From positions 1 to 13,515 of the IMG/VR virus record IMGVR_UViG_3300028952_000008: 13,515 nucleotides of DNA. One strand, given 5' to 3'. The stretch comes from a virus. Lineage: Duplodnaviria; Heunggongvirae; Uroviricota; Caudoviricetes. Every line of letters starts with the position of its first letter. Position 1 is the first letter of the stretch. The notes under the pieces were generated by a model. That model saw nothing but the letters and a program-made list of their open reading frames with translations, ran no database searches and had not been told where the DNA came from. The position numbers were made by a program, and so were the translations under genes. This document shows positions 1 through 13,515 of this stretch, in pieces.

Positions 1-1678
1 TCAGCGTCTGCCCGTTCCATACCGGCATACAGCGCATCGCCGAGCAGAAATCACTGAGCACATCCCACGCCTTACGCTGCGTGGTCAGCCAGGCATTACA
101 GGTGATGCGCGGCTCCGTGCCGCCAAAGCCGTCCGGCACCGACTGGTCGCAGTACTGGCCGATGACATACAGCGCCCATTTATCCACATCCGACGCACCA
201 AGACGTTTTCCCATGCCGTAGCGCGGATGGGTCAGCATATCCCACAGACACCAGGCCATGTTGTTGCTGTATGCTGGCTTAAACGTTCCGTCCCAGATAC
301 CGCTGTATTGTCGCGTCTGCGGGTTATAGTTCGACGGCACCTGCAGAATGCGCCCGCGAAGATGATAATTACGACTCACCTGCTGGCTGCCGAACTGCTC
401 CGAGTCCACCTGTACGCCGACCAGTGCCGTGTTCGGGTAGCACTGTTTCACATCGATGATTTCGGTGTATGACGACCAGAGCGTTTTGTTCTGCAGCTGG
501 TCTGTGGTGCTGTCCGGCGTCATCCTGCGCATCCGGATATTAAACGGGCGCGGCGGCAGGTTATCCACCACCACCGAGGCCAGATACTGCGAGGTGGTTT
601 TGCCTTTAATGGTGATGTCTTTTTCCGTCACCCAGCCACCGTTACGCTGTATCTGAACCAGCAGGCGGACTTCCGACGGATTCCGGTCCCCCTTTGAGGT
701 GGTTTCCACCAGTGCCTGCACACCGAAGGTAAAGCGCAGACGGTCGATGTTTGCAGACGTGATGGTCCGGGTAATCGGCGTGTCGTACTTCACTTCCGTA
801 CCCAGCACCGTCTCGGAGCCGGAGGATTCAAATCCCTCCGGCGGTGTCTGCTCCTGCTCACCGGCCCGGAACACCACCGTGACACCGGAGATATTGGTAT
901 TCCCCTCCCCGCCATGCATGATCTCCACCATGCGCTGCGTCATTCGGACAAATCCATTTTCAATAGCCTGCTGATAATCAATGATCACCAGCGCCGACTC
1001 CTCGAAAAGGCACTGAATTTCAGCGGGGGCATGAGCGTAATAGTCCGCAATTCTGCTGAAATTAAACACCGTGTGACGTTCTGCCGCACACAGGAGGAAT
1101 TTCTCAATATCAGGATCAAGGGACGCCGAACGTATCCGGCTGATCAGCTCCTGAGTTTTCGTATCGTCGTACAGTTCACTGATATCCGGTTTACCGCCCG
1201 ACGGCTCATAAACAGGCGTATCAATTTTCGTCGTATACGGCTCCTCCTTATTTCCTATACCGGGCAAAACATCCGTCAACAGTTCATCAATTTCTGTCGG
1301 GCCGAAGCCTGTCAGGGAGACATCAAAATCAGCATTGATTAGGACCGACAGCTCCATCCGCAACAGATCTTCATCCCAGCCAGCATTCATCGGTAGGCGA
1401 TTATCTGCCAAGCGGTACGCCTTTTTCTGCTCATCCGTCAGGCCAGACAGAACAATGACCGGAACAGAATCCATTTTGAGCATTTCAGCCGCCATAACAC
1501 GACCGTGACCCGCAATAATTTCGCCCTTTTCGTCAATCAGCACCGGATTAGTCCAGCCGAATTGCTTAATACTTTCTACCAGTTGTGCCACCTGCTCAGT
1601 ACTGTGCGTCCTGGCGTTGTGCGCATACGGTGACAATTCTTGTAATGGGCGATAGACTATCTTTAATTTCTCGCTCAT
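1..1678 (-). CDS. Chimeric ORF, 3'-truncated by the window edge: N-terminal ParB-like nuclease domain fused in frame to a lambda J-like tail tip / host-specificity protein segment (J-like part about nt 2-908)
   Basis: Hand translation from ATG at 1676-1678 (SD AAGG about 5 nt upstream) gives MSEKLKIVYRPLQELSPYAHNARTHSTEQVAQLVESIKQFGWTNPVLIDEKGEIIAGHGR..., a ParB/sulfiredoxin-type N-terminal motif. The frame stays open to ...EGNTNISGVTVVFRAGEQEQTPPEGFESSGSETVLGTEVKYDTPITRTITSANIDRLRFTFGVQALVETTSKGDRNPSEVRL..., which I recognise as phage lambda J from about residue 57. The frame was translated without a stop from 1678 down to about 661 and spot-checked at nt 2-58 (...LSDFCSAMRCMPVWNGQTL); nt 59-660 were not translated and continuity there is assumed. 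Absent from the ORF track because no stop lies inside the window. Confidence 0.75.
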   Translation of the reverse strand, partial: MSEKLKIVYRPLQELSPYAHNARTHSTEQVAQLVESIKQFGWTNPVLIDEKGEIIAGHGRVMAAEMLKMDSVPVIVLSGLTDEQKKAYRLADNRLPMNAGWDEDLLRMELSVLINADFDVSLTGFGPTEIDELLTDVLPGIGNKEEPYTTKIDTPVYEPSGGKPDISELYDDTKTQELISRIRSASLDPDIEKFLLCAAERHTVFNFSRIADYYAHAPAEIQCLFEESALVIIDYQQAIENGFVRMTQRMVEIMHGGEGNTNISGVTVVFRAGEQEQTPPEGFESSGSETVLGTEVKYDTPITRTITSANIDRLRFTFGVQALVETTSKGDRNPSEVRLLVQIQRNGGWVTEKDITIKGKTTSQYLASVVVDNLPPRPFNIRMRRMTPDSTTDQLQNKTLWSSYTEIIDVKQCYPNTALVGVQVDSEQFGSQQVSRNYHLRGRILQVPSNYNPQTRQYSGIWDGTFKPAYSNNMAWCLWDMLTHPRYGMGKRLGASDVDKWALYVIGQYCDQSVPDGFGGTEPRITCNAWLTTQRKAWDVLSDFCSAMRCMPVWNGQTL

Positions 1679-1690
1679 ACAGCCTTGCTT

Positions 1691-1729
1691 TATGAATAAA
1701 ACGCACCCCAGCAGCCAGTGCTACTGGGG
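1691..1729 (-). terminator. Candidate intrinsic terminator downstream of trkG
   Basis: Minus-strand hairpin CCCCAG-12 nt loop-CTGGGG (1706-1711 / 1724-1729) followed on the minus strand by UGCGUUUUAUUCAU. Short stem and long loop, so weak. Confidence 0.35.
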
Positions 1730-1815
1730 GCGGAGGTGTTGCTGGTAAAGTTAGGTATTGGATCAATGAGTGAGTCAATATAATATTAAACTCACAATTA
1801 TAAATCAGCCATATA

Positions 1816-3273
1816 TTAGGAGCGCCAAAAAAAAACTGAAAACAATATAATAACAGGATAAATTTCAAGGCGACCAAGAATCATAGCTATGCACATTAAA
1901 TATTTTGCAATGTCATTAAGCACTCCGAATGACGATGCAGTAGCCCCAAAACCTAATCCCATATTATTAATACATGCAGCCACTGTTGCAAATGATGTAA
2001 GAAAATCATATCCCATACCATTTAACACCAGTATAAAAAACACCGTGAAGAGAGTATAAAGAAAAAAGAAACTCCATACAGACCTCATTACACGATCTGT
2101 AACTATCTTCCCTCCTACATTTACACTCAACAACGCTCTGGGATGAGAAAGCTGATTTATCTCGTGTTTGCTTTGTTTGAAAAGTATAAGAAATCGAAGT
2201 GACTTAATTCCACCACAAGTTGAACCTATACATCCCCCAAAGAAACTTGACAACAGCAAAAACACTATCGTGTGCGTGGGCCAGTTTGCATAATCTTGCG
2301 TAGCTAAACCATTATCAGTGAGCATGGAGCTGGCAAGAAAAAACGAATGAATAAAACTTCCATGCAAGTCATACATACCTATATGCCAGACCTGGAAAGA
2401 GGTAACAATGATCACCACTAAGGCTATTAACAGAAAGAAACGAAGTTCAATATCTCTGATTAAAGGTTTTATCGTTTTTCTGCTAATAACAATATACCAA
2501 AGAGTAAAGTTGAAAGCCGATAGCAGGGAAAAAGCACCAGCCACCAGCTCAACCAAATAGTTATTAAAATATCCGATACTCTCGCTATGAGTTGAGAAAC
2601 CACCAAGCGAAACTGTGGAAATCCCGTGACAAATAGCATCAAACAAAGGCATTCCTGCAAGTCTATAACAGACAATACAAGCAATACCTAATAAAGAATA
2701 AGTTATCCACAGTGTCCGTGACGTATCGGCCAGGCGGGGAGTGAGTTTGTCATCCTTAAATGGCCCCGGCATTTCTGACTGATAAAGCTTTGCACCACCA
2801 ATACCCAATAATGGCAATACTGCAACCGCCAGAACAATAACTCCTAAACCACCTATAAAATTTAACTGTGACCGATAGTACAAATATGCCCGAGGTAATG
2901 AACTAACATCATCAATTACAGTTGCTCCTGTTGTTGTTATTCCAGAAACCCCTTCAAACAGAGCATCAATGAACGTTAAATTAAGTTCTGAGTCAATCCA
3001 TAAAGGGAATGCACTAATAACAGAAAACAAAATCCAAAACATTACAATTATAATAAACCCATCACGGGTACGTAATTGAATGCCAGATTTCTTAGTTGTA
3101 TACCACGCTCCGCCACCAATGCAAAAAAATATAACGAAAGTTATAAAGAAAACGAACAGGCTTTTTTCTTTATAAAACAATGCTACAACCATTGGTGGCA
3201 ACATTGAAAGACTATAGAGCCAAACCAGGAACCCACACATATGAGTAACAACTCTTACATGAGATGTATTCAT
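1816..3273 (-). CDS. trkG: TrkG/TrkH-family potassium uptake protein (485 aa)
   Basis: ORF-track ORF 1816..3291 begins at a TTG; the first ATG at 3273 gives 485 aa starting MNTSHVRVVTHMCGFLVWLYSLSML.... Multi-pass membrane protein with repeated glycine-rich pore-like motifs (TTTGATV, LGGFSTHSESIGYF, NNMGLGFGAT). Visibly AT-rich compared with neighbouring phage genes. Confidence 0.88.
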   Translation of the reverse strand: MNTSHVRVVTHMCGFLVWLYSLSMLPPMVVALFYKEKSLFVFFITFVIFFCIGGGAWYTTKKSGIQLRTRDGFIIIVMFWILFSVISAFPLWIDSELNLTFIDALFEGVSGITTTGATVIDDVSSLPRAYLYYRSQLNFIGGLGVIVLAVAVLPLLGIGGAKLYQSEMPGPFKDDKLTPRLADTSRTLWITYSLLGIACIVCYRLAGMPLFDAICHGISTVSLGGFSTHSESIGYFNNYLVELVAGAFSLLSAFNFTLWYIVISRKTIKPLIRDIELRFFLLIALVVIIVTSFQVWHIGMYDLHGSFIHSFFLASSMLTDNGLATQDYANWPTHTIVFLLLSSFFGGCIGSTCGGIKSLRFLILFKQSKHEINQLSHPRALLSVNVGGKIVTDRVMRSVWSFFFLYTLFTVFFILVLNGMGYDFLTSFATVAACINNMGLGFGATASSFGVLNDIAKYLMCIAMILGRLEIYPVIILFSVFFWRS

Positions 3274-3410
3274 ATCTAAATATTCTTTCAATTATAACCA
3301 CCTTGCTGCAATATTATGATTATACTGTATAAAATTTAACTCCTCTTAGATCTTACTTCACTGTTCCTTATGAAACAATCATCAAAATGAATCATATTGT
3401 AGTTAAGATT

Positions 3411-3875
3411 TTACTTTAAACACTGTTCGGTTATGTATTGCTGAGCACCTTCAAGTTGGGCCTGCATCATTACCAGTCGTTCCCGGAGGGTGAAATAATC
3501 CCGTTCAGCGGTGTCTGCCAGTCTGGGGGAGACTGCATTATCCACGCTGGAGGTGGCGGTGGCTTCACGCACTGACTGACAGACTGCTTTGATGCGCAAC
3601 CGACGACGACCAGCGGCAACATCATCACGCAGAGCATCATTTTCAGCTTTCGCATCAGCTAACTCCTTCAGGTATTTTGCATCGAGTGCAGCAACATCAC
3701 GCTGGCGTATCTGCATGTCAGTAATGATTGCGGTCGCCTGGTTGAGTTTTTCCGTCACATTATCGCGTTGCGCTTTGTAGGTAATGGCATTATCACGGTA
3801 ATGATTAACAGCCCATGACAGGCAGACGATGATGCAGATAACCAGAGCATAAATAATCACGGCAACTCTGCTCAC
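3411..3875 (-). CDS. rzpR: Rz i-spanin (inner-membrane spanin subunit)
   Basis: Translation ...[38 protein letters not shown]...[14 protein letters not shown]... closely resembles lambda Rz. The ORF-track start at 3890 is a TTG; a GTG at 3873-3875 overlaps the endolysin stop (GTGA) and gives a lambda-Rz-like length of 154 aa. Confidence 0.85.
3470..3655 (-). CDS. rzoR: Rz1 o-spanin lipoprotein, embedded in the +1 frame of Rz
   Basis: [61 protein letters not shown]: lipobox LVVVGC followed by a proline-rich stretch, wholly inside the Rz gene in another frame, as in lambda Rz1. Confidence 0.85.
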
Positions 3876-4405
3876 TGCTCTATCCCCCAACAGGCTAATG
3901 CGCTCTCCTGATCACGACGAATAACCTGACCGTAACAGTTATTTGAACGAAGGCGGCAATCGCGCCCCCTGTCCTTAATCCACCAGCGAATCGCCTCGCA
4001 GGCACCTTTACGATCACCTGCATTCAGCCGCTTATAAAATGTCGACGGAAAACACTTAGCGGGGCCAATGTTATAGGGACAAAATGACGCGATACCCGCT
4101 TTTTGTGGTTCGGTCAGTGTTACTTTAATATTGCGATCCACCCATGCCAGCGCCTTATCACGCTCAATGGCATTAACCTGATCGCATTTTTCCTTCGTCA
4201 GCCTCATTCCCGGTATGACGGGCTTACCATCCACCATTGTGGCACCACGACAGATGGTCCATATACCGGAACCATCGCGGTATGCCGTTGTGTGGTTACC
4301 TTCTTTTTCATCCAGAAACTGGTCGAGAATATCAGGCGCAGGCGCACCGACGGCAATCAGTGCCAGAACGGCAGCCGACAGGCCGTATCTGATTTTTGCG
4401 TTCAT
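3872..4405 (-). CDS. SAR endolysin (T4-lysozyme-like muramidase with N-terminal signal-arrest-release domain, phage 21 R type)
   Basis: 177 aa; N-terminal Ala/Gly-rich weakly hydrophobic segment [24 protein letters not shown], then E-x8-D-x5-T catalytic spacing ([18 protein letters not shown]) as in the phage 21 SAR endolysin. Partner pinholin lies upstream. Confidence 0.85.
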
Positions 4406-4510
4406 GGATATTTATCAGGATTTATCGGTTTCTGAACCCTGGATATGTTTATCTGTCCCGGCCTGTTGAATCAGGCAAGGAATAGTTAAATACAATAGAG
4501 AGGATTATTT

Positions 4511-4783
4511 ATGGACAATAGCACCATTTCTCTACAGGAGTTGCTCGACTGCATTTCCAGGCTTCGGGATGATGTAAATGCCCTTACTGTCGCATTTTCA
4601 TATCTGGCATTCTCAATTCCCAAGGAACAAATGCAACCAACACTGGCATCGCTCCAGCTTGAATCACTCAACCCCAAATGGTCCCAGCAACAACAAAATT
4701 CTTTCAAGTGGCTGGCGGTATTACTGGAAGAAAAATATGCTGGTGAAATTACCATTTCGGCGGAGTCTTCAGTGAACCAGTAA
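4511..4783 (+). CDS. Hypothetical 90-aa protein encoded antisense to the lysis cassette
   Basis: ATG at 4511 preceded by GAGGA about 8 nt upstream; protein-like composition (MDNSTISLQELLDCISRLRDDVNALTVAFSYLAFSIPKEQMQ...). Fills an otherwise unexplained ~340-bp gap between the endolysin start and the upstream gene's stop. Overlaps the 3' end of ORF 4749..5093 convergently by about 35 nt. Confidence 0.4.
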   Translation: MDNSTISLQELLDCISRLRDDVNALTVAFSYLAFSIPKEQMQPTLASLQLESLNPKWSQQQQNSFKWLAVLLEEKYAGEITISAESSVNQ

Positions 4784-5093
4784 TTCTTCCCGGCAGTTTT
4801 CCTTTGTAGGTTATCCGCACACCCTGCGCCTCTAAAATTATGGGGCGCTTTTCCGGTGACTGCTCATCCCCTTCACATAACCCGGCAGCAACATCCAGGA
4901 AGACCTGTCTGATGCTTCTTCTGGCTGCTGCCTCATAAAACTCCAGCGCGGCACCTTCAACACGGTCCAGCGAGATGTCCAGGTCTAAAATTTCACCGTC
5001 AAAGCGTTTTTTGTCCCGTAACGCTAAAGTTACCGTAACTTTATTCTCAAAATTGCGGATCCCTTTCACAATCAGTTCATAGTTTTGAGTCAT
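4749..5093 (-). CDS. Hypothetical 114-aa protein between holin and endolysin (YdfR/DUF1327-like by position)
   Basis: ATG at 5093 lies 4 nt after the holin stop, with the holin C-terminal codons GGAGAG acting as SD (translational coupling). Soluble-looking protein MTQNYELIVKGIRNFENKVTVTLALRDKK.... The family assignment is from recalled gene order in the Qin prophage (essQ-ydfR-rrrQ), not from sequence identity. Confidence 0.6.
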   Translation of the reverse strand: MTQNYELIVKGIRNFENKVTVTLALRDKKRFDGEILDLDISLDRVEGAALEFYEAAARRSIRQVFLDVAAGLCEGDEQSPEKRPIILEAQGVRITYKGKLPGRITGSLKTPPKW

Positions 5094-5097
5094 TGAA

Positions 5098-5304
5098 TTA
5101 CTCTCCCCGTGCAGCCTTACGCTTATCTTCTTTAATCTTGAAATAAAGATTTGTCAGATACGTCAACAGGCCAAACACCAGACTACCCAGCACACCTATT
5201 GCTGCCCACTGTGAGGGCGTGACTCTATCGAGCAACTGTAAAAACCAGTAGCCAGCACTGCCTGCGGAGGTGCCATAGGCGACACCTGTTGTTAACTTAT
5301 CCAT
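5098..5304 (-). CDS. Class II holin, pinholin of the phage 21 S type
   Basis: 68 aa [68 protein letters not shown]: two TM segments plus a charged C-terminus, near-identical to the S21 pinholin as I recall it. An in-frame TAA two codons upstream rules out a longer antiholin form. Confidence 0.88.
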
Positions 5305-5364
5305 GGATTAAGGACCACCAGCCCAAGCTCAGGCACCAGAACAGGTCTAAGTAATACCCGCACG

Positions 5365-5637
5365 TTACCTCCAGATCCGTTGCTGGAAAGTGCGGGACGG
5401 ACGTGGTGGGCGTTCGGAATAAGGCAGCCTGACAGAGATTATCCAGTGCCGATAGTCGAGACTGAGAGCTTTCTTAACCTCGAACCCGCGCCTGCGGTAA
5501 GAATGAATCAGCCATTCGGCCTGTTCTTCAGTACATGGTGGGTGTTGGTACCAGTCGGTTTTAAATGCGTGTGAACGCCGCTCATGCCGGATGGCAAGGT
5601 CGGTATCAGAATTGTGAAATTTGGTTTTGTGCGCCAT
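5365..5637 (-). CDS. Hypothetical 90-aa basic protein immediately upstream of the holin
   Basis: ATG at 5637 with only a weak SD (AGAGAAAACAG-ATG); His/Arg-rich (MAHKTKFHNSDTDLAIRHERRSHAFKTDWYQHPP...). It sits 60 bp upstream of the holin and downstream of a strong terminator. No recognisable family. Confidence 0.4.
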   Translation of the reverse strand: MAHKTKFHNSDTDLAIRHERRSHAFKTDWYQHPPCTEEQAEWLIHSYRRRGFEVKKALSLDYRHWIISVRLPYSERPPRPSRTFQQRIWR

Positions 5638-5707
5638 CTGTTTTCTCTGCTGGCGCAGCAGGTGTCAGGTGTTCAGGCTGACGTGCGAATTGTAAACCAG
5701 AATGCCA

Positions 5708-5736
5708 GGAAAAAACAAAACCCGCCGAAGCGGGTT
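5708..5736 (-). terminator. Rho-independent terminator (hok mRNA 3' end, possibly also a late-operon tR'-like terminator)
   Basis: Minus strand reads AACCCGC-UUCG-GCGGGUU followed by UUGUUUUUUCC: a 7-bp GC-rich stem, tetraloop and U-tract, about 70 nt after the hok stop. Confidence 0.7.
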
Positions 5737-5804
5737 AAGTGCGGGTGCGTTGAGGATGCCTGACACATCAGAGGTGGCGAGGGATTTCTCCCCCGCCAGG
5801 TCTC

Positions 5805-5960
5805 TTACTCCTCAGGTTCGTAAGCTGTGAAGACAGCGACCTCCGTCTGGCCGGTTCGGATTCGTACCTCGCAGAGGTCTTTCCTCGTTACCAGTGCCGT
5901 CACTATGACGGTTAAACAGATGACGATCAGGGCGATTAACATCGCCTTTTGCTGCTTCAT
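5805..5960 (-). CDS. hok: Hok/Gef-family type I toxin (51 aa)
   Basis: Not in the ORF track (<60 aa). Hand translation: MKQQKAMLIALIVICLTVIVTALVTRKDLCEVRIRTGQTEVAVFTAYEPEE, with N-terminal TM helix and conserved C-E...R.G..EVA.F.AYE; SD AAGGAG 9 nt upstream. As I recall, near-identical to HokD/RelF and Gef. Confidence 0.9.
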   Translation of the reverse strand: MKQQKAMLIALIVICLTVIVTALVTRKDLCEVRIRTGQTEVAVFTAYEPEE

Positions 5961-6016
5961 AGCCTGCTTCTCCTTGACCTTTCGGTCCGTAAGAGGCTAA
6001 TCTCTATGTGTCGCAT
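5957..6016 (-). promoter_or_regulatory. hok leader with a translationally coupled 19-codon upstream ORF (mok-like)
   Basis: Minus-strand ATG at 6014-6016 opens MRHIEISLLRTERSRRSRL, ending in TGA that overlaps the hok ATG (ATGA). The uORF start sits in the palindrome TCTATGtgtcgCATAGA (6002-6019). Confidence 0.4.
5974..6003 (+). promoter_or_regulatory. Candidate promoter for a Sok-like antisense RNA
   Basis: Plus-strand TTGACC (5974-5979), 18-bp spacer, TAATCT (5998-6003); a transcript from about 6010 rightward would be antisense to the hok leader and uORF start region. No RNA evidence. Confidence 0.3.
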
Positions 6017-6218
6017 AGATATGGCCTCAGATTAATGTTAAGCGTCTTGCAGGACGCGTAATGTTAACTGGGGCTTTTCTCTATCTGCCTTTTGGTGTTC
6101 ATGCCTGAGACAGATAGCCTCAAGCACCCGCAGTTATTCTACTTAACTAAGATTTCCCCGCAAACCGTTTTTGTCCGGCACAGTAAATATCCAACTAAAC
6201 CAATGGCGTTCGCTGTAT

Positions 6219-6398
6219 TTACCGCCAGTATTCAATGCACATGACCGCCATGAACACCCCTAAAAAAAGGGCATTTATATGTCCAAACATTAATATCAAA
6301 ACATCAATTTTTTCCATATACCTTGCTGTGAAGATGATGGGCATACATGATGCGAACAACCAGAACGCAACAAACAAAAACTGCAATGCGTTTTTCAT
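6219..6398 (-). CDS. Hypothetical small membrane protein (59 aa) in an AT-rich island
   Basis: The ATG at 6398 (not the ORF-track start 6437) has a strong SD AGGGGGA 5 nt upstream. MKNALQFLFVAFWLFASCMPIIFTARYMEKIDVLILMFGHINALFLGVFMAVMCIEYWR has two hydrophobic segments. Surrounding sequence about 6230-6520 is markedly AT-rich. Confidence 0.5.
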   Translation of the reverse strand: MKNALQFLFVAFWLFASCMPIIFTARYMEKIDVLILMFGHINALFLGVFMAVMCIEYWR

Positions 6399-6518
6399 TA
6401 TTCCCCCTACAATCAATGTGCAATAACATTTAAACACACCTCAATTTGGCCGGACATATAAATATCTAAACCAGAAAAAATCACTTACATAGCGTTACAA
6501 ACTCTTTAGTCTAAATAT

Positions 6519-7034
6519 TCATCGTAAAACATCCTCCACGCTTATCAGTCCATTTCGTTTCAGGTAATCTATCGCCTTCTCCGGTAATTTGCAGTCCGGC
6601 TGAGCTTTTTTCAGTTGACTGACCAGTCGTTTAACCCACATTGTTAATTCGCTAACCTGATTGCCGGATGCTGGTGGATTGTCGGCTTTACCCAGAATGG
6701 CAGCGCAGCAGGCCTCTCTGAGCACCCAGTCAACAGCATCCTTCCATGCTCCTGTTTCGACTGGCGGATTCTCACGCTTTACCTGTTCATAAAAGCGCAC
6801 GGCTTTAACCAGTCCTTCTGATGTCACCGGGACTGGCGGGCCGATGAATAAGGCCTGAATTTCATAGTTCGGCCTGTCGTTACAATCCTCTTTTGTCGGT
6901 ACATATTTCCAGTCACCAGCCCACGGCTTCCCCTGAAAGTCTGTAACGTCTTTTTTCACGTAGCGATATCGCCATGCAACTGGTTTTGCCTGCCCTGCCG
7001 TTTCATGCCCTTCCTGATAATTAATCTCGCTCAT
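6519..7034 (-). CDS. Hypothetical 171-aa protein, last gene of a three-gene coupled operon
   Basis: ATG at 7034 overlaps the stop of the upstream 58-aa ORF (ATGA). Long ORF with normal composition (MSEINYQEGHETAGQAKPVAWRYRYVKKDVTDFQGKPWAGDWKYVPTKEDCNDRP...). No recognisable family. Confidence 0.7.
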   Translation of the reverse strand: MSEINYQEGHETAGQAKPVAWRYRYVKKDVTDFQGKPWAGDWKYVPTKEDCNDRPNYEIQALFIGPPVPVTSEGLVKAVRFYEQVKRENPPVETGAWKDAVDWVLREACCAAILGKADNPPASGNQVSELTMWVKRLVSQLKKAQPDCKLPEKAIDYLKRNGLISVEDVLR

Positions 7035-7207
7035 TCATCGCCCCACTCATCACAATATGCTTCGACCGGAGTTTTTCCTGCTTCATAATCATCACGCCAT
7101 GCTTCAGCATCAGCAGCACTGCCACCACGTAACTCTGCATAGTCCATTAACAGTTCATGCCATGCTTCAAAACTGACGTTGTATTTAGTTGAACCAAAAT
7201 CAGCCAT
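7031..7207 (-). CDS. Hypothetical small acidic protein (58 aa)
   Basis: Not in the ORF track. Hand translation MADFGSTKYNVSFEAWHELLMDYAELRGGSAADAEAWRDDYEAGKTPVEAYCDEWGDE; by my count 15 Asp/Glu against 4 Lys/Arg. Its start overlaps the stop of the 60-aa ORF (ATGGCTGA) and its stop overlaps the next start (ATGA). Confidence 0.55.
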   Translation of the reverse strand: MADFGSTKYNVSFEAWHELLMDYAELRGGSAADAEAWRDDYEAGKTPVEAYCDEWGDE

Positions 7208-7382
7208 TTTGCTCTTCCTCTTCGTCTTTTATTTCGTGATGTGAGTAATTGCAGTAGTTAAAGAAAATATCTTTTGCTTCGTCATGTATTTCATCAGGCG
7301 TCGCATCATCATCCACTTCGAATTCATCCTCGAAATCTCCACCGGCTATTTCCGTTTCAATAATTATTTTAAACTTTCGCAT
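7200..7382 (-). CDS. Hypothetical small, extremely acidic protein (60 aa)
   Basis: MRKFKIIIETEIAGGDFEDEFEVDDDATPDEIHDEAKDIFFNYCNYSHHEIKDEEEEQNG; by my count 21 Asp/Glu against 5 Lys/Arg. AT-rich coding sequence. Upstream SD AGGAGG is separated from the ATG by a stable hairpin. Confidence 0.6.
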   Translation of the reverse strand: MRKFKIIIETEIAGGDFEDEFEVDDDATPDEIHDEAKDIFFNYCNYSHHEIKDEEEEQNG

Positions 7383-7388
7383 TTAACT

Positions 7389-7411
7389 ACCGCCCTTTCG
7401 GGCGGCCTCCT
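7389..7411 (-). promoter_or_regulatory. SD-hairpin-start arrangement upstream of the 60-aa acidic ORF
   Basis: mRNA reads 5' CAUCAGGAGG-CCGCCC-GAAA-GGGCGG-UAGUUAA-AUG: a 6-bp GC stem with GNRA loop sits between SD and start codon (linear spacing about 23 nt, about 7 nt if folded). Confidence 0.4.
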
Positions 7412-7475
7412 GATGTTCTGAGGGTGCAGAAATCCCTCCGGTTAAGGATTAAATTTTTAACAGAGCTAAATTTAA

Positions 7476-7832
7476 TTATTCAGTTCTGGATTTTGTCGCC
7501 CTGCGTATCCGCGCTTTCGCGTTACGCTCAATCTGAATTAGCTTTTCTATATTTTTTCGCCTTTCCCGCTCCTCCTGACGCAAGAGCCTTACATCATCTG
7601 CCAGTCTGGTTTCTCTTTTCGCCACAGAGAGCATCCAGTCAAATGGCTCCACAACTGCACCGCAGATTTTACAGCGGACCTGACGCTCTTTTTCGTCAAC
7701 CCGGACAGAGGCGTGATGACAATATGGTCTTTCCGATGGCTCATAAAGAAAATTAACCTGATTACGAGGGTCATCCTCTTTTACCGGAAATAAAACGATA
7801 TTGCTTAACTCATCCTCTGGTTTTATTTCCAT
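7476..7832 (-). CDS. Hypothetical zinc-ribbon protein with a basic coiled C-terminus (118 aa)
   Basis: ATG at 7832 with strong SD GGAGAGGAG. Contains PYCHHASVRVDEKERQVRCKICG (Cys/His cluster with C-x2-C) and an Arg/Lys/Glu-rich tail LLRQEERERRKNIEKLIQIERNAKARIRRATKSRTE. Confidence 0.7.
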   Translation of the reverse strand: MEIKPEDELSNIVLFPVKEDDPRNQVNFLYEPSERPYCHHASVRVDEKERQVRCKICGAVVEPFDWMLSVAKRETRLADDVRLLRQEERERRKNIEKLIQIERNAKARIRRATKSRTE

Positions 7833-7875
7833 GCTCCTCTCCTTTGATGCGAATGCCAGCGGTAATTGAAGCCTN

Positions 7876-7885
7876 NNNNNNNNNA
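7876..7885. other. Assembly gap (10 N)
   Basis: Run of n characters; true length and content unknown. Confidence 0.99.
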
Positions 7886-7896
7886 GCTAATTTCAC

Positions 7897-8319
7897 TCAC
7901 AGTACCGCCTCCTGAAAATTACCCTGATAGAAAGCCAGTACACGCTGCATAGCTTCACTCTTCCGGCACTCGCGACAGATTATGTTTAGGCGACTGTCGT
8001 AGCGACGTATTTCTCCGTCAGGTAACGACCAGATAAGGTCCGGATCAACCACAACCGGTTTCTTCAGCTTTGCCCTCGATAATTTTTTGCGGGCATTTTG
8101 CCAGTCTTTACGAGCCTGTTCAGACGGGAATAACCCGTAGCCAGAATTGTATACATCGCCACTGGCAACCAGCTCTCTGGCCAGAACGCTCATCAGATAT
8201 CTTGTCGCCCCCGTTTTAGCTTCCAGTTGTCGTAACGTCTCTCGCCCGCTCTGGCGTACAAGATCAACAATCTGCCCTTTAATTTTTTCTCGCTCTTCCT
8301 GTGTAAATACTTTTGCCAT
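7897..8319 (-). CDS. Hypothetical 140-aa protein (possible N-terminal helix-turn-helix)
   Basis: The ORF-track start at 8385 is a TTG; the ATG at 8319 has strong SD GGGGAGGG 4 nt upstream, giving MAKVFTQEEREKIKGQIVDLVRQSGRETLRQLEAKTGATRYLMSVLARELV.... The stop is only 12 bp from the assembly gap. Confidence 0.6.
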   Translation of the reverse strand: MAKVFTQEEREKIKGQIVDLVRQSGRETLRQLEAKTGATRYLMSVLARELVASGDVYNSGYGLFPSEQARKDWQNARKKLSRAKLKKPVVVDPDLIWSLPDGEIRRYDSRLNIICRECRKSEAMQRVLAFYQGNFQEAVL

Positions 8320-8335
8320 AAGCCCTCCCCAGGAA

Positions 8336-9061
8336 TCACTTTTCCGACACAATACGACTGGAGGAATCGACAATCTGACGGACAATATCCTGGTGCTTGT
8401 TCAGCTCACGCAGCGCGGCGCAGACTCGCTCCCACTTCTGGACATAACTTTTCGCCCGGCGCAGTTCGCGGTTTGCCATTTGCAGCGATGGTATAATCAG
8501 GTCATTGGCTCGCGTTTCAGTGAACGATGGTAGTGACTGCACAATGTCCCCCACAGTATCTGTTTTAATTTCTTCCTGTGTTGCCGCTTCCTGTACTGGT
8601 AACGCAACACCGGCTGGCTGAGGAAAGCCTTTACCAGGTGTTTTCACTACCGATACAACTTTCGGCTCTGCTGGTAAATTACCGTCCGGCAGGCAGTAAC
8701 GAAATTTACCGTTCTGATTTACGCGAATCAGACGACCTTTGCTGATGGCCATAGCCAGCGATGAGTTCACCCTGCGGGAAGTAATTCTGAATATCAGTGC
8801 AAGTTCATCAGCCGCTTTAGGGCCATGCTGTTCAATCGCCTCGATCAGCATTTGCGCTGTCACTTTAGAAGCCTGTGCTACAGATGCGTTTTCGTCGGTT
8901 TGAGTCAACCACCACATCGGGCCCTTGTTATCAGCTTCCCCACGACGCTTCAGTTTCCACAGCTCGTTAATCGCCTCATCCCGGGTCATTCCCAGACGTG
9001 CTGCCACTTCCTGGGAAGAGGCTTTTCCCATTGCTTTCAGTGCGTCAAAAACGGTCTCCAT
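8336..9061 (-). CDS. Hypothetical 241-aa protein with winged-helix-like N-terminus, directly downstream of ydaV
   Basis: The ORF-track ATG at 9112 would overlap ydaV by 29 nt; the ATG at 9061 follows SD GGGAGG (8-nt spacer), 22 nt after the ydaV stop. METVFDALKAMGKASSQEVAARLGMTRDEAINELWKLKRRG... looks like a wHTH. Position corresponds to ydaW of K-12 Rac as I recall it. Confidence 0.6.
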   Translation of the reverse strand: METVFDALKAMGKASSQEVAARLGMTRDEAINELWKLKRRGEADNKGPMWWLTQTDENASVAQASKVTAQMLIEAIEQHGPKAADELALIFRITSRRVNSSLAMAISKGRLIRVNQNGKFRYCLPDGNLPAEPKVVSVVKTPGKGFPQPAGVALPVQEAATQEEIKTDTVGDIVQSLPSFTETRANDLIIPSLQMANRELRRAKSYVQKWERVCAALRELNKHQDIVRQIVDSSSRIVSEK

Positions 9062-9083
9062 TAAAATTTCCTCCCGGTAAAAA

Positions 9084-9830
9084 TTACTTCTCAATTCCTG
9101 GCTGACCAACATTCGGGCGCCAGCTCTCCCAGTTAAAATTCACCCATCGCCCGCCGTTCATGGTCATCCGATCCATAATCCTCTCGCCGAGCAATGTTTT
9201 CATGGCCTCATAGTTCAGGTTTGTCAGCATCCCCACGCTGCGGATCGACGCTGTCCGGCGATCAACAATCTGGTGCAGTACCACCTGCTCGTTTTTTGTC
9301 TCGCGCTGAATGCCAATTTCATCAAGAACCAGCAGATCCACTTCGCACAGTTCCCGCAAAAATTTTTCGCCTGATTGCCCGTCGTCATAGCTGGCGTGTA
9401 GAGCACTCATAACATCAGCCACGGTAACCACAATCACTGTCTGACCGTTTTTCAGCAGGCGATTCCCGATAGCCGCCGCCAGATGGTTTTTTCCGGTACC
9501 AGGTTTTCCGCTAAACGCAAAATTTGTACACCCGACCATCAGTTCATCGGCGATGGATTTCGCCTGGCTCAACGCGTATCGCTGGCCGTCGTTCTGCACC
9601 TGGTAATTCGAAAACGAGCATTTGCGGTGCAACGGCTGGATGCCGGAGCGATTCAGAATTTTTTCCACCCGCAACTGACGATTCTGGCGATTGATCTCCT
9701 CGCAACGTTTCTGGCCTTCTGCAAGTTGCCACTCGCGCCACTCCGCCACCGTCCTGAATGGCGCGGTTACATGTGGCGGGGCCAGTCTGCGGATACGTTC
9801 CAGAACGCCGCCTGTCGCAATATTTTTCAT
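9084..9830 (-). CDS. ydaV: DnaC/IstB-like AAA+ replication protein (helicase loader)
   Basis: 248 aa; Walker A-like GKPGTGKNHLAAAIG and Walker B LLVLDEIG; located immediately downstream of the ydaU-like initiator. Confidence 0.9.
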   Translation of the reverse strand: MKNIATGGVLERIRRLAPPHVTAPFRTVAEWREWQLAEGQKRCEEINRQNRQLRVEKILNRSGIQPLHRKCSFSNYQVQNDGQRYALSQAKSIADELMVGCTNFAFSGKPGTGKNHLAAAIGNRLLKNGQTVIVVTVADVMSALHASYDDGQSGEKFLRELCEVDLLVLDEIGIQRETKNEQVVLHQIVDRRTASIRSVGMLTNLNYEAMKTLLGERIMDRMTMNGGRWVNFNWESWRPNVGQPGIEK

Positions 9831-9836
9831 GGTCAG

Positions 9837-10625
9837 TTACCCCCTGAAGCCTGGCGGGATCGCACTGTCCGGAAACGAGACAGTGTTAACCTGTCGGAGC
9901 AACGTCTCAGGCCGAACACTTTTCGGCGCGAACAAGCCCTGGTATTCATTGGCGATGCTGTGTCGAATCACCTGCTCAGGGGTAAAACCCTGCTGGCGGA
10001 ATTTTTCCAGTTCCCGTATCGCCCCGTTAGCGCCCTGCTCCGTTCGAATCGGTTTTCGCAATGCCTGCCTGAACTGGACCCACTCATTCCAGAGTGTTTC
10101 TGGCAACCAGTCGGGCAGAGCAATGGCCTCCGGCTCGAATTGTTTAGACGCTCGTTTTTGCCGAGGGGGATTTAGGGGGAGATCAGTATTTATATCTTCC
10201 TCTTCCTCTTCCTCTGGTAACGCTTTTTGATCCGTTTGTGTAACGCTGGCAGCGTTACCTTTTCGCTTCAGTTCGCGTATTTTTGTAACTCTCTCGTTTG
10301 TAACCGCCCGTTTTTTCGAGCTTTTTCCGTTATGACGCTCAAAGTTTGGTAGTGAAAGCACTCCATCACTTTCGACCAGCCATCCAACCTGAATTAACGC
10401 ATCAGCAAAACCAGCCATAAAAGTGATACGGTCTATTGCACTTTTTGTAACGCCTCGAGCGTTACACTCTGCGTTACCGTCTATCATTTGTTGATCCGCC
10501 CATGCCCAGAAGCGAATGACTTTCCCTAATGCGGCATCTGGATCAATATTCAGAATCTCAGCAAGCCTGAATATTTCCGGCTTATCCGGCGTAATAACTT
10601 CGAGCTTTATCCAGTTTGAAGCCAT
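9837..10625 (-). CDS. ydaU: Putative phage replication initiator / replisome organiser (YdaU-like)
   Basis: 262 aa, ATG at 10625 with SD AAGGTG; acidic run EEEEEED mid-protein. The 5' half of the gene contains two 19-bp palindromes, reminiscent of lambda ori lying inside gene O. Immediately precedes the DnaC-like gene. Confidence 0.75.
   Translation of the reverse strand: MASNWIKLEVITPDKPEIFRLAEILNIDPDAALGKVIRFWAWADQQMIDGNAECNARGVTKSAIDRITFMAGFADALIQVGWLVESDGVLSLPNFERHNGKSSKKRAVTNERVTKIRELKRKGNAASVTQTDQKALPEEEEEEDINTDLPLNPPRQKRASKQFEPEAIALPDWLPETLWNEWVQFRQALRKPIRTEQGANGAIRELEKFRQQGFTPEQVIRHSIANEYQGLFAPKSVRPETLLRQVNTVSFPDSAIPPGFRG
10240..10258. repeat. 19-bp palindrome GTAACGCTGGCAGCGTTAC (copy 1, inside ydaU)
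   Basis: Direct reading; 7-bp arms GTAACGC/GCGTTAC with 5-bp spacer; an extra GTAACGC half-site at 10217-10223. Confidence 0.85.
10447..10465. repeat. 19-bp palindrome GTAACGCCTCGAGCGTTAC (copy 2, inside ydaU)
   Basis: Direct reading; same 7-bp arms; an extra GCGTTAC half-site at 10471-10477. Confidence 0.85.
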
Positions 10626-10638
10626 TTGTTTTCACCTT

Positions 10639-10657
10639 GTAACGCTCGCAGCGTTAC
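10639..10657. repeat. 19-bp palindrome GTAACGCTCGCAGCGTTAC (copy 3, 13 bp upstream of the ydaU start)
   Basis: Direct reading; same 7-bp arms; lies between the ydaT stop and the ydaU SD. Confidence 0.85.
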
Positions 10658-10667
10658 ATTTAACTGA

Positions 10668-10689
10668 TACCGAACAAAACAGTTCGGTA
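10668..10689 (-). promoter_or_regulatory. Intercistronic hairpin between ydaT and ydaU
   Basis: Perfect 8-bp inverted repeat TACCGAAC-N6-GTTCGGTA, 14 bp after the ydaT stop; downstream minus-strand sequence is only moderately U-rich, so a regulatory or processing hairpin is more likely than a strong terminator. Confidence 0.45.
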
Positions 10690-10702
10690 CGATTAATTTC
10701 AA

Positions 10703-11125
10703 TCAATGCACTACGACAGAATCGCTAGGAGAACCGCCGCCGCTGAAATGTGCTTTACGGTAAACGGCCTGGACTGCATCATCATGCGCATCAATTGCCG
10801 TACTCAGTGCATCCTGTGCCGCCAGTAATGCACGGCGTTCCAGGGTATCGAAGATGCAGAGTCGGTGACGCAGCTCGCGAGGAAGAATTGCCAGAACCGC
10901 AGGGATCAGTTTCTGAATTTTTTCCCTTTGCGCATTCGTTTCACCTTTCAACCAACGATGATAGATATTCTGCTGATTGTTCCAGTCCTTGCCTGGTACC
11001 AGGGGCAATTCGCCGCCCCCCTGGCGCAGATATTCTTCAGTAATTGCGTTAGCGACCCACGCCTGCCCTTTTTCGGCTGCCAGGGCTAACAACACTGATT
11101 CGATGTGCTCATGCTTGATTTTCAT
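10703..11125 (-). CDS. ydaT: YdaT-like protein (140 aa)
   Basis: 140 aa MKIKHEHIESVLLALAAEKGQAWVANAITEEY...; start overlaps the ydaS stop (ATGA). Size and position match Rac ydaT as I recall it. Confidence 0.8.
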   Translation of the reverse strand: MKIKHEHIESVLLALAAEKGQAWVANAITEEYLRQGGGELPLVPGKDWNNQQNIYHRWLKGETNAQREKIQKLIPAVLAILPRELRHRLCIFDTLERRALLAAQDALSTAIDAHDDAVQAVYRKAHFSGGGSPSDSVVVH

Positions 11126-11376
11126 GAATCAACTCCCATCAGCTTTTTCGTAGTAGTTTTATTTCTGCCAATAGTTAAAATTGCATCGGCAGAAAATAAT
11201 CCGTTTGATGCATGAGCGATTTTTTCAGCGTAATTTGTTTCGCCGGTATATTCTGTGCGAGGCAATTTTCCGTTATCCATCCATTTGTAGATTGCTCTTT
11301 GGCTGACACCACAAACGTCGGCCACAACAGAAACGCGAACAGTTTTGATTACATCTTCAAGTGTTTTCTGGTTCAT
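11122..11376 (-). CDS. ydaS: Cro-like HTH protein YdaS
   Basis: The ATG at 11376 has SD GAGGA; the ORF-track start at 11448 would put the N-terminus inside the operator region. MNQKTLEDVIKTVRVSVVADVCGVSQRAIYKWMDNGKLP... contains a helix-turn-helix. Divergent from racR. Confidence 0.8.
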   Translation of the reverse strand: MNQKTLEDVIKTVRVSVVADVCGVSQRAIYKWMDNGKLPRTEYTGETNYAEKIAHASNGLFSADAILTIGRNKTTTKKLMGVDS

Positions 11377-11455
11377 ATCATCCTCACAATGTGAACTTTG
11401 AGTACATGCTATAACAGAACTGACAGTACATTCAAGAGCGAATATCATTGAACTT
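11377..11455. promoter_or_regulatory. Divergent promoter/operator region between ydaS and racR (OR-like)
   Basis: 79-bp intergenic region with two direct AGTACAT motifs (11401-11407, 11425-11431) and AT-rich -10-like hexamers; racR has no clear SD, consistent with a near-leaderless maintenance transcript. Confidence 0.55.
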
Positions 11456-11875
11456 ATGGTTCATGAAGATAAAGCGCGTAAAGAGTTCGCCAGTAGGCTT
11501 GCGCTAGCCTGTGAAAACGCTGGTTATGAACAACATGGAAGGCAGGCAGAAATTGCCCGTCGAATGAAATTAACACCAAAAGCGGTTAGCAAATGGTTTA
11601 ATGGTGAAACAATTCCTCGCCGAGAGAAATTAAGGGAATTAGCAACACTCATTGGAACAACACCAACCTATCTTTTGGGAGAGGATACAGAAGAAAGTGG
11701 ACAGATACGTTTCTATCAGGAGTTAAATCCAAGACAAAAAATCATCATTGACCTTCTGGACGAGCTCCCTGACAGTGAGACAGATGAACTTTTAAAAACT
11801 CTTGAGGAGAAAAAACAGAAGTACAATGCAATTTACGAAGAGTTAGCACGAAAGAAAAAACAAAAAGCCTCTTAA
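11456..11875 (+). CDS. racR: XRE-family HTH prophage repressor
   Basis: 139 aa; HTH RQAEIARRMKLTPKAVSKWFNGETIPRREKLRELATLIG near the N-terminus; divergent from the Cro-like ydaS. The only in-frame ATG after the upstream stop is at 11456. Confidence 0.8.
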   Translation: MVHEDKARKEFASRLALACENAGYEQHGRQAEIARRMKLTPKAVSKWFNGETIPRREKLRELATLIGTTPTYLLGEDTEESGQIRFYQELNPRQKIIIDLLDELPDSETDELLKTLEEKKQKYNAIYEELARKKKQKAS

Positions 11876-11939
11876 ACCAGCATAAATCCGGTAGCGTCCC
11901 CCTCCGGGTTTGTGCTTCACTTTATCCCGTCTCATTTTT

Positions 11940-12000
11940 TTATACATAAAATGTACTTAAAGTACTTTACAATGATGAACACAAAGTACATTATATACCT
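11940..12000. promoter_or_regulatory. Second operator-like cluster downstream of racR (OL-like)
   Basis: ATGTACT (11951-11957) and AGTACAT (11985-11991) form an inverted pair around the palindrome AAGTACTT (11960-11967); TTTACA and TATATA promoter-like hexamers nearby. Confidence 0.45.
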
Positions 12001-12173
12001 ACCAACCCACCCCGCCCCACAGAACGCCGGGCAATACTTCGAGTTACCAGGCAGTGGTCAGGGGTTAAGTAGCCAGCCCGAGGCGTATGAACATGACGGC
12101 GGGGTTCAACTTTAATAACTATGCAGCAGGTTTTTGTTCCGCTACCCCGGCGTTAAGGGGAAATGAGGTCAGC

Positions 12174-12329
12174 ATGGATACTATCGATCTTGGCAACAAC
12201 GAATCTCTGGTGTACGGCGTGTTTCCAAACCAGGACGGCACCTTCACCGCAATGACGTATACAAAAAGCAAAACGTTTAAAACCGAAAATGGTGCGCGCC
12301 GATGGTTGGAGAAGCACACAGTAAGCTAA
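12174..12329 (+). CDS. Small hypothetical protein (51 aa), YdaF/YdaG-like by position
   Basis: ATG at 12174 with SD TGAGGT 6 nt upstream: MDTIDLGNNESLVYGVFPNQDGTFTAMTYTKSKTFKTENGARRWLEKHTVS. The ORF track extends it to an ATG at 12087 that has poor SD spacing. Confidence 0.5.
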   Translation: MDTIDLGNNESLVYGVFPNQDGTFTAMTYTKSKTFKTENGARRWLEKHTVS

Positions 12330-12814
12330 CGATTAAAACGTCTACTCCTGCTGTTCCAGAATAACTTCATAAAATGGGAGTATTTTTCGGTGACGAGATA
12401 ATAAGAACAGTTTGCGCTATCACTCTGATGTTGAATGATGCCCTTCCGTTCTAATTTTTTCATAACCGGGTTACGGCAAGGAGAAGTGATAATAAGATTT
12501 CCTGTTTTAAGGAAATCTTTAAATACAGCGATTTCTTTCTCAGATAAACGAAGCAATACTCGTTGCTCTGGTAGTAATGAATAATGCTTTTGAATATGTG
12601 CTCGCAATCTTGAGAAGGAAATGGCGACCACGAAAGAAAAGGCAAAAACGATAATCTGAAAGAGCCAAGGTATTTCAGTATAAGCATTGAATGCGACAGT
12701 AAACTCTTTCGGTATCAGCCAGAGAGTGAGACCAAAAATGATAATCGTATACATAAGTCTTTCGAGTGGCTCGTTAGCAAAAAGTTTCAACAATGGAGTA
12801 AATACATCCAACAT
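12326..12814 (-). CDS. sieB: Superinfection exclusion protein B
   Basis: The ATG at 12814 gives 162 aa, MLDVFTPLLKLFANEPLERLMYTIIIFGLTLWLIPKEF...IPWLFQIIVFAFSFVVAISF..., with two TM segments; the ORF-track start 13126 is a GTG extension. Size and position match Rac sieB as I recall it. Confidence 0.8.
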   Translation of the reverse strand: MLDVFTPLLKLFANEPLERLMYTIIIFGLTLWLIPKEFTVAFNAYTEIPWLFQIIVFAFSFVVAISFSRLRAHIQKHYSLLPEQRVLLRLSEKEIAVFKDFLKTGNLIITSPCRNPVMKKLERKGIIQHQSDSANCSYYLVTEKYSHFMKLFWNSRSRRFNR

Positions 12815-13254
12815 ATCAATAACTCTCAACTGTAAGGGTATTGAAATGTTAACACAAGCTCTCGCTGTAGGGGTATAGCCGAGACCACCGAAGCCCGGAG
12901 GTGGTGAAATAAAACCGGGCACAACACGAAGGCGCATTTCCGATATCCATAAAGAGTCGGTCTTGTCTGTTAAATTTAAATGGTGGAGTGCGCCTCCGGT
13001 TGTAAATAACGACATTGCTGTGTGTAGTCCTGGCGGCATCAGTTTTTTTCTTGAAGTTCGGCTGATGTCCGCCCTTTTTAAAGTGAATTTTGTGATGCGG
13101 TGAATGCGGCTAAGCGCACGTGGCACAGTTAAAAGTCATGTTAGTCCTTATTGGTTTGGGTGGGAAAGCCGACTGTAATTGTTAACTGGTTGCAGTCACC
13201 TGGAGGCACCAGGCACCGCATCAACAAAGTTCATTTGTAAAAATGGAGATAATT

Positions 13255-13440
13255 ATGATTGCACATCACTTCGGAACTGATGAAATACCACGTCAGTGTG
13301 TGACTCCTGGCGATTATGTTCTTCATGAAGGCCGGACATATATTGCCTCGGCAAACAATATTAAAAAGCGAAAACTATATATTCGTAACCTGACCACAAA
13401 AACATGCATTACTGACCGGGTAATGACTCCAACTTATTGA
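13255..13440 (+). CDS. kilR: Small protein (61 aa) at the position of KilR (Rac FtsZ/division inhibitor)
   Basis: ATG at 13255 with SD GGAG 6 nt upstream (the ORF-track start 13243 lacks an SD): [61 protein letters not shown]. Assignment rests mainly on position divergent from sieB. Confidence 0.5.
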
Positions 13441-13515
13441 TAGTGTTTTATGTTCAGATAATGCCCGATGACTTTGTCATGCAGCTCCACCGATTTTGAG
13501 AACGACAGCGACTTC

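What the first reader, a model, noticed from the sequence alone, without database searches (positions are those of the whole stretch)
1..1678. In-frame fusion of a ParB-like nuclease domain to a lambda J-like tail protein: probable deletion scar
A single open frame starts with a ParB-type N-terminal domain and, after about 300 codons, continues without a stop into sequence I recognise as lambda J from about residue 57 (junction near nt 905-910, ...MHGGEG/NTNISGVTVVF...). The J-like N-terminus and the whole packaging/head/tail block that normally separates lysis genes from J are missing. The simplest reading is a large internal deletion that left a translatable chimera, which would also explain why this prophage is cryptic. 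Whether the chimera is expressed, or retains ParB-like nuclease activity, is open.
Basis: partly seen in the sequence, partly recalled or inferred. Interest (0 to 1): 0.5.

Follow-up and report, generated by a model that had tools for sequence, protein, structure and literature searches.

The report
Deletion scar fusing ynaK to J
A 17.6-kb deletion in the Rac prophage of one E. coli lineage removed all head and most tail genes and joined a ParB-like gene in frame to the tail-tip gene J; this is ordinary prophage decay, although the J-side breakpoint turns out to be reused surprisingly often.

Summary
The minus strand 1678->1 is one open frame. Codons 1-258 are YnaK, a ParB/Srx-type protein of 262-264 aa when intact. 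The rest is lambda-type tail-tip protein J from E56/G57, about 99% identical to lambda J. The junction is a 4-nt GAGG microhomology at window 904-907, so the fusion is at codon 258, not "about 300".

The window is the Rac prophage at ttcA, 100% identical to E. coli TUM10008. There the chimera is 1339 aa and RefSeq names it "gpJ". Intact Rac-type prophages (T-HYM1, 1919D3, B19429) keep ynaK and J 17.6 kb apart. Between them lie a TAGT glycosyltransferase gene, terS, terL, portal, capsid genes and tail genes through I.

So this is a microhomology-mediated internal deletion, in frame because the shared GAG sits in the same codon phase in both genes. The contiguous junction occurs in 1 of 5426 complete genomes and on about 30 other contigs. 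A terminator-like hairpin lies upstream, and the TAGT gene and every tail-assembly gene upstream of J were deleted. A function is therefore unlikely.

Unexpectedly, J nt 166 is the boundary in at least 10 independent chimeras with different left partners. I could not explain this apparent deletion hotspot.

The parts
1..1678 (-). 5' part (559 codons) of the chimeric ynaK'-'J ORF. The full ORF is 1339 codons in the identical genome TUM10008 (L001 11659-15678).
   Evidence: Open frame. Full-length translation. Window 1-1800 is 100% identical to NZ_CP135658.1.
908..1678 (-). ynaK-derived segment, codons 1-257 plus the shared codon 258. It is identical in protein sequence to YnaK of strain 41 up to E258.
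   Evidence: BLAST to intact ynaK loci covers window 901-1800. ORF comparison. phrog_620 matches the whole standalone protein.
1409..1612 (-). ParB N-terminal (ParB/Srx) domain, residues 23-90, including the G57-H-G-R60 motif.
   Evidence: Pfam PF02195, 27.5 bits against a cutoff of 26.3. Weak PDB sequence matches to Spo0J/ParB.
904..907 (-). Deletion junction. GAGG is shared by the ynaK 3' end (GGGGAGGAGGAATAT) and J codons 56-57 (AGTGAGGGGAATAC). The extended imperfect homology is 10 matched nt over an 11-nt stretch.
   Evidence: Three-way sequence comparisons.
1..903 (-). J-derived segment, lambda J residues 57-357 within the window. It continues to the natural J stop outside the window.
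   Evidence: PDB alignment to 8iyk/9e7m. NCBIfam lambda_TipJ profile positions 55-1163, 2159.8 bits against a cutoff of 1950 for the full chimera. The J and tail-fibre flank (about 6 kb, from the junction outward) is 99.97% identical to T-HYM1.
452..817 (-). FNIII-A domain of gpJ, chimera residues 288-409.
   Evidence: Pfam PF24801, E 2.3e-42.
1696..1729 (-). Intrinsic-terminator-like hairpin (CCCCAGTAGCACTGGCTGCTGGGG followed by TGCGTTTTAT). It lies between the trkG stop and the chimera's ATG.
   Evidence: Consensus scan. It shows a pattern match only, not function.
1816..3273 (-). trkG, the potassium-transporter cargo gene immediately upstream. It is retained in every decayed variant examined.
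   Evidence: Annotation of the identical genome and of the other loci.

Best explanation
The ORF is the scar of a single internal deletion of about 17.64 kb in a Rac-type lambdoid prophage integrated at ttcA. Illegitimate recombination joined the purine-rich 3' end of ynaK (GGGGAGGAGGAATAT) to J codons 56-57 (AGTGAGGGGAATAC). The two sequences share an exact GAGG and 10 matched nt over an 11-nt stretch. The deletion removed the last four codons of ynaK and the overlapping TAGT glycosyltransferase gene. It also removed a small gene, terS, terL, portal, minor head, scaffold and P22-type coat genes, head-tail connector genes, tail tube, ydaY and the T-like chaperone genes, tape measure, M, L, K, I and J codons 1-55. 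The shared GAG is a Glu codon in the same phase in both genes, so the product is automatically in frame: YnaK(1-258)-J(57-end), 1339 aa. The parental arrangement, breakpoints, deletion size and open frame are shown. The following is inferred. The chimera is a by-product with no function. It lies behind a terminator-like hairpin in a late operon. YnaK's neighbouring TAGT gene is gone. J lacks the start of its N-terminal hub region, and every tail-assembly gene upstream of J (tube, chaperones, H, M, L, K, I) is gone.
For: The frame is open and carries both domains. The intact ynaK ORF of 262-264 aa ends ...MHGGEEE(EE)YA*. BLAST splits the window into a J block (1-907) and a ynaK block (901-1800). 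These blocks are 17,641-17,647 bp apart in the intact prophages L005, L006 and L174. The prophage is Rac: ttcA-intR-xisR-ralR-recT-recE-racC...trkG. The contiguous junction is in 1 of 5426 complete genomes, and the exact protein is on 25 contigs plus two single-substitution variants. It also appears on a gut-metagenome contig, so it is real DNA in a small lineage. A terminator-like hairpin lies upstream. [quoted passage not shown]
Against: The two arms differ in their similarity to the best undeleted relative: 99.97% on the J side and 97.7% on the ynaK side. The immediate parent was therefore not sampled, and later homologous exchange or an inter-prophage event cannot be excluded. No expression data were available. 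The lineage shows no frameshift in the 4-kb ORF. That fits a young scar but does not exclude maintenance by selection.
Confidence: 0.9

Rival explanations
1. The fusion is a domesticated, selected gene. A ParB-like module tethered to a J tail-tip body would give the host a new activity, for example interference with tail assembly of superinfecting lambdoid phages or a tailocin-like function.
For: The 1339-codon ORF is intact on about 30 contigs, with only two single amino-acid variants. Several other chimeras that start at J56 are also in frame.
Against: The junction is confined to one small lineage, 1 of 5426 complete genomes. The in-frame state follows from the codon phase of the GAG microhomology. 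Other scars in the same interval are out of frame (L008, L011, K-12). All tail-assembly genes upstream of J and the TAGT gene are deleted. A terminator-like hairpin precedes the ORF. Partners of J56 chimeras are unrelated fragments: RusA, gpC, gpE, gpL, coat protein and gpT.
Confidence: 0.05
2. The joint arose by recombination between two different co-resident prophages, a Rac-type left arm and a lambda-type J, rather than by deletion within one prophage.
For: Identity to T-HYM1 is unequal on the two sides: 99.97% against 97.7%. E. coli genomes carry a median of three places matching this query.
Against: Both arms are colinear with single intact Rac-type prophages at the same ttcA locus, in the same order and orientation. 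The tail-fibre genes downstream of J are the same proteins as in T-HYM1. An inter-prophage crossover would also have rearranged the chromosome, yet both prophage ends are in their usual positions. Ordinary homologous exchange after the deletion explains the unequal identity equally well.
Confidence: 0.05
3. The chimera is an assembly or annotation artefact.
For: J is a multi-copy repeat in E. coli genomes, and assemblers can mis-join repeats.
Against: The same junction is in a complete chromosome, on 25 or more independent contigs from NCBI and ENA, and on a metagenome contig of 33.7 kb. The junction also has the microhomology expected of a real deletion.
Confidence: 0.01

Closest known systems
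Rac cryptic prophage of E. coli K-12 (ynaK, ydaY, ynaA/tmpR, lomR region)
   Same: It has the same integration site (ttcA) and the same backbone: intR, xisR, ralR, recET, racC, kilR, sieB, the replication genes, trkG and ynaK. Like the window's prophage, it is defective because deletions removed the morphogenetic genes.
   Different: K-12 carries different, independent deletions. ynaK is cut at codon 87 and joined out of frame upstream of ydaY. The tape-measure gene is joined to lom, so J is absent altogether. The window's Rac keeps 258 ynaK codons and all of J from codon 56.
Bacteriophage lambda gpJ (tip attachment protein J; PDB 8IYK, 9E7M; NCBIfam NF049904)
   Same: It is about 99% identical over residues 57-357. 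The full chimera scores 2159.8 bits against the lambda_TipJ model, above the cutoff of 1950.
   Different: The chimera lacks residues 1-55, the start of the N-terminal hub region (PMC10721106; PMC11101478). It carries 258 foreign residues instead, and its C-terminal part diverges from the lambda J sequence as I recall it (not aligned with a tool). The genes upstream of J needed to build a tail (tube, chaperones, H, M, L, K, I) are absent from the locus.
Phage ParB-like proteins that partner DNA-modification enzymes (phrog_620; ParB-dependent 5mYOX T-dioxygenases, PMC13229309)
   Same: Intact YnaK is a standalone ParB-N protein whose gene overlaps a TAGT-family glycosyltransferase gene just upstream of terS. 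The same gene pair is annotated in Lactobacillus phage phi jlb1. In the published system both the N-terminal and the C-terminal domains of the ParB-like activator are required.
   Different: No dioxygenase is adjacent in the Rac-type phages examined, and no experiment links YnaK to TAGT. In the window the TAGT gene is deleted and the YnaK C-terminus is buried in a fusion of more than 1000 aa.
Short-homology-dependent illegitimate recombination and prophage decay by deletion in E. coli
   Same: The event is a large deletion between 2-10-nt microhomologies inside a prophage. It leaves chimeric ORFs, and many independent variants occur at the same locus.
   Different: One endpoint, J nt 166, recurs with at least 10 different partners. 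Simple random microhomology use does not predict this.

Membership tests
ParB/Srx N-terminal domain proteins (Pfam PF02195; phage family phrog_620) | Profile match to the ParB_N domain above the curated threshold | tested here: met
   PF02195 scores 27.5 bits against a cutoff of 26.3 at residues 23-90. Intact YnaK matches phrog_620 at E 1.5e-90 over residues 1-250.
ParB/Srx N-terminal domain proteins (Pfam PF02195; phage family phrog_620) | Conserved Gly/Arg nucleotide-binding motif (GxxR, equivalent to ParB box II) | tested here: met
   The sequence shows ...IIAGHGRVMAAE... at residues 54-65. Equating this with box II rests on my knowledge of ParB, not on a structural test.
ParB/Srx N-terminal domain proteins (Pfam PF02195; phage family phrog_620) | Nuclease, CTPase or activator activity | not testable with these tools
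   No biochemical data are available. The partner TAGT gene is absent from the window.
Lambda tip attachment protein J (NCBIfam NF049904 lambda_TipJ) | Whole-protein score above the curated cutoff | tested here: met
   The score is 2159.8 bits against a cutoff of 1950, matching profile positions 55-1163 of 1163. This is why RefSeq names the chimera gpJ.
Lambda tip attachment protein J (NCBIfam NF049904 lambda_TipJ) | Native N-terminus (residues 1-55, start of the hub-domain region) | tested here: not met
   The alignment starts at J residue 55/56. Residues 1-258 of the chimera are YnaK.
Lambda tip attachment protein J (NCBIfam NF049904 lambda_TipJ) | Genomic context with tail genes H, M, L, K and I directly upstream | tested here: not met
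   trkG and the ynaK start lie directly upstream. H, M, L, K and I lie within the deleted 17.6 kb.
Rac prophage (defective lambdoid prophage at ttcA) | Integration next to ttcA with intR/xisR and the ralR-recT-recE-racC-kilR-sieB...trkG-ynaK gene order | tested here: met
   Annotation of the identical genome TUM10008. The order is colinear with K-12-type Rac.
Microhomology-mediated deletion scar | Both flanks colinear with an undeleted relative, and a short sequence at the joint shared by both parental sites | tested here: met
   The blocks are 17,641-17,647 bp apart in three intact relatives. GAGG is shared at the joint.

The most novel reading that the evidence does not exclude
J nt 166 (codon 56, ...ACAGT|GAGGGGAATACC...) may be a sequence-specific hotspot for deletion endpoints in lambdoid prophages of E. 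coli, with a probable second hotspot at codon 212. Deletions that start anywhere upstream, from rusA to gene L, repeatedly end at this exact nucleotide. That pattern would point to a site-directed break, a pause or a template-switch signal inside J that channels how these prophages are inactivated. The window's chimera would be one product of that process.
Probability: 0.45. Interest if true: 0.5.

Novelty: new member of a known kind. Interest (0 to 1): 0.22.

Why it matters
Taken alone, the finding documents one more route by which Rac decays. It also exposes two annotation traps. RefSeq names the chimera "gpJ". Intact 262-264-aa ynaK genes are annotated as truncated pseudogenes, apparently because the 87-aa K-12 remnant serves as the reference. 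The comparison also shows that Rac has been inactivated many times independently. Each time the structural block was lost while trkG and the tail-fibre end were kept. If the recurrent J nt 166 endpoint is a true mutational hotspot, it would give a tractable sequence-level handle on how prophages are disabled.

Tried and rejected
**Native architecture.**
- No intact relative has a J with a ParB-like N-terminus.
- A junction-spanning protein search found only other scars.

**Possible causes of the J56 hotspot.**
- DNA folding of +/-90 nt around codons 56, 101 and 212 showed no outstanding hairpin at the breakpoints.
- A k-mer comparison of the three sites found no shared motif.
- I looked by eye for Chi (GCTGGTGG or its complement) next to the sites and found none.
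- I compared the site with the Gin/Hin/Cin/Pin invertase crossover consensus as I remember it. The match was poor, about 6 of 12 in the left half.
- Cas3-type unidirectional deletion seems unlikely, because the putative protospacer and the GAG survive in every product.

**Sampling artefact.**
- A second protein search with different query boundaries (J90-307) again recovered J56 chimeras and did not pile up at the new boundary.
- Exact-site scans of IMG/VR gave 3 junction classes at J56 and none at three arbitrary control sites.
- A random sample of 120 IMG/VR J copies contained no J56 junction, so each event is rare.

**The second J-side cluster at codon 101 (L008, L011).** Local microhomology (TTACC / ATACC) or a nested 70-bp deletion explains it, so I did not pursue it.

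**Literature.** Searches found nothing on a J-gene deletion hotspot or on this ynaK-J fusion.

Full report
**1. The observation**

The feature lies on the minus strand. Translating window 1678->1 gives 559 codons with no stop, and the frame leaves the window at nt 1. The other two frames are closed.

- Pfam places a ParB N-terminal domain at residues 23-90 (27.5 bits, cutoff 26.3).
- Pfam places the FNIII-A domain of gpJ at residues 288-409.
- Residues 257-559 align to lambda gpJ residues 55-357 (PDB 8iyk, 9e7m) with about four substitutions.
- The figure of "about 300 codons" is not right. The fusion point is codon 258.

**2. What the two halves are**

The window is 100% identical to the chromosome of E. 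coli TUM10008. There the prophage sits at ttcA with intR, xisR, ralR, recT, recE, racC, an IS1-disrupted kilR, sieB, replication genes, a lysis cassette and trkG. This is Rac. The chimeric ORF in that genome is 1339 codons and is annotated "gpJ: phage attachment tail tip protein J", WP_241380650.1. It passes the NCBIfam lambda_TipJ cutoff (2159.8 against 1950 bits) although it matches only profile positions 55-1163.

The N-terminal half is YnaK. In intact relatives ynaK is a standalone ORF of 262-264 aa ending ...MHGGEEE(EE)YA*. It matches the whole length of phage family phrog_620. The allele in strain 41 is identical in protein sequence to the window up to E258, so the chimera keeps 258 of 262 residues.

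**3. The parental arrangement and the size of the deletion**

Complete Rac-type prophages at the same locus are found in strains B19429, 1919D3 and T-HYM1. The partial phage record vB_EcoS-683R6 shows the same order as far as gene I. The order is trkG, ynaK, TAGT-family glycosyltransferase (overlapping the ynaK end), small ORF, terS, terL, portal, minor head, scaffold, P22-type coat, connector genes, tail terminator, tail tube, ydaY, T-like ORF, tape measure, M, L, K, I, J.

BLAST splits the window into a J block (1-907) and a ynaK block (901-1800). These blocks lie 17,647, 17,641 and 17,642 bp apart in 1919D3, B19429 and T-HYM1. About 21 complete genes are missing, plus the last four codons of ynaK and J codons 1-55. 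T-HYM1 is 99.97% identical to TUM10008 over about 6 kb on the J and tail-fibre side, but only 97.7% identical on the ynaK, trkG and lysis side. The exact parent was therefore not sampled.

**4. The junction**

- ynaK parent: ...ATGCATGGCGGGGAGGAGGAATATGCGTGA
- J parent: ...CTGGACAGTGAGGGGAATACCAATATCTCC
- Window...ATGCATGGCGGGGAGGGGAATACCAATATCTCC

The exact shared string is GAGG (window 904-907). Allowing a one-base gap, the parents share GAGG(A)GGAATA, which is 10 matched nt over an 11-nt stretch. This is the signature of short-homology illegitimate recombination. GAG is a Glu codon in the same phase in both genes, so an in-frame product follows automatically and needs no selection.

**5. 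Distribution and independence**

A 300-nt probe across the joint finds the contiguous junction in 1 of 5426 complete E. coli genomes. The exact 1339-aa protein is on 25 contigs, with two single-substitution variants and some contig-end fragments. One gut-metagenome contig also carries the joint. The scar is therefore real but confined to a small, young lineage.

Other Rac-type prophages lost the same block through different events:

| Locus | Strain or class | Junctions | Frame |
|---|---|---|---|
| L003 | K-12 type | ynaK codon 87 to upstream of ydaY; tape measure to lom | out of frame |
| L007 | Z142-3 | TAGT codon ~47, then 54 nt of the T-like gene, then J56 | in frame |
| L009 | 28 genomes, several typed O6:H16 | ynaK codon 146 to J56 | in frame |
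| L008 | ET729 | TAGT to J codon 101 | out of frame |
| L011 | EC2001 | ynaK end to J codon 101 | out of frame |
| L010 | PSJ-23 | TAGT to gene I | not determined |

The (GAG)n tract at the ynaK 3' end is itself a repeated left breakpoint, with at least seven different joints.

**6. Likely consequence (inference)**

- A terminator-like hairpin (window 1706-1729, then a T-run) separates trkG from the chimera's ATG.
- In the intact phage this region is late-operon DNA, where read-through would be expected to depend on antitermination. That expectation rests on my knowledge of lambdoid phages, not on a tool result.
- Pfam and PHROGs searches of several ORFs between the replication and lysis modules returned no antiterminator family, but I did not screen that region completely.
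- YnaK's neighbouring TAGT gene is deleted.
- Published work shows that phage ParB-like proteins can activate DNA-modifying enzymes and need both their N- and C-terminal domains (PMC13229309). Here the C-terminus is fused to more than 1000 residues.
- The J part lacks residues 1-55, the start of the N-terminal hub region. [quoted passage not shown]
- Every tail-assembly gene upstream of J (tube, chaperones, H, M, L, K, I) is gone.

I therefore rate the chimera a functionless by-product, with confidence about 0.9 for the deletion and somewhat lower for the lack of function.

**7. An unexpected pattern**

The junction-spanning protein search returned many unrelated chimeras whose J part starts at exactly E56/G57. 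I confirmed several at the DNA level.

Independent left partners:
- YnaK codon 258 (the window)
- YnaK codon 146
- the Rac T-like ORF
- lambda gpT
- gpE
- gpL
- the Rac coat protein
- gpC at two different sites
- RusA

For the six classes whose left-hand parental sequence I could read, the shared bases at the joint (GA, GAG, TGA or GAGG) include J nt 166-167. All seven classes seen at DNA level show GAG immediately before GGGAAT.

Tests of whether this is more than chance:
- Across two protein searches with different query boundaries, 8 of about 15 independent N-terminal chimeras start at J56. The rest scatter at residues 3, ~40, 92, ~113, 124, ~170 and 212.
- Exact-site scans of IMG/VR used a non-native base followed by 35 native nt. 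They gave 3 junction classes at nt 166 and none at three arbitrary control sites, nt 100, 250 and 421.
- Codon 212 behaves likewise as a left-retained endpoint. At least six partners appear in the protein data, and 2 of 2 IMG/VR hits are junctions.

I found no hairpin, Chi site, invertase-type crossover site or shared motif that explains this. Three caveats apply. The protein tool preferentially retrieves short proteins. Protein-level detection sees only in-frame joints. Only three control sites were scanned.

**8. Verdict**

The object is an ordinary prophage deletion scar and a new instance of a known kind. Its main practical value is as an annotation warning. The recurrent J nt 166 endpoint is the only part that might reward further work.

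Noticed in passing
window 904-907 (J nt 166-169); also L007, L009, L012-L016, L137, L139, L140, L144, L147, L148, L150, L152, L153: J codon 56 (ACAGT|GAGGGGAATACC) is the homology boundary in at least 10 independent chimeras with different left partners: YnaK at two sites, the Rac T-like ORF, gpT, gpE, gpL, the Rac coat protein, gpC at two sites, and RusA. Three arbitrary control sites in J gave no junctions in IMG/VR. The mechanism is unexplained.
   Followed up: partly
J codon 212 (window about nt 437-439 on the minus strand, ...AAACAGTGCTAC|CCG); L015 5404, L172, L173: This looks like a second recurrent endpoint. J sequence is retained up to Y212 and joined to at least six different downstream partners. 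One terminase-J chimera instead keeps J from Y212 onward. The two sites together bracket the FNIII-A domain segment (J56-212).
   Followed up: partly
window 905-925 (ynaK 3' end); P0064, P0194, P0198, P0200, P0201, P0204: The (GAG)n Glu tract in the last eight codons of ynaK varies from 3 to 5 repeats between strains. It is the left breakpoint of at least seven different deletions. It also appears to serve as the Shine-Dalgarno region of the overlapping TAGT gene.
   Followed up: partly
L002 12522-12779, L005/L006 20522-20779, L174 24214-24471: RefSeq annotates intact 262-264-aa ynaK genes as pseudogenes 'missing C-terminus' covering only the first 86 codons. The likely cause is that the truncated 87-aa K-12 YnaK is the naming reference. 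Conversely, the chimera is annotated as a normal gpJ.
   Followed up: yes
L002 11060-12779 (absent from the window): In intact Rac-type phages ynaK overlaps a TAGT-family glycosyltransferase gene (PF20691, E 6e-35; phrog_842) just upstream of terS. The same ParB-like plus glycosyltransferase pair is annotated in Lactobacillus phage phi jlb1. This suggests a conserved DNA-modification module with no adjacent dioxygenase.
   Followed up: partly
window 1696-1729, minus strand: A strong terminator-like hairpin with a T-run lies between the trkG stop and the chimera's start codon. trkG would then be an autonomous cargo transcription unit inside the late region.
   Followed up: no
window about 13278-13515 (L001 27278-27975): An IS1 element interrupts kilR, a second and independent lesion in this Rac copy.
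   Followed up: no
window about 5100-7900: The region between the replication genes and the lysis cassette differs from intact relatives, which carry DUF1367, DUF1364 and DUF1133 genes there. It holds a Hok/Gef-type gene, DUF7167, a frameshifted ORF and PHROG families of unknown function. No antiterminator family was returned for the ORFs I searched, but the region was not screened completely.
   Followed up: partly
L001 3758-7207 (outside the window): The sitABCD iron/manganese transporter genes lie directly beyond the tail-fibre end of this Rac copy, between the prophage remnant and uspF/ompN. Z142-3 (L007) and EC2001 (L011) have ynaM/ydfK/pinR there instead.
   Followed up: no
L009 (NZ_CP029741.1) and about 27 other complete genomes, several typed O6:H16: A trkG-ynaK-bearing prophage with the YnaK146-J56 scar sits next to bioA/ybhB rather than at ttcA. 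Rac-type late regions therefore occur at a second chromosomal site.
   Followed up: no

What the first reader, a model, noticed from the sequence alone, without database searches (positions are those of the whole stretch)
3411..5304. Complete pinholin / SAR-endolysin / spanin lysis cassette with an extra gene between holin and endolysin
Pinholin (S21 type), a SAR endolysin and Rz with embedded Rz1 are all intact and mutually consistent, since pinholins need a SAR endolysin. The genes are tightly coupled (holin stop to next ATG 4 nt apart; endolysin TGA overlapping the Rz GTG). As I recall, the K-12 Rac copy has lost holin and endolysin, so this strain appears to carry a more complete lysis module. 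An extra 114-aa gene of unknown role sits between holin and endolysin.
Basis: partly seen in the sequence, partly recalled or inferred. Interest (0 to 1): 0.4.

Follow-up and report, generated by a model that had tools for sequence, protein, structure and literature searches.

The report
Ordinary Rac lysis cassette, regulatory region deleted
This is a common, already annotated E. coli prophage lysis module (pinholin, YdfR-family gene, SAR-type lysozyme, Rz/Rz1); all its reading frames are intact, but a strain-specific 4.3-kb deletion has removed its late promoter region, its Q antiterminator and the first three codons of the holin.

Summary
On the minus strand lie a P21-type holin (5304..5098), a 114-aa gene (5093..4749), a lysozyme (4405..3872), Rz (3875..3411) and embedded Rz1 (3655..3470), with the stated 4-nt spacer and GTGA overlap.

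1. The "extra" gene is a YdfR-family (DUF1327) protein. The same holin-ydfR-lysozyme order is in K-12 Qin (essQ-ydfR-rrrQ) and in all 80 viral contigs examined, so it is not new.
2. A 90-aa ORF on the opposite strand (4511..4783) is a real gene (dN/dS 0.2-0.36) carried on a discrete 292-bp insertion, and it behaves like a moron.
3. "Complete" is wrong at the regulatory level. Compared with a 100%-identical cassette in strain TUM9803, the window has a 4,343-bp deletion ending 1-5 nt upstream of the holin ATG. It removes DUF968, RusA, Q, five terminator-like hairpins, the holin Shine-Dalgarno sequence and the Met1-Lys2-Ser3 antiholin start. This junction occurs in 1 of 5,426 complete E. coli genomes.

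Verdict: already known and ordinary, low interest. The functions of YdfR and of the 90-aa protein remain open.

The parts
5098..5304 (-). Pinholin gene (EssD/S21-68 form), 68 aa. It lacks the Met1-Lys2-Ser3 antiholin start found in relatives.
   Evidence: PF04971 E 4e-35. 98.5% identical to K-12 EssD residues 4-71. The TUM9803 copy is 71 aa, MKSMDK.... 435 of 438 phage records with a match cover at least 80% of the 71-aa form.
5305..5309 (.). Junction of a 4,343-bp deletion relative to the fuller Rac prophage of TUM9803.
   Evidence: BLAST of the window against L005 gives 898-5309 = L005 3598-8010 and 5305-6548 = L005 12354-13597. Junction sequence shown. The junction is found in 1 of 5,426 genomes.
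5292..5363 (-). Remnant of the DUF968 gene: GTG 5363, 23 codons, new stop at 5294..5292, overlapping the holin ATG.
   Evidence: Translation [23 protein letters not shown]. The first 18 residues equal the start of the DUF968 protein in L005.
4749..5093 (-). YdfR-family (DUF1327) gene, 114 aa, cytoplasmic, tightly coupled to the holin.
   Evidence: PF07041 E 8e-42 and phrog_406 over its full length. 80% identical to K-12 YdfR over residues 1-74, with an unrelated C-terminus. No hydrophobic segment.
4511..4783 (+). Convergent 90-aa gene (PGAP WP_000370551.1, phrog_2411) that overlaps 35 nt of the ydfR-like 3' end. Moron-like.
   Evidence: phrog_2411 E 3e-59. Shine-Dalgarno GAGAGGA. dN/dS 0.19-0.36 with a third-position excess. 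Present in 1,053 of 5,426 genomes. AF2 gives a three-helix model, pLDDT 81.5.
4462..4753 (.). 292-bp insertion that carries the 90-aa gene. It is replaced by 19 nt in otherwise collinear cassettes.
   Evidence: 17 of 80 IMG/VR loci have the same YdfR-like gene 76 nt from the lysozyme and no 90-aa gene. A candidate promoter TTGAAT-19-TACAAT at 4466-4496 lies inside the insertion (weak).
3872..4405 (-). RrrQ-type GH24 lysozyme with a predicted SAR (signal-anchor-release) N-terminus (codons 1-24 = 4405..4334).
   Evidence: PF00959. 90% identical to K-12 RrrQ and 31% to RrrD/R21. PDB 3hde E 5e-15. E35-x8-D44-x5-T50, residues 7-24 are 9/18 Gly/Ala/Ser/Thr, Kyte-Doolittle hydropathy 2.15, no Cys before residue 52.
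3411..3875 (-). Rz i-spanin, 154 aa. The GTG start overlaps the lysozyme TGA.
   Evidence: PF03245 E 1e-48 and phrog_13 over its full length. N-terminal transmembrane domain with Kyte-Doolittle hydropathy 3.36. Cys99 and Cys152. 81% identical to RzpD.
3470..3655 (-). Rz1 o-spanin lipoprotein, 61 aa, embedded in Rz.
   Evidence: PF06085 E 1e-18. Lipobox VVG-C20, Cys29, 9 Pro among 41 mature residues. 97% identical to K-12 RzoR.
5719..5736 (-). Intrinsic terminator-like hairpin after hok. It is the only one on the minus strand between the early genes and the holin.
   Evidence: AACCCGCTTCGGCGGGTT followed by a T-run.

Best explanation
The region is the lysis module of a Rac-type lambdoid prophage of E. 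coli TUM10008. It is of the widespread kind EssD-type pinholin / YdfR-family gene / RrrQ-type SAR lysozyme / Rz with embedded Rz1.

If the proteins are made, they should work as in phage 21 (established for that paradigm, inferred here):
1. The pinholin accumulates in the inner membrane and forms small holes that collapse the proton-motive force.
2. The Sec-exported, membrane-tethered lysozyme is then released and becomes active.
3. The Rz-Rz1 complex disrupts the outer membrane.

Two passengers sit between holin and lysozyme.

- The YdfR-family protein is a co-transcribed, cytoplasmic accessory protein. Its K-12 homologue binds the catalytic half of RNase E and co-purifies RNA. It is not needed for envelope disruption, because most phages with the same holin and lysozyme types lack it.
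- The 90-aa three-helix protein is carried on a discrete 292-bp insertion on the opposite strand. It is an independent moron-like gene, not a lysis gene.

In this strain a 4,343-bp deletion fused codon ~19 of the upstream DUF968 gene to a point just before Met4 of the holin. The cassette therefore lost its Q antiterminator, the Q-to-holin region with five terminator-like hairpins (where a late promoter would be), the holin ribosome-binding site and the antiholin start.

My commitment, which is inferred and not shown: the cassette is silent in the lysogen. It can now be transcribed only by the upstream unit that formerly served DUF968-RusA-Q, so any lysis would be Q-independent, mistimed and without antiholin. 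The prophage is defective anyway, because trkG is followed directly by the tail-tip gene J.
For: - Component identities: Pfam and PHROG matches, identities to K-12 EssD, YdfR, RrrQ, RzpD and RzoR, PDB match to phage 21 R, and sequence features.
- Arrangement is common: the same order is in K-12 Qin, in many RefSeq genomes annotated 'essD | YdfR family | hypothetical | lysozyme | lysis protein', in 80/80 IMG/VR contigs, and in the isolated phage Chlobot at 92.7% identity.
- Deletion: TUM9803 has a 100%-identical cassette preceded by DUF968, RusA, Q (PF03589, E 3e-50), two hypothetical genes and a 71-aa holin. That interval holds 11 terminator-like hairpins against 4.7 +/- 2.1 expected. Five of them lie on the gene strand between Q and the holin.
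- The junction is unique to TUM10008.
- No sigma-70-like site lies on the minus strand between the hok terminator and the holin in the standard scan. A relaxed scan finds only weak candidates.
- YdfR: K-12 YdfR binds Rne 1-597 in a bacterial two-hybrid (BACTH) assay and in pull-down. The interaction maps to residues 1-72, and RNA co-purifies (PMC13232886). The window protein is 80% identical over residues 1-74.
- YdfR is dispensable: 438 phage records have the holin and about 359 have the lysozyme at 80% identity or more, but only 100 have YdfR.
- 90-aa gene: purifying selection, a discrete insertion, and homologues placed antisense in a tail operon, near a terminase, beside iha and on an IncF plasmid.
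- Defective prophage: trkG is followed directly by gpJ in TUM10008.
Against: - No expression data exist for this strain, and promoter and terminator scans are consensus matches only.
- A GGTGG lies 10 nt upstream of the holin ATG, and the DUF968 remnant ORF ends 10 nt past that ATG. Translation of the holin could therefore still be efficient.
- The RNase E link rests on one paper about the K-12 protein, whose overexpression changed the transcriptome little.
- The 90-aa protein has no functional clue: no PDB fold match and no Pfam, NCBIfam or PADLOC hit.
- The SAR behaviour of the RrrQ-type lysozyme is predicted, not demonstrated here.
Confidence: 0.75

Rival explanations
1. One reading: a complete, normally regulated lysis module that would lyse the cell at the proper late time on prophage induction.
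For: All four lysis ORFs are intact and identical to those of TUM9803. Gene coupling is tight.
Against: Q, the Q-to-holin regulatory region, the holin Shine-Dalgarno sequence and the antiholin start are deleted. Structural genes from ParB through most tail genes are also missing, since trkG abuts gpJ.
Confidence: 0.05
2. The cassette is transcriptionally and translationally dead. The hok terminator, the lack of a promoter and the loss of the holin ribosome-binding site prevent any meaningful expression even after derepression. The intact ORFs reflect only the recency of the deletion.
For: A strong hairpin with a T-run lies at 5736..5719, and no sigma-70-like site follows it on the minus strand. 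The native Shine-Dalgarno sequence GAGGTGGGGG is lost. The junction is unique to one genome, which suggests a recent event.
Against: In the intact relative the same upstream unit must pass the same hok terminator to express Q, so some transcription reaches this point. A weak TTGTTT-18-TACAAT lies at 5718-5689. GGTGG lies 10 nt from the ATG and a terminating upstream ORF overlaps it. YdfR-like, Rz and Rz1 keep their own signals.
Confidence: 0.3
3. The YdfR-family protein is a dedicated lysis regulator of the pinholin or of the RrrQ-type SAR lysozyme, for example a timing factor, rather than an RNase E/RNA-binding accessory.
For: It always lies between an S21-type holin and an RrrQ-type lysozyme (80/80 loci, and Qin). 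It is translationally coupled: 4 nt after the holin here, and its stop overlaps the rrrQ start in Qin.
Against: It has no membrane segment or signal peptide, whereas both proposed targets are in the membrane or periplasm. About 72% of phage records with this lysozyme type lack it. K-12 YdfR pulls down RNase E and RNA.
Confidence: 0.12
4. The 90-aa ORF matters as an antisense transcript that damps expression of the lysis operon in cis, rather than as a protein.
For: It is convergent with the lysis operon, overlaps the ydfR-like 3' end by 35 nt and lies in the leader of the lysozyme.
Against: There is clear purifying selection on the protein, dN/dS 0.19-0.36 with third-position differences about twice those of first or second positions. 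Homologues at 26-36% identity conserve a helical pattern. Copies exist outside any lysis cassette.
Confidence: 0.08

Closest known systems
K-12 Qin prophage essQ-ydfR-rrrQ-rzpQ/rzoQ
   Same: Same gene order of holin, YdfR and lysozyme. Holin is 93% identical, YdfR 80% over residues 1-74, and lysozyme 90%.
   Different: Qin has a 71-aa holin. It has a different YdfR C-terminus whose stop overlaps the rrrQ start. It has no 90-aa antisense gene: window 4416-4887 is replaced by 92 nt. Its spanin is unrelated (DUF2514 RzpQ).
Phage 21 / DLP12 S21-R21-Rz-Rz1 (essD-rrrD-rzpD-rzoD)
   Same: The paradigm of pinholin, SAR endolysin and embedded spanin. Holin is 98.5% identical to EssD residues 4-71, Rz 81% and Rz1 95%. 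Mechanism reviewed in PMC9636201.
   Different: DLP12 has no gene between holin and lysozyme. The lysozyme is only 31% identical. DLP12 keeps the dual start MKSMDK.
Rac prophage of E. coli TUM9803 (and about 130 other genomes with the trkG-linked cassette)
   Same: 100% identical DNA from trkG to the holin. It encodes the same YdfR-family, 90-aa, lysozyme and Rz proteins.
   Different: TUM9803 keeps DUF968, RusA, Q, two hypothetical genes, the terminator-rich leader, the 71-aa holin and the ParB-to-terminase genes.
K-12 Rac (ydaW-rzpR'-rzoR-trkG)
   Same: Same prophage backbone: sieB, ydaU, ydaV, trkG, Rz1.
   Different: K-12 lacks window 3849-8647, so it has no holin, no YdfR-like gene, no 90-aa gene, no lysozyme and a 5'-truncated Rz.
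Stx-phage lysis cassettes (BP-4795, Stx1a phages)
   Same: S21-type pinholin, YdfR-family gene, predicted SAR lysozyme and Rz. Predicted SAR endolysin plus pinholin occurs in 99% of Stx phages (PMC8136144).
   Different: About 81% DNA identity. These often carry ant between R and Rz. Most Stx2a phages lack YdfR.
Lambda-type morons (bor, lom)
   Same: The 90-aa gene is a small gene on a discrete insertion, opposite in orientation to the late operon and found at varying positions.
   Different: It has no demonstrated promoter or terminator, no known function, and no signal peptide or lipobox.

Membership tests
P21 holin S family (class II pinholin) | Sequence membership (PF04971) | tested here: met
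   120 bits against a cutoff of 26. 98.5% identical to EssD residues 4-71.
P21 holin S family (class II pinholin) | Two transmembrane domains: TMD1 weakly hydrophobic and Gly/Ala/Ser/Thr-rich, TMD2 hydrophobic, and a charged C-terminal tail | tested here: met
   Residues 5-24 are 12/20 G/A/S/T. Residues 33-54 have Kyte-Doolittle hydropathy 2.1. The tail is [13 protein letters not shown].
P21 holin S family (class II pinholin) | Dual-start motif encoding the antiholin S21-71 (Met1-Lys2-Ser3-Met4) | tested here: not met
   TAA lies in frame two codons upstream of the ATG. The deletion removed ATG-AAA-TCC, which is present in TUM9803. At least 435 of 438 phage records cover 80% or more of the 71-aa form.
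P21 holin S family (class II pinholin) | Forms small heptameric holes and needs a SAR endolysin | not testable with these tools
   A partner lysozyme with a predicted SAR N-terminus is present. Pinhole formation needs experiments.
SAR endolysin (GH24, R21-like class) | T4-lysozyme-type catalytic triad E-x8-D/C-x5-T | tested here: met
   E35, D44 and T50, aligned with the same positions of 3hde. PF00959 at 84 bits.
SAR endolysin (GH24, R21-like class) | N-terminal basic residues followed by a weakly hydrophobic Gly/Ala/Ser-rich transmembrane segment that is not cleaved | tested here: inconclusive
   K4 and R6, then [18 protein letters not shown]: 9/18 G/A/S/T, Kyte-Doolittle hydropathy 2.15. 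Pro follows the Ala-x-Ala-like sites, which from general knowledge disfavours signal peptidase I. Cleavage or release was not tested.
SAR endolysin (GH24, R21-like class) | No Cys in the SAR segment (R21 class, not the P1 Lyz disulfide-isomerisation class) | tested here: met
   The first Cys is at residue 52.
Two-component embedded spanin (Rz/Rz1) | i-spanin with an N-terminal transmembrane domain and a coiled periplasmic domain | tested here: met
   PF03245 at 165 bits. Transmembrane domain with Kyte-Doolittle hydropathy 3.36 at residues 4-18.
Two-component embedded spanin (Rz/Rz1) | o-spanin lipoprotein (lipobox plus Cys) wholly embedded in another frame of Rz | tested here: met
   VVG-C20. 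3655..3470 lies inside 3875..3411. PF06085 at 67 bits.
Two-component embedded spanin (Rz/Rz1) | Periplasmic Cys residues for intermolecular disulfides | tested here: met
   Rz has C99 and C152, and Rz1 has C29. Function not tested.
YdfR family / DUF1327 | Sequence membership | tested here: met
   PF07041 at 142 bits against a cutoff of 25. phrog_406 matched over 1-114 of 114.
YdfR family / DUF1327 | Binding to the RNase E N-terminal domain, as reported for K-12 YdfR residues 1-72 | not testable with these tools
   80% identity over residues 1-74. The paper is PMC13232886.
Lambdoid Q-dependent late operon | Q antiterminator gene and a terminator-containing leader upstream of the holin | tested here: not met
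   Present in TUM9803: PF03589 and five hairpins on the gene strand. Deleted in the window.
Moron (for the 90-aa gene) | Discrete insertion between genes that are adjacent in related phages | tested here: met
   A 292-bp insertion at 4462-4753, absent from 17 of 80 collinear loci.
Moron (for the 90-aa gene) | Own promoter and terminator, expressed from the prophage | tested here: inconclusive
   Only a weak TTGAAT-19-TACAAT candidate at 4466-4496. No terminator was found.

The most novel reading that the evidence does not exclude
YdfR-family proteins may be phage-encoded modulators of RNase E that are delivered together with the lysis genes, to protect or time late and lysis transcripts. The 90-aa family may be a mobile antisense moron that lambdoid phages insert into late operons (lysis cassette, tail operon, terminase region) for a lysogen-benefit or anti-phage role. 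In this strain the deletion would also have rewired the lysis genes to early, Q-independent transcription, making a suicide-like module that fires on derepression.
Probability: 0.2. Interest if true: 0.5.

Novelty: already known. Interest (0 to 1): 0.15.

Why it matters
It matters little as a discovery. The cassette type, including the gene between holin and lysozyme, is annotated in K-12 Qin, in many RefSeq genomes and in Stx phages.

It is useful as a correction. Intact ORFs do not make a complete lysis module, because here the regulatory half and the antiholin start are deleted.

It also flags two small, widespread genes of unknown function that ride in lysis cassettes. YdfR now has a published RNase E link. 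The 90-aa three-helix protein is present in about 19% of complete E. coli genomes. Both are cheap to test genetically in viable phages such as Chlobot.

Tried and rejected
- Function of the 90-aa protein. It has no Pfam, NCBIfam or PADLOC hit. An exhaustive HMMER search of 1.8 billion representatives gave only about 20 small relatives. The AF2 model (pLDDT 81.5) gave no PDB match with an E-value better than 3.7.
- YdfR as an obligate partner of the RrrQ-type lysozyme. Rejected, because only 100 phage records carry YdfR against about 359 with that lysozyme type.
- The 90-aa ORF as a chance ORF. Rejected on dN/dS and on conservation outside lysis cassettes.
- Promoters for the holin or the 90-aa gene. 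Only weak consensus matches were found.
- Literature. Searches for DUF1327, ydfR with holin, and rrrQ/essQ found no study of the gene's role in lysis.
Full report
**Source and context.** The window is identical to E. coli TUM10008 chromosome NZ_CP135658.1. It lies in a Rac-type prophage with sieB, ydaF, a repressor and HTH pair, ydaT, ydaU, ydaV, DUF1627 and DUF977 genes, hok/sok, the lysis genes and trkG. In this strain trkG is followed directly by the tail-tip gene J, so the head genes and most tail genes are missing.

**Checking the observation.** All the reported ORFs exist on the minus strand with the stated coupling.
- Holin: 5304..5098, 68 aa.
- 114-aa gene: 5093..4749, with a 4-nt spacer after the holin TAA and the Shine-Dalgarno sequence GGGGAGAG.
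- Lysozyme: 4405..3872, 177 aa.
- Rz: 3875..3411, whose GTG overlaps the lysozyme TGA as GTGA. PGAP and the alignment to RzpD agree with this start.
- Rz1: 3655..3470, embedded in Rz.

Pfam and PHROG assign them to P21 holin S, DUF1327, phage lysozyme, Rz and Rz1 with E-values from 1e-18 to 1e-48.

**What the components are.** The module is a mosaic of familiar K-12 prophage genes.
- The holin is 98.5% identical to DLP12 EssD residues 4-71.
- The 114-aa protein is 80% identical to Qin YdfR over residues 1-74, and its C-terminus is unrelated.
- The lysozyme is 90% identical to Qin RrrQ but only 31% to RrrD, the phage 21 R type.
- Rz is 81% identical to RzpD, and Rz1 is 97% identical to RzoR.

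The lysozyme matches the phage 21 R structures (3hde, 3hdf) and RrrD (4zpu) at E ~1e-14. E35, D44 and T50 align with the catalytic triad. Its N-terminus ([24 protein letters not shown]) is basic, then weakly hydrophobic and half Gly/Ala/Ser/Thr, with no Cys. That is the R21-like SAR pattern by sequence. Release from the membrane was not tested. Rz has an N-terminal transmembrane domain plus C99 and C152. Rz1 has the lipobox VVG-C20, C29 and a Pro-rich mature part. The pinholin, SAR endolysin and spanin mechanism is taken from the phage 21 literature (review PMC9636201). The same predicted pairing occurs in 99% of Stx phages (PMC8136144).

**The extra 114-aa gene is known.** K-12 Qin has essQ-ydfR-rrrQ in the same order. 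RefSeq annotates 'essD | YdfR family protein | hypothetical protein | lysozyme | lysis protein' in many genomes. All 80 IMG/VR contigs retrieved with the protein show holin, YdfR, an RrrQ-type lysozyme and Rz/Rz1 wherever the contig extends that far. The isolated phage Chlobot carries the same arrangement at 92.7% identity.

The protein has no hydrophobic segment. It is dispensable for this lysis system. Among 50,697 phage records, 438 have the holin and about 359 have the lysozyme at 80% identity or more, but only 100 have YdfR.

The only functional data I found are for K-12 YdfR. It binds the catalytic N-terminal half of RNase E in two-hybrid and pull-down assays. The interaction maps to residues 1-72, RNA co-purifies, and overexpression has little effect on the transcriptome (PMC13232886). 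By homology I infer the same activity here, with moderate confidence. My AF2 model was too weak to add anything.

A 90-aa ORF (4511..4783, + strand, Shine-Dalgarno GAGAGGA) lies in the 343-nt interval before the lysozyme. It overlaps the ydfR-like 3' end by 35 nt. It matches phrog_2411 over its full length, and PGAP annotates it (WP_000370551.1).

Several results show it is a real gene.
- Pairwise dN/dS is 0.19-0.36, and third-position differences are about twice those at first or second positions.
- Relatives at 26-36% identity keep a common helical pattern.
- AF2 predicts a three-helix protein with pLDDT 81.5.

It sits on a discrete 292-bp insertion (4462-4753). Seventeen of 80 otherwise collinear cassettes lack the insertion and have 19 nt in its place. 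In Qin the whole variable block 4416-4887 is replaced by 92 nt.

Homologues occur in other places.
- One lies antisense between tail genes.
- One lies next to a terminase.
- One stands alone in a chromosome.
- One lies beside iha on an island.
- One lies beside an autotransporter gene on an IncF plasmid.

The sequence is in 1,053 of 5,426 complete E. coli genomes but in only 3 phage records. This is moron-like behaviour. Its function is unknown: there is no fold or family match.

**The cassette is not complete.** E. coli TUM9803 carries the same DNA (99.98% identical from window 898 to 5309), but upstream of the holin it continues differently. Reading in gene orientation, TUM9803 has hok, then a 90-aa protein (window 5637..5365), then DUF968, RusA and antiterminator Q (PF03589, E 3e-50). 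Next come two hypothetical genes and a leader rich in terminator-like hairpins. The holin there is 71 aa and starts GAGGTGGGGGTT-ATG-AAA-TCC-ATG.

The window lacks 4,343 bp of this. Its junction (…GGTCCTTAA|TCCATGG…, about 2 nt of microhomology) joins codon ~19 of DUF968 to the sequence just before Met4 of the holin.

The deletion has four consequences.
- Q is gone.
- The Q-to-holin region is gone, with five hairpins on the gene strand. That interval holds 11 terminator-like sites against 4.7 +/- 2.1 expected.
- The holin's own Shine-Dalgarno sequence is gone.
- The antiholin start is gone, so only the S21-68-equivalent protein can be made.

This junction occurs in 1 of 5,426 genomes, whereas 435 of 438 phage holins cover the 71-aa form.

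Upstream, the only minus-strand terminator-like site is the hok terminator at 5736..5719. No good promoter follows it. The DUF968 remnant ORF (GTG 5363, 23 codons) stops 10 nt after the holin ATG, and a GGTGG lies 10 nt before the ATG, so residual translation is possible.

I infer that the cassette is silent in the lysogen. If it is transcribed at all, it is driven by the unit that used to express DUF968, RusA and Q. That expression would be Q-independent and mistimed. The alternative, that the cassette is simply dead, is nearly as likely.

**Comparison with K-12 Rac.** K-12 Rac aligns to window 1425-3848 (trkG, Rz1 and most of Rz) and resumes at 8648 in ydaW. It therefore lacks window 3849-8647.

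**Verdict.** The module is an ordinary, already annotated lysis module of a defective prophage. The extra gene is the known ydfR family. The points worth keeping are the corrections: a second antisense gene and a regulatory deletion. Two widespread small proteins also remain without a known function.

Noticed in passing
window 5805-6129 (minus strand): A hok/sok type I toxin-antitoxin locus. The ORF matches HOK_GEF (PF01848, E 1e-23), Rfam 'sok' scores 106.7 bits at 5958-6129, and a strong terminator lies at 5736..5719.
   Followed up: partly
L014 4001-4267, L012 4001-4267, L009 2517-2789, L010 2458-2736: Distant homologues of the 90-aa protein sit antisense between tail genes (gpM-like and gpL), next to a terminase, beside iha, and beside an autotransporter gene on an IncF plasmid. 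This is a mobile small gene family of unknown function.
   Followed up: partly
window 1816-3291 and L001 3360-8974: trkG follows Rz, as in K-12 Rac. In TUM10008 trkG is followed directly by tail-tip gene J, whereas TUM9803 has ParB, GREB1-related and terminase genes there. This is a second large deletion in this prophage.
   Followed up: partly
window 11132-11999: The repressor and HTH region (139-aa HTH protein at 11456..11875 and the divergent 108-aa ORF) has no megablast match to K-12 Rac racR/ydaS. The flanks are 90-98% identical, so this is probably a different immunity type.
   Followed up: no
window 6519-7034: the ORF listing gives an intact 171-aa ORF (phrog_660, E 2e-74), yet PGAP marks a pseudogene ('frameshifted; internal stop') at the equivalent of window ~6569-6885. 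The discrepancy was not resolved.
   Followed up: no
L001 18979-19676 (about window 13278 onward): PGAP annotates an IS1 transposase that interrupts kilR at the right edge of the window.
   Followed up: no
L005 8327-9877: In the intact relative, two hypothetical genes (346 and 169 aa, no Pfam hit) lie between Q and the holin, the position that stx occupies in Stx phages. Both are deleted in the window.
   Followed up: no
window 4406-4435: The lysozyme ATG has no recognisable Shine-Dalgarno sequence (…CCTGATAAATATCC-ATG). In Qin the same ATG overlaps the ydfR stop, which gives translational coupling. With the 292-bp insertion that coupling is lost, yet viable phages such as Chlobot keep this layout.
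   Followed up: no

What the first reader, a model, noticed from the sequence alone, without database searches (positions are those of the whole stretch)
4406..4783. Plus-strand 90-aa ORF with its own SD, embedded antisense within the lysis cassette
The about 340-bp space between the endolysin start and the upstream gene is too long for a coupled lysis operon. It contains a plus-strand ORF (4511-4783) with a GAGGA SD and promoter-like hexamers upstream (TTGAAT 4466-4471; TACAAT 4491-4496), convergent with and overlapping the 3' end of the 114-aa gene by about 35 nt. A convergently transcribed gene here could interfere with lysis-gene transcription or encode an unrelated cargo function. The same spacer also carries repeated TTTATC / GGATAT motifs (4401-4455).
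Basis: seen in the sequence. Interest (0 to 1): 0.45.

Follow-up and report, generated by a model that had tools for sequence, protein, structure and literature searches.

The report
Opposite-strand cargo gene in prophage lysis cassette
The plus-strand ORF is a real, conserved gene for a small acidic helical protein of unknown function that sits backwards between the ydfR and lysozyme genes of many E. coli prophages; it is already annotated as a hypothetical protein, so it is a fairly ordinary accessory ("moron") gene.

Summary
ORF 4511-4783 (+), GAGGA 4500-4504, the 343-nt gap and the 35-nt convergent overlap with ydfR are all present.

It is a genuine gene. PGAP calls it WP_000370551.1 and it matches phrog_2411 over its full length. 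It stays open in 11 copies at 57-100% aa identity, with pN/pS 0.34 and dN/dS about 0.15-0.23 against distant copies. The mirror minus-strand ORF carries stops in 7 of 11 copies.

A profile search finds 30-40% identical chromosomal genes of about 90 aa in Serratia, Chimaeribacter and Sodalis. In Serratia and Chimaeribacter they lie between dinI and bssS. AlphaFold2 predicts three helices and a disordered tail. The tail is read-through into the antisense of ydfR. No Pfam, NCBIfam, PADLOC or PDB relative was found.

Compared with "empty" prophages, which have a 63-nt spacer, about 295 bp (4464-4758, 41.7% GC) is extra DNA.

The proposed promoter is weak. Its spacer is 19 nt, its -35 is not conserved, and its start site would fall within the SD. 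Interference with lysis is untested. It is also moot in this window, because a 4.35-kb deletion has removed Q and the holin 5' end.

Best reading: an opposite-strand moron encoding a small cytoplasmic binding or regulatory protein. The biochemical function is unknown.

The parts
4511..4783 (+). CDS for a 90-aa acidic protein (pI 4.4, 10.2 kDa), known as WP_000370551.1, 'Ybl58' and phrog_2411. Three predicted helices span residues 8-35, 38-52 and 59-77, and residues 81-90 are disordered.
   Evidence: PGAP CDS; phrog_2411, E=3e-59, positions 1-90 of 90; conservation; AlphaFold2; names.
4498..4504 (+). Shine-Dalgarno sequence GAGAGGA, 6 nt upstream of the ATG.
   Evidence: The string (A/G)AGGATTATTTATG is conserved in all 9 E. 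coli-type copies aligned.
4464..4758 (.). Segment of about 295 bp that is present here and absent from 'empty' ydfR-lysozyme junctions, where about 21 bp take its place. Its GC content is 41.7%, against 48-52% in the flanking genes.
   Evidence: Alignment with L004 and L005; GC values.
4487..4496 (+). TAAATACAAT, the best candidate for a -10 region. A TAAAT[AT] box lies 19-24 nt before the start codon in the E. coli, plasmid and Citrobacter lineages. This is inferred, not shown.
   Evidence: Alignment. No consensus promoter was found by the scan.
4466..4471 (+). It lies 19 nt from TACAAT and 15 nt from TAAATA, and it is poorly conserved.
4749..4783 (.). Convergent 35-nt overlap. The last 11 codons and the stop of the ORF (...ITISAESSVNQ*) lie on the antisense of the last codons of ydfR (…ITGSLKTPPKW*). 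The ORF tail past ITIS is read-through into ydfR sequence.
   Evidence: The tail is disordered in both models. The Citrobacter copy stops directly after ITIS.
4749..5093 (-). ydfR-family gene (DUF1327, 114 aa), the convergent neighbour. Its last two codons (KW*) differ from the ESQP* of 'empty' alleles.
   Evidence: PF07041, E=8e-42.
4406..4463 (-). Leader/spacer of the lysozyme gene, with three TTTATC (GATAAA on the minus strand) repeats. It is shared with prophages that lack the ORF and is not part of the inserted unit.
4826..4852 (+). Weak terminator-like hairpin, GCGCCTC-N9-GGGGCGC followed by TTTT, 43 nt after the ORF stop and inside ydfR. It also occurs in empty sites and is not significant on its own.
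   Evidence: z = -1.2; no canonical terminator.
3872..4405 (-). SAR-type phage lysozyme gene (context).
5098..5304 (-). P21-type class II holin gene (context). It has lost its first three codons and its upstream region to a deletion.

Best explanation
The ORF is a bona fide gene carried as an opposite-strand accessory cassette (a 'moron') in the late/lysis region of lambdoid E. coli prophages, between ydfR and the lysozyme gene.

It encodes a soluble, acidic protein of about 10 kDa made of three helices. The protein belongs to an unnamed family whose older members are single, stand-alone chromosomal genes in Serratia, Chimaeribacter and Sodalis.

Shown:

- It is coding and under purifying selection.
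- It is extra DNA relative to otherwise similar prophages.
- It has a conserved SD.
- In phages it travels with the 3' tail of ydfR.
- Its last 7-8 residues are read-through into ydfR antisense.

Inferred:

- It is transcribed on its own, from the roughly 47 bp it brought along (candidate -10 TAAATACAAT), independently of Q-dependent late transcription. It would therefore be expressed in the lysogen, as lambda bor is.
- The product acts in the cytoplasm by binding a host protein, as a small modulator of host physiology.
- It is not part of the lysis machinery.
- Any effect on lysis-gene expression would be a side effect of convergent transcription.
For: Gene reality:

- It is annotated as a CDS in RefSeq genomes.
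- It matches phrog_2411 over its full length.
- The full region is present in about 1130 of 5426 complete E. coli genomes, and the exact protein occurs on at least 1000 contigs.
- The ORF is intact in 11 copies at 57-100% aa identity.
- Variable sites fall 23/18/40 by codon position, and pN/pS is 0.34 against 0.9-1.15 in four of the five other frames (the fifth, the mirror frame, is covered under evidence against).
- Against the plasmid copy, dS is 0.98 and dN 0.23. Against the Citrobacter copy, dS is 2.2 and dN 0.33.
- The mirror minus frame carries stops in 7 of 11 copies.
- A profile search of 1.84 billion representatives and 5.8 billion proteins finds relatives of 80-97 aa down to about 30% identity.
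- AlphaFold2 gives the same three helices with two alignments, at pLDDT 83.9 and 80.8.

Cargo status:

- Empty sites have a 63-nt spacer, and K-12 Qin has ydfR overlapping rrrQ.
- The insert has a lower GC content.
- The gene occurs next to different downstream genes: lysozyme, a holin_8 cassette, IS66 and a Citrobacter lambda-S-type holin.
- It also occurs on an IncF plasmid, downstream of an autotransporter gene.

Chromosomal relatives:

- They show the syntenic order pyrC-dinI-X-bssS-solA in S. marcescens, S. proteamaculans and Chimaeribacter.
- In S. marcescens the gene follows the dinI terminator and has its own AAGGAG.

Protein properties:

- All members are acidic, with pI 4.4-5.5, and the window protein is not hydrophobic overall (GRAVY -0.2), which argues against a membrane protein.

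Precedent:

- Related prophages carry opposite-strand small-regulator or lipoprotein genes in the same region, namely iss/bor and iraM-like genes.
Against: - There is no direct evidence of transcription or translation.
- No canonical sigma-70 promoter or intrinsic terminator was found. The candidate -10 would leave a leader of only about 8-12 nt.
- dN/dS alone cannot separate the + frame from the wobble-sharing minus frame, which gives pN/pS 0.29. Strand assignment rests on stop codons, remote protein homology and the structure prediction.
- pTM is only 0.53-0.63, so the packing of the helices, or the oligomeric state, is uncertain.
- No fold or sequence relative with a known function exists. 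The 'binding modulator' function is therefore inference from size, charge and context only.
- Frameshifted copies exist in some genomes, so the gene is dispensable.
Confidence: 0.6

Rival explanations
1. The ORF's main role is at the RNA level. Plus-strand transcription converges on ydfR and the holin gene and dampens leaky or premature late/lysis expression. It would do this by transcriptional interference or through the 35-nt (or longer) antisense overlap. The protein would be secondary.
For: - The convergent arrangement overlaps the 3' end of ydfR.
- There is no strong terminator after the ORF, so read-through into ydfR and the holin gene in antisense is possible.
- The ORF stays linked to the ydfR tail in nearly all phage copies: all 19 full-length rows.
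Against: - The protein sequence is under purifying selection and is conserved to 30% identity in chromosomal genes that have no convergent partner.
- Most ydfR-type cassettes work without the ORF.
- Viable phages carry it.
- The candidate promoter is weak, whereas Q-antiterminated late transcription is very strong by established lambda biology. The late transcript would more likely silence the ORF than the reverse.
Confidence: 0.1
2. The protein is a functional partner of YdfR, for example an antagonist or regulator of it. [quoted passage not shown] The two convergent genes would form a two-gene module.
For: - Linkage to ydfR or its 3' tail persists across E. coli, E. albertii and Citrobacter prophages.
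- YdfR is reported to interact with RNase E (PMC13232886).
Against: - The linkage is explained more simply by physical overlap, since recombination cannot easily separate overlapping genes.
- The Citrobacter convergent gene shares only its last 12 residues with YdfR and has no DUF1327 domain.
- Chromosomal relatives and the plasmid copy have no ydfR nearby.
- Most ydfR genes lack the ORF.
Confidence: 0.08
3. The ORF is not a gene. On this view it is a chance open frame, or the real coding frame is the 89-aa minus-strand ORF 4486-4755, which sits in the lysis operon and starts at an ATG that overlaps the ydfR stop.
For: - The minus ORF is open in the window and its ATG (4755) overlaps the ydfR stop, as in coupled operons.
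- It shares wobble positions with the + frame, so its pN/pS is also low, at 0.29.
Against: - The minus frame has internal stops in 7 of 11 homologous copies, while the + frame is intact in all of them.
- Its product is Cys/Ser-rich and looks like an antisense translation.
- Remote protein-level homologues and a confident helical model exist only for the + frame.
- PGAP and PHROGs both use the + frame.
Confidence: 0.03

Closest known systems
Lambda bor / iss (and lom): morons in the late region of lambdoid phages
   Same: - It is a small extra gene set into the late/lysis region.
- It is transcribed against the direction of the late operon.
- It is present in some mosaics and absent in others.
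- It has a lower GC content than its flanks.
- It is presumably expressed from its own signals in the lysogen.
- An iss gene in the same opposite orientation lies just past Rz in the related prophage L004.
   Different: - Bor/Iss is an outer-membrane lipoprotein with a signal peptide and a known phenotype (serum resistance).
- This protein is acidic, soluble-looking and all-helical, and has no sequence similarity to Bor/Iss.
- It sits between ydfR and the lysozyme gene, not after Rz.
- It overlaps its neighbour's 3' end.
- No clear promoter or terminator brackets it.
Prophage-borne iraM-like anti-adaptor genes and other small connector/regulator proteins (IraP, IraM)
   Same: - These are small stand-alone genes of about 90-110 aa on the opposite strand, next to the holin gene in related prophages (L004; phiSTEC1575-Stx2k).
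- They act by binding a host protein.
- That is the kind of mechanism proposed here.
   Different: - No homology was found. hhalign of the family profile against K-12 IraP gives probability 0.3%.
- No Pfam hit to anti-adaptor families was found.
- The resemblance is in size, placement and proposed mode of action only.
phrog_2411 / 'Ybl58' / RefSeq WP_000370551.1 (uncharacterised family)
   Same: - It matches the 90-position PHROG profile over its full length (E=3e-59).
- The exact protein is already in RefSeq and UniProt as a hypothetical protein or Ybl58.
   Different: - Nothing is known about the family's function.
- The link to chromosomal dinI-bssS genes of Serratia and Chimaeribacter is not part of any annotation seen here.

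Membership tests
phrog_2411 (phage protein family, function unknown) | Significant full-length match to the family profile HMM. | tested here: met
   E=3.1e-59, 198 bits, residues 1-90 on profile positions 1-90 of 90.
Moron (Hendrix-type extra gene in a phage operon) | Present in some related phage genomes and absent from others, which then show a clean junction at the same site. | tested here: met
   L004 and L005 have a 63-nt ydfR-lysozyme spacer. K-12 Qin has ydfR overlapping rrrQ.
Moron (Hendrix-type extra gene in a phage operon) | Base composition differs from that of the neighbouring genes. | tested here: met
   the insert has 41.7% GC, against 51.5% for lysozyme, 48.4% for ydfR and 48.3% for the holin gene. 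The difference is modest.
Moron (Hendrix-type extra gene in a phage operon) | Own promoter upstream and terminator downstream, allowing autonomous expression in the lysogen. | tested here: inconclusive
   One search found no consensus promoter or terminator. There is only a conserved TAAAT[AT] box and a weak hairpin at 4826-4852. Expression was not measurable with these tools.
Bor/Iss lipoprotein family | Sequence homology to Bor/Iss and a lipoprotein signal peptide. | tested here: not met
   Searches gave no Pfam hit. The sequence has no N-terminal hydrophobic signal or lipobox, and the protein is acidic and soluble-looking.
IraP/IraM anti-adaptor proteins | Sequence or profile similarity to the anti-adaptor families. 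| tested here: not met
   hhalign against IraP gives probability 0.3%; no Pfam match.
Known anti-phage defence proteins (PADLOC) | Match to a defence-system HMM. | tested here: not met
   no hit at E<=1 for the ORF, YdfR or two distant homologues.
Lysis-cassette component (holin, antiholin, endolysin or spanin) | Same strand and operon as the lysis genes, plus a transmembrane, SAR, lipoprotein or muralytic domain. | tested here: not met
   It is on the opposite strand, has no Pfam lysis domain and is hydrophilic (GRAVY -0.2). Cassettes without it are common.

The most novel reading that the evidence does not exclude
The family is an unrecognised small regulator of Enterobacterales. It is a core gene between dinI and bssS in Serratia and Chimaeribacter. 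Lambdoid phages would have captured it and would express it from the lysogen to retune a host stress, SOS or RNA-decay pathway. Its conserved convergent overlap with ydfR, an RNase E-binding protein, could make the expression of the two genes mutually exclusive between lysogeny and lytic growth.
Probability: 0.12. Interest if true: 0.6.

Novelty: new member of a known kind. Interest (0 to 1): 0.27.

Why it matters
If the gene is expressed in lysogens, about one E. coli genome in five carries a phage-delivered small protein of unknown action, and Stx2-converting and ExPEC-associated prophages are among the carriers. The same family is a conserved chromosomal gene in Serratia. Working out its target would annotate thousands of 'hypothetical protein' entries and could reveal another way prophages adjust host physiology. 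As it stands, it is a catalogued but uncharacterised accessory gene and not a new kind of element.

Tried and rejected
- **Minus-strand mirror ORF 4486-4755.** I considered this seriously because it is open, starts on the ydfR stop and shares wobble positions, which gives it pN/pS 0.29. I rejected it because it has stops in 7 of 11 copies.
- **IraP-like anti-adaptor.** This idea came from memory of helix patterns. hhalign gives probability 0.3%, so I rejected membership.
- **Paralogy with the Serratia neighbours BssS or DinI.** hhalign is negative for both.
- **Fold searches of the AlphaFold2 model.**
  - Foldseek against PDB gave a best E of 3.
  - BFVD gave a best E of 0.5.
  - afdb50 was not available.
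- **Profile against PDB sequences.** Nothing below E=0.4.
- **Family and RNA libraries.** There were no meaningful hits in Pfam, NCBIfam or PADLOC. Rfam found nothing in 4300-5000.
- **LexA box upstream.** By eye there is only CTG-N6-CAG or CTG-N17-CAG, not the CTG-N10-CAG of a LexA box. This was not pursued.
- **Literature.** There were no hits for the WP accessions, phrog_2411 or ybl58. One unrelated mention of DUF1327 turned up, and nothing specific on opposite-strand genes between the holin and endolysin genes.
- **Citrobacter convergent gene.** I first took the 238-aa gene to be a long DUF1327 protein. Pfam and BLASTP show that only its last 12 residues match YdfR.

Full report
**1. Observation.** The window is part of an E. 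coli lambdoid (Rac-like) prophage.

Its lysis genes lie on the minus strand:
- P21-type holin, 5098-5304
- YdfR/DUF1327, 4749-5093
- lysozyme, 3872-4405
- Rz, 3411-3875/3890
- trkG follows Rz

The plus-strand ORF runs from the ATG at 4511 to the TAA at 4781-4783 and encodes 90 aa.
- GAGAGGA lies at 4498-4504.
- TTGAAT is at 4466-4471 and TACAAT at 4491-4496.
- The gap from the ydfR stop to the lysozyme ATG is 343 nt.
- The ORF overlaps the 3' end of ydfR by 35 nt.
- TTTATC occurs three times and GGATAT twice between 4406 and 4453.

**2. Is it a gene, and on which strand?**

Annotation and prevalence:
- RefSeq/PGAP annotates exactly this CDS as hypothetical protein WP_000370551.1.
- It matches phrog_2411 end to end, with E=3e-59. 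Some sources name it Ybl58.
- The full region is found in about 1130 of 5426 complete E. coli genomes.
- It is also in three deposited phages, including Chlobot and an inducible Stx2k phage.

Codon-level conservation:
- I collected diverged copies from E. coli, E. albertii, E. ruysiae, an IncF plasmid and a Citrobacter prophage, spanning 57-100% aa identity. All 11 keep the plus frame open.
- Over the non-overlapping 237 nt, variable sites fall 23/18/40 by codon position.
- pN/pS is 0.34, against 0.9-1.15 in four other frames.
- Against the plasmid copy, dS is 0.98 and dN 0.23. Against the Citrobacter copy, dS is 2.2 and dN 0.33.

One caveat needed separate treatment.
- An 89-aa minus-strand ORF (4486-4755) is open in the window.
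- It starts on the ydfR stop.
- It shares wobble positions with the plus frame, so its pN/pS is also low, at 0.29.
- That frame is interrupted by stop codons in 7 of the 11 copies, and its product looks like an antisense translation.

The plus strand is therefore the coding strand.

**3. The wider family.**
- A profile of the E. coli proteins, searched against 1.84 billion representatives, found only about 20 clusters. Several of these were proteins of 80-97 aa at about 30-40% identity.
- A second search with a broader profile found about 125 proteins. They come from many Serratia species and from Chania, Gibbsiella, Chimaeribacter, Sodalis, Acerihabitans and Citrobacter.
- Y31, L32 and E51 are invariant, and the AFSYLAF and L-x-(F/L)-E-S motifs are conserved.
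- In S. marcescens, S. proteamaculans and Chimaeribacter the gene sits in the same chromosomal slot, rne-ABM-pyrC-dinI-X-bssS-solA.
- In S. marcescens it follows the dinI terminator and has its own AAGGAG.
- In Sodalis and in a metagenomic lineage it is likewise a lone small gene among unrelated chromosomal genes.
- One distant member lies in another phage, next to lambda-type terminase genes.
- All members are acidic, with pI 4.4-5.5, and the window protein is not hydrophobic overall (GRAVY -0.2), which argues against a membrane protein.

**4. Structure and homology to known proteins.**
- AlphaFold2 was run with a 12-sequence and a 35-sequence alignment. Both gave the same three helices, at about residues 8-35, 38-52 and 59-77.
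- Mean pLDDT was 83.9 and 80.8, and pTM 0.63 and 0.53. The tail at 81-90 was disordered.
- There was no hit in Pfam, NCBIfam or PADLOC, and none against PDB sequences.
- Tests against IraP, BssS and DinI were negative.
- No Rfam family covers the region.

**5. Anatomy of the insertion.**

Boundaries:
- Prophages with the same ydfR type but no ORF (L004, L005) have a 63-nt spacer between the ydfR stop and the lysozyme ATG. K-12 Qin has ydfR overlapping rrrQ.
- The alignment places the extra DNA at about 4464-4758. It replaces about 21 bp of the empty allele and changes the YdfR C-terminus from ...TPPESQP* to ...TPPKW*.
- The segment has 41.7% GC, against 48-52% for its neighbours.

Spacer and ORF tail:
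- The left-hand spacer, 4406-4463, with the TTTATC/GGAT repeats, is shared with empty sites. It is therefore the lysozyme leader and not part of the cassette.
- The last residues of the ORF (AESSVNQ) are read from the antisense of ydfR. They are disordered in the models. The Citrobacter copy stops right after ITIS.

Linkage to ydfR:
- The Citrobacter and plasmid copies still carry about 11 nt of the ydfR tail (GAACCAGTAAT or a near match) after the gene.
- The Citrobacter convergent 238-aa gene shares only its last 12 residues with YdfR and has no DUF1327 domain.
- My inference is that the phage lineage of the gene was established next to ydfR and has since moved together with a short piece of the ydfR 3' end.
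- The other flank varies: lysozyme, a holin_8/M15 cassette, IS66, or a lambda-S-type holin.

**6. Expression signals.**
- The SD is conserved in all E. coli-type copies.
Its spacer is 19 nt and the consensus scan finds nothing.
- Its -35 hexamer varies among copies.
- A start about 7 nt after TACAAT would fall at about 4503, inside the SD.
- A TAAAT[AT] box 19-24 nt before the start codon is shared by the E. coli, plasmid and Citrobacter lineages. It is my best candidate for a -10, but this is inference.
- There is no canonical terminator. A weak hairpin at 4826-4852 inside ydfR also exists in empty sites.

**7. Context of this particular copy.**
- Compared with strain TUM9803 (L001), the window has a deletion of about 4.35 kb. 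It joins holin codon 3 (about 5308) to the gene at 5365-5637.
- The deletion removes the Q antiterminator, rusA and DUF968 genes, along with the first holin start.
- A gpJ fragment abuts trkG.
- This copy therefore sits in a defective prophage with no late transcription left to interfere with.

**8. Interpretation.**
- The best-supported reading is an opposite-strand moron. A host-type small gene was captured into the late region of lambdoid phages and spread by mosaic recombination. It is probably expressed on its own, and it encodes a small acidic helical cytoplasmic protein that most likely works by binding another protein.
- The closest known analogues in kind are lambda bor/iss and the prophage iraM-like genes. 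Both occur on the opposite strand in related prophages. Membership of either family was tested and not met.
- Rival readings are less likely, for the reasons given with each: an antisense or transcription-interference role, a YdfR partner (YdfR binds RNase E, per PMC13232886), or a non-gene.
- No paper found here addresses the protein.

**9. Verdict.**
- The gene is real but already catalogued as a hypothetical protein.
- The new points are modest: strand proof, insertion boundaries, the read-through tail, the chromosomal dinI-bssS relatives, and the weakness of the proposed promoter.
- Interest is low to moderate.

Noticed in passing
window 5290-5370 (junction at about 5308), compared with L001:7010-11356: A deletion of about 4.35 kb relative to strain TUM9803 removes the Q antiterminator, rusA, DUF968 and other genes. 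It fuses holin codon 3 to the region upstream of the 273-nt gene at 5365-5637. The holin therefore starts at the S68 Met, having lost its MKS antiholin start and its RBS. The lysis cassette in this window is a dead remnant.
   Followed up: yes
window 1-3291: A truncated gpJ tail-tip gene directly abuts trkG, which follows Rz. The head and terminase genes seen in the related prophage L001 are missing. The replication and immunity genes are Rac-like (ydaU, ydaV, ydaT, sieB, kil).
   Followed up: partly
window 5862-6129 (-): A hok/sok type I toxin-antitoxin locus. It comprises a Hok/Gef CDS at 5862-5960 and an Rfam sok match at 5958-6129 (106.7 bits).
   Followed up: partly
window 4406-4453; L012:2880-2930: The leader of the lysozyme gene carries three copies of GATAAA (TTTATC on the + strand) and has no obvious SD. 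It is conserved in prophages with and without the ORF. The E. albertii copy has one extra 10-nt unit (TTTATCAGG[A/T]), which suggests slippage. Its function, if any, is unknown.
   Followed up: partly
window 4486-4755 (-): An 89-aa mirror ORF is open in this copy, and its ATG overlaps the ydfR stop. It shares wobble positions with the real gene and therefore mimics purifying selection (pN/pS 0.29). It is broken by stops in 7 of 11 homologues.
   Followed up: yes
window 4478-4497 and 4501-4520: A 20-nt direct repeat at 75% identity (AGGAATAGTTAAATACAATA and AGGATTATTTATGGACAATA). The sequence just upstream of the SD thus resembles the SD-start region itself. This may be chance or an old local duplication.
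   Followed up: no
L004:2891-3055; L035:3569-3892; L018:4069-4392: Related prophages, including Stx2 phages, carry an iraM-like (PmrD-fold) anti-adaptor gene upstream of the holin gene. It is also on the strand opposite to the late operon, making a second opposite-strand small-regulator moron in the same region.
   Followed up: no
L019:2430-3803 and L035:1285-3303: Some prophages, including phiSTEC1575-Stx2k, have the P21-type holin + ydfR + ORF block followed by a second, different lysis cassette (holin_8, holin_3_7 and an M15 peptidase). They therefore carry two holin systems in tandem.
   Followed up: no
P0046, P0050, P0051, P0058, P0059, P0064; L002:1501-1700: Frameshifted 94-aa variants of the protein occur in several E. 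coli genomes. In strain B19 a deletion removes most of the ORF and ydfR. The gene is therefore dispensable and decays in some lineages.
   Followed up: partly
L003:3007-3285 (plasmid p4422IncF): A 57%-identical copy lies on an IncF plasmid, just downstream of a large autotransporter gene and next to IS remnants, outside any phage context. A poly-A tract at its 5' end differs by one A from the related protein P0065, which shifts the usable start codon.
   Followed up: partly

What the first reader, a model, noticed from the sequence alone, without database searches (positions are those of the whole stretch)
5305..5740. Late-region control is atypical: a strong terminator and an unknown 90-aa gene precede the holin, and no Q/pR' is recognisable
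In lambda-like phages Q, pR' and tR' lie immediately upstream of the holin. Here the holin is preceded by a His/Arg-rich 90-aa ORF with only 60 bp between them, and upstream of that by a strong minus-strand terminator (5708-5736) that is also the hok 3' end. I could not recognise a Q antiterminator among the upstream proteins. Either late control uses a divergent regulator (the 118-aa zinc-ribbon or 171-aa proteins are candidates), or the late promoter was lost.
Basis: inference. Interest (0 to 1): 0.4.

Follow-up and report, generated by a model that had tools for sequence, protein, structure and literature searches.

The report
Deletion scar removed Q and late promoter
The lysis genes of this defective Rac-type E. 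coli prophage lack a Q antiterminator and late promoter because a recent 4.3-kb deletion cut them out, which is ordinary prophage decay and not a new kind of late-gene control.

Summary
On the minus strand, a hok/sok locus ends in a strong terminator (5736-5709). It is followed by a conserved 90-aa gene (5637-5365), a 60-bp gap and a phage-21-type holin (5304-5098). No Q gene is present.

The cause is a deletion. A near-identical prophage at the same locus in E. coli TUM9803 reads hok, the same 90-aa gene, DUF968/ydfU, rusA, Q (PF03589, E=2.7e-50), a conserved terminator-bearing segment just after Q, two accessory genes, then the holin. The window lacks exactly these 4,348 bp. The breakpoint has a 2-nt overlap at 5309/5308.

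- The "60-bp spacer" is mostly the first 56 nt of the DUF968 gene.
- The holin has lost its first three codons, which carry the S21-71 antiholin start.
- The junction occurs whole in 1 of 5,426 complete E. coli genomes and in one metagenome contig.
- The 118-aa and 171-aa "candidate regulators" sit upstream of a canonical Q in many other prophages, so they do not replace Q.
- A second deletion fuses a ParB-like gene to tail gene J and removes the virion genes.

Verdict: a real but ordinary deletion scar in a cryptic prophage. Interest is low.

The parts
5958..6129 (-). sok antisense RNA and hok mRNA leader region of the hok/sok type I toxin-antitoxin locus
   Evidence: Rfam RF01794, 106.7 bits (gathering score 59), E=6.7e-24, full-length model match
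5805..5960 (-). hok toxin gene (51 aa)
   Evidence: PF01848 HOK_GEF, E=1.2e-23; annotated as Hok/Gef in TUM10008 and TUM9803
5709..5736 (-). intrinsic terminator at the 3' end of the hok mRNA
   Evidence: 7-pair stem with CUUCGG loop plus T-run; folding energy -13.8 kcal/mol; the identical element lies at L003 1226-1243, upstream of Q, in the intact relative
5365..5637 (-). conserved 90-aa His/Arg-rich gene (phrog_1212, RefSeq WP_023141427.1), function unknown; normally lies between hok (or rem) and DUF968
   Evidence: phrog_1212, E=4.4e-36. 78% identical to the phage vB_EcoS-640R1 homolog. dN/dS 0.16 against two homologs. Not homologous to K-12 Rem or to the 'rem' of record MN652886.
5292..5363 (-). 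stub ORF: the GTG start and first 56 nt of the DUF968/ydfU gene, running out of frame across the junction to a TAA inside the holin gene (23 codons)
   Evidence: Window 5363-5308 equals L003 1599-1654, the start of the annotated DUF968 CDS; translation [23 protein letters not shown]
5308..5309 (.). deletion junction with a 2-nt 'AA' overlap; 4,348 bp present in the intact relative are missing here
   Evidence: blastn: window 6554-5308 = L003 408-1654 and window 5309-898 = L003 6001-10413. The junction 80-mer is whole in only 1 of 5,426 genomes and in one metagenome contig.
5098..5304 (-). phage-21-type pinholin gene, 68-aa form only; the upstream Met-Lys-Ser start of the 71-aa antiholin form is deleted
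   Evidence: PF04971, E=4.1e-35. The L003 protein is MKSMDKL... (71 aa) and the window protein is MDKL... (68 aa), otherwise identical.
4749..5093 (-). YdfR/DUF1327 gene of the lysis cassette
   Evidence: PF07041, E=8e-42
3872..4405 (-). lysozyme (endolysin) with a hydrophobic N-terminus
   Evidence: PF00959, E=1.4e-23; the N-terminal sequence [24 protein letters not shown] is read directly from the ORF
3411..3890 (-). Rz-type lysis gene with an Rz1-like ORF (3470-3655) embedded in another frame
   Evidence: ORFs; annotated 'lysis protein' in TUM10008 and TUM9803
2..1678 (-). second deletion: in-frame fusion of a ParB-like gene to tail gene J, junction near window 898
   Evidence: Homology to the intact relative ends at window 898. 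Pfam finds ParB_N at residues 23-90 and FNIII-A_GpJ at residues 288-409 of one reading frame. TUM10008 annotates a single 4,020-bp 'gpJ' here, whereas TUM9803 has ParB, terminase and further genes.

Best explanation
The window is a defective Rac-type prophage. Its genes run racR / ydaS-ydaT-ydaU-ydaV-ydaW ... hok ... lysis genes ... trkG, read on the minus strand. An illegitimate recombination event with only 2 nt of overlap deleted 4,348 bp. The deleted block ran from codon 19 of the DUF968/ydfU gene to codon 3 of the holin gene. It carried DUF968, rusA, a Q antiterminator of the PF03589 family, the conserved ~105-nt segment immediately downstream of Q (the presumed pR'/qut/tR'), two accessory genes and several terminator-like hairpins.

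What remains looks like 'terminator, 90-aa gene, 60 bp, holin'. Nothing replaces Q, because the late transcription unit has lost both its promoter and its activator.

Inferred consequences. The lysis genes can now be transcribed only by read-through from the upstream early-region transcript that contains the 90-aa gene. A Q supplied in trans could not activate them, because the Q-linked segment is gone. The holin would be made only in its 68-aa form, without the 71-aa antiholin. A second deletion has removed the genes from terminase to mid-J, so no virions can be made and late control has no remaining role.
For: - Intact comparator. TUM9803 (L003) carries hok, the same 90-aa protein (same RefSeq accession WP_023141427.1), DUF968, RusA, an antitermination protein, two hypothetical genes, essD, YdfR, lysozyme, Rz and trkG.
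- Flanks. Window 6554-5308 matches L003 408-1654 (98.9%). Window 5309-898 matches L003 6001-10413 with 0 mismatches. All differences from L003 lie at window 5864 or above, so both sides of the junction are identical.
- Deleted genes identified. Q is PF03589, E=2.7e-50, and phrog_127, E=6e-111. DUF968 is PF06147, E=2.4e-76. RusA is PF05866.
- Q-linked segment. Two terminator-like hairpins lie just after Q at L003 3887-3903 and 3934-3953. Homology with other phages covers Q plus about 105 nt downstream and stops there, so this segment travels with Q.
- Both breakpoints cut inside genes. The DUF968 GTG start and 56 nt are retained, and the holin loses MKS.
- Rarity and reality. The junction 80-mer is whole in only TUM10008 among 5,426 complete genomes, while each half matches separately in about 1,700 genomes, the left half inside ydfU. 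The same junction is in metagenome contig OAVY01000110.1.
- Candidate regulators coexist with Q in nine other prophages.
- Second deletion.
Against: - No transcription data exist, so whether the orphaned lysis genes are silent or read through is inferred.
- pR' and qut of the intact relative were not mapped. The simple sigma-70 scan called no plus-strand promoter in L003 3854-3960, so their placement rests on position, the terminator-like hairpins and co-conservation with Q.
- The direction of the event (a deletion here, as opposed to an insertion in the relatives) is inferred. The grounds are the two truncated genes and the 1-in-5,426 frequency.
Confidence: 0.93

Rival explanations
1. Late control here uses a divergent, unrecognised regulator (the 90-, 118- or 171-aa protein) in place of Q, acting at or near the hok terminator.
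For: These proteins have no assigned function. The 118-aa protein has a weak, sub-threshold zinc-ribbon match (PF08271, E=1.6e-4, 21.6 bits against a cut-off of 29). Q proteins also bind zinc: the relative's Q has a DnaJ-type CXXC match.
Against: - The exact 171-aa protein, the 118-aa gene and a 92-aa homolog of the 90-aa gene all lie upstream of a canonical DUF968-RusA-Q block in nine other prophages and in TUM9803.
- None has detectable similarity to Q by BLASTP (E 2.8 to 19) or by Pfam, PHROGs or NCBIfam profiles.
- The junction truncates two genes, which marks a deletion and not a designed arrangement.
Confidence: 0.03
2. The deletion is real, but the lysis cassette is not silent. It has been fused to the transcription unit of the 90-aa gene, giving Q-independent, antiholin-free lysis when the prophage is derepressed.
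For: - No terminator-like site lies between 5709 and 4300 on the minus strand.
- The deletion removed three to four terminator-like hairpins that precede the holin in the relative, at L003 5780-5949.
- The stop of the 90-aa gene (TAA) is separated by one base from the stub's GTG, and the stub ends 10 nt past the holin ATG, which would permit translational coupling.
- A GGTGG motif lies 10 nt upstream of the holin ATG, at a spacing similar to the native GGGGG.
- All lysis genes are intact and identical to those of the intact relative.
Against: - The strong hok terminator lies directly upstream.
- No sigma-70-like promoter was found on the minus strand between 8500 and 4300.
- The zero divergence of the cassette shows the deletion is recent, so its intactness is not evidence of selection.
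- There are no expression data.
Confidence: 0.15
3. The adjacency is an assembly artefact, a chimeric join between two prophage regions.
For: E. coli genomes carry many similar lambdoid prophages (median 4 matching places per genome for this segment), which can confuse assemblers.
Against: The same junction is present in three independent sequences that differ from one another elsewhere: the window, the complete genome of TUM10008 and metagenome contig OAVY01000110.1.
Confidence: 0.01

Closest known systems
Cryptic prophage Rac of E. coli K-12
   Same: Same chromosomal prophage type and gene order: recE, racC, kilR, sieB, ydaF, then a repressor, ydaS, ydaT, ydaU, ydaV, ydaW ... Rz/Rz1, trkG and a ParB-like gene. 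Both have lost Q and the late promoter by internal deletion.
   Different: K-12 Rac carries a larger, independent deletion that joins a shortened ydaW almost directly to an rzpR pseudogene, so hok, the 90-aa gene, the holin and the lysozyme are also gone. The window keeps all of these and lacks only the 4.35-kb block from DUF968 to the holin start.
Intact Rac-type prophage of E. coli TUM9803 / CH4796
   Same: 99.4-99.5% identical over 91% of the window. The flanks on both sides of the junction are identical.
   Different: These prophages retain DUF968, rusA, Q, the segment just downstream of Q, two accessory genes, the 71-aa holin start, and the ParB, terminase and further morphogenesis genes.
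Qin cryptic prophage of K-12 and the lambdoid Q-dependent late module
   Same: The ancestral order inferred for the window (hok, a small gene, ydfU/DUF968, Q, accessory genes, S21-type holin, ydfR, lysozyme, Rz) is the order seen in Qin: hokD, rem, ydfU, ydfT(Q) ... essQ, ydfR, rrrQ, rzpQ.
   Different: The window has no Q and no ydfU. Its 90-aa gene is not homologous to Qin Rem. In other prophages Rem (PF27490) and the 92-aa homolog are two adjacent, separate genes.
Phage 21 lysis cassette (S21 pinholin / SAR endolysin)
   Same: The holin matches PF04971 (phage P21 holin S), followed by a lysozyme with a hydrophobic N-terminus and Rz/Rz1. The relative has the MKSM... dual-start motif that gives S21-71 antiholin and S21-68 holin, as described in PMC7312051.
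   Different: In the window the first start codon and its upstream region are deleted, so only the 68-aa form can be made. A DUF1327/YdfR gene lies between the holin and the lysozyme.

Membership tests
Lambdoid Q-dependent late-gene control module | A Q antiterminator gene (PF03589, or one of the other Q families in the libraries searched) upstream of the lysis genes | tested here: not met
   No Q-family match for any window protein. The intact relative's Q is PF03589, E=2.7e-50, and lies inside the deleted interval.
Lambdoid Q-dependent late-gene control module | A late promoter with Q-utilisation site and a downstream terminator (pR'/qut/tR') between Q and the holin | tested here: not met
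   The window has only 60 bp upstream of the holin, and most of that is a DUF968 gene stub. No promoter-like site was found on the minus strand. In the relative, the segment conserved with Q and bearing two terminator-like hairpins (L003 3854-3960) lies inside the deletion.
hok/sok type I toxin-antitoxin locus | Hok/Gef-family toxin ORF | tested here: met
   PF01848, E=1.2e-23
hok/sok type I toxin-antitoxin locus | sok antisense RNA / hok leader structure | tested here: met
   RF01794, 106.7 bits, above the gathering score of 59
hok/sok type I toxin-antitoxin locus | Stable 3' terminal hairpin / terminator of the hok mRNA | tested here: met
   Hairpin 5736-5719 plus T-run, -13.8 kcal/mol. Pairing of the mRNA's 3' end with its 5' end was not tested.
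Phage 21-type pinholin (S21) | Sequence membership in PF04971 | tested here: met
   E=4.1e-35, 120 bits
Phage 21-type pinholin (S21) | Dual-start motif giving the 71-aa antiholin and the 68-aa holin | tested here: not met
   The window begins at MDKL. The relative's MKSMDKL start lies across the breakpoint. The motif is described in PMC7312051.
Rac-type cryptic prophage | Synteny sieB, ydaF, repressor, ydaS, ydaT, ydaU, ydaV, ydaW ... Rz/Rz1, trkG | tested here: met
   Annotation of the 99.6%-identical TUM10008 region compared with K-12 Rac. YdaT PF06254 and DUF1391. DUF1627.
phrog_1212 (the 90-aa protein) | Profile match, and conservation as a coding gene | tested here: met
   E=4.4e-36 over residues 25-90; dN/dS 0.16 against two homologs. 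Function unknown.
Rem (PF27490, K-12 Qin Rem) | Sequence similarity to Rem | tested here: not met
   No BLASTP alignment to K-12 Rem and E=0.26 to the 'rem' of MN652886. No Pfam match. In other prophages the PF27490 Rem gene and the 92-aa homolog are separate neighbours.

The most novel reading that the evidence does not exclude
The deletion may have created a new operon by accident. In this reading the 90-aa gene, a 23-codon stub ORF and an antiholin-less S68 pinholin / lysozyme / Rz cassette are co-transcribed, and perhaps translationally coupled, with the prophage's early region. Derepression of the defective prophage would then cause Q-independent lysis without virions, and the lineage would keep this as a suicide or release function.
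Probability: 0.08. Interest if true: 0.3.

Novelty: already known. Interest (0 to 1): 0.08.

Why it matters
It matters little beyond correct annotation. The locus is one more example of stepwise decay of a Rac-type cryptic prophage. It should not be used as evidence for a Q-independent late-control system, nor to propose the 90-, 118- or 171-aa proteins as antiterminators.

Two things are mildly useful. The near-identical intact and deleted pair (TUM9803 and TUM10008) is a natural before-and-after comparison for testing what an orphaned pinholin/endolysin cassette does. The stub ORF and the truncated holin start should also be flagged in annotation, where the gene is currently called simply essD.

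Tried and rejected
- I tested the idea that the 90-aa gene is Rem, as some phage records label the equivalent position. It shows no similarity to K-12 Rem or to the 'rem' of MN652886, and Rem is a separate neighbouring gene in other prophages.
- A literature search for 'LygF', the label attached to the DUF977 gene in phage records, returned mostly unrelated papers (for example fish lysozymes); the Salmonella genome announcements it also listed were not opened.
- A literature search for Rac prophage, trkG and antiterminator found no paper describing this deletion.
- I looked for a 7-nt AATCCAT repeat as the recombination site. One copy lies 11 nt inside the deleted side, but the observed junction does not use it. 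Only 'AA' is shared at the breakpoint.
- The simple sigma-70 scan did not identify pR' in the intact relative, so its position is inferred from context only.
Their co-occurrence with a canonical Q had already answered the question asked.

Full report
**What is in the window**

Read on the minus strand, the window is the right arm of a Rac-type prophage of E. coli. The genes run in this order:

- sieB and ydaF
- an HTH repressor (11456-11875, plus strand)
- ydaS-like, ydaT (PF06254), ydaU-like and ydaV (IstB/DnaC-like)
- DUF1627 (ydaW) and DUF977
- a 118-aa protein, DUF7167, a 58-aa protein, a 171-aa protein and a 72-aa ORF
- hok, then the 90-aa gene
- an S21-type holin, DUF1327/YdfR, lysozyme and Rz/Rz1
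- trkG

The window is 99.6% identical over 98% of its length to the Rac locus of E. coli TUM10008. The gene order matches K-12 cryptic prophage Rac.

**Checking the observation**

- The minus-strand hairpin 5736-5719 plus T-run to 5709 is one of only two terminator-like sites in 4300-8500. It folds at -13.8 kcal/mol with a CUUCGG loop.
- It closes a genuine hok/sok locus. Hok is PF01848, E=1.2e-23. Rfam sok RF01794 matches 6129-5958 at 106.7 bits.
- The 90-aa ORF (5637-5365) has 7 His and 13 Arg.
- Exactly 60 bp separate it from the holin ATG at 5304.
- The holin is PF04971 'phage P21 holin S'.
- No window protein matches any Q family in Pfam, PHROGs or NCBIfam.

**What it really is**

A megablast of window 4400-6100 against 5,426 complete E. 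coli genomes found the whole stretch in one genome only, TUM10008. In the listed partial hits the match breaks at window ~5309, a few bases upstream of the holin ATG.

The best of those, TUM9803 (L003), shows what normally lies there:

- hok
- the same 90-aa protein (identical RefSeq accession WP_023141427.1)
- DUF968 (1,050 bp) and RusA
- an 'antitermination protein' (822 bp)
- two hypothetical genes
- essD (216 bp), YdfR, lysozyme, Rz, trkG, ParB and terminase

Profile searches confirm the missing genes. The 273-aa protein is a Q antiterminator (PF03589, E=2.7e-50; phrog_127, E=6e-111). The others are DUF968 (PF06147) and RusA (PF05866).

Pairwise blastn places the breakpoints exactly. Window 6554-5308 equals L003 408-1654. 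Window 5309-898 equals L003 6001-10413, with zero mismatches in 4,413 bases. The missing block is 4,348 bp, and the two flanks overlap by two bases, 'AA'. Every difference between the window and TUM9803 or TUM10008 lies at 5864 or above. Both sides of the junction are therefore identical to the intact relative, which points to a recent event.

**Anatomy of the scar**

- The '60-bp spacer' begins one base after the stop of the 90-aa gene, with the GTG start of DUF968.
- It carries the first 56 nt of that gene, then crosses the junction out of frame and stops at a TAA inside the holin gene. This is a 23-codon stub at 5363-5292.
- On the other side, the relative's holin begins MKSMDKL (71 aa) and the window's begins MDKL (68 aa).
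- This is the dual-start motif of phage 21, in which S21-71 is the antiholin and S21-68 the pinholin (PMC7312051). The longer start and its upstream region are gone.
- Because both breakpoints cut inside genes, this is a deletion here and not an insertion in the relatives.

**Where the late promoter went**

- In TUM9803, the ~105 nt immediately downstream of Q contain two terminator-like hairpins, at 3887-3903 and 3934-3953.
- Similarity to other phages (Evi, mEp460_ev081, vB_EcoS-640R1, an Stx2a phage) covers Q plus these ~105 nt and then stops.
- That is the pattern expected of a Q-specific pR'/qut/tR' segment.
- I did not map the promoter itself, and the simple sigma-70 scan did not call one there. 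Its identity is therefore an inference from position and co-conservation.
- The whole segment, and three to four further terminator-like hairpins just upstream of the holin (L003 5780-5949), lie inside the deleted block.

**Is the junction real, and how common is it?**

- An 80-mer across the junction is whole in 1 of 5,426 complete genomes. Its halves match separately in about 1,700 genomes, and the left half lies inside ydfU/DUF968.
- A 32-mer across the junction also occurs in one metagenome contig, OAVY01000110.1. That contig shares window 6554-1 at 99.5% identity, including the second junction described below.
- The window differs from both records. It has 206 bp at 6555-6760 where they have 55 bp, and its 171-aa gene is intact.
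- Three independent sequences therefore carry the scar. It is real, inherited and confined to a narrow lineage.

**The candidate 'divergent regulators'**

- A look-up of the exact 171-aa protein returned ten loci. In the nine that extend far enough, the order is 171-aa protein, hok, Rem (PF27490), a 92-aa homolog of the 90-aa gene (not called as a gene in one locus, L012), DUF968, RusA and Q (PF03589). The 118-aa, DUF7167 and 58-aa genes lie upstream wherever that stretch is intact and not interrupted by a transposase gene.
- These proteins therefore coexist with a canonical Q and do not substitute for it.
- BLASTP of each against the relative's Q gives nothing (E 2.8 to 19).

The 90-aa gene is a real, conserved gene. 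It matches phrog_1212, is 78% identical to a phage homolog and has dN/dS of 0.16. It is not Rem, and its function is unknown.

The hok terminator is not special to this locus. The identical element lies upstream of Q in the intact relative.

**How the locus most likely works now (inferred)**

- The lysis cassette has lost its promoter and activator. A Q supplied by another prophage could not act on it, because the Q-linked segment is absent.
- Any expression must come from transcripts that include the 90-aa gene. No terminator-like site lies between 5709 and 4300 on the minus strand, and no promoter-like site was found there either.
- The 90-aa stop, the stub GTG, the stub stop just past the holin ATG and a GGTGG motif 10 nt upstream of that ATG would permit some translation.
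- I consider the cassette mostly silent. A minority reading (about 0.1) is Q-independent lysis on derepression.
- A second deletion fuses a ParB-like gene in frame to tail gene J near window 898, removing the genes from terminase to mid-J. The element cannot make particles whichever reading holds.

**Comparison with known systems, and verdict**

- K-12 Rac lost the same functions through a different, larger deletion that joins ydaW to rzpR.
- K-12 Qin preserves the ancestral order hokD, rem, ydfU, Q ... essQ, ydfR, rrrQ, rzpQ.
- The window is another decay state of a well-known cryptic prophage family.
- Its 'late promoter was lost' alternative is correct and is now explained to the base. Its 'divergent regulator' alternative is not supported.
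- Novelty: already known. Interest: low.

Noticed in passing
window 2-1678 (-), junction near 898: A second internal deletion makes an in-frame fusion of a ParB-like gene (ParB_N at residues 23-90) to tail tip gene J (FNIII-A_GpJ at residues 288-409). It removes terminase, head and most tail genes that are present in TUM9803. RefSeq annotates the fusion in TUM10008 simply as 'gpJ'.
   Followed up: partly
window 5711-7859 and 6555-6760: This segment is 99.7% identical to a different prophage type with lambda-P-type replication (L007) and carries an intact 171-aa gene. TUM10008, TUM9803 and the metagenome contig have only about 92% identity at 6761-7110 and have 55 bp in place of the window's 206 bp, which leaves the gene frameshifted there. 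This suggests a recombinational patch within the deleted lineage.
   Followed up: partly
window 13419-13515: Homology to the intact relatives ends at 13418. In TUM10008 the corresponding bases are the end of an IS1 copy inserted in kilR.
   Followed up: no
window 6219-6437 (-): A 72-aa hydrophobic ORF lies in an AT-rich gap between the 171-aa gene and hok. It has no match in Pfam or PHROGs and may be a small membrane-protein accessory gene.
   Followed up: no
window 4511-4783 (+): A 90-aa ORF lies on the opposite strand inside the lysis cassette. It overlaps the 3' end of ydfR and sits in the 343-bp gap before the lysozyme gene. RefSeq annotates it as hypothetical protein WP_000370551.1. It is conserved with the cassette in the relatives.
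   Followed up: no
L003 1226-1243 and window 5709-5736: In intact relatives the strong hok terminator lies between the early genes and Q. How early transcription passes it to express Q is not evident, because no N-like gene was recognised in the window and no promoter-like site lies downstream of the terminator.
   Followed up: no
L007-L016, compared with window 5640-5805: Other prophages carry a Rem gene (PF27490, 83 aa) between hok and the 92-aa homolog. The window and TUM9803 lack it, so the hok-to-DUF968 interval varies by whole-gene modules.
   Followed up: partly

What the first reader, a model, noticed from the sequence alone, without database searches (positions are those of the whole stretch)
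5805..6110. Hok/Gef type I toxin locus with coupled uORF and candidate Sok promoter, inserted upstream of the lysis genes
A 51-aa Hok-family toxin is encoded with a canonical SD, preceded by a 19-codon uORF whose stop overlaps the hok start (ATGA) and whose own start is buried in a palindrome, and followed by a strong intrinsic terminator. On the opposite strand a reasonable sigma-70 promoter (TTGACC-18-TAATCT) would produce an RNA antisense to the leader and uORF start, as the hok/mok/sok mechanism requires. It occupies the slot where Stx phages carry their toxin cargo, so late transcription might also read into it.
Basis: partly seen in the sequence, partly recalled or inferred. Interest (0 to 1): 0.55.

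Follow-up and report, generated by a model that had tools for sequence, protein, structure and literature searches.

The report
Complete hokD-type hok/mok/sok toxin–antitoxin cassette

Summary
The minus strand carries a 51-aa Hok toxin (5805–5960; Pfam HOK_GEF E=1.2e-23). It is 100% identical to K-12 HokD/RelF and 47/51 identical to HokW. The leader matches Rfam RF01794 at 106.7 bits (gathering score 59). The 19-codon uORF (6016–5957, AUGA overlap), the hairpin over its start, the terminator (5736–5719) and the opposite-strand TTGACC-18-TAATCT are all present. The unit is larger than reported, about 6176–5711. It also has a hok promoter, a 5' tac element pairing with a 3' fbi element, and ucb/dcb boxes. 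Sok maps to about 6010–6078 (+) by alignment with the annotated sokW of phage 933W. The uORF is the mok equivalent. A net −1 indel makes it stop on the hok start instead of running on for 70 codons. This allele occurs in at least 119 public viral contigs, with hok intact in 93%, and published R1 data suggest such a truncation is harmless. The positional reading is wrong. There is no Q antiterminator in the window, and a remnant of ydfU is fused to the holin start. In relatives hok sits upstream of ydfU, rusA and Q, not in the Stx slot. Already known; low interest.

The parts
6136..6164 (-). hok promoter: −10 TAGAAT (6141–6136); −35-like TTGCGG (6163–6158, 16-nt spacer) or TTTGCG (6164–6159, 17-nt spacer)
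   Evidence: Read. The block AAAAACGGTTTGCGGGG and the TAGAAT are invariant between the window, 933W and 640R1 and conserved among 69 distinct relatives. The generic scan did not call it. Assignment is by position relative to the conserved 5' end, so it is an inference.
5716..6129 (-). Full-length hok mRNA (about 414 nt), from the inferred start at G6129 to the terminator
   Evidence: The Rfam model begins at 6129. The terminator is at 5736–5719. Fold energy −173.3 kcal/mol, z=−8.0. Homology to relatives begins at about 6176–6141 and ends at about 5711–5717, whatever the flanks.
6118..6129 (-). tac (translational activator) element GGGUGCUUGAGG at the mRNA 5' end
   Evidence: Pairs with 5755–5743 in the full-length fold. 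Invariant in relatives. Can alternatively pair with ucb at almost equal energy.
6070..6076 (-). ucb / anti-SD box AAGCCCC(AG)
   Evidence: In the full-length fold, 6074–6072 and 6070–6068 pair with the mok SD region 6024–6030. In the constrained truncated fold it pairs with tac. All 7 tac/ucb pairs are kept in 26–27 of 27 relatives.
6023..6027 (-). mok Shine-Dalgarno GAGG(C)
   Evidence: 8 nt upstream of ATG 6016. Sequestered by ucb in the full-length fold. Pairs with dcb GCCUC (5996–5992) in the truncated-form fold. Helix 5 is 100% paired in 27 relatives.
5957..6016 (-). mok-equivalent uORF: 19 codons, with TGA overlapping the hok ATG (AUGA)
   Evidence: It has the same ATG as the annotated mokW of 933W. 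A 2-nt deletion after the ATG and a 1-nt insertion in the GACC-GAAA-GGUC hairpin shift the frame.
6001..6022 (-). Variable hairpin holding the mok start; it is the target of the Sok 5' tail
   Evidence: Stem 6019–6014 / 6008–6003. Mean pairwise identity 0.72 against 0.95–0.97 for flanking leader segments among 69 distinct relatives. More than 20 variants are listed.
5805..5960 (-). hok toxin gene (51 aa), identical to K-12 HokD/RelF
5743..5755 (-). fbi (fold-back inhibition) element CCUCAACGCACCC
   Evidence: 12 base pairs with tac 6129–6118 and one bulge. Conserved in 933W and 640R1.
5719..5736 (-). Intrinsic terminator of the hok mRNA
   Evidence: AACCCGCTTCGGCGGGTT followed by TTGTTTTTTC.
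5974..6003 (+). Sok promoter: TTGACC – 18 nt – TAATCT
   Evidence: Read. It is positionally homologous to TTGCCT-17-TAACCT upstream of the annotated sokW start in 933W, and to TTGCGC-17-TATCCT in an R1-type plasmid copy. Mutating the sokW promoter unleashes HokW toxicity (PMC8621323). Not called by the consensus scan.
6010..6078 (+). Sok antisense RNA (about 69 nt): single-stranded 5' tail, long hairpin, U-rich tail
   Evidence: Ends mapped from the 933W sokW annotation (L001 3277–3347) through alignment A1. The fold of 6008–6084 gives a hairpin plus UUUUCUCU, −31.9 kcal/mol, z=−5.1. It is fully complementary to the mok SD and start.

Best explanation
The locus at about 6176–5711 is a complete hok/mok/sok type I toxin–antitoxin cassette. 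It is a full-length version of E. coli hokD and a close relative of hokW–sokW. It sits in the early region of a defective Rac-like prophage.

Inferred mechanism, by homology with R1 hok/sok and hokW–sokW:
1. A weak promoter makes a roughly 414-nt hok mRNA.
2. The full-length mRNA is locked shut because its 5' tac element pairs with the 3' fbi element, and the ucb box covers the mok Shine-Dalgarno sequence.
3. Slow 3' trimming removes fbi. Tac then pairs with ucb, and the mok ribosome-binding site is presented in a hairpin.
4. While the cassette is present, the short-lived Sok RNA from the opposite strand (about 6010–6078) binds that hairpin. This blocks mok translation and triggers RNase III cleavage.
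5. When Sok supply falls, through loss of the element, transcription shut-off or prophage induction, ribosomes translate the 19-codon mok uORF. They open the hok ribosome-binding site and terminate on UGA overlapping the hok AUG.
6. Hok is then made and depolarises the inner membrane.

What is shown here: the sequence elements, their conservation, and the alternative pairings. What is inferred: the RNA ends, processing, coupling and toxicity.
For: - Toxin: Pfam HOK_GEF E=1.2e-23. 51/51 identical to K-12 HokD and 47/51 to HokW.
- Leader: Rfam RF01794, 106.7 bits against a gathering score of 59, full model length.
- DNA identity: 91% over 440 nt to the hokW/mokW/sokW locus annotated in 933W.
- Fold elements: tac/fbi pairing and ucb/SD-mok pairing in the full-length fold, z=−8. 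The alternative tac/ucb plus SD-mok/dcb conformer of the 3'-trimmed RNA lies within 0.5 kcal/mol of the minimum.
- Structure conservation: that structure is 93% paired across 27 relatives against 33–51% for slid controls. Five pairs change on both sides, a count reached in 2 of 500 shuffles.
- Sok candidate: folds as a 5' tail plus terminator hairpin, z=−5.1.
- Experiments on the close homologue: HokW is toxic; sokW from its own promoter neutralises it; promoter mutations release toxicity; both RNAs are seen on Northern blots (PMC8621323).
- Tolerance of a short mok: in R1, only mok translation up to the hok initiation region is needed, and stops after the hok start are harmless (PMC9841398).
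- Distribution of this allele: found in at least 119 IMG/VR contigs, with an intact 51-codon hok in 100 of 108 evaluable. The in-frame control allele has 108 of 114.
Against: - No expression or toxicity data exist for this exact allele.
- The Sok −10 (TAATCT) matches the consensus at 3 of 6 positions with an 18-nt spacer, and the generic scan finds no promoter on either strand.
- The unconstrained fold of the trimmed RNA prefers a 5' hairpin and keeps the mok SD paired, so the activating refolding is not predicted outright.
- The nearest complete E. coli genome (TUM10008, 99.8% identical) has the same leader but a nonsense codon at Hok R33.
- Chromosomal hok loci tested in the literature did not mediate post-segregational killing (cited in bioRxiv 10.1101/2025.08.07.668861).
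- The structure test used a structure derived from the window itself, on closely related sequences.
Confidence: 0.85

Rival explanations
1. The cassette belongs to the hok/sok family by descent but is now a silent or decaying relic. It persists by hitch-hiking in a defective prophage, with too little expression or activation to kill or stabilise anything.
For: - The prophage has lost ydfU–rusA–Q and its late promoter.
- The closest complete genome carries a nonsense mutation in this very hok.
- 7% of window-type loci have a broken hok.
- K-12 hokD is itself a leaderless remnant.
- The literature reports that chromosomal hokA/B/C loci could not mediate post-segregational killing.
Against: - Every regulatory element is intact in this window.
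- Hok is intact in 93% of loci with this allele, similar to the in-frame control allele.
- The toxin sequence is 100% conserved across many flanking contexts.
- A single chromosomal copy of R1 hok without Sok is lethal (PMC9841398).
- HokW, 47/51 identical, is toxic and regulated.
Confidence: 0.12
2. The main role here is not stabilisation but assistance to lysis or abortive infection. Induction, or infection by another phage, lowers Sok, and Hok then helps to permeabilise the membrane alongside the adjacent holin, endolysin and spanin genes.
For: - hokW–sokW halves Sp5 phage release when deleted, and mitomycin C lowers sokW and raises HokW in a RecA-dependent way (PMC8621323).
- hok is co-oriented with the early operon and now lies 0.5 kb upstream of the holin.
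Against: - This prophage lacks Q and is unlikely to complete a lytic cycle.
- The proximity to the lysis genes is secondary to a deletion.
- hok was not enriched near defence systems in the survey cited.
- Nothing in the sequence distinguishes this role from stabilisation. The molecular mechanism would be the same as in the best explanation.
Confidence: 0.25
3. The −1 frame change has uncoupled hok from mok. The short uORF ends before it can activate hok, so Hok is never made from this allele. Alternatively, hok is translated directly from its own strong AAGGAG, independently of Sok.
For: - Most relatives (about 66 of 80) keep a 70-codon in-frame mok.
- The hok SD AAGGAG is unpaired in the constrained truncated-form fold.
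Against: - The uORF ribosome still crosses the whole hok SD region and stops at the hok AUG. [quoted passage not shown]
- The mok frame is not conserved in the family: in-frame in 933W and an IncFII R1-type copy, out-of-frame with 68 codons in Rac 442/2, and out-of-frame in published R1.
- The allele is frequent, spans several flanking contexts, and shows no excess of hok decay.
Confidence: 0.08

Closest known systems
hokW–mokW–sokW of Stx phages 933W / Sp5 (VT2-Sakai)
   Same: - 91% DNA identity over the whole cassette, and Hok 47/51 identical.
- Same mok ATG, same tac, ucb, dcb and fbi elements, and the same Sok terminator hairpin.
- The sokW annotation maps to window 6010–6078.
[quoted passage not shown]
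   Different: - mokW is a 70-codon in-frame extension of hokW, whereas here the uORF is 19 codons ending on the hok ATG.
- The hairpin around the mok start has a different sequence.
- The Sok promoter is TTGCCT-17-TAACCT there and TTGACC-18-TAATCT here.
- In 933W the cassette lies near the right prophage end after the tail genes, not in the early region.
hokD (relF) of the Qin cryptic prophage, E. coli K-12
   Same: - Toxin 100% identical.
- 98.9% DNA identity from just upstream of the hok SD to the terminator (window 5711–5974), including fbi.
- Same neighbourhood type: hok, then ydfU and Q downstream.
   Different: K-12 hokD has relBE directly upstream and lacks the whole leader: promoter, tac, ucb, mok and the Sok gene. 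The window carries the complete regulated version.
hok/mok/sok (parB) of plasmid R1
   Same: - Same architecture and the same named RNA elements.
- The leader is alignable: GCUUGAGGCU…, AGCCCC, GAGGC…AUG…AGCCUCUUAC, CAAGGAGAAG…AUG.
- Same Rfam family.
- 19 mok codons precede the hok start in both.
   Different: - The Hok protein is only distantly similar. HokW is 44% identical to R1 Hok (PMC8621323), and the window's Hok is close to HokW.
- R1 mok runs 70 codons, overlapping hok.
- R1 is plasmid-borne with a demonstrated post-segregational killing role.

Membership tests
[quoted passage not shown] | Small hydrophobic Hok/Gef toxin (about 50 aa, one transmembrane helix, conserved Cys) | tested here: met
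   Pfam PF01848 E=1.2e-23, above the cut-off. PHROG 251. Identical to K-12 HokD. NCBIfam Hok models hit below their cut-offs.
[quoted passage not shown] | Conserved structured 5' leader of the hok mRNA (Rfam RF01794, named 'sok') | tested here: met
   106.7 bits against a gathering score of 59, E=6.7e-24, model positions 1–157 of 157. The hit is on the hok-sense strand and ends at the hok AUG. The model therefore describes the leader whose complement contains Sok.
[quoted passage not shown] | Long-range 5' tac / 3' fbi pairing that closes the full-length mRNA | tested here: met
   12 bp between 6129–6118 and 5755–5743 in the minimum-free-energy and centroid folds, z=−8. Both elements are conserved in relatives. 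This is a prediction only, not probed experimentally.
[quoted passage not shown] | Alternative pairings ucb/SD-mok (closed form) and tac/ucb plus SD-mok/dcb (open form) | tested here: inconclusive
   The closed pairing is predicted. The open conformer is feasible at −144.4 against −144.9 kcal/mol, but it is not the unconstrained minimum. Its pairs are kept in relatives.
[quoted passage not shown] | mok reading frame starting about 57 nt upstream of hok and translated across the hok ribosome-binding site | tested here: met
   ATG at −56 with a GAGG Shine-Dalgarno. The 19 codons cover the hok SD and stop on the hok AUG. The long overlap with hok is absent, but published R1 mutagenesis indicates it is dispensable. 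Coupling itself was not tested.
[quoted passage not shown] | Antisense Sok RNA gene (promoter, about 65–70 nt, terminator hairpin) complementary to the mok translation initiation region | tested here: inconclusive
   Positional homology to the annotated and experimentally supported sokW. Terminator-like hairpin z=−5.1. The promoter is a weak consensus match and was not called by the scan. No RNA data.
[quoted passage not shown] | Toxicity of Hok, neutralisation by Sok, and RNase III-dependent decay | not testable with these tools
   Known only for homologues: HokW (PMC8621323) and R1 (PMC9841398).
Cargo ('moron') in the Stx slot between Q/pR' and the holin | Located downstream of the Q antiterminator gene and late promoter, and upstream of the holin | tested here: not met
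   No Q in the window. In relatives hok is upstream of ydfU–rusA–Q. The deletion junction lies at 5304–5309 with a ydfU 5' remnant.

The most novel reading that the evidence does not exclude
The 19-codon uORF allele may be a natural 'minimal mok'. It would keep hok under Sok control by termination–reinitiation at AUGA, while abolishing synthesis of the N-terminally extended Mok–Hok fusion that in-frame alleles can make.

Together with the hypervariable hairpin at the mok start and Sok 5' tail (pairwise identity 0.72 against 0.95–0.97 in flanking segments), it may define one of several Sok/hok specificity types. Such types would let several otherwise near-identical cassettes coexist in polylysogens without cross-neutralisation.

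A small hint supports this. The three genuinely distinct co-resident cassette pairs seen in IMG genomes all carry different hairpin alleles, and the two same-allele pairs are duplicate records.
Probability: 0.3. Interest if true: 0.35.

Novelty: already known. Interest (0 to 1): 0.13.

Why it matters
It matters little. The cassette is a textbook type I toxin–antitoxin system, already annotated in phage and E. coli records and experimentally studied in a 91%-identical homologue.

There are three modest points of value:
- It shows what the complete, regulated form of K-12's leaderless hokD looks like.
- It documents that the mok frame is free to vary. In-frame 70-codon, out-of-frame 68-codon and 19-codon stop-on-start forms all occur. 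This is natural-variation support for the mutagenesis conclusion that only translation up to the hok start matters.
- It corrects a tempting misreading of gene order in a deleted prophage.

Tried and rejected
1. Generic sigma-70 scan of 5600–6300 found no promoter on either strand. It therefore gives no independent support for either the hok or the Sok promoter, and both rest on homology.
2. The unconstrained fold of the 3'-trimmed RNA did not give the expected open tac/ucb form. It gave the 5' hairpin instead. Only a constrained fold showed the open form to be nearly isoenergetic.
3. I considered that the short uORF might be a sequencing error or private mutation. This is rejected: the identical 76-nt segment occurs in 11 of the 80 related loci examined and in at least 119 IMG/VR contigs.
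4. I considered that the short uORF marks decaying loci. This is not supported: hok is intact in 100 of 108 loci against 108 of 114 for the control allele.
5. I considered that the 90-aa ORF 5365–5637 is Rem. It is not similar to K-12 Rem. It corresponds to unannotated DNA between rem and ydfU in K-12.
6. I looked for a Q gene anywhere between the replication genes and the holin. None was found.
7. The co-residence tally for the specificity idea is too small to conclude anything: three informative pairs.
8. The NCBIfam Hok models hit below their cut-offs, so they were not used as evidence of subfamily.

Full report
**1. What is in the sequence**

The minus strand of 5805–5960 encodes a 51-aa peptide, MKQQKAMLIALIVICLTVIVTALVTRKDLCEVRIRTGQTEVAVFTAYEPEE.
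- It matches Pfam HOK_GEF at E=1.2e-23, 82.9 bits against a cut-off of 22.
- It matches PHROG 251 'MokW-like host killing' at E=2.8e-33.
- An AAGGAG sits 9 nt upstream of the ATG.

The 19-codon uORF is real. Its ATG is at 6016–6014, and its TGA at 5959–5957 overlaps the hok ATG as AUGA (recomputed). Its start lies in a hairpin, with 6019–6014 pairing to 6008–6003.

A clean intrinsic terminator lies at 5736–5719. On the plus strand, TTGACC (5974–5979), an 18-nt spacer and TAATCT (5998–6003) are present.

The −10 is a poor consensus match at 3 of 6 positions. The generic scan calls no promoter in the region.

**2. It is a hok/sok leader, and the unit is larger than reported**

A scan of the whole window against Rfam gives one hit: RF01794 'sok', 106.7 bits (gathering score 59), E=6.7e-24, at 5958–6129 on the minus strand, covering the full model.

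The model starts at GGGUGCUUGAGG and ends at the hok AUG. What it recognises is therefore the hok mRNA leader, whose complement contains Sok.

Folding 6129–5716 as one RNA gives −173.3 kcal/mol, z=−8.0 against shuffles.
- The first 12 nt (6129–6118) pair with 5755–5743. This is the tac/fbi fold-back that defines inert full-length hok mRNA.
- The box GCCCCAG (6074–6068) covers the mok Shine-Dalgarno GAGG.

After the 3' end is removed, the unconstrained fold prefers a 5' hairpin. That hairpin resembles the described metastable structure.

Forcing tac to pair with ucb costs only 0.5 kcal/mol (−144.4 against −144.9). It yields the published open form, with the SD-mok/dcb hairpin GAGGC…GCCUC.

On 27 relatives this structure is 93% paired, against 33–51% for slid controls. 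Five pairs change on both sides. The set is closely related and the structure was derived from the window, so this is supportive rather than decisive.

Upstream of 6129, a TAGAAT (6141–6136) and a conserved TTGCGG block fit a weak hok promoter.

Homology to 80 related viral loci starts at about 6176–6141 and stops at about 5711–5717, whatever lies outside. The cassette is thus a discrete module of about 465 bp.

**3. Sok**

Phage 933W carries annotated hokW, mokW and sokW, 91% identical to the window over 440 nt. Through the alignment, sokW maps to window 6010–6078 on the plus strand.

That RNA folds into a single-stranded 5' tail, a long hairpin and a U-rich tail (z=−5.1). It is complementary to the mok SD and start.

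The promoter hexamers are positionally homologous to two others:
- TTGCCT-17-TAACCT in 933W.
- TTGCGC-17-TATCCT in an R1-type IncFII copy.

For hokW–sokW there is direct evidence (PMC8621323):
- HokW is toxic.
- sokW from its own promoter neutralises it.
- Promoter mutations release toxicity.
- Both RNAs are detected on Northern blots.
- RNase III and Hfq contribute.

**4. The uORF is mok in a different frame state**

In 933W and phage 640R1, the same ATG opens a 70-codon frame that is in-frame with hok. In Rac from strain 442/2, mok is annotated as a 68-codon out-of-frame ORF. In published R1 coordinates mok is out of frame, yet an IncFII copy with an identical Hok has it in frame.

The window has a 2-nt deletion just after the mok ATG and a 1-nt insertion in the GACC-GAAA-GGUC hairpin. 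The net −1 shift makes the frame stop on the hok start.

Saturation mutagenesis of R1 concluded that mok must be translated up to the hok initiation region, and that stops after the hok start are harmless. It also notes that 19 mok codons precede hok (PMC9841398). The window's uORF is exactly those 19 codons.

The allele is not a private error.
- The identical 76-nt segment is found in 11 of the 80 related loci examined, in several flanking contexts.
- An exact 26-nt probe finds at least 119 IMG/VR contigs.
- Among these, 100 of 108 evaluable loci keep a 51-codon hok. A common in-frame allele has 108 of 114.

I therefore regard coupling by termination–reinitiation as likely retained. This is an inference.

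**5.

The window is a Rac-like defective prophage. Reading down the minus strand, it contains:
- repressor/Cro-like helix-turn-helix genes;
- ydaT, ydaU and ydaV (DnaC-like);
- DUF1627 (ydaW), DUF977 and DUF7167 genes;
- the hok cassette and a 90-aa ORF;
- a P21-type holin, a DUF1327 (ydfR) gene, a lysozyme and an Rz spanin;
- trkG.

There is no Q antiterminator. Against phage 640R1, homology runs from the hok side to 55 nt inside ydfU. It then resumes 4.6 kb later at the holin. The ydfU start (GTG 5363) and 18 codons run directly into the holin ATG at 5304.

In K-12 Qin, in 640R1 and in Rac 442/2 the order is hok, then rem or other small ORFs, then ydfU or its equivalents, then Q. None of 80 related loci crosses the junction.

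Hok was therefore not inserted into the Stx slot. A deletion of ydfU–rusA–Q and the late promoter brought the lysis genes next to it.

**6. Closest relatives**

- The toxin is 100% identical to K-12 HokD/RelF. K-12 shares only 5711–5974, that is the hok SD, coding sequence, fbi and terminator. It has relBE in place of the leader. The window is the complete regulated form of hokD.
- The toxin is 47/51 identical to HokW.
- The nearest complete E. coli genome (TUM10008, 99.8%) has the identical leader but a CGA→TGA nonsense codon at R33.

**7. Verdict**

The toxin–antitoxin interpretation is supported, and the positional interpretation is not.

The system is already known, annotated and experimentally characterised in close homologues. 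The only mildly new aspects are the stop-on-start mok allele and the hypervariable Sok-target hairpin. The hairpin has pairwise identity 0.72, against 0.95–0.97 for neighbouring leader segments. These could reflect specificity types, and the small co-residence tally is only a hint.

Interest is low.

Noticed in passing
window 5253–5365 (junction about 5304–5309): Deletion junction. The first 18 codons of ydfU (GTG at 5363) are fused to the start of the P21-type holin gene (ATG 5304). About 4.6 kb is missing relative to phage vB_EcoS-640R1, including ydfU, rusA, Q and a tRNA. The lysis cassette has therefore lost its antiterminator and late promoter.
   Followed up: yes
window 6001–6022 (−) and related loci L005–L084: The hairpin around the mok start and Sok 5' tail is hypervariable. 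There are more than 20 variants, with mean pairwise identity 0.72. The rest of the leader is 95–97% identical and Hok is 100% identical. In IMG genomes holding two distinct cassettes, all three pairs differ in this hairpin. This may reflect diversification of Sok/hok specificity.
   Followed up: partly
window 5820–5822 (−), Hok Tyr47 codon UAC within UACG: The Tyr codon sits in a UACGAA context like the tRNA-Arg anticodon loop. A preprint reports TadA A-to-I editing (Tyr to Cys) at the equivalent position of hokC/D/E mRNAs (bioRxiv 10.1101/2025.08.07.668861). Editing would create the second cysteine.
   Followed up: no
L004 (E. coli TUM10008) 7406–7561, equivalent to window 5805–5960: The closest complete genome (99.8% identical over 6.5 kb) has the same leader but a CGA→TGA nonsense mutation at Hok codon 33. 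PGAP annotates only a 32-aa fragment there.
   Followed up: yes
window 6219–6437 (−): An A+T-rich stretch just upstream of the hok promoter encodes a very hydrophobic ORF of 59–72 aa (…MKNALQFLFVAFWLFASCMPIIF…). It has no Pfam, PHROG or NCBIfam match. It may be a small membrane-protein cargo gene. It is shared by most loci with the window-type leader.
   Followed up: no
window 1816–3291 (−): A TrkH-family potassium transporter (Pfam TrkH E=1.5e-143), annotated trkG in TUM10008. It lies directly after the Rz spanin gene, as in the K-12 Rac prophage, and marks this element as Rac-like.
   Followed up: partly
window 6549–6760: This is the only stretch of the window that does not align with E. coli TUM10008, which is otherwise 99.4–99.8% identical. 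It lies inside or next to the 171-aa ORF 6519–7034 (PHROG 660, unknown function), which is annotated as frameshifted in TUM10008.
   Followed up: no
loci L022, L035, L063 (IMG/VR): A leader subtype shares the window's GACC-GAAA-GGUC hairpin but replaces the long Sok-terminator hairpin (window 6069–6028) with a shorter unrelated sequence. It keeps a 70-codon in-frame mok. This suggests recombination between leader segments.
   Followed up: no
window 5958–6129 (−), Rfam RF01794: The Rfam family named 'sok' matches the hok-sense strand from the mRNA 5' end to the hok AUG. A hit's strand is therefore that of hok, not of the Sok RNA. This could mislead automated annotation of Sok orientation.
   Followed up: partly

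Follow-up and report, generated by a model that had tools for sequence, protein, structure and literature searches.

The window, by which we mean the whole 13,515-nt stretch of DNA that was analyzed, is a Rac-type lambdoid prophage of E. coli. Its best whole-window matches, at 99.4-99.6% identity, carry gpJ, trkG, a lysis cassette, hok, ydaV/U/T, a repressor pair, sieB, and kil. The genes between about 5000 and 11400 lie on the minus strand, which implies that early-right transcription runs from high to low coordinates. Read in that direction, the part of the window considered here encodes a nin-region gene, a small open reading frame (ORF) of 59 codons, a hok/mok/sok module, a 90-aa gene, and a holin gene (Table 1). 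The gene order in strain CH4796, a fuller relative, is hok, the 90-aa gene, DUF968, rusA, the Q antiterminator, two hypothetical genes, and holin. About 4.2 kb of this arrangement, from DUF968 through Q, is missing from the window, and as a result of this loss the 90-aa gene abuts the holin gene.

Table 1. Coordinates of genes, signals, and other sequence features in and around the AT-rich cassette.
Feature	Position	Strand	Remarks
Holin gene	5098-5304		S21 family, PF04971; match 4e-35
90-aa gene	5365-5637		
hok/mok/sok module	5719-6129	-	Pfam, Rfam, and 933W homology
Terminator after hok	5719-5736		Sole terminator in 5600-6700
hok CDS	5805-5960	-	Pfam HOK_GEF, E=1.2e-23
hok/sok leader (Rfam)	5958-6129	-	106.7 bits
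sok	~6009-6079	+	Mapped from the 933W annotation through the alignment offset
mok start	~6017		Mapped from the 933W annotation through the alignment offset
Candidate hok promoter	6136-6163	-	-35 TTGCGG 6163-6158, 16-nt spacer, -10 TAGAAT 6141-6136
3' flank of the 59-aa gene and left cassette border	6176-6218	-	hok-locus homology ends at 6149-6175
CDS of the 59-aa two-helix membrane protein	6219-6398	-	ATG 6398-6396, stop 6221-6219
T7 homopolymer run	6262-6268	-	Codons 44-47; main site of frameshift variants
3' arm of the 12-nt perfect inverted repeat	6273-6284	-	GGACAUAUAAAU; codons 39-42, G-H-I-N
Leader of the 59-aa gene	6399-6518	-	120 nt between the nin-region gene stop (6519) and the ATG; without detectable promoter
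Shine-Dalgarno AGGGGG	6403-6408	-	4 nt before the ATG
5' arm of the 12-nt perfect inverted repeat	6452-6463	-	AUUUAUAUGUCC in the sense RNA; -65 to -54 from the ATG
nin-region gene	6519-7034	-	171 aa, phrog_660, unknown function; upstream of the 59-aa ORF

Cassette layout and transcription signals

The original prediction, which was made from the letters of the sequence, described an AT-rich island encoding a two-helix membrane protein directly next to hok, and both the base composition and the adjacency were borne out. GC content is 35.3% in 6219-6518 and 36.4% in 6176-6518, compared to 46.7% for the whole window, and in a 200-nt profile the island appears as a local dip of 0.355-0.385 between flanks that both lie at 0.44-0.53. 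The hok CDS and its leader follow directly downstream of the ORF. The trkG region (1700-3400) is more AT-rich than the island, with GC down to 0.30.

Comparisons with related phages and prophages located the borders of the island. When the hok locus is aligned with those of 933W, Rac 442/2, and HannyBb, homology ends at window positions 6149-6175, and in all three of these relatives unrelated genes occupy the slot. At the other end, the final 80-165 nt of the 171-aa nin-region gene are common to 80 related loci, which then diverge, at 6599, 6665, or 6684, a pattern indicating that this terminal part of the gene travels with the island. The island is therefore an optional AT-rich cargo cassette of ~340 bp (about 6176-6518), positioned at a mosaic junction where nin-like early genes meet the hok/sok module. 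Direct repeats of 25 nt with 72-76% identity flank the ORF, but they were judged compatible with chance in AT-rich DNA and were set aside. In the 3' flank of the gene, an imperfect hairpin takes in the stop codon, and a U-tract terminator is absent.

The scan of 5600-6700 for consensus signals found no promoter, and no terminator between the ORF and hok. With position weight matrices (PWM), the best sense-strand site in 6100-6700 was TTGCGG-16-TAGAAT, which lies outside the cassette and scored 9.1, compared to a median best score of 9.3 in shuffled sequence. The score alone is not significant, but the predicted transcription start of this site, ~6129, coincides with the 5' end of the hok leader homology, and for this reason we take it to be the candidate promoter of hok itself. 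On the plus strand, consensus and PWM scans of the ORF-hok region found no promoter above shuffle level and no terminator, and an Rfam search of 6176-6518 at E<=1 returned no match.

The leader of the 59-aa gene had been proposed as the likeliest site of a promoter feeding the region from hok to the lysis genes, and this part of the original prediction did not hold. It is true that these 120 nt are AT-rich and intergenic, and that in this deleted prophage there is no other obvious barrier between them and the holin gene. However, they contain no consensus site, and no sigma-70 site above chance, the best sense-strand PWM score being 7.1, below the shuffle median of 9.3. They are also the most variable part of the cassette, with 9-13 variable sites in 120 nt compared to 6-9 in the 180-nt ORF. 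Further, hok has its candidate promoter upstream and a terminator behind it, and in intact relatives DUF968-rusA-Q stand between hok and the lysis genes, which are found behind Q, the region deleted here. That the leader serves as a promoter for the ORF, hok, and the downstream lysis genes together seems to us barely credible. The hok module instead appears to be self-contained, and the lysis genes have lost Q and its promoter.

A genuine gene for a two-helix membrane protein

The ORF encodes the protein MKNALQFLFVAFWLFASCMPIIFTARYMEKIDVLILMFGHINALFLGVFMAVMCIEYWR. An automated ORF lister extended its frame to a GTG at 6437, giving 72 aa; we rejected this start, as the sister copy described below does not preserve the upstream frame, a GAGG lies too close to the GTG, and there is no properly spaced Shine-Dalgarno site. 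The ATG is preceded by the very strong Shine-Dalgarno site that had been predicted, with the AGGGGG at 4 nt forming a predicted duplex of -9.3 kcal/mol with the 3' end of 16S rRNA, compared to -8.5 kcal/mol for the mok/hok site and -4.8 kcal/mol for the sister copy, and the ensemble prediction leaves its core mostly unpaired. Position 6405 is polymorphic (G/A), and the common allele converts AGGGGG to the canonical AGGAGG; natural polymorphism keeps or improves the site. Three phage records annotate an overlapping ORF on the plus strand (6235-6426) as "hornerin" or as a hypothetical protein; we dismissed it, since its product lacks hydrophobicity and stops interrupt its frame in the sister copy.

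Searches of Pfam (at E<=0.01 and at E<=10), PHROGs, NCBIfam, and PADLOC (E<=1) gave no match to the 59-aa protein, and a literature search by peptide strings and topic found nothing on it. The gene was uncalled by PGAP in every RefSeq record that we inspected. Word-indexed searches retrieved only near-identical proteins from E. coli and Shigella, along with many truncated or frameshifted variants; truncated and fused forms are both present in the databases. An exhaustive HMMER search of 1.84 billion representatives detected a sister protein (P0037/P0042), also of 59 aa, at 44% identity and E=4.8e-10, with an alignment that is full-length and gapless. Family searches with the sister protein likewise gave nothing beyond a sub-threshold match to DUF4212 (E=0.07), which was dismissed. 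Across two single-sequence searches, one profile search, and the exhaustive search, these were the only two clades recovered. They make up a family that is confined to E. coli and Shigella and that, by these searches, falls outside existing family models and is unclassified.

Comparison of the two clades gave a clear coding signature. The codon alignment yielded pN of 0.33 and pS of 0.72, for a dN/dS of ~0.19 (chi-square on the pN/pS counts, p ~4e-5), and identities between clades at codon positions 1, 2, and 3 were 34, 42, and 29 of 59. In one copy or both, stops interrupt each of the five other frames; the 59-aa frame alone is open in both copies. Within the prophage clade, we collected 118 IMG/VR contigs by a DNA pattern flanking the T7 run, a choice blind to the reading frame; the homopolymer was T7 in 116 of them and T6 in two, and the ORF was intact in 115. 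The same-length sister, the dN/dS value, the single shared open frame, and the high proportion of intact copies showed, on comparative grounds, that the ORF at 6398-6219 on the minus strand is a genuine protein-coding gene.

Variation inside the prophage clade has a different character. Each of the 6-9 ORF sites that vary changes the amino acid and none is synonymous; the replacements are conservative (A16V, I31V, M37I, H40Y, and others). Tyr takes the place of His40, which is otherwise conserved, in 30 of the 117 loci that were aligned end to end. Under an omega of 0.19, we calculate the probability of such an all-nonsynonymous pattern to be ~0.44^9. This variation points to relaxed or diversifying selection in the prophage clade.

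The two hydrophobic helices claimed for the protein were confirmed by hydropathy and by structural modeling. Kyte-Doolittle profiles with a 19-residue window have maxima of 2.14 (from residue 7) and 2.15 (from residue 33), the overall GRAVY is 1.2, and an AlphaFold2 model built on both clades has helices at 2-24 and 30-58 with a mean pLDDT of 72. Foldseek searches of this model against BFVD and PDB returned only generic helical hairpins (best E 0.6). Both ends of the protein carry basic residues (K2 or R2-K3 at one, R59 at the other) and the short loop that joins the helices is neutral to acidic, from which we infer an inner-membrane topology with both ends inside (N-in/C-in). Residues kept across the clades are W13, S17-C18-x-P20-I21-I22-x-T24, L36-x-F38-G39-(H/Y40)-x-N42-A43-L44, and E56-x-W58-R59, and among these the polar or small residues S17-C18-x-P20 and G39-H/Y40-x-N42 lie at matching depth in the two helices.

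One feature is left unexplained, the 12-nt perfect inverted repeat that joins the leader to codons 39-42. A repeat of this length was reached in 5-11 of 1000 dinucleotide shuffles, the helix closes both the minimum free energy (MFE) and the centroid folds of 6200-6520, and among 200 loci every variant keeps the pairing, either as G:U or, at four loci, by a double change to A:U. The predicted probability of the helix drops below 0.05 once the transcript is lengthened either way, the covariation control was not significant (231 of 500 shuffles), and the sister copy has a similar complementarity (10/11) with a predicted probability of zero. Being neither thermodynamically robust nor backed by significant covariation, the long-range helix was not accepted as a supported RNA structure.

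Distribution and the sister locus

Of 5426 complete E. coli genomes, 1568 carry the island (query 6180-6530, at least 95% identity), with 1632 places in all, and 4939 carry the hok module, with 12276 places, so that about 87% of hok places are without the island. Among phage records matching hok, only 3 of 115 carried it. A scan of 185,579 GTDB species representatives found relatives in two Shigella flexneri loci, and in those genomes only. The cassette is always accompanied by hok downstream, except where insertion sequences (IS) have intervened: an IS replaces the hok CDS in seven loci (L004 and L079-L084), in which the ORF is intact, and an IS sits between the ORF and hok in another (L029).

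The sister gene (P0042) is part of a decayed 2.3-kb Rac-type remnant at the Rac attachment site, between ttcA and uspF. The remnant consists of an integrase fragment, a DUF1627 (ydaW-like) fragment, ~650 bp of AT-rich DNA, the 59-aa ORF, a 3' fragment of hok that is found 55 nt after the ORF stop, and a frameshifted metal-ABC permease gene. It occurs once per genome in 1044-1045 of the 5426 genomes, including CFT073, Nissle 1917, ATCC 11775, and E2348/69, and the ORF was unannotated in the RefSeq records inspected. Gene order and orientation in the remnant are the same as in the window, implying that the adjacency of the ORF and hok is older than the split between the clades. A later deletion of about 300 bp removed from the remnant the promoter, leader, and sok of the hok locus, together with the N-terminal half of hok itself.

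In nine remnant genomes, 70 of 2280 columns were variable, but only one of these (M6V) fell in the 180-nt ORF, compared to 5.5 expected (Poisson P ~0.03), suggesting purifying selection in the absence of hok. The test covers nine genomes only. The entire 2.3-kb remnant, pseudogenes included, has been retained in B2 strains, and retention alone is therefore no proof of selection. The sister ORF is intact where hok has been destroyed, and on this genomic evidence the sister locus shows that the 59-aa gene is independent of Hok. If expressed, the prophage form would be present in about 29% and the sister form in about 19% of complete E. coli genomes, and carriers include Nissle 1917, CFT073, ATCC 11775, ATCC 25922, and E2348/69.

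Possible functions and comparison with known systems

The explanation we favor, at slightly better than even confidence, is that this is a genuine two-helix gene, carried as cargo by Rac-type prophages and expressed by read-through, and that its product is an accessory membrane factor independent of Hok. Since neither a sigma-70 promoter nor a terminator was detected for the gene itself, it would most likely be transcribed by read-through of the early-right operon, and given a Shine-Dalgarno site that is strong and largely unpaired, translation would be expected to be efficient once the transcript is made. The protein may act inside the membrane, either oligomerizing or docking on a host or phage membrane protein, a tentative proposal suggested by the polar and small residues at matched depth in the helices and by the conserved C-terminal E-x-W-R. 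Its accessory role could be that of a superinfection-exclusion or defense protein, or of a modulator of a membrane protein; we make the assignment as an exclusion factor or modulator with low confidence, by analogy. The original prediction considered toxins, immunity proteins, and exclusion factors to be indistinguishable, and this stands insofar as no database match decides among them, but the options have narrowed: the gene appears independent of Hok, and the accessible strong Shine-Dalgarno site, the lack of an antisense partner, and the intactness of ~97% of copies argue against a tightly repressed toxin.

A membrane-damaging toxin is nevertheless the alternative with most to recommend it, although we consider it unlikely. 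The protein would be a type I-like peptide, a GhoT-like two-helix peptide, or a holin-like pore former that is repressed at the RNA level and acts as a second killer beside hok. Its small size and extreme hydrophobicity would fit, as would the ancestral adjacency to hok, which lies downstream in both clades, and the frameshift alleles at the T7 run. The mRNAs of hok-type systems undergo long-range folding, which the complementarity between the leader and codons 39-42, rare by chance, present in the MFE fold, and kept by natural variants, brings to mind. That resemblance is weakened by the loss of the helix in longer predicted transcripts and by the covariation result, and no antisense or divergent promoter, small RNA, or terminator was found on the plus strand. 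Typical type I toxins also differ in lacking a strong, mostly unpaired Shine-Dalgarno site, nearly all copies of the ORF are intact, the solitary sister is nearly invariant although it has no partner, and no Pfam match to the Hok, GhoT/OrtT, Ldr, Fst, or holin families was obtained even at E<=10. The invariant S17-C18 raises another prospect, which we regard as quite unlikely, namely that the protein is the precursor of a small lipoprotein. Residues 1-17 would be a signal peptide ending in a putative lipobox, L-F-A-S|C18 (I-V-I-S|C18 in the sister), and the product would be a 42-residue lipid-anchored peptide with one C-terminal membrane helix and a function like that of Cor or Llp. Exclusion factors are known to include a class of small phage lipoproteins, K/R is present within the first three residues, the stretch before the cysteine is hydrophobic and uncharged, and by inspection we take both clades to fit the PROSITE PS51257 lipobox pattern. 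However, the residues after Cys18 (M/V-P-I-I-F/L-T) are hydrophobic and conserved and continue model helix 2-24, unlike a polar tether, and by our own estimate a lipobox-like tetrapeptide is expected in about one in five membrane helices that contain cysteine.

A more skeptical reading is that the frame is non-functional or decaying, and that its conservation reflects recent spread or a DNA or RNA element of the hok region. The exclusively nonsynonymous substitutions in the prophage clade are in keeping with this, as are the missing PGAP annotation, the lack of a family-model match, the truncated and fused database variants, and the inverted repeat, which hints at a feature at the nucleic-acid level. 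Yet such a frame would hardly retain the same length and termini at 44% identity, with strong constraint between clades in the only open frame they share, nor would its Shine-Dalgarno site be preserved or improved, its integrity maintained in nearly every contig, and its SNP density lowered in the remnant; moreover, hok loci function without the island at most of the places where they occur. We consider this reading very improbable. Somewhat less remote, if speculative, is the idea that the 59-aa protein and Hok are two halves of an ancestral Rac-type membrane module. The protein might then belong to a new toxin family with a hok-like mRNA fold, or be a partner that tunes Hok killing or phage exclusion, and it would have been domesticated alone in phylogroup B2 after hok was lost.

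Our preferred reading, a Hok-independent accessory membrane factor carried as prophage cargo, can be set against several known systems, of which Hok/Gef (PF01848) is the nearest in position. The 59-aa protein and Hok/Gef proteins are small, very hydrophobic, inner-membrane, and prophage-borne, and the two genes are co-oriented and have been neighbors since before the clades split. The differences are considerable: the 59-aa protein has no HOK_GEF match in Pfam at E<=10, in contrast to the neighboring hok; it has two hydrophobic helices (residues 7-25 and 33-51), whereas Hok has one helix and a periplasmic tail; its gene has no mok-like leader ORF, and Rfam detected no sok-like antisense RNA or fold-back architecture; and the gene persists where hok is deleted. 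Type I toxin-antitoxin systems in general share the small hydrophobic membrane peptide, but promoter and terminator scans and Rfam found no antisense RNA gene here. GhoT and OrtT, which are two-helix membrane toxins of type V toxin-antitoxin systems, are similar in length (~57-59 residues), in their two predicted membrane helices, and in their chromosomal or prophage location in E. coli. The 59-aa protein differs from them in having no Pfam match at E<=10, and in having phrog_660 and hok as neighbors, with no gene for a GhoS-like antitoxin. Class II holins and pinholins (PF04971) are likewise phage-encoded and place two membrane helices within 60-70 residues, but no HMM match to them was found although the window's own holin is readily recognized, the 59-aa gene is located in the early (nin) region outside the lysis cassette, and it has no dual-start motif.

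Exclusion lipoproteins such as Cor and Llp resemble the protein in the lipobox-like S-C at residues 17-18, which follows a basic N-terminus and a hydrophobic stretch; they differ in that the sequence after the cysteine here stays hydrophobic and leads to a second membrane helix, and there is no homology between them. The gene is also comparable to morons and small membrane exclusion proteins, such as HK97 gp15, T4 Imm, and SieB. Like these, it is an optional cassette between conserved modules, of deviant base composition (36% GC between flanks of 44-53%) and polymorphic in presence or absence (1632 places for the island, 12276 for the hok module), and it encodes a small inner-membrane protein in a prophage, a copy of which persists in a cryptic remnant. 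It departs from morons in having no sigma-70 promoter or factor-independent terminator of its own, and from known exclusion and defense proteins in having no homology to PHROG, Pfam, or PADLOC families.

Compared with these systems, what is new is an uncatalogued gene for a small membrane protein, ordinary in kind as prophage cargo. It provides a concrete case of a taxonomically restricted small protein that standard pipelines miss, and although the practical consequence today is modest, the gene deserves annotation. The sister gene, a single copy in a fixed prophage remnant with no hok and no phage, offers a clean genetic handle for studying cargo proteins of this kind.

Sister gene and opposite-strand annotation

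A sister of the 59-aa membrane-protein gene, equal in length and 44% identical, was found at locus L086 (5001-5180) and at eight like loci (L087-L091, L213-L215), in each case within a decayed Rac-type remnant of 2.3 kb that has ttcA on one side and uspF on the other; the window has no counterpart of this locus. Of 5426 complete E. coli genomes, 1044-1045 carry the sister gene, among them CFT073, Nissle 1917, ATCC 11775 and E2348/69; it has no RefSeq annotation. A dead hok 3' fragment (L086 5235-5300) lies 55 nt downstream of it. Upstream, the sister locus has an ORF of 12 codons (MLNYALIVNHRD; L086 4962-5000) whose TGA stop precedes the main ATG by 2 nt, and TTGATTGT is common to its leader and the window leader, which differ in length by 8 nt.

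Phage records ON470612, ON470619 and PV340562 annotate an ORF across the AT-rich island on the strand opposite to the membrane-protein gene, naming its product "hornerin" or a hypothetical protein (see table). We rejected this frame as a gene, and the annotation is probably wrong, because stops close this frame in the sister copy.

Features in and around the island and weak RNA-family matches elsewhere in the prophage
Feature	Position	Strand	Source or score
Opposite-strand annotated ORF	L001 3543-3794; L004 3062-3313 (phage-record loci); ~window 6235-6426	+	Phage-record annotation
12-nt inverted repeat	6273-6284 and 6452-6463		Perfect
25-nt direct repeat, pair 1	6170-6194 and 6445-6469		72% identity
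25-nt direct repeat, pair 2	6281-6305 and 6509-6533		76% identity
DicF, sub-threshold	13019-13074	+	Rfam 39.1 bits vs gathering score 48
STnc100, sub-threshold	13076-13262	+	Rfam 35.5 bits vs gathering score 47
Prophage sRNA IsrK, weak	5715-5796	-	Rfam 27.2 bits vs gathering score 50

Repeats and a frameshift-prone run

The inverted repeat pairs the 5' leader with codons 39-42 of the membrane-protein gene. It is rare by chance (5-11 per 1000 shuffles), and its pairing is kept in all natural variants; a covariation test on its arms was not significant, and the helix was not robust once the transcript was lengthened. Both pairs of direct repeats bracket or overlap the gene, and a GGACATATAAAT-like motif of the inverted repeat also occurs inside one of them; these direct repeats may be chance in AT-rich DNA. 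The chief frameshift site of the gene is a T7 run on the coding strand (6262-6268), where T6 and T8-type variants truncate or extend the database products, and the run is altered in only 2 of 118 sampled contigs.

Lysis region and neighboring genes

Relative to L216 (4417-9089), one of the two closest genomes, the window prophage is missing about 4.2 kb encoding DUF968, rusA, the Q antiterminator and two hypothetical genes, and therefore its lysis cassette is without Q or a late promoter. The deletion, which falls in the stretch at about 5300-5640, has the 90-aa gene that follows hok on one side and the holin on the other. The weak IsrK match extends over the terminator and 3' UTR of hok, and those to DicF and STnc100 are situated near the kil/sieB end. 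PP818812.1, deposited as Actinobacillus phage vB_Apl-pPE4, shows a match of 93.7% identity with this E. coli prophage region, and its host assignment looks doubtful.

In both closest genomes RefSeq gives hok as a Hok/Gef gene of just 99 nt (L085 6362-6460, L216 9314-9412) and marks the nin-region gene upstream of the island as a frameshifted pseudogene (L085 7069-7385, L216 10021-10337); unlike these annotations, hok (51 aa) and the upstream gene (171 aa) are both intact in the window.

What the first reader, a model, noticed from the sequence alone, without database searches (positions are those of the whole stretch)
6519..7475. Translationally coupled three-gene operon with two tiny, highly acidic proteins; candidate anti-defence or regulatory module
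Three ORFs are chained by overlapping stop/start codons (ATGGCTGA, then ATGA). The first two are 60 and 58 aa with roughly one third acidic residues (21/60 and 15/58 Asp+Glu by my count), and the 58-aa one is too short for the ORF track. The first gene's SD is separated from its ATG by a stable GNRA-loop hairpin (7389-7411), an arrangement that can set effective SD spacing or gate translation. Very small, strongly acidic phage proteins are the typical form of DNA-mimic anti-restriction and anti-defence proteins, but that analogy is the only basis for a function; I recognise none of the three.
Basis: inference. Interest (0 to 1): 0.65.

Follow-up and report, generated by a model that had tools for sequence, protein, structure and literature searches.

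The report
Three shuffled Rac-prophage accessory genes
The three overlapping genes are real, but they are separate, independently shuffled accessory genes of a Rac-like E. coli prophage with no known function, and the hairpin in front of the first one is a reusable ribosome-binding cassette found before many unrelated prophage genes.

Summary
Three minus-strand ORFs (7200-7382, 7031-7207, 6519-7034) overlap by ATGGCTGA and ATGA. The first two are 35% and 26% Asp+Glu. An 18-nt GAAA-loop hairpin lies between AGGAGG and the first ATG.

The interpretation as a dedicated three-gene anti-defence module is not supported.
- The genes lie inside the long early operon of a Rac-like lambdoid prophage, where stop/start overlaps are the norm.
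- A is a Pfam DUF7167 protein. Its distant relatives occur singly in early DNA-metabolism regions of unrelated phages.
- B belongs to an unnamed family. It is also found, without A or C, on IncI2 conjugative plasmids, in virulent Ackermannviridae, and in Enterobacter prophages.
- C is a mosaic of segments shared with Ead/Ea22-like and DUF551-containing proteins.
- A and B are under purifying selection (dN/dS about 0.1).
- None of the three matches a solved structure, a defence model, or a lambda nin, exo-xis, Gam or Ral protein.

The new result concerns the SD+hairpin unit. It is a portable cassette, placed 5-8 nt before the start codons of at least five unrelated gene families. It is present in about 44% of complete E. 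coli genomes and is unannotated. It resembles the split ribosome-binding sites of T4 genes 38 and 25. Protein functions remain unknown.

The parts
7200..7382 (-). Gene A: a 60-aa DUF7167-family protein, 35% Asp+Glu, with a predicted beta-beta-alpha core and an acidic tail
   Evidence: Pfam PF23768 at 46 bits against a cut-off of 24.4. phrog_1997 at E 2e-29. AlphaFold model with pLDDT 86.6. 77 representatives in the exhaustive search, including 50-60 aa proteins at 35-62% identity. dN/dS 0.118.
7031..7207 (-). Gene B: a 58-aa acidic Trp/Tyr-rich protein of an unnamed family, with conserved W37, D40, Y41, G44 and K45
   Evidence: No Pfam or NCBIfam hit. It matches the C-terminal part of phrog_519. 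Homologues occur in 198 phage records and 554 plasmid records. Alignment A4. dN/dS 0.105.
6519..7034 (-). Gene C: a 171-aa neutral mosaic protein. It has a beta domain at about residues 16-64, a conserved helix (VKAVRFYEQVKRENPPVETGAWKDAVDWV), and a swappable C-terminal part.
   Evidence: phrog_660 at E 2e-74, plus partial hits to five other PHROGs. 1615 relatives share different sub-segments, and some are fused to DUF551 or Ead/Ea22 domains. The AlphaFold model is confident only for residues about 20-64.
7200..7207 (-). A/B junction ATGGCTGA: the stop codon of A lies inside codons 2-3 of B
   Evidence: The same 8-nt overlap joins a different upstream gene (DUF1187) to B on IncI2 plasmids.
7031..7034 (-). 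B/C junction ATGA
7406..7411 (-). Shine-Dalgarno sequence AGGAGG, 23 nt upstream of the AUG of A. Its last G closes the hairpin.
   Evidence: GGAG is kept directly 5' of the hairpin in 35 of 37 unique cassette variants.
7389..7406 (-). Hairpin H3: GCCGCCC-GAAA-GGGCGGU, a GNRA tetraloop
   Evidence: dG -14.4 kcal/mol, z -3.8. One copy in the window, with none expected by chance. The only variants seen are three C-to-U changes in the 5' arm, and each keeps a G.U pair.
7383..7475 (-). The 93-nt conserved intergenic unit. In order it holds the stop codon of the upstream gene, an AT-rich inverted repeat, TAATCCTTAACCGGAGG (a first SD-like site), a weak hairpin GAGGG/CCCUC (7420-7438), then the SD and H3.
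   Evidence: Found in 2394 of 5426 complete E. coli genomes, at 3397 places, up to 7 per genome, and never annotated. Variants are listed. No Rfam match.

Best explanation
What it is (shown). The region is a stretch of the early-right operon of a Rac-like lambdoid prophage of E. coli. It holds three separate accessory genes packed head to tail.
- A is a DUF7167-family acidic mini-protein.
- B is an acidic 58-aa protein whose family moves between lambdoid prophages, IncI2 conjugative plasmids and virulent Ackermannviridae.
- C is a mosaic protein assembled from segments shared with Ead/Ea22-like and DUF551-containing lambdoid proteins.
The overlaps are the ordinary gene packing of this operon. 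The genes assort independently once one looks beyond a recently spread E. coli haplotype.

How it is expressed (inferred from anatomy and precedent). A is translated from a split ribosome-binding site made of AGGAGG, an 18-nt GAAA-tetraloop hairpin, then 6 nt and the AUG. Folding of the hairpin brings the SD to a working distance from the AUG, as shown experimentally for T4 genes 38 and 25. B and then C are reached by ribosomes that terminate within the 8-nt and 4-nt overlaps.

The cassette (shown). The SD-hairpin unit is not specific to A. It is a portable cassette at mosaic joints, reused in front of at least five unrelated gene families.

Protein function (inferred, low confidence). A and B are most likely small early-expressed proteins that bind and modulate a basic, probably nucleic-acid-binding, host or phage protein. 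C is a member of the poorly understood Ead/Ea22-associated mosaic protein pool.
For: Context.
- The window carries, in order: SieB, an HTH repressor, a YdaT-like gene, a DnaC-like gene, DUF1627, DUF977, then the three genes, sok/hokD, a holin, a lysozyme, Rz and TrkH/trkG.
- The RefSeq annotation of a 99.8% identical locus agrees.
- 9 of 12 junctions in that operon overlap.

Independence of the genes.
- B at 78% identity in Enterobacter prophages follows an Ead/Ea22 gene. It is followed by various other genes, next to xis/int or after the replication gene P.
- B at 86% identity is on 414 IncI2-type plasmids, placed between a DUF1187 gene and an SPFH gene.
- B at 50-58% identity is in Ackermannviridae and in phiKDA1.
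- DUF7167 relatives occur singly in five settings:
  - next to exonuclease genes in Klebsiella Guernseyvirinae and Enterococcus Kochikohdavirus;
  - upstream of RecT or Erf plus SSB in enterobacterial prophages;
  - in another enterobacterial prophage (L308), upstream of SSB only;
  - after an SNF2 helicase in a Herbinix contig;
  - after P in a Klebsiella lambdoid phage.
- The third gene varies within E. coli.

The cassette.
- An exact-hairpin scan returned at least 120 stretches.
- The start codon lies 5-8 nt after the hairpin for DUF7167, a 72-aa membrane protein family, the MTELTKEQ/MAELTKE family and the MQEIKENI family. It lies 10 nt after it for a family that has its own GGAG.
- Mosaic joints lie on both sides of the SD-hairpin unit.
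- The T4 precedent is described in PMC3014915.

Real genes: dN/dS is about 0.1.
Against: - No experiment bears on translation or on protein function.
- The hairpin shows no compensatory double changes, only three wobble-preserving changes. Part of the copy set was collected with an exact-match pattern, so covariation cannot be demonstrated.
- One gene family behind the cassette has its own SD after the hairpin, so the hairpin may serve another purpose such as mRNA stability.
- Within E. coli lambdoids, A and B are almost always adjacent (79 of 81 loci). A functional A-B pair is therefore not excluded.
- The 'binds a basic partner' idea rests only on net charge and genomic context.
Confidence: 0.6

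Rival explanations
1. One reading: A, B and C together form a dedicated anti-defence or regulatory module whose stoichiometry is set by translational coupling.
For: - The stop/start overlaps are tight.
- A and B are strongly acidic.
- A, B and C co-occur in most close E. coli relatives.
- 1310 complete genomes carry at least 80% of the 1.2-kb block.
Against: - The co-occurrence is limited to copies over 85% identical, so it can be explained by identity by descent.
- Every more distant homologue of A or B lacks the other two genes.
- About half of the E. coli genomes with any piece of the block lack the full block.
- C is replaced by other genes behind B.
- Overlapping junctions are the rule across the whole operon.
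Confidence: 0.06
2. A and/or B act individually, or as an A-B pair, as protein inhibitors of a host defence or DNA-processing enzyme. They could be DNA mimics in the manner of Ocr, ArdA, Gam or T7 gp5.9, or direct toxin blockers like RacC.
For: - Net charges are -16 and -11 in about 60 aa.
- B is shared by three unrelated classes of mobile element in Enterobacterales. That pattern is typical of counter-defence genes, by my own knowledge.
- DUF7167 sits beside exonuclease or recombination genes in several phage lineages. Lambda gam and T7 gene 5.9 also sit next to their phage's exonuclease gene (lambda map; T7 from my own knowledge).
- Small orphan Rac genes (racC, ydaW) block a retron toxin (bioRxiv 10.1101/2020.06.22.160242).
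Against: - On IncI2 plasmids, B heads the transfer-gene operon rather than sitting in the leading region, where plasmid anti-defence genes cluster.
- The conserved residues of A look structural.
- Charge alone has little specificity.
Confidence: 0.22
3. The hairpin is not a translational device. It may be an intercistronic mRNA-stability or processing element, or simply the conserved 'linker' homology at which lambdoid modules recombine.
For: - Mosaic joints lie on both sides of the unit.
- Some prophages carry two copies about 1.06 kb apart.
- One downstream family has its own SD after the hairpin.
- Hairpins with very stable tetraloops are common between T4 cistrons (my own knowledge).
Against: - GGAG is kept immediately 5' of the stem in nearly all variants, even where the sequence further upstream is unrelated.
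- The start codon sits at a fixed 5-8 nt from the hairpin base in four unrelated families.
- The roles are not mutually exclusive.
Confidence: 0.3
4. The hairpin is an intrinsic terminator or an N-type nut site (boxA plus boxB) that acts on transcription of the operon.
For: - The stem is G+C-rich with a GNRA loop, resembling the GNRA-like fold of boxB.
- A GCTCT-plus-A/T stretch about 60 nt upstream loosely resembles boxA of lambda nutL (from reading).
Against: - There is no U tract on either strand, and the terminator scan did not flag it.
- The boxA-like core varies among copies (GCTCT, GTTCT, GCACT).
- The unit always abuts a start codon.
- It lies far downstream of the cro-like gene, where nutR would normally be.
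Confidence: 0.04

Closest known systems
Pfam DUF7167 (PF23768) / PHROG 1997
   Same: Gene A scores 46 bits against a 24.4-bit cut-off over the full 60-position model. It has the family's length and the FEVxDDATxEEIEE...NxCxYG(W) pattern.
   Different: Nothing is known about the family's function. The E. coli branch is unusual in having the SD-hairpin leader and a B-family gene fused to its stop codon.
Split ribosome-binding sites of T4 genes 38 and 25
   Same: In both, a strong SD lies too far from the AUG and an intervening stable hairpin restores a working distance. Here the spacing goes from 23 nt to 6 nt. In T4 it goes from 22 to 5 nt and from 27 to 11 nt (PMC3014915).
   Different: There is no sequence relationship. 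This one is a GAAA-tetraloop unit that is reused in front of several unrelated genes and sits at mosaic joints. The T4 cases are gene-specific. Function is untested here.
DNA-mimic and other small acidic phage or plasmid inhibitors (T7 Ocr, ArdA, lambda Gam, T7 gp5.9, phi29 p56, Ugi)
   Same: Small size, strong negative charge, early expression from a mobile element. For A, occasional adjacency to an exonuclease gene, as for lambda gam and T7 gene 5.9.
   Different: No sequence or fold similarity. A is a compact beta-beta-alpha domain, not an elongated helical or DNA-shaped dimer as far as a monomer model can tell. No binding partner is known.
Ead/Ea22-like (PF13935) and DUF551 (PF04448) lambdoid early proteins
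   Same: Gene C shares long, nearly identical segments with proteins that carry these domains. It also has the recurrent EPVAW...APP module boundaries. B often follows an Ead/Ea22 gene.
   Different: C itself has no hit to either Pfam model. Its N-terminal 15 residues and C-terminal 60 residues come from other partners.
Lambda nin-region and exo-xis-region small ORFs (NinD/E/F/H, Orf60a/61/63, Ea8.5)
   Same: Same kind of position: non-essential small ORFs in lambdoid early operons.
   Different: No detectable homology by profile search. A and B are much more acidic than any of them except the 28-aa orf28.

Membership tests
Pfam DUF7167 (gene A) | Score above the curated gathering threshold over the whole model | tested here: met
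   46 bits against 24.4, model positions 1-60 of 60.
Pfam DUF7167 (gene A) | Single-domain protein of about 50-60 aa with the conserved FEV-DDAT-EEIEE-N-C-YG pattern | tested here: met
   Alignment A1 of 38 members. The model has two strands and a helix, pLDDT 86.6.
Conserved multi-gene system (A+B+C as one module) | The gene neighbourhood is kept across distant relatives of each component | tested here: not met
   Distant A relatives lack B and C. B relatives lack A and C.
Conserved multi-gene system (A+B+C as one module) | Own promoter and terminator setting the genes apart from their neighbours | tested here: not met
   No minus-strand promoter-like or terminator-like site lies between 6519 and 7475. 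The next terminator-like site is at 5736-5719.
DNA-mimic anti-restriction / anti-defence proteins | Very high density of surface carboxylates | tested here: met
   35% and 26% Asp+Glu, pI about 4.1. This holds by composition only; the surface geometry was not analysed.
DNA-mimic anti-restriction / anti-defence proteins | Homology or fold similarity to a characterised mimic or inhibitor | tested here: not met
DNA-mimic anti-restriction / anti-defence proteins | Binds and inhibits a DNA-binding defence enzyme, relieving restriction in vivo | not testable with these tools
   This needs plating, pull-down or biochemical assays.
Split SD / hairpin-bridged translation initiation region (T4 gene 38/25 type) | Linear SD-AUG spacing beyond the functional range | tested here: met
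   23 nt lie between AGGAGG and the AUG.
Split SD / hairpin-bridged translation initiation region (T4 gene 38/25 type) | A stable intervening structure that reduces the spacing to about 5-11 nt | tested here: met
   A 7-pair GAAA hairpin with dG -14.4 leaves 6 nt. The distance is 5-8 nt in four other gene families behind the same unit.
Split SD / hairpin-bridged translation initiation region (T4 gene 38/25 type) | The structure is supported by covariation | tested here: inconclusive
   Only three one-sided C-to-U changes were seen, all keeping G.U pairs. There are no double changes, and the sampling was partly conditioned on an exact match.
Split SD / hairpin-bridged translation initiation region (T4 gene 38/25 type) | Destabilising mutations lower translation and compensatory ones restore it | not testable with these tools
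   This needs reporter fusions or toeprinting.
Ead/Ea22-like or DUF551 (gene C) | Match to PF13935 or PF04448 | tested here: not met
   C has no Pfam hit at E up to 0.1. Only some relatives that share its segments carry those domains.
Intrinsic terminator (the hairpin) | A G+C-rich stem followed by a U tract | tested here: not met
   The hairpin is followed by AGUUAAAUG. It was not reported by the scan.
Known RNA families (Rfam) | A covariance-model match | tested here: not met
   Nothing at gathering scores apart from sok. Permissive settings on 7350-7500 gave only chance-level hits.

The most novel reading that the evidence does not exclude
B alone, or the A-B pair, is a new family of small acidic inhibitors aimed at a conserved enterobacterial target such as a restriction, RecBCD-type or abortive-infection component. 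That would explain why nearly the same 58-aa protein is kept under purifying selection in three kinds of mobile element: lambdoid prophages, IncI2 conjugative plasmids and virulent Ackermannviridae. Separately, the SD-GAAA-hairpin unit would be a portable translation-initiation cassette that doubles as the recombination linker for shuffling accessory genes in E. coli prophages.
Probability: 0.2. Interest if true: 0.7.

Novelty: new member of a known kind. Interest (0 to 1): 0.35.

Why it matters
For the finding as stated, the value is mostly negative. Tight overlaps plus acidity did not mark a dedicated system here, and the genes are common, already catalogued hypothetical proteins of E. coli prophages.

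Two by-products could be useful.

1. B is a short, strongly conserved acidic protein shared by prophages, mcr-1-type IncI2 plasmids and virulent phages. DUF7167 recurs in phage DNA-metabolism regions across Gram-negative and Gram-positive hosts. Both are cheap, well-defined candidates for anti-defence or host-takeover screens.

2. An unannotated SD-hairpin cassette is present in about 44% of complete E. coli genomes and is reused before unrelated genes. It is a natural test case for split ribosome-binding sites outside T4, and for the old 'linker sequence' idea of lambdoid mosaicism.

Tried and rejected
Searches that found no named relative.
- NCBIfam and PADLOC scans of A, B and C found nothing.
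- PDB sequence and profile searches found nothing meaningful.
- Foldseek against viral models gave only uncharacterised proteins.
- Profile comparison with 19 lambda small proteins, including Nin, exo-xis, Gam and Ral, was negative.

Structure work that stalled.
- The AlphaFold model of C was too poor (pLDDT 54) to justify a fold search.
- The afdb50 library was unavailable.

Literature searches that returned nothing: DUF7167, DUF1187, four WP accessions, and the hairpin sequence.

Locus searches that failed or added little.
- The search for related loci with broad DUF7167 alignments failed for lack of a conserved stretch.
- With A3 on viral contigs it returned only close relatives.
- P0283 gave nothing.

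Ideas considered and dropped.
- A leader peptide in the intergenic unit: no plausible start codon at a usable distance from the first GGAGG.
- A boxA/boxB nut site: the boxA-like core is not conserved among copies.
- An intrinsic terminator: there is no U tract.
- The second weak hairpin (7420-7438) as a conserved structure: several copies carry disruptive changes.
- B as a leading-region plasmid gene: it heads the transfer operon instead.
Full report
**1. Observation**

The minus strand carries three ORFs: 7200-7382 (A, 60 aa), 7031-7207 (B, 58 aa) and 6519-7034 (C, 171 aa). The junctions are as described. A's TGA lies inside codons 2-3 of B (ATGGCTGA). B's TGA overlaps C's ATG (ATGA).

A has 21/60 Asp+Glu (net -16, pI 4.08). 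B has 15/58 (net -11, pI 4.06). C is neutral.

Upstream of A, AGGAGG (7411-7406) is followed by GCCGCCC-GAAA-GGGCGGU (7406-7389), then AGUUAA and the AUG. The hairpin alone folds at -14.4 kcal/mol, z -3.8 against shuffles. The linear SD-AUG distance is 23 nt, and 6 nt remain if the hairpin is looped out.

**2. Context**

The window is a Rac-like lambdoid prophage of E. coli. On the minus strand the gene order is:
- a SieB gene, then an HTH repressor gene on the plus strand (11456-11875), then an HTH_17 (cro/ydaS-like) gene and a YdaT-like gene;
- a 262-aa gene and a DnaC/IstB-like loader;
- DUF1627, DUF977 (Ren-like PHROG) and a 118-aa zinc-ribbon protein;
- A, B and C;
- an unannotated 72-aa ORF, sok RNA and hokD, and a Rem-like gene;
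- an S21-type holin, DUF1327, a lysozyme, Rz and a TrkH-family gene (trkG).

A 99.8% identical locus in RefSeq names the three genes 'DUF7167 family protein', 'hypothetical protein' and 'hypothetical protein'. Pieces of the 1.2-kb block occur in 2749 of 5426 complete E. coli genomes, and 1310 of these carry at least 80% of it.

In that annotated operon, 9 of the 12 consecutive junctions from the cro-like gene to C are stop/start overlaps. Overlap therefore does not single these genes out. No promoter-like or terminator-like site brackets them.

**3. Are the small ORFs genes?**

Yes.
- Pairwise dN/dS is 0.105 for B against its IncI2 plasmid copy and 0.118 for A against a Shigella copy.
- The exhaustive HMMER search with A found 77 representatives, including many 50-60 aa proteins at 35-62% identity with a shared pattern.
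- B has full-length relatives at 50-58% identity in virulent phages.

**4. Gene A**

A is a member of Pfam DUF7167, at 46 bits against a 24.4-bit cut-off. With a 38-sequence alignment, AlphaFold gives a confident model (pLDDT 86.6) of two strands and a helix, followed by a less ordered acidic tail.

Distant relatives are always single genes. None has a B or C gene beside it, and none has the hairpin. They occur in five settings:
- directly upstream of a 454-aa PD-(D/E)XK exonuclease, a gp2.5-like SSB and a DNA polymerase in Klebsiella Guernseyvirinae;
- directly downstream of an 'exonuclease' in Enterococcus Kochikohdavirus;
- upstream of RecT or Erf plus SSB in the pL-type operon of enterobacterial prophages, and in one further prophage (L308) upstream of SSB only;
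- after an SNF2 helicase in a Herbinix contig;
- after the replication gene P in a Klebsiella lambdoid phage.

The common theme is the early DNA replication and recombination region. The link to nucleases is suggestive only.

**5. Gene B**

B has no Pfam or NCBIfam family. It matches the C-terminal part of phrog_519. Its distribution is the most striking protein-level result.
- 198 phage records carry it, mostly virulent Ackermannviridae (Kuttervirus, Taipeivirus). There it lies in a run of small ORFs after the major capsid gene. The autographivirus phiKDA1 also has it.
- 554 plasmid records carry it, 414 of them at 80-90% identity and 516 typed as conjugative. The examined example is an IncI2 mcr-1 plasmid.
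- On IncI2 it lies in the order CaiF/GrlA-type regulator, DUF1187, B, SPFH, NfeD, at the head of the transfer-gene strand. It is joined to DUF1187 by the same 8-nt ATGGCTGA overlap.
- It is not near the relaxase gene or the presumed leading region.
- In Enterobacter prophages a 78% identical B follows an Ead/Ea22 gene. It precedes different genes (89 aa, 195 aa, or a DUF551 protein), either beside xis/int or after P.

The residues W37, D40, Y41, G44 and K45 are invariant in a nine-member alignment.

**6. Gene C**

C is a mosaic. Among its 1615 relatives, different proteins share different parts of C: residues 1-115 (119-aa proteins), 15-115 (148- and 170-aa proteins) or 60-171 (187-aa proteins). 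Some carry DUF551 or Ead/Ea22 domains.

C itself hits neither Pfam model. Its AlphaFold model is confident only for a small beta domain at about residues 20-64, so I did not run a fold search on it.

**7. Is it a module?**

Within E. coli lambdoids, A and B are nearly always adjacent (79 of 81 loci). The third gene varies. It can be C171, a 119-aa version, or a 239-aa Ead-like protein that starts with the same MSE(I/V)(N/D)YQ.

Single loci also show other states:
- an in-frame deletion that removes A but keeps B;
- a nonsense codon in A in Shigella;
- an IS66 insertion that truncates A.

All A-B co-occurrence is among copies over 85% identical. It cannot be told apart from simple descent, especially as the 8-nt overlap leaves no room for a recombination joint. 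Beyond that haplotype the families never meet. A three-gene system is therefore not supported. An A-B functional pair remains possible but unlikely.

**8. The hairpin: the unexpected part**

Scanning viral contigs for the exact 18-mer returned at least 120 stretches. The same SD+hairpin unit precedes several gene families:
- DUF7167 (188 copies, start codon 6 nt after the stem);
- a 72-aa membrane protein family, MTTLFRKEYP/MKHYLEKNYP (about 60 copies, 5 nt);
- the MTELTKEQ/MAELTKE family of C-like mosaic proteins (7-8 nt);
- the MQEIKENI family (8 nt);
- an M(E/G)ITKERL family that has its own GGAG (10 nt).

The full 93-nt intergenic unit occurs at 3397 places in 2394 of 5426 complete E. coli genomes. 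It reaches up to 7 copies per genome and is never annotated. In the phage collection it occurs in Escherichia lambdoids, plus one record labelled Actinobacillus phage whose sequence is E. coli-lambdoid. It has no Rfam match and no literature hit by sequence.

Three forms exist:
- the full unit;
- a short form, where only (T)GTCAGGAG plus the hairpin follows an unrelated upstream gene;
- a form without the hairpin, where the first GGAGG of the unit serves directly as the SD of a 70-aa gene.

Mosaic joints thus lie on both sides of the SD-hairpin core. Some prophages carry two copies about 1.06 kb apart, in front of different genes.

Variation in the hairpin is limited to three C-to-U changes in the 5' arm, each keeping a G.U pair. 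The 3' arm never changes. This fits an RNA structure on the sense strand, but three events are too few to prove it. Part of the sample was also collected by exact match. The second, weaker hairpin (7420-7438) carries disruptive changes and is probably not selected.

**9. Mechanism**

The arrangement matches the split ribosome-binding sites of T4 genes 38 and 25. There, an intervening hairpin reduces a 22- or 27-nt SD-AUG gap to 5 or 11 nt, and destabilising mutations lower translation (PMC3014915).

Here the gap falls from 23 nt to 6 nt. In four unrelated gene families the start codon is set 5-8 nt from the hairpin base rather than from the SD. That is the strongest argument available here that the folded hairpin is part of the initiation region.

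B and C would then be translated by termination-reinitiation at the overlaps. This is inferred. Alternative or additional roles for the hairpin, such as mRNA stability or recombination linker, remain open. Terminator and nut-site readings are unlikely.

**10. Protein function**

Function is unknown. The anti-defence idea gains only circumstantial support:
- the extreme charge;
- the spread of B across three classes of mobile element;
- the placement of DUF7167 among recombination and nuclease genes, where lambda gam and T7 gene 5.9 (my own knowledge) also sit;
- the precedent that small orphan Rac genes (racC, ydaW) block a retron toxin (bioRxiv 10.1101/2020.06.22.160242).

Against it:
- no similarity to any characterised inhibitor;
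- B's position in the IncI2 transfer operon rather than the leading region;
- the conserved residues of A look structural.

I put about 0.2 on A and/or B being counter-defence or host-takeover inhibitors.

**11. Verdict**

These are ordinary, widespread, uncharacterised lambdoid accessory genes, one of them already filed as DUF7167. The portable SD-hairpin cassette is a modestly interesting by-product that appears to be undescribed.

Noticed in passing
window 7383-7475 (-); loci L184-L303: The SD plus GAAA-hairpin unit upstream of gene A is a portable intergenic cassette. It lies 5-10 nt before the start codons of at least five unrelated gene families in E. coli lambdoid prophages. It occurs at 3397 places in 2394 of 5426 complete genomes, is unannotated, and has no Rfam match.
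   Followed up: yes
window 5805-6129 (-): A complete hok/sok type I toxin-antitoxin locus. The sok RNA scores 106.7 bits in Rfam at 5958-6129, and the 51-aa HokD ORF lies at 5805-5960. It is followed by a UUCG-loop terminator-like hairpin at 5736-5719.
   Followed up: partly
window 6219-6437 (-): A 72-aa ORF (or 59 aa from the internal ATG) with hydrophobic stretches, between gene C and sok. It has no Pfam or PHROG hit and is not annotated in the 99.8% identical RefSeq locus.
   Followed up: no
window 1816-5637 (-): No Q antiterminator or nin genes lie between the Rem-like gene and the holin. The lysis genes run straight into a TrkH-family gene (trkG), which looks like a decayed Rac-type prophage. 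A related intact locus has DUF968, RusA, Q and tRNA genes at this point.
   Followed up: partly
window 7476-7832 (-): A 118-aa protein with a zinc-ribbon-like CxxC pair and a basic coiled-coil tail (phrog_1621, weak Zn_Ribbon_TF hit). It usually precedes the cassette, and one prophage contig (L269) carries it twice.
   Followed up: no
L183 1090-2454; L305 (IncI2 plasmid NZ_KX013538.1): On mcr-1 IncI2 plasmids, the B homologue sits in the order CaiF/GrlA-type regulator, DUF1187, B, SPFH, NfeD, at the head of the T4SS/pilus transfer strand. It uses the same 8-nt overlap with its upstream gene.
   Followed up: partly
L205; L096 3501-3680; L090-L094 4001-4141: Decay variants of gene A. One is an in-frame deletion fusing the first codons of A to B (MRKFRKNKMADFG...). 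One is a nonsense codon in a Shigella flexneri copy. One is an IS66 insertion that truncates A to 46 aa, read on 24 contigs and indexed in 116 blocks of the collection.
   Followed up: partly
L310 3001-3174 and 3775-3975: One enterobacterial prophage contig carries a DUF7167 gene and, about 600 nt downstream, a 66-aa ORF with a similar pattern (KFKVWLDSGA...IDIEEDL...WGFEEITDE). This may be a divergent paralogue.
   Followed up: no
phage record PP818812.1 (hits H6, H121, H222): A record labelled 'Actinobacillus phage vB_Apl-pPE4' carries this E. coli lambdoid block at 90-93% identity. The host assignment looks odd.
   Followed up: no

What the first reader, a model, noticed from the sequence alone, without database searches (positions are those of the whole stretch)
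10217..10657. Three dispersed copies of a 19-bp palindrome GTAACGC-N5-GCGTTAC in and just upstream of ydaU: candidate origin or operator sites
Exact 7-bp arms occur as perfect inverted repeats at 10240-10258, 10447-10465 and 10639-10657, about 200 bp apart, with extra half-sites at 10217 and 10471. Two copies lie inside the 5' half of the initiator-like gene and one overlaps its ribosome-binding region. This resembles lambda, where ori lies within gene O and is bound by O dimers, but here the sites are dispersed rather than tandem. Alternatively they could be operators for a dimeric regulator (YdaT or the initiator itself) that autoregulates ydaU translation and loops DNA.
Basis: seen in the sequence. 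Interest (0 to 1): 0.6.

Follow-up and report, generated by a model that had tools for sequence, protein, structure and literature searches.

The report
Phage origin sites inside initiator gene
The three palindromes are real and are most likely the sites where a Rac-type prophage's replication initiator binds its own gene to start DNA copying; the same 14-base site is kept in this gene family from E. coli to Planctomycetes and has even shaped the protein's sequence.

Summary
Observation confirmed. Three perfect GTAACGC-N5-GCGTTAC copies sit at 10240, 10447 and 10639, with half-sites at 10217 and 10471 (0 of 200 shuffles reach three).

The window is a Rac-type E. coli prophage. The gene at 10625-9837 (minus strand) encodes a two-domain initiator. 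Its C-domain is 78% identical to K-12 YdaU. Its N-domain is unrelated to K-12's DUF1376 and has no Pfam family.

The palindrome follows this N-domain:
- It occupies the same two in-gene positions in homologues of 40-55% identity from at least five phyla. The arms are invariant and the spacers vary freely.
- Synonymous codons are skewed towards the motif (Leu TTA 26/27 against a 10% background).
- The half-site is read in different frames in different homologues.
- One clade changes every site together, from GTAAC to GTCAC.
- Of 120 viral stretches carrying the palindrome, 100 carry the N-domain gene at it.
- YdaT is present in only 6 of 57 loci and binds a different, published sequence.

The second in-gene site lies in the interdomain linker and is followed directly by a conserved polypurine tract, as in lambda ori.

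Best reading: initiator-binding origin sites, a new variant of the in-gene lambda-type origin. Binding and origin activity are inferred, not shown.

The parts
9837..10625 (-). Replication initiator gene (262 aa), annotated in RefSeq as 'phage replication initiator YdaU family protein'. It has an N-terminal putative origin-binding domain (about aa 1-121), a linker (about aa 122-150) and a C-terminal O-like/YdaU-like domain.
   Evidence: Searches give the ORF and its annotation. One search matches PHROG 2509/9474 'replication initiation protein' and PHROG 678 'O-like' (aa 85-237). One search shows the C-domain is 78% identical to K-12 YdaU and the N-domain is unrelated. One search finds no Pfam family for the N-domain. 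One search finds 6,488 cluster representatives that share the N-domain.
10263..10625 (-). Coding region of the N-domain (aa 1-121). It is helical with a beta-hairpin and is weakly winged-helix-like.
10639..10657 (.). Site U: palindrome GTAACGC-TGCGA-GCGTTAC (gene strand) in the ydaT-initiator spacer, directly upstream of the Shine-Dalgarno sequence.
   Evidence: An upstream copy occurs only in enterobacterial relatives, 13-27 nt before the ATG (6 of 57 loci).
10471..10477 (-). Extra half-site GTAACGC (gene strand), 12 bp before site A, at codons 50-52 (G-N-A). It corresponds to a 12-bp, 4-codon insertion typical of the enteric clade.
   Evidence: It is polymorphic (C/T at 10473) among close E. 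coli/Shigella variants.
10447..10465 (.). Site A: palindrome at codons 54-60, read as C-N-A-R-G-V-T. It lies in a low-confidence loop of the N-domain.
   Evidence: Present at the same position in 36 of 57 homologous loci. pLDDT is below 50 for residues 50-56.
10240..10258 (.). Site B: palindrome at codons 123-129, read as G-N-A-A-S-V-T, in the interdomain linker. It is the proposed origin core.
   Evidence: Present in 34 of 57 loci, often within an array of 11-12-bp-phased half-sites. pLDDT is below 50 for residues 123-136.
10217..10223 (-). Tail half-site GCGTTAC (gene strand), read in another frame as A-L-P (codons 135-137).
   Evidence: Leu is coded TTA in 26 of 27 non-enteric homologues against a 10% background, and in 13 of 13 in a non-redundant set, p=4e-13.
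10195..10215 (-). Polypurine tract AGAGGAAGAGGAAGAGGAAGA on the gene strand, starting 1 nt after the tail half-site and encoding the acidic EEEEEE linker. It is followed by a short AT-rich stretch (GC 0.375 at 10180-10219). Candidate unwinding or helicase-loading region.
   Evidence: A purine run of at least 14 nt starts 1-2 nt after the last half-site in 31 of 57 loci, in two different reading frames.
9084..9830 (-). ydaV, a DnaC/IstB-type AAA+ helicase-loader gene immediately downstream of the initiator gene.
   Evidence: IstB_IS21 1.4e-19 and Bac_DnaA ATPase domain 1.7e-8. One search gives the annotation.
10703..11125 (-). ydaT (CII-like regulator). It is context only and is not the palindrome binder.
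   Evidence: Its own box TGATTCATGAAAATCA lies at 11116-11131 and matches the published YdaT-box (PMC11879457).

Best explanation
The palindromes are the recognition sites of the initiator's own N-terminal domain, and together they form the prophage's replication origin, embedded in the initiator gene.

Proposed mechanism:
1. The gene at 10625-9837 is transcribed rightward from the ydaS/ydaT operon and makes a two-domain initiator.
2. The N-domain, probably a winged helix, binds as a dimer to GTAACGC-N5-GCGTTAC. Further subunits bind the neighbouring half-sites on an 11-12-bp lattice.
3. Occupancy of site B and its tail half-site, possibly bridged to site A 207 bp away and site U 399 bp away, destabilises the adjacent polypurine/AT-rich tract at 10180-10215.
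4. The C-domain (O-like, with a DnaT-like tail) brings in the YdaV (DnaC-type) loader with host DnaB.

Site U abuts the ribosome-binding site and exists only in the enterobacterial branch. It may additionally let the initiator damp its own expression.

What is shown: the sites exist, they are under strong DNA-level selection, they co-occur with and co-vary with this N-domain across phyla, and they sit in a lambda-like position.

What is inferred: physical binding by the N-domain, dimeric stoichiometry, unwinding at the polypurine tract, recruitment of YdaV/DnaB, and any autoregulation.
For: 1. Non-chance: 3 exact copies against 0.06 expected.

2. Natural module swap: K-12 Rac has a 94% identical YdaT and a 78% identical initiator C-domain, but an unrelated N-domain. 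It has zero GTAACGC and a different repeat set (GATGTTCAAACA) in the same linker position.

3. Conservation: the same palindrome sits at the same two codon positions in homologues of 40-55% protein identity from Enterobacterales, Pseudomonadales, Burkholderiales, Planctomycetota, Ignavibacteriota, Acidobacteriota and Phycisphaerales. The spacers vary freely.

4. Density: the half-site occurs at 6.76 per kb in -60..+480 of the gene against 0.127 per kb in 259 kb of flanks. No full palindrome lies outside the gene region in those loci.

5. Synonymous-site skew in 48 non-enteric sequences:
- V59 is GTT in 38/47, against a 28% background.
- N55 is AAC in 40/40, against 57%.
- G50 is GGT in 34/40, against 23%.
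- L136 is TTA in 26/27, against 10%.
The skew holds in 24 sequences less than 70% identical to each other (p from 1e-3 to 4e-13).

6. Frame independence: the same DNA motif is read in different frames (x-V-T versus A-L-P; three frames in L137). The polypurine tract is read in two frames.

7. Structure: the encoded peptides fall in pLDDT<50 loops.

8. Concerted change: all sites switch from GTAAC to GTCAC in one initiator clade, including isolated direct half-sites. Related Pseudomonadaceae hosts carry both types.

9. Reverse test: 100 of 120 viral stretches with the palindrome have it in or within 150 bp of an N-domain ORF, including all 52 stretches with two or more copies.

10. Shared genes: the initiator is the only gene common to all 57 loci, and DnaB- or DnaC-like genes follow it in many.

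11. Population level: among 47 close variants, arm positions vary at 3/42 and spacer positions at 9/15 (Fisher p=8e-5).

12. Lambda ori has the same logic: palindromic iterons in the mid-gene linker followed by a purine-rich tract.

13. Whole genomes: in Rac-like phage vB_EcoS-613R10 and in phage TL-2011b, all full palindromes lie at the initiator gene.
Against: - No experiment links this protein to this DNA or shows origin firing here.
- The window has one palindrome plus one half-site at each in-gene location, not a classical tandem iteron array.
- The A-B distance varies (189-231 bp) without helical phasing.
- The region next to site B is only mildly AT-rich (GC 0.375), so the unwinding element is conjectural.
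- About a quarter of homologues lack recognisable sites, including a Verrucomicrobiota clade.
- No protein residue tracks the GTAAC/GTCAC switch cleanly; L112 is an exception.
- Xanthomonas phage CP2 has two further full palindromes outside the initiator gene. This suggests a regulatory role beyond origin function.
- The sequences compared are related by descent, so the p-values are approximate.
Confidence: 0.6

Rival explanations
1. The sites are operators only. The initiator, as a dimer, binds them to repress or roadblock its own transcription or translation, as the Rep proteins of iteron plasmids do at inverted repeats, and the origin lies elsewhere.
For: Site U abuts the Shine-Dalgarno sequence. 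Initiators of iteron plasmids autoregulate through inverted repeats (established knowledge). Phage CP2 has two extra full palindromes at gene boundaries outside the initiator gene.
Against: Site U is confined to the enteric branch (6 of 57 loci), whereas the in-gene sites A and B are the conserved ones. No sigma-70-like promoter lies near any site on the gene strand. Site B is tied to the interdomain linker and to a polypurine tract conserved at the DNA level, which an operator does not need. This reading is not exclusive of an origin function.
Confidence: 0.15
2. The palindromes act as hairpins in the mRNA, or in single-stranded or cruciform DNA. They could control mRNA stability or translation, or serve as a primosome-assembly signal.
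For: Each copy is a perfect 7-bp stem with a 5-nt loop and is predicted to fold. The ydaT-initiator spacer folds with z=-2.26. The GTAAC->GTCAC / GTTAC->GTGAC change keeps pairing. Some relatives have DnaT-like C-domains.
Against: The stem sequence, not merely the pairing, is invariant across phyla. At arm position 7, 25 of 84 sites deviate in one arm and none is compensated. Isolated and direct-repeat half-sites cannot pair, yet they carry the same sequence and sit on an 11-12-bp lattice. Numbers of direct and inverted half-sites are unbalanced. There is no Rfam match.
Confidence: 0.07
3. The sites are bound by a conserved host factor rather than by the phage initiator.
For: Some host factors keep one specificity across phyla (DnaA, ParB; established knowledge). 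Binding by the initiator is untested.
Against: The motif variant follows the initiator clade, not the host. Pseudomonadaceae loci carry either GTAAC (L094, L105, L129) or GTCAC (L142, L145). The motif is not enriched in flanking host or prophage DNA. It matches no host-factor consensus known to me (own knowledge).
Confidence: 0.05
4. The sites are operators of YdaT or of the cI/Cro-like regulators of the immunity region.
For: ydaT lies immediately upstream. A near-match to a YdaT box lies 33 bp from site U, at 10690-10705.
Against: The published YdaT site is (A/T)TGATT-N6-AATCAA (PMC11879457, PMC9986795). K-12 Rac has a 94% identical YdaT and no GTAACGC. YdaT occurs in only 6 of 57 loci, and repressors are not shared across them.
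Confidence: 0.02
5. The palindromes are a by-product of a repeated, functionally required peptide motif (G-N-A-x-x-V-T), or arise by chance.
For: The peptide NAxxVT is conserved twice in the family.
Against: Synonymous codons are fixed towards the DNA motif. The half-site is read in other frames as A-L-P or S-H-D. A third copy is non-coding. The peptides lie in low-confidence loops. No shuffle reaches the observed count.
Confidence: 0.01

Closest known systems
Bacteriophage lambda ori and O protein (lambdoid in-gene origins)
   Same: The origin lies inside the initiator gene, in DNA coding for the linker between a DNA-binding N-domain and a loader-recruiting C-domain. The binding sites have dyad symmetry and a purine-rich tract follows them directly. 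The loader gene is next downstream. The N-domain and its sites are exchanged as one module between related prophages.
   Different: The proteins show no detectable homology to lambda O (BLASTP E=0.47; no Phage_rep_O hit). Lambda has four tandem 18-bp iterons within about 85 bp. Here there are single palindromes plus half-sites at two in-gene locations 207 bp apart, and a third copy upstream. The follower tract is GA-polypurine rather than A-rich. Lambdoid specificities diversify between phages, whereas this site is nearly frozen across phyla.
Rac prophage oriJ / K-12 YdaU (DUF1376-type initiator)
   Same: Same prophage, same attachment region (trkG-ttcA) and same gene order. The C-domain is 78% identical and ydaV is the same. 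K-12 ydaU also carries repeats in its linker-coding DNA. oriJ is known to be an active Rac origin (PMC3945230 Fig. S3 legend; Diaz and Pritchard, own knowledge).
   Different: The N-domain is a different family, and the repeats are different (GATGTTCAAACA, clustered within about 90 bp). I found no sequence-level definition of oriJ in the searchable library.
Iteron plasmid initiators (RepA of pPS10/P1/F, pi of R6K)
   Same: These are winged-helix-type initiators that use both direct repeats (origin iterons) and inverted repeats (operators for autorepression). This family also mixes direct and inverted half-sites, and site U sits just upstream of the gene.
   Different: Membership is not established, because fold matches are weak. 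The half-sites are 7 bp on an 11-12-bp lattice, not about 20-bp iterons. The sites lie inside the coding sequence.
YdaT-box / CII-like regulation in Rac and CP-933P
   Same: It is an inverted repeat in the same operon, and is present in the window at 11116-11131.
   Different: The sequence differs ((A/T)TGATT-N6-AATCAA) and so does the spacer length. It is not linked to the initiator N-domain.

Membership tests
Lambda-type in-gene phage origin (works-like class) | Repeated initiator-binding sites located inside the initiator gene, in the interdomain linker-coding DNA | tested here: met
   Site B and the tail half-site lie at codons 123-137, between the N-domain and the C-domain. The position is the same in 34 of 57 homologous loci.
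Lambda-type in-gene phage origin (works-like class) | Three to four tandem iterons of about 18-19 bp within about 100 bp | tested here: not met
   The window has one palindrome plus one half-site per in-gene location, 207 bp apart. Lambda has four iterons in 85 bp. Some relatives do have arrays of 5-7 half-sites.
Lambda-type in-gene phage origin (works-like class) | Adjacent A/T-rich or purine-skewed unwinding tract | tested here: inconclusive
   A 21-nt polypurine tract lies 1 nt after the tail half-site and local GC is 0.375. The tract is conserved across phyla and across reading frames. Unwinding was not tested.
Lambda-type in-gene phage origin (works-like class) | Helicase-loader gene immediately downstream of the initiator gene | tested here: met
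   ydaV at 9084-9830 is IstB/DnaC-like. DnaC- or DnaB-like genes follow the initiator in 19 distant loci.
Lambda-type in-gene phage origin (works-like class) | Initiator binds the repeats, and the fragment supports replication | not testable with these tools
   This needs EMSA or footprinting and an ori-plasmid assay.
Lambda O protein family (Pfam Phage_rep_O) | Sequence homology of the N-terminal DNA-binding domain | tested here: not met
   No Pfam hit at E<=10 except DUF6760 at 0.24. BLASTP against lambda O gives E=0.47.
YdaU / DUF1376 family | DUF1376 N-terminal domain | tested here: not met
   K-12 YdaU matches PF07120 at 2.7e-26 and the window protein does not. The N-termini do not align.
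YdaU / DUF1376 family | YdaU-type C-terminal domain | tested here: met
   78% identity over aa 139-262. PHROG 6451 and 678 match.
YdaT operator (YdaT-box) | (A/T)TGATT-N6-AATCAA inverted repeat | tested here: not met
   The palindrome sequence and spacer differ from it. The true box is found elsewhere in the window.
Winged-helix iteron-binding initiators (plasmid Rep type) | Winged-helix fold of the DNA-binding domain | tested here: inconclusive
Structured RNA element | Base pairs maintained by compensatory change, or a match to a known family | tested here: not met
   There are 25 uncompensated deviations at arm position 7 and none compensated. The only concerted change also affects unpaired half-sites. 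No Rfam match.

The most novel reading that the evidence does not exclude
A very large, Pfam-unclassified family of phage and prophage initiators has kept one DNA recognition code (GTAACGC-N5-GCGTTAC, with a GTCAC variant) across bacterial phyla. The family has about 6,500 cluster representatives at 50% identity. Because the origin lies inside the initiator gene, the cis-acting sites have imprinted 'conserved' peptide motifs on the protein: NAxxVT twice, ALP, and EEKRRE from a polypurine tract. Part of the protein's sequence conservation would then be a shadow of DNA function. The origin would be bipartite, with a loop-coding site A and a linker array B followed by a GA tract. The initiator might also act as a regulator at extra-genic copies, as in phage CP2 and at site U here.
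Probability: 0.5. Interest if true: 0.65.

Novelty: new variant of a known kind. Interest (0 to 1): 0.55.

Why it matters
If confirmed, this would have four consequences.

First, it gives a sequence-level origin for a common variant of the Rac prophage and its relatives. About 450 of 5,426 complete E. coli genomes carry a close copy covering at least 80% of this 1.7-kb segment. Related phages include TL-2011b, from an EHEC outbreak strain, and Xanthomonas, Ralstonia and Vibrio phages.

Second, it names the recognition site for a large initiator family that has no Pfam entry. Origins could then be predicted from sequence alone in thousands of phages and prophages across phyla.

Third, it is a clear example of overlapping codes. 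A DNA-binding site inside a gene fixes rare codons and creates conserved peptide motifs in disordered loops. This is a caution for anyone reading protein conservation as protein function.

Fourth, the natural GTAAC/GTCAC pair offers a ready-made specificity-swap experiment.

The general principle, an origin inside the initiator gene, has been known since lambda.

Tried and rejected
- YdaT, cI or Cro as the binder: rejected on the published YdaT site, the K-12 comparison and gene co-occurrence.
- Known RNA family: none found. The RNA-hairpin reading was weakened by the pair analysis.
- Intrinsic terminator: the scan flags 10240-10258 on the + strand, but the number of terminator-like sites is within the shuffle range (3 against 1.9 +/- 1.3). 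I did not pursue it.
- Promoter overlapping the sites: none on the gene strand.
- Residues that determine A versus C at half-site position 3: five N-terminal positions differ in the GTCAC clade, but L112 breaks the correlation, so no call was made.
- Helical phasing of the A-B distance: none (189-231 bp).
- Literature: searches for YdaU, oriJ, the motif itself, the Stx-phage 'Eru' replication regions and phage CP2 found no description of these sites. The key oriJ papers (Diaz and Pritchard 1978/79; Potrykus et al. 2000) are not in the library, so prior sequence-level work on oriJ cannot be excluded.
- Genome-wide count in a whole E. coli chromosome: not possible with these tools. It was replaced by counts in 259 kb of flanks, three complete or near-complete phage genomes and a viral-collection scan.
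Full report
**1. The observation**

The window contains exactly three matches to GTAACGC-N5-GCGTTAC, at 10240-10258, 10447-10465 and 10639-10657. All three are perfect, and no further match appears when two mismatches are allowed. Dinucleotide-preserving shuffles give 0.06 on average, and none of 200 reaches three.

**2. Context**

The segment is identical to E. coli chromosomes, where it lies in a Rac-type prophage between trkG and ttcA. The genes run on the minus strand:
- a cI-like repressor at 11456-11875 (+ strand);
- a Cro-like HTH gene;
- ydaT at 11125-10703;
- the initiator at 10625-9837;
- ydaV, a DnaC/IstB-like loader, at 9830-9084.

Read in the gene's own direction, the sites fall as follows:
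- Site U ends one base before the Shine-Dalgarno AAGGTG.
- A half-site plus site A occupy codons 50-60.
- Site B occupies codons 123-129.
- A tail half-site occupies codons 135-137.
- A 21-nt polypurine tract that encodes EEEEEE follows directly.

**3. A natural swap experiment**

Compared with K-12 Rac, YdaT is 94% identical and the initiator's C-terminal 124 residues are 78% identical. The N-terminal 138 residues do not align at all. K-12 YdaU carries DUF1376. The window protein has no Pfam family and matches only PHROG 'replication initiation protein' families. K-12 has no GTAACGC anywhere in 5 kb. It carries a different repeat (GATGTTCAAACA, direct and inverted) in the equivalent linker-coding DNA. 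Homology between the two prophages resumes just after these repeats. The palindromes therefore travel with the N-domain and not with YdaT, whose published site is (A/T)TGATT-N6-AATCAA (PMC11879457, PMC9986795). That box is present separately at the ydaT start codon in the window.

**4. Comparative evidence**

A profile search of one genome per species returned 69 loci with the N-domain at 34-96% identity. They come from Enterobacterales, Pseudomonadales, Burkholderiales, Planctomycetota, Verrucomicrobiota, Ignavibacteriota, Acidobacteriota and others. The exact 7+7 palindrome sits at the same two codon positions in most of them, with unrelated spacers.

Half-site density is 6.76 per kb in the first 540 bp of the gene region against 0.127 per kb in 259 kb of flanks.

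In frame, the palindrome reads xGT-AAC-GCx-xxx-xGC-GTT-ACx. This gives the peptide [G/C/S]-N-A-x-[S/G]-V-T, which is conserved twice in the family. The conservation is at the DNA level. In 48 non-enteric sequences the codon choices are as follows:

| Position | Codon | Observed | Background |
|---|---|---|---|
| V59 | GTT | 38/47 | 28% |
| N55 | AAC | 40/40 | 57% |
| G50 | GGT | 34/40 | 23% |
| L136 (tail half-site, read A-L-P) | TTA | 26/27 | 10% |

The skew persists in 24 sequences less than 70% identical to each other, with p from 1e-3 to 4e-13. These p-values are approximate because the sequences share ancestry.

In relatives where half-sites are 11 bp apart, the same DNA word is read in three frames (L137). 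The peptide segments concerned are predicted as low-confidence loops, with pLDDT below 50 at residues 50-56 and 123-136.

Among 47 distinct close E. coli/Shigella variants, arm positions of the three palindromes vary at 3 of 42 and spacer positions at 9 of 15 (Fisher p=8e-5).

**5. Co-variation and the reverse test**

One initiator clade carries GTCACGC-N5-GCGTGAC at every site, including isolated direct half-sites. The clade comprises L112, L137, L138, L142, L143, L145 and a Vibrio phage. Pseudomonadaceae hosts carry either type, so the variant follows the initiator and not the host.

In the reverse direction, I scanned a viral contig collection for the exact palindrome. In 100 of the first 120 stretches, the palindrome lay in or within 150 bp of an ORF matching the N-domain profile. 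This included all 52 stretches with two or more copies.

The initiator is the only gene shared by all 57 analysed loci. YdaT occurs in six.

In the Rac-like phage vB_EcoS-613R10 and in TL-2011b, every full palindrome is at the initiator gene.

**6. Architecture**

Distances between half-site cores are 14 bp for head-to-head pairs, 11-12 bp for same-orientation pairs, or twice that. Many relatives have arrays of five to seven half-sites at site B.

A polypurine run (AGAGAAGAGAAG..., 14-33 nt) begins 1-2 nt after the last half-site in 31 of 57 loci, in two different reading frames.

Lambda's annotated ori shows the same logic. Four palindromic iterons lie in the mid-O linker and are followed by a purine-rich tract. 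The proteins themselves are not detectably related.

The N-domain model is helical with a beta-hairpin. Structure searches give only weak matches, nearly all to winged-helix DNA-binding domains.

**7. Interpretation**

The best-supported reading is that these are the initiator's own binding sites and constitute the prophage origin. Site B with the polypurine/AT-rich tract would be the core, and site A a conserved auxiliary site. Site U is an enterobacterial addition (6 of 57 loci) that may serve autoregulation.

Binding, unwinding and loader recruitment are all inferred.

The hairpin reading is weakened for two reasons. First, 25 one-arm deviations at the innermost arm position are never compensated. 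Second, unpaired direct half-sites share the same sequence and lattice. No Rfam family matches.

A purely regulatory role cannot be excluded. It gains some support from two extra-genic palindromes in phage CP2.

**8. Novelty**

An origin inside the initiator gene is classical. What appears undescribed, as far as the searchable library shows, is the following:
- this initiator family, with 6,488 cluster representatives at E<=0.001;
- its near-universal recognition site;
- the split A/B layout with a GA tract;
- the imprint of the sites on the protein sequence.

On that last point, NAxxVT occurs at the site A position in 92 of 136 diverse representatives.

The older oriJ papers are not in the library, so earlier sequence-level work on Rac origins cannot be ruled out. 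I rate the finding a new variant of a known kind, of moderate interest.

Noticed in passing
window 11116-11131; 10690-10705; 8715-8730: The published YdaT-box (TGATT-N6-AATCA core) is present exactly at the ydaT start codon, as in K-12 Rac. A one-mismatch copy overlaps the ydaT stop codon, 33 bp upstream of site U. Another exact copy lies inside the DUF1627 gene. The latter two are not known YdaT sites.
   Followed up: partly
window 10668-10691: A second inverted repeat (TACCGAAC-N6-GTTCGGTA) lies in the 77-bp ydaT-initiator spacer, which is absent from K-12 (12-bp spacer there). It is predicted to form a hairpin in the mRNA (spacer fold z=-2.26). It has no T-run on the gene strand, so it is not an obvious terminator.
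   Followed up: partly
L002 (E. coli K-12 NC_000913.3) 2505-2590, i.e. ydaU codons about 129-157: K-12 ydaU carries its own repeat family (GATGTTCAAACA, with direct and inverted copies) in the linker-coding DNA, followed by an A-rich stretch. These are candidate iterons of the classical Rac origin oriJ.
   Followed up: partly
L274 (Xanthomonas phage CP2, NC_020205.1) 5976-5994 and 34142-34172: Two full GTAACGC-N5-GCGTTAC palindromes lie outside the initiator gene. One is at the ORF8 stop, 37 bp before ORF9. The other, with an extra half-site, is at the 5' end of minus-strand ORF30. Chance expectation is about 1e-4 per genome, so the initiator may have additional targets.
   Followed up: no
window 9837-9893 (initiator aa 244-262): The last 19 residues resemble the C-terminus of primosomal protein DnaT (NCBIfam NF002770, E=0.004), and K-12 YdaU shows the same match. 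In other relatives the N-domain is fused to a DnaT-like ssDNA-binding domain (PF17948). The N-domain is thus a mobile module joined to several replisome-recruiting C-domains.
   Followed up: partly
L114-L121, L125, L127, L134, L136 (Verrucomicrobiota loci): This clade (N-terminus MRRPWIKIE) has lost the in-gene palindromes, with only AAACGAT...GTTAC remnants, and has lost the polypurine tract. It keeps a single GTAACGC about 55 nt upstream of the start codon. Its origin may have moved or its specificity may have changed.
   Followed up: no
window 10473: The extra half-site next to site A is polymorphic in E. coli/Shigella prophages (GTAACGC in 22 and GTAATGC in 25 of 47 distinct variants). The three full palindromes are almost invariant.
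   Followed up: yes
L088 (Pantoea sp.) 2411-2500: The region upstream of the initiator gene repeats the gene's own site-A segment (GACGGTAACGCAAATAGTAACGCTGCGAGCGTTACAAAAAGCG). This suggests the upstream site U can arise by duplication of site A.
   Followed up: no
phage records (for example Salmonella phages 66FD/65FD, epsilon15, Vibrio phage 1.211.B): C-5 cytosine methylase genes lie next to, or overlap the match to, the initiator gene in several phages. The half-site contains a CpG (ACGC). No link was tested.
   Followed up: no

What the first reader, a model, noticed from the sequence alone, without database searches (positions are those of the whole stretch)
10703..11875. racR-ydaS-ydaT immunity module, with repressor and Cro-like starts differing from the ORF track
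The XRE-type repressor is divergent from a Cro-like ydaS that is translationally coupled to ydaT (ATGA overlap). From the literature as I recall it, RacR is essential in K-12 because it represses toxic ydaS/ydaT expression, so this module behaves like a toxin-antitoxin-like addiction unit as well as an immunity switch. I place the ydaS start at 11376 (SD-backed) rather than 11448, and racR has no SD, suggesting a near-leaderless transcript as for lambda cI from pRM.
Basis: partly seen in the sequence, partly recalled or inferred. Interest (0 to 1): 0.4.

Follow-up and report, generated by a model that had tools for sequence, protein, structure and literature searches.

The report
Rac-like prophage with HK022-type immunity cassette
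This is an ordinary lysis/lysogeny switch of a Rac-like E. coli prophage: ydaT is the K-12 gene, but the repressor and Cro genes next to it are not racR and ydaS; they come from a phage HK022-type immunity cassette whose repressor has a short DicA-like tail.

Summary
The sequence observations hold. There is a divergent repressor / Cro-like-ydaT pair, an ATGA overlap at 11122-11125, a Shine-Dalgarno-backed Cro start at 11376 rather than 11448, and no SD before the repressor ATG at 11456.

The names are only one-third right. YdaT is 94% identical to K-12 YdaT. The "racR" and "ydaS" genes are unrelated to K-12 RacR and YdaS. Window 11132-11999 is a swapped immunity cassette:
- Its Cro is 62% identical to phage HK022 Cro.
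- Its repressor DNA-binding domain is 46% identical to that of HK022 cI.
- Five operators (TGWAC-N5-GTWCA) sit at the positions and spacings annotated in HK022: three at OR, two at OL beyond the finding's end.
- RacR operators are absent.
- The repressor lacks the S24 self-cleavage domain and instead has a short helical tail like DicA.

A -10 hexamer (TATNNT) lies exactly 7 nt before the repressor ATG in 8 of 8 related loci, so a leaderless or near-leaderless maintenance transcript is well supported by prediction. The toxin-antitoxin reading is disputed even for K-12 and cannot be carried over for these two genes.

The cassette occurs in 1049 of 5426 complete E. coli genomes and in the plaque-forming phage Tritos. 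Verdict: a known kind of system, modest interest.

The parts
10703..11125 (-). ydaT, the CII-analogue transcription factor (140 aa)
   Evidence: 94% aa identity to K-12 YdaT. Pfam YdaT_toxin 6e-11. PHROG 163 'CII-like transcriptional activator' 5e-36. PDB relatives 3c4r and 8bt1. DNA-binding residues H56 and R57 and the oligomerisation residues L107 and A110 named in PMC11879457 are conserved, by reading.
11115..11132 (-). YdaT-box TTGATTCATGAAAATCAA (read on the minus strand), spanning the ydaT start codon and forming the left edge of the swapped cassette
   Evidence: It is the only perfect match to TTGATT-N6-AATCAA in the window. It is identical to the CP-933P consensus (PMC9986795) and differs by 1 nt from the footprinted K-12 box ATGATTCATGAAAATCAA (PMC11879457). 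Homology to K-12 starts at 11131.
11122..11376 (-). Cro-like gene (84 aa), HK022-Cro type, not ydaS
   Evidence: 62% identity to HK022 Cro over 73 aa, M1 aligned to M1. No significant similarity to K-12 YdaS (best local E 0.025 over 18 residues) and none to DicC. PGAP start is 11376. SD duplex -6.0 kcal/mol.
11381..11385 (-). Shine-Dalgarno GAGGA of the Cro-like gene
   Evidence: Read; duplex energy.
11392..11406 (.). Operator OR1, TGAACTTTGAGTACA
   Evidence: Perfect match to TGWAC-N5-GTWCA. Same position as the annotated HK022 OR site.
11406..11435 (-). Predicted pR: -35 TTGAAT (11435-11430) and -10 TATAGC (11413-11408) or TAGCAT (11411-11406)
   Evidence: Positional homologue of the pR -35 and -10 annotated in HK022 record X16093. 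It is below the threshold of the consensus scan, so this is an inference.
11416..11430 (.). Operator OR2, AGAACTGACAGTACA, 24 bp from OR1; its spacer holds the -35 of the maintenance promoter
   Evidence: The OR2 spacer TGAYA is conserved in 8/8 loci, whereas the OR1 spacers vary.
11420..11448 (+). Predicted maintenance promoter (PRM-like): CTGACA-17-TATCAT, ending 7 nt before the repressor ATG
   Evidence: 10/12 consensus match. TATNNT sits at the same position in 8/8 related loci.
11449..11463 (.). Operator OR3, TGAACTTATGGTTCA, 33 bp from OR2, containing the repressor start codon
   Evidence: Identical to HK022 OR1 and OR3. Invariant M1 and V2 across the repressor family.
11456..11875 (+). 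Immunity repressor (139 aa): HK022-cI-type HTH domain plus a DicA-type short helical tail, with no S24 peptidase domain
   Evidence: HTH_3 1.8e-9. N-terminal domain 46% to HK022 cI and 62-72% to S24-bearing cI proteins. Full-length alignment to K-12 DicA, 28% identity, E 8e-15. Best NCBIfam match is DicA, below its cut-off. AF2 model: HTH 1-74, disordered linker 77-89, helices 92-103 and 106-138. 99-100% identical in phages Tritos and vB_EcoS-673R7.
11952..11966 (.). Operator OL2, TGTACTTAAAGTACT
   Evidence: Same position as the annotated HK022 OL site.
11966..11994 (+). Predicted pL: TTTACA-17-CATTAT, pointing away from the repressor towards ydaF
   Evidence: 9/12 consensus match. Positional homologue of the annotated HK022 pL, TTTACA/CATCAT.
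11976..11990 (.). Operator OL1, TGAACACAAAGTACA, 24 bp from OL2
11132..11999 (.). Extent of the immunity cassette that is non-homologous to K-12 Rac, where it replaces OL-racR-OR-ydaS
   Evidence: Window vs K-12 blastn: homology at 10705-11131 and 12000-12161, none between; alignment.

Best explanation
Window 10703-11999 is the lysis/lysogeny (immunity) region of a Rac-like lambdoid prophage. The K-12 cassette OL-racR-OR-ydaS has been replaced by a heteroimmune cassette of the phage HK022 operator type.

Proposed mechanism:
- A 139-aa repressor binds 15-bp operators TGWAC-N5-GTWCA. It has an HK022-cI-like HTH domain joined by a flexible linker to a DicA-like two-helix tail that presumably dimerises.
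- OR1 and OR2 overlap pR and shut off the Cro-like-ydaT-replication operon. OL1 and OL2 overlap pL.
- OR3 covers the repressor's own start codon and transcription start, giving autorepression at high repressor concentration.
- The repressor is made from a promoter whose -10 ends 7 nt before the ATG, so its mRNA is leaderless or has a 1-nt leader.
- On derepression, pR expresses the HK022-type Cro, which presumably competes for the same operators.
- YdaT follows through an SD plus the ATGA overlap. YdaT is the CII analogue and binds the box over its own start codon to drive repressor-directed transcription.
- The repressor has no S24 self-cleavage domain, so induction is probably not by RecA-stimulated autocleavage.

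Shown here: homologies, cassette boundaries, operator and promoter positions and their conservation.

Inferred: actual binding, transcription start sites, the sign of OR2's effect on the maintenance promoter, the dimerisation role of the tail, and the YdaT-dependent promoter in this background.
For: Context:
- Rac-like prophage next to ttcA, with recET, sieB, ydaF, ydaU-like, ydaV and trkG.
- YdaT 94% identical to K-12.
- Cassette boundaries 11131/11132 and 11999/12000.

Proteins:
- Cro 62% to HK022 Cro.
- Repressor N-terminal domain 46% to HK022 cI.
- Tail aligned to DicA, E 8e-15; best NCBIfam match is DicA.
- Short-form homologues at 62-65% identity in Salmonella over the full length.

Operators:
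- Exactly 5 sites in 13.5 kb against 1.3 expected; 1 of 200 shuffles reached 5. All flank the repressor gene.
- Spacings are 24/33 bp at OR and 24 bp at OL, the same as the operators annotated in HK022 record X16093 and as in 7 other loci.
- HK022 CI is reported to bind its OR and OL operators cooperatively and to loop between them (PMC8053113).

Promoters and starts:
- Promoter matches.
- -10 TATNNT 7 nt before the ATG in 8/8 loci.
- SD energies.
- Leaderless repressor mRNAs mapped in the analogous K-12 racR (PMC9638921) and CP-933P paaR2 (PMC8630535).

YdaT:
- Box function in K-12 and CP-933P (PMC11879457; PMC9986795).

Function in a living phage:
- Phage Tritos of strain LF82 carries the same cassette (repressor 99.3% identical).
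- It forms plaques and transcribes its CI gene in the lysogen.
- It is not named among the ciprofloxacin-induced prophages (PMC9928086).
Against: - No experiment exists on this exact locus. Binding, start sites and immunity specificity are all inferred.
- OR2 is centred near -33 of the predicted maintenance promoter. For most regulators that position represses rather than activates, so how the promoter stays active in a lysogen is unexplained.
- pR falls below the consensus-scan threshold.
- The K-12 reverse promoter PracR4, which lies inside ydaS, has no detectable counterpart here. No + strand promoter was found at 11133-11376 at the scan's stringency. The target promoter of YdaT in this cassette is therefore unknown.
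- HK022's extra operators (OL3 and the site downstream of cro) were not found.
- The Tritos paper does not state explicitly that ciprofloxacin fails to induce Tritos.
Confidence: 0.85

Rival explanations
1. One reading: an orthologous racR-ydaS-ydaT module that acts as a toxin-antitoxin-like addiction unit, as claimed for K-12.
For: Same gene order and same prophage type. YdaT is 94% identical. In K-12, silencing racR is lethal through ydaS/ydaT expression (PMC5700377 and PMC5700373, abstracts), and YdaT overexpression causes filamentation and death (PMC11879457).
Against: - The repressor and Cro-like proteins are not homologous to RacR and YdaS beyond the generic HTH.
- RacR operators cluster in K-12 but are absent here.
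- The TA interpretation is rebutted for K-12 and CP-933P: these are Cro/CII analogues, and the CP-933P YdaT was not toxic (PMC5917428; PMC8630535).
- A repressor of a prophage that still carries lysis, kil-type and replication genes is expected to be essential to the lysogen without any TA logic.
Confidence: 0.07
2. The short repressor is a decayed, truncated cI remnant of a dead prophage, and the region is no longer a working switch.
For: The closest N-terminal-domain relatives are 235-240-aa cI proteins with an S24 peptidase domain. K-12 Rac itself is cryptic.
Against: - The tail is not out-of-frame cI sequence. It is a conserved domain alignable to DicA.
- The tail is kept at 62-65% identity in Salmonella short forms, with invariant residues.
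- The cassette is 97-100% conserved in 1047 complete genomes.
- The same cassette sits in the plaque-forming phage Tritos, and its CI gene is transcribed in the lysogen.
- All five operators and both promoters are intact.
Confidence: 0.04
3. The Cro-like protein is the 108-aa product starting at 11448, as on the ORF track and in the phage Tritos annotation.
For: The frame is open from 11448. Tritos annotators chose the 327-nt ORF.
Against: - No SD: duplex -1.0 against -6.0 kcal/mol for 11376.
- The extension runs through OR1, OR2 and the promoters.
- It contains stop codons in HK022, Klebsiella and Salmonella relatives.
- HK022 Cro aligns from M1 of the 84-aa form.
- PGAP uses 11376.
Confidence: 0.03

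Closest known systems
Immunity region of coliphage HK022 (cI, cro, OR1-3, OL, pR, pL; GenBank X16093)
   Same: - Cro is 62% identical.
- The repressor DNA-binding domain is 46% identical, with a near-identical recognition helix: TPKAVSKWFNG against TPKAISKWFNG.
- Same operator half-sites.
- OR3 is identical in sequence and contains the repressor ATG.
- Same 24/33-bp (OR) and 24-bp (OL) spacings.
- pL and pR are at the same positions.

   Different: - The repressor C-terminal domain is a ~55-aa helical tail instead of the S24 LexA-like cleavage and oligomerisation domain.
- HK022's additional operators were not found.
- The gene after cro is Rac-type ydaT with its box instead of HK022 cII with pE.
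- The phage backbone is Rac-like.
K-12 Rac prophage racR-ydaS-ydaT
   Same: - Same prophage family and integration next to ttcA.
- Same gene order.
- ydaT 94% identical, and the YdaT-box is conserved over its start codon.
- An operator overlaps the repressor ATG and the repressor mRNA is leaderless (mapped in K-12, predicted here).
- Repressors of similar small size without an S24 domain.
   Different: - RacR and YdaS are non-homologous to the proteins here.
- Different operator sequence, (T/A)TAGGC-N3-GCCTA(T/A).
- A 22-bp ydaS-ydaT gap in K-12 against the ATGA overlap here.
- The K-12 reverse promoter inside ydaS is absent.
- ydaG is missing here.
DicA, repressor of the K-12 Qin prophage
   Same: Same two-part architecture (HTH_3 plus a short helical tail carrying the L-P-x-S-E motif) and similar length (135 against 139 aa). 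Alignable end to end (28% identity, E 8e-15). The repressor is divergent from a small Cro-like gene. Phage Tritos carries this cassette next to Qin-type ydfA/B/C-dicF-dicB genes.
   Different: Scores below the NCBIfam DicA cut-off (56 against 101 bits). The DNA-binding domain is closer to HK022 cI. The partner Cro is unrelated to DicC.
CP-933P paaR2-ydaS-ydaT immunity region (E. coli O157:H7)
   Same: A small non-S24 repressor with an experimentally leaderless mRNA. A YdaT CII analogue that binds TTGATT-N6-AATCAA at the ydaS/ydaT junction; the box is identical here. A bistable lambda-like switch (PMC8630535, PMC9986795).
   Different: PaaR2 and the CP-933P YdaS were not compared with the window's proteins here. 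Per the papers they share only 26-31% identity with the K-12 Rac YdaS/YdaT. There is no toxin-antitoxin pair downstream of the repressor in this window, although a Salmonella relative has a HigB/HigA-like pair in that position.

Membership tests
K-12 Rac immunity type (racR/ydaS) | Repressor homologous to RacR | tested here: not met
   BLASTP gives only 12/33 identities, all inside the HTH.
K-12 Rac immunity type (racR/ydaS) | Cro-like protein of the YdaS family (Pfam PF15943) | tested here: not met
   The Cro-like protein has no PF15943 hit and no significant alignment to K-12 YdaS (best local E 0.025 over 18 residues).
K-12 Rac immunity type (racR/ydaS) | RacR operators (T/A)TAGGC-N3-GCCTA(T/A) in the intergenic region and downstream of the repressor | tested here: not met
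   No match at 10700-12100 even with 3 mismatches. K-12 shows two clusters, including perfect sites.
YdaT / CII-analogue family | YdaT homology with the DNA-binding residues H56 and R57 | tested here: met
   94% identity to K-12 YdaT with both residues conserved. Supported by Pfam, PHROG and PDB relatives.
YdaT / CII-analogue family | Inverted repeat TTGATT-N6-AATCAA at the start of ydaT | tested here: met
   Perfect site at 11115-11132, the only perfect one in the window.
YdaT / CII-analogue family | YdaT-activated promoter directed towards the repressor | tested here: inconclusive
   No consensus-level + strand promoter at 11133-11376. An activator-dependent promoter with a poor -35 would escape this scan. 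A reporter assay is needed.
HK022-type immunity region | Cro and the cI DNA-binding domain homologous to those of HK022 | tested here: met
   62% and 46%.
HK022-type immunity region | Operators TGAAC-N5-GTWCA: three at OR (24 and 33 bp apart, the third over the cI ATG) and two adjacent at OL | tested here: met
   compared with the HK022 annotation.
HK022-type immunity region | Full-length cI with an S24 (LexA-like) C-terminal domain | tested here: not met
   No Peptidase_S24 hit. The alignment shows a short unrelated tail.
HK022-type immunity region | Same immunity specificity (cross-immunity with HK022) | not testable with these tools
   Suggested by the near-identical recognition helix and half-sites. 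Plating or binding assays are needed.
DicA-type short prophage repressors | HTH_3 domain plus a ~50-aa helical tail alignable to that of DicA | tested here: met
   BLASTP E 8e-15 covering residues 30-137. AF2 model shows helices 92-103 and 106-138.
DicA-type short prophage repressors | Reaches the NCBIfam DicA subfamily cut-off | tested here: not met
   56.4 bits against a cut-off of 101.
Leaderless phage repressor mRNAs (lambda cI, paaR2, racR) | -10 element placed so that transcription starts at the A of the ATG, with no SD | tested here: met
   TATCAT ends 7 nt before the ATG. The arrangement is conserved in 8/8 loci. Anti-SD duplex only -1.9 kcal/mol.
Leaderless phage repressor mRNAs (lambda cI, paaR2, racR) | Mapped 5' end at the start codon | not testable with these tools
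   Needs 5' RACE, primer extension or dRNA-seq.
Type II toxin-antitoxin system | A toxin neutralised by direct binding of a cognate antitoxin protein encoded in the same operon | not testable with these tools
   Nothing in the sequence supports it. The literature argues against it for the K-12 and CP-933P homologues (PMC5917428, PMC8630535).

The most novel reading that the evidence does not exclude
The cassette joins an HK022-specificity DNA-binding domain to a DicA-type tail that is not SOS-cleavable. If so, about one in five E. coli genomes would carry a prophage switch with two properties. It would be refractory to RecA-mediated induction. It would also make its host immune to superinfecting phages of HK022 immunity, which use S24-type cI on the same operators. 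A further possibility concerns the -35 of the maintenance promoter, which lies in the centre of OR2. This might allow repressor and sigma region 4 to occupy opposite faces of the same site, an arrangement unlike that of lambda.
Probability: 0.3. Interest if true: 0.35.

Novelty: new member of a known kind. Interest (0 to 1): 0.22.

Why it matters
- Annotation: the labels racR/ydaS, and the K-12 literature on RacR essentiality and "YdaS/YdaT toxins", should not be propagated to Rac-like prophages by gene order alone. Among 5426 complete E. coli genomes, about as many carry this HK022/DicA-type cassette (1049) as carry the K-12 racR-ydaS cassette (1089).
- Lambdoid modular exchange: the swapped unit is exactly OL-repressor-OR-cro, and one junction falls at the edge of the YdaT binding site.
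- Databases disagree on the Cro start (84 against 108 aa). The 84-aa form is the right one.
- Predictions: these prophages should be heteroimmune to K-12 Rac, possibly homoimmune with HK022-type phages, and probably not directly SOS-inducible. All three are testable and bear on prophage induction in gut E. coli, for example phage Tritos of AIEC LF82.

Tried and rejected
- Literature search for HK022 plus "leaderless" found nothing useful. Whether the HK022 maintenance transcript has been mapped as leaderless could not be established from the held library.
- PDB sequence search with the Cro-like protein gave no hit. For the repressor it gave only the P22 C2 N-terminal domain at E 0.006.
- Foldseek of the repressor model returned only generic XRE-HTH proteins such as SinR, DdrO, ComR and the SPC32H repressor. 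It identified no specific tail fold.
- tblastn with the tail alone against phages found only the identical phages. The link to DicA came from recalling the DicA sequence and was then tested.
- Rfam found no RNA family in 10703-12000.
- No K-12-like reverse promoter was found inside the Cro-like gene.
- Weaker operator-like sites (8/10) at 11213, 12094 and 12211 were judged to be chance.
- YdaT-box-like sites with 2 mismatches at 8714 and 10689 are at chance frequency.
- An OOP-like antisense RNA was considered because of the + strand hairpin with a T-rich tail at 10668-10699. That hairpin ends before the ydaT stop codon and no promoter was found, so the idea was not pursued.
Full report
**What is in the sequence**

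The ATGA overlap between the Cro-like stop and the ydaT start lies at 11122-11125, read.

The 2-kb region is 100% identical to the chromosome of E. coli TUM10008. There it lies in a Rac-like prophage next to ttcA, alongside intR, xisR, recET, kil, sieB, ydaF, a ydaU-family replication gene, ydaV, lysis genes and trkG. RefSeq annotates the three genes as "toxin YdaT family protein", an 84-aa HTH regulator (start equivalent to 11376) and a 139-aa HTH protein.

**The names are only partly right**

Against K-12 MG1655 Rac:
- YdaT is 94% identical.
- The repressor shares only 12 of 33 residues with RacR, all within the helix-turn-helix.
- The Cro-like protein shows no significant similarity to YdaS and no hit to Pfam YdaS_toxin.

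DNA comparison shows homology to K-12 at window 10705-11131 and again from 12000, with nothing in between. Window 11132-11999 (868 bp) is therefore a cassette that replaces K-12's OL-racR-OR-ydaS (1059 bp).

The published RacR operator consensus, (T/A)TAGGC-N3-GCCTA(T/A) (PMC9638921), forms two clusters in K-12. It has no match in window 10700-12100 even with three mismatches. This prophage should therefore be heteroimmune to K-12 Rac.

**What the cassette is**

The Cro-like protein is 62% identical to phage HK022 Cro, aligned from Met1 of the 84-aa form. Residues 4-102 of the repressor are 46% identical to the HK022 cI N-terminal domain. They are 62-72% identical to cI proteins of Klebsiella, Raoultella and Citrobacter phages, which carry an S24 peptidase domain.

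From about residue 85 the window's repressor diverges into a short tail. That tail aligns with the C-terminal part of DicA, the Qin prophage repressor (full-length BLASTP E 8e-15). The best NCBIfam match is also DicA, although below its cut-off (56 against 101 bits).

An AlphaFold model (mean pLDDT 80) shows a five-helix HTH domain (1-74), a disordered linker (77-89) and two helices (92-103 and 106-138). Fold search returned only generic XRE-family regulators.

Short-form homologues at 62-65% identity over the full length occur in Salmonella. The short form is therefore an established lineage, not a recent truncation.

**Operators and promoters**

The motif TGWAC-N5-GTWCA, allowing at most one mismatch, occurs exactly five times in the 13.5-kb window. 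The expectation is 1.3, and 1 of 200 shuffles reached five.

| Site | Coordinates | Note |
|---|---|---|
| OR1 | 11392-11406 | overlaps pR |
| OR2 | 11416-11430 | 24 bp from OR1 |
| OR3 | 11449-11463 | 33 bp from OR2; contains the repressor ATG |
| OL2 | 11952-11966 | |
| OL1 | 11976-11990 | 24 bp from OL2 |

The spacings and the position of OR3 over the repressor ATG are those of the operators annotated in HK022 record X16093. OR3 is identical in sequence to HK022 OR1 and OR3.

The same layout recurs in seven other loci: phage Tritos, Klebsiella phage 2b, Citrobacter phage Omnitron, Salmonella phage S9-5, a Salmonella genome and two metagenome contigs. Half-sites are conserved while OR1 and OL spacers vary, as expected for protein-binding sites.

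HK022 CI is reported to bind its OR and OL operators cooperatively and to loop between them (PMC8053113).

The predicted pL, TTTACA-17-CATTAT at 11966-11994, is the positional homologue of the annotated HK022 pL. pR is inferred in the same way (-35 TTGAAT; -10 TATAGC or TAGCAT) but falls below the scan's threshold.

**Start sites**

For the Cro-like gene, 11376 is correct:
- The GAGGA SD gives an anti-SD duplex of -6.0 kcal/mol, against -1.0 for 11448.
- HK022 Cro aligns from Met1 of the 84-aa form.
- PGAP annotates this start.
- The upstream frame carries stop codons in HK022, Klebsiella and Salmonella relatives.
- The 24 extra codons run through OR1, OR2 and both promoters.

The Tritos record nevertheless annotates the 108-aa form.

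For the repressor there is no SD (-1.9 kcal/mol). A 10/12 promoter match, CTGACA-17-TATCAT, ends 7 nt before the ATG. A TATNNT hexamer sits at that exact position in 8 of 8 related loci, and the -35 CTGAYA lies in the conserved spacer of OR2.

Analogous repressors have been mapped as leaderless. K-12 racR uses promoter PracR3, and its operator 3 overlaps the ATG (PMC9638921). CP-933P paaR2 was mapped by 5' RACE and N-terminal sequencing (PMC8630535).

One point is unexplained. OR2 is centred near -33 of this promoter, so how the promoter stays active when OR2 is occupied cannot be judged from sequence.

**YdaT and the junction**

The sequence TTGATTCATGAAAATCAA (minus strand, 11132-11115) spans the ydaT ATG. 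It is the only perfect TTGATT-N6-AATCAA in the window. It equals the site footprinted for CP-933P YdaT (PMC9986795) and differs by one base from the K-12 YdaT-box (PMC11879457).

In those systems YdaT acts as a CII analogue that activates repressor-directed transcription. The cassette boundary coincides with the outer edge of the box. In phage Tritos the same cassette and box are joined to a YdaT only 32% identical.

The K-12 reverse promoter PracR4 lies inside ydaS, which is absent here. No consensus-level + strand promoter was found in the Cro-like gene. The promoter that YdaT would activate in this background is therefore unknown. A box-adjacent promoter, as proposed for CP-933P, is my inference.

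**The toxin-antitoxin idea**

In K-12, racR knock-down is lethal through ydaS-ydaT expression (PMC5700377, PMC5700373), and YdaT overexpression causes filamentation and death (abstract of PMC11879457). Jobling (PMC5917428) and Jurenas et al. (PMC8630535) argue that these are Cro and CII analogues rather than a TA pair.

Here two of the three proteins are unrelated to the K-12 ones. Only YdaT-linked toxicity can plausibly carry over. Its DNA-binding residues H56 and R57 are conserved.

**Function and distribution**

The cassette occurs at 80% coverage or more in 1047 of 5426 complete E. coli genomes (1049 with any match). The K-12 racR-ydaS cassette occurs in 1089, and Rac-type ydaT in 1506.

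Phage Tritos of AIEC LF82 carries the cassette, with a repressor 99.3% identical. It forms plaques on MG1655, and its CI gene is transcribed in the lysogen. It is produced spontaneously at a low level. It is not among the prophages reported as ciprofloxacin-induced (PMC9928086). This is consistent with a repressor lacking an S24 domain, but does not prove it.

**Verdict**

This is a real, functional-looking lambdoid immunity region of a known kind. The racR/ydaS identification and the transfer of K-12 TA-like behaviour are not. It is best described as a new member of a known kind: HK022-type operators and Cro, combined with a DicA-type short repressor, in a Rac backbone. Interest is modest.

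Noticed in passing
window 5805-6129 (-): A hok/sok type I toxin-antitoxin locus. Rfam sok matches at 5958-6129 (106.7 bits). It lies next to a small Hok/Gef-family ORF, annotated in TUM10008 at the equivalent of about 5862-5960.
   Followed up: partly
window 10445-10466 and 10637-10658; hairpin 10668-10689: Two copies of a 22-nt palindrome, TTGTAACGC-N4-GCGTTACA, lie 192 bp apart. One is just upstream of the ydaU-like replication gene start (10625) and one is inside it. A perfect 8-bp hairpin also lies between ydaT and that gene. They might be binding sites for a replication or regulatory protein, or a terminator. The K-12 sequence is not homologous here.
   Followed up: partly
window 12162-12182: ydaG of K-12 is missing. 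K-12 has 162 bp (L002 9304-9465, containing ydaG) where the window has 21 bp.
   Followed up: partly
window 6549-6760: About 212 bp of the window have no counterpart in the otherwise 99.4-99.8% identical TUM10008 prophage. TUM10008 annotates a frameshifted pseudogene close by.
   Followed up: no
L009 3553-4220 (Salmonella enterica contig): In a Salmonella relative of this cassette, a HigB-toxin/HTH (HigA-like) gene pair sits between the short repressor gene and the OL operators. This echoes the paaA2-parE2 insertion in the CP-933P immunity region.
   Followed up: no
L004 5667-5993 (phage Tritos); proteins P0015 and P0021: Database start-site inconsistencies. Tritos Cro is annotated as the 108-aa ORF. 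Some repressor homologues are annotated with N-terminal extensions upstream of the conserved MV start that lies inside OR3.
   Followed up: partly
window 9837-10625 (-): The ydaU-family replication initiator shares its 3' part with K-12 ydaU (homology at 9020-10198) but has a different 5' part. This is a second mosaic junction immediately after ydaT.
   Followed up: no
window 1816-3291 (-): A trkG-like potassium transporter gene is embedded in the prophage next to the lysis genes, as in K-12 Rac.
   Followed up: no
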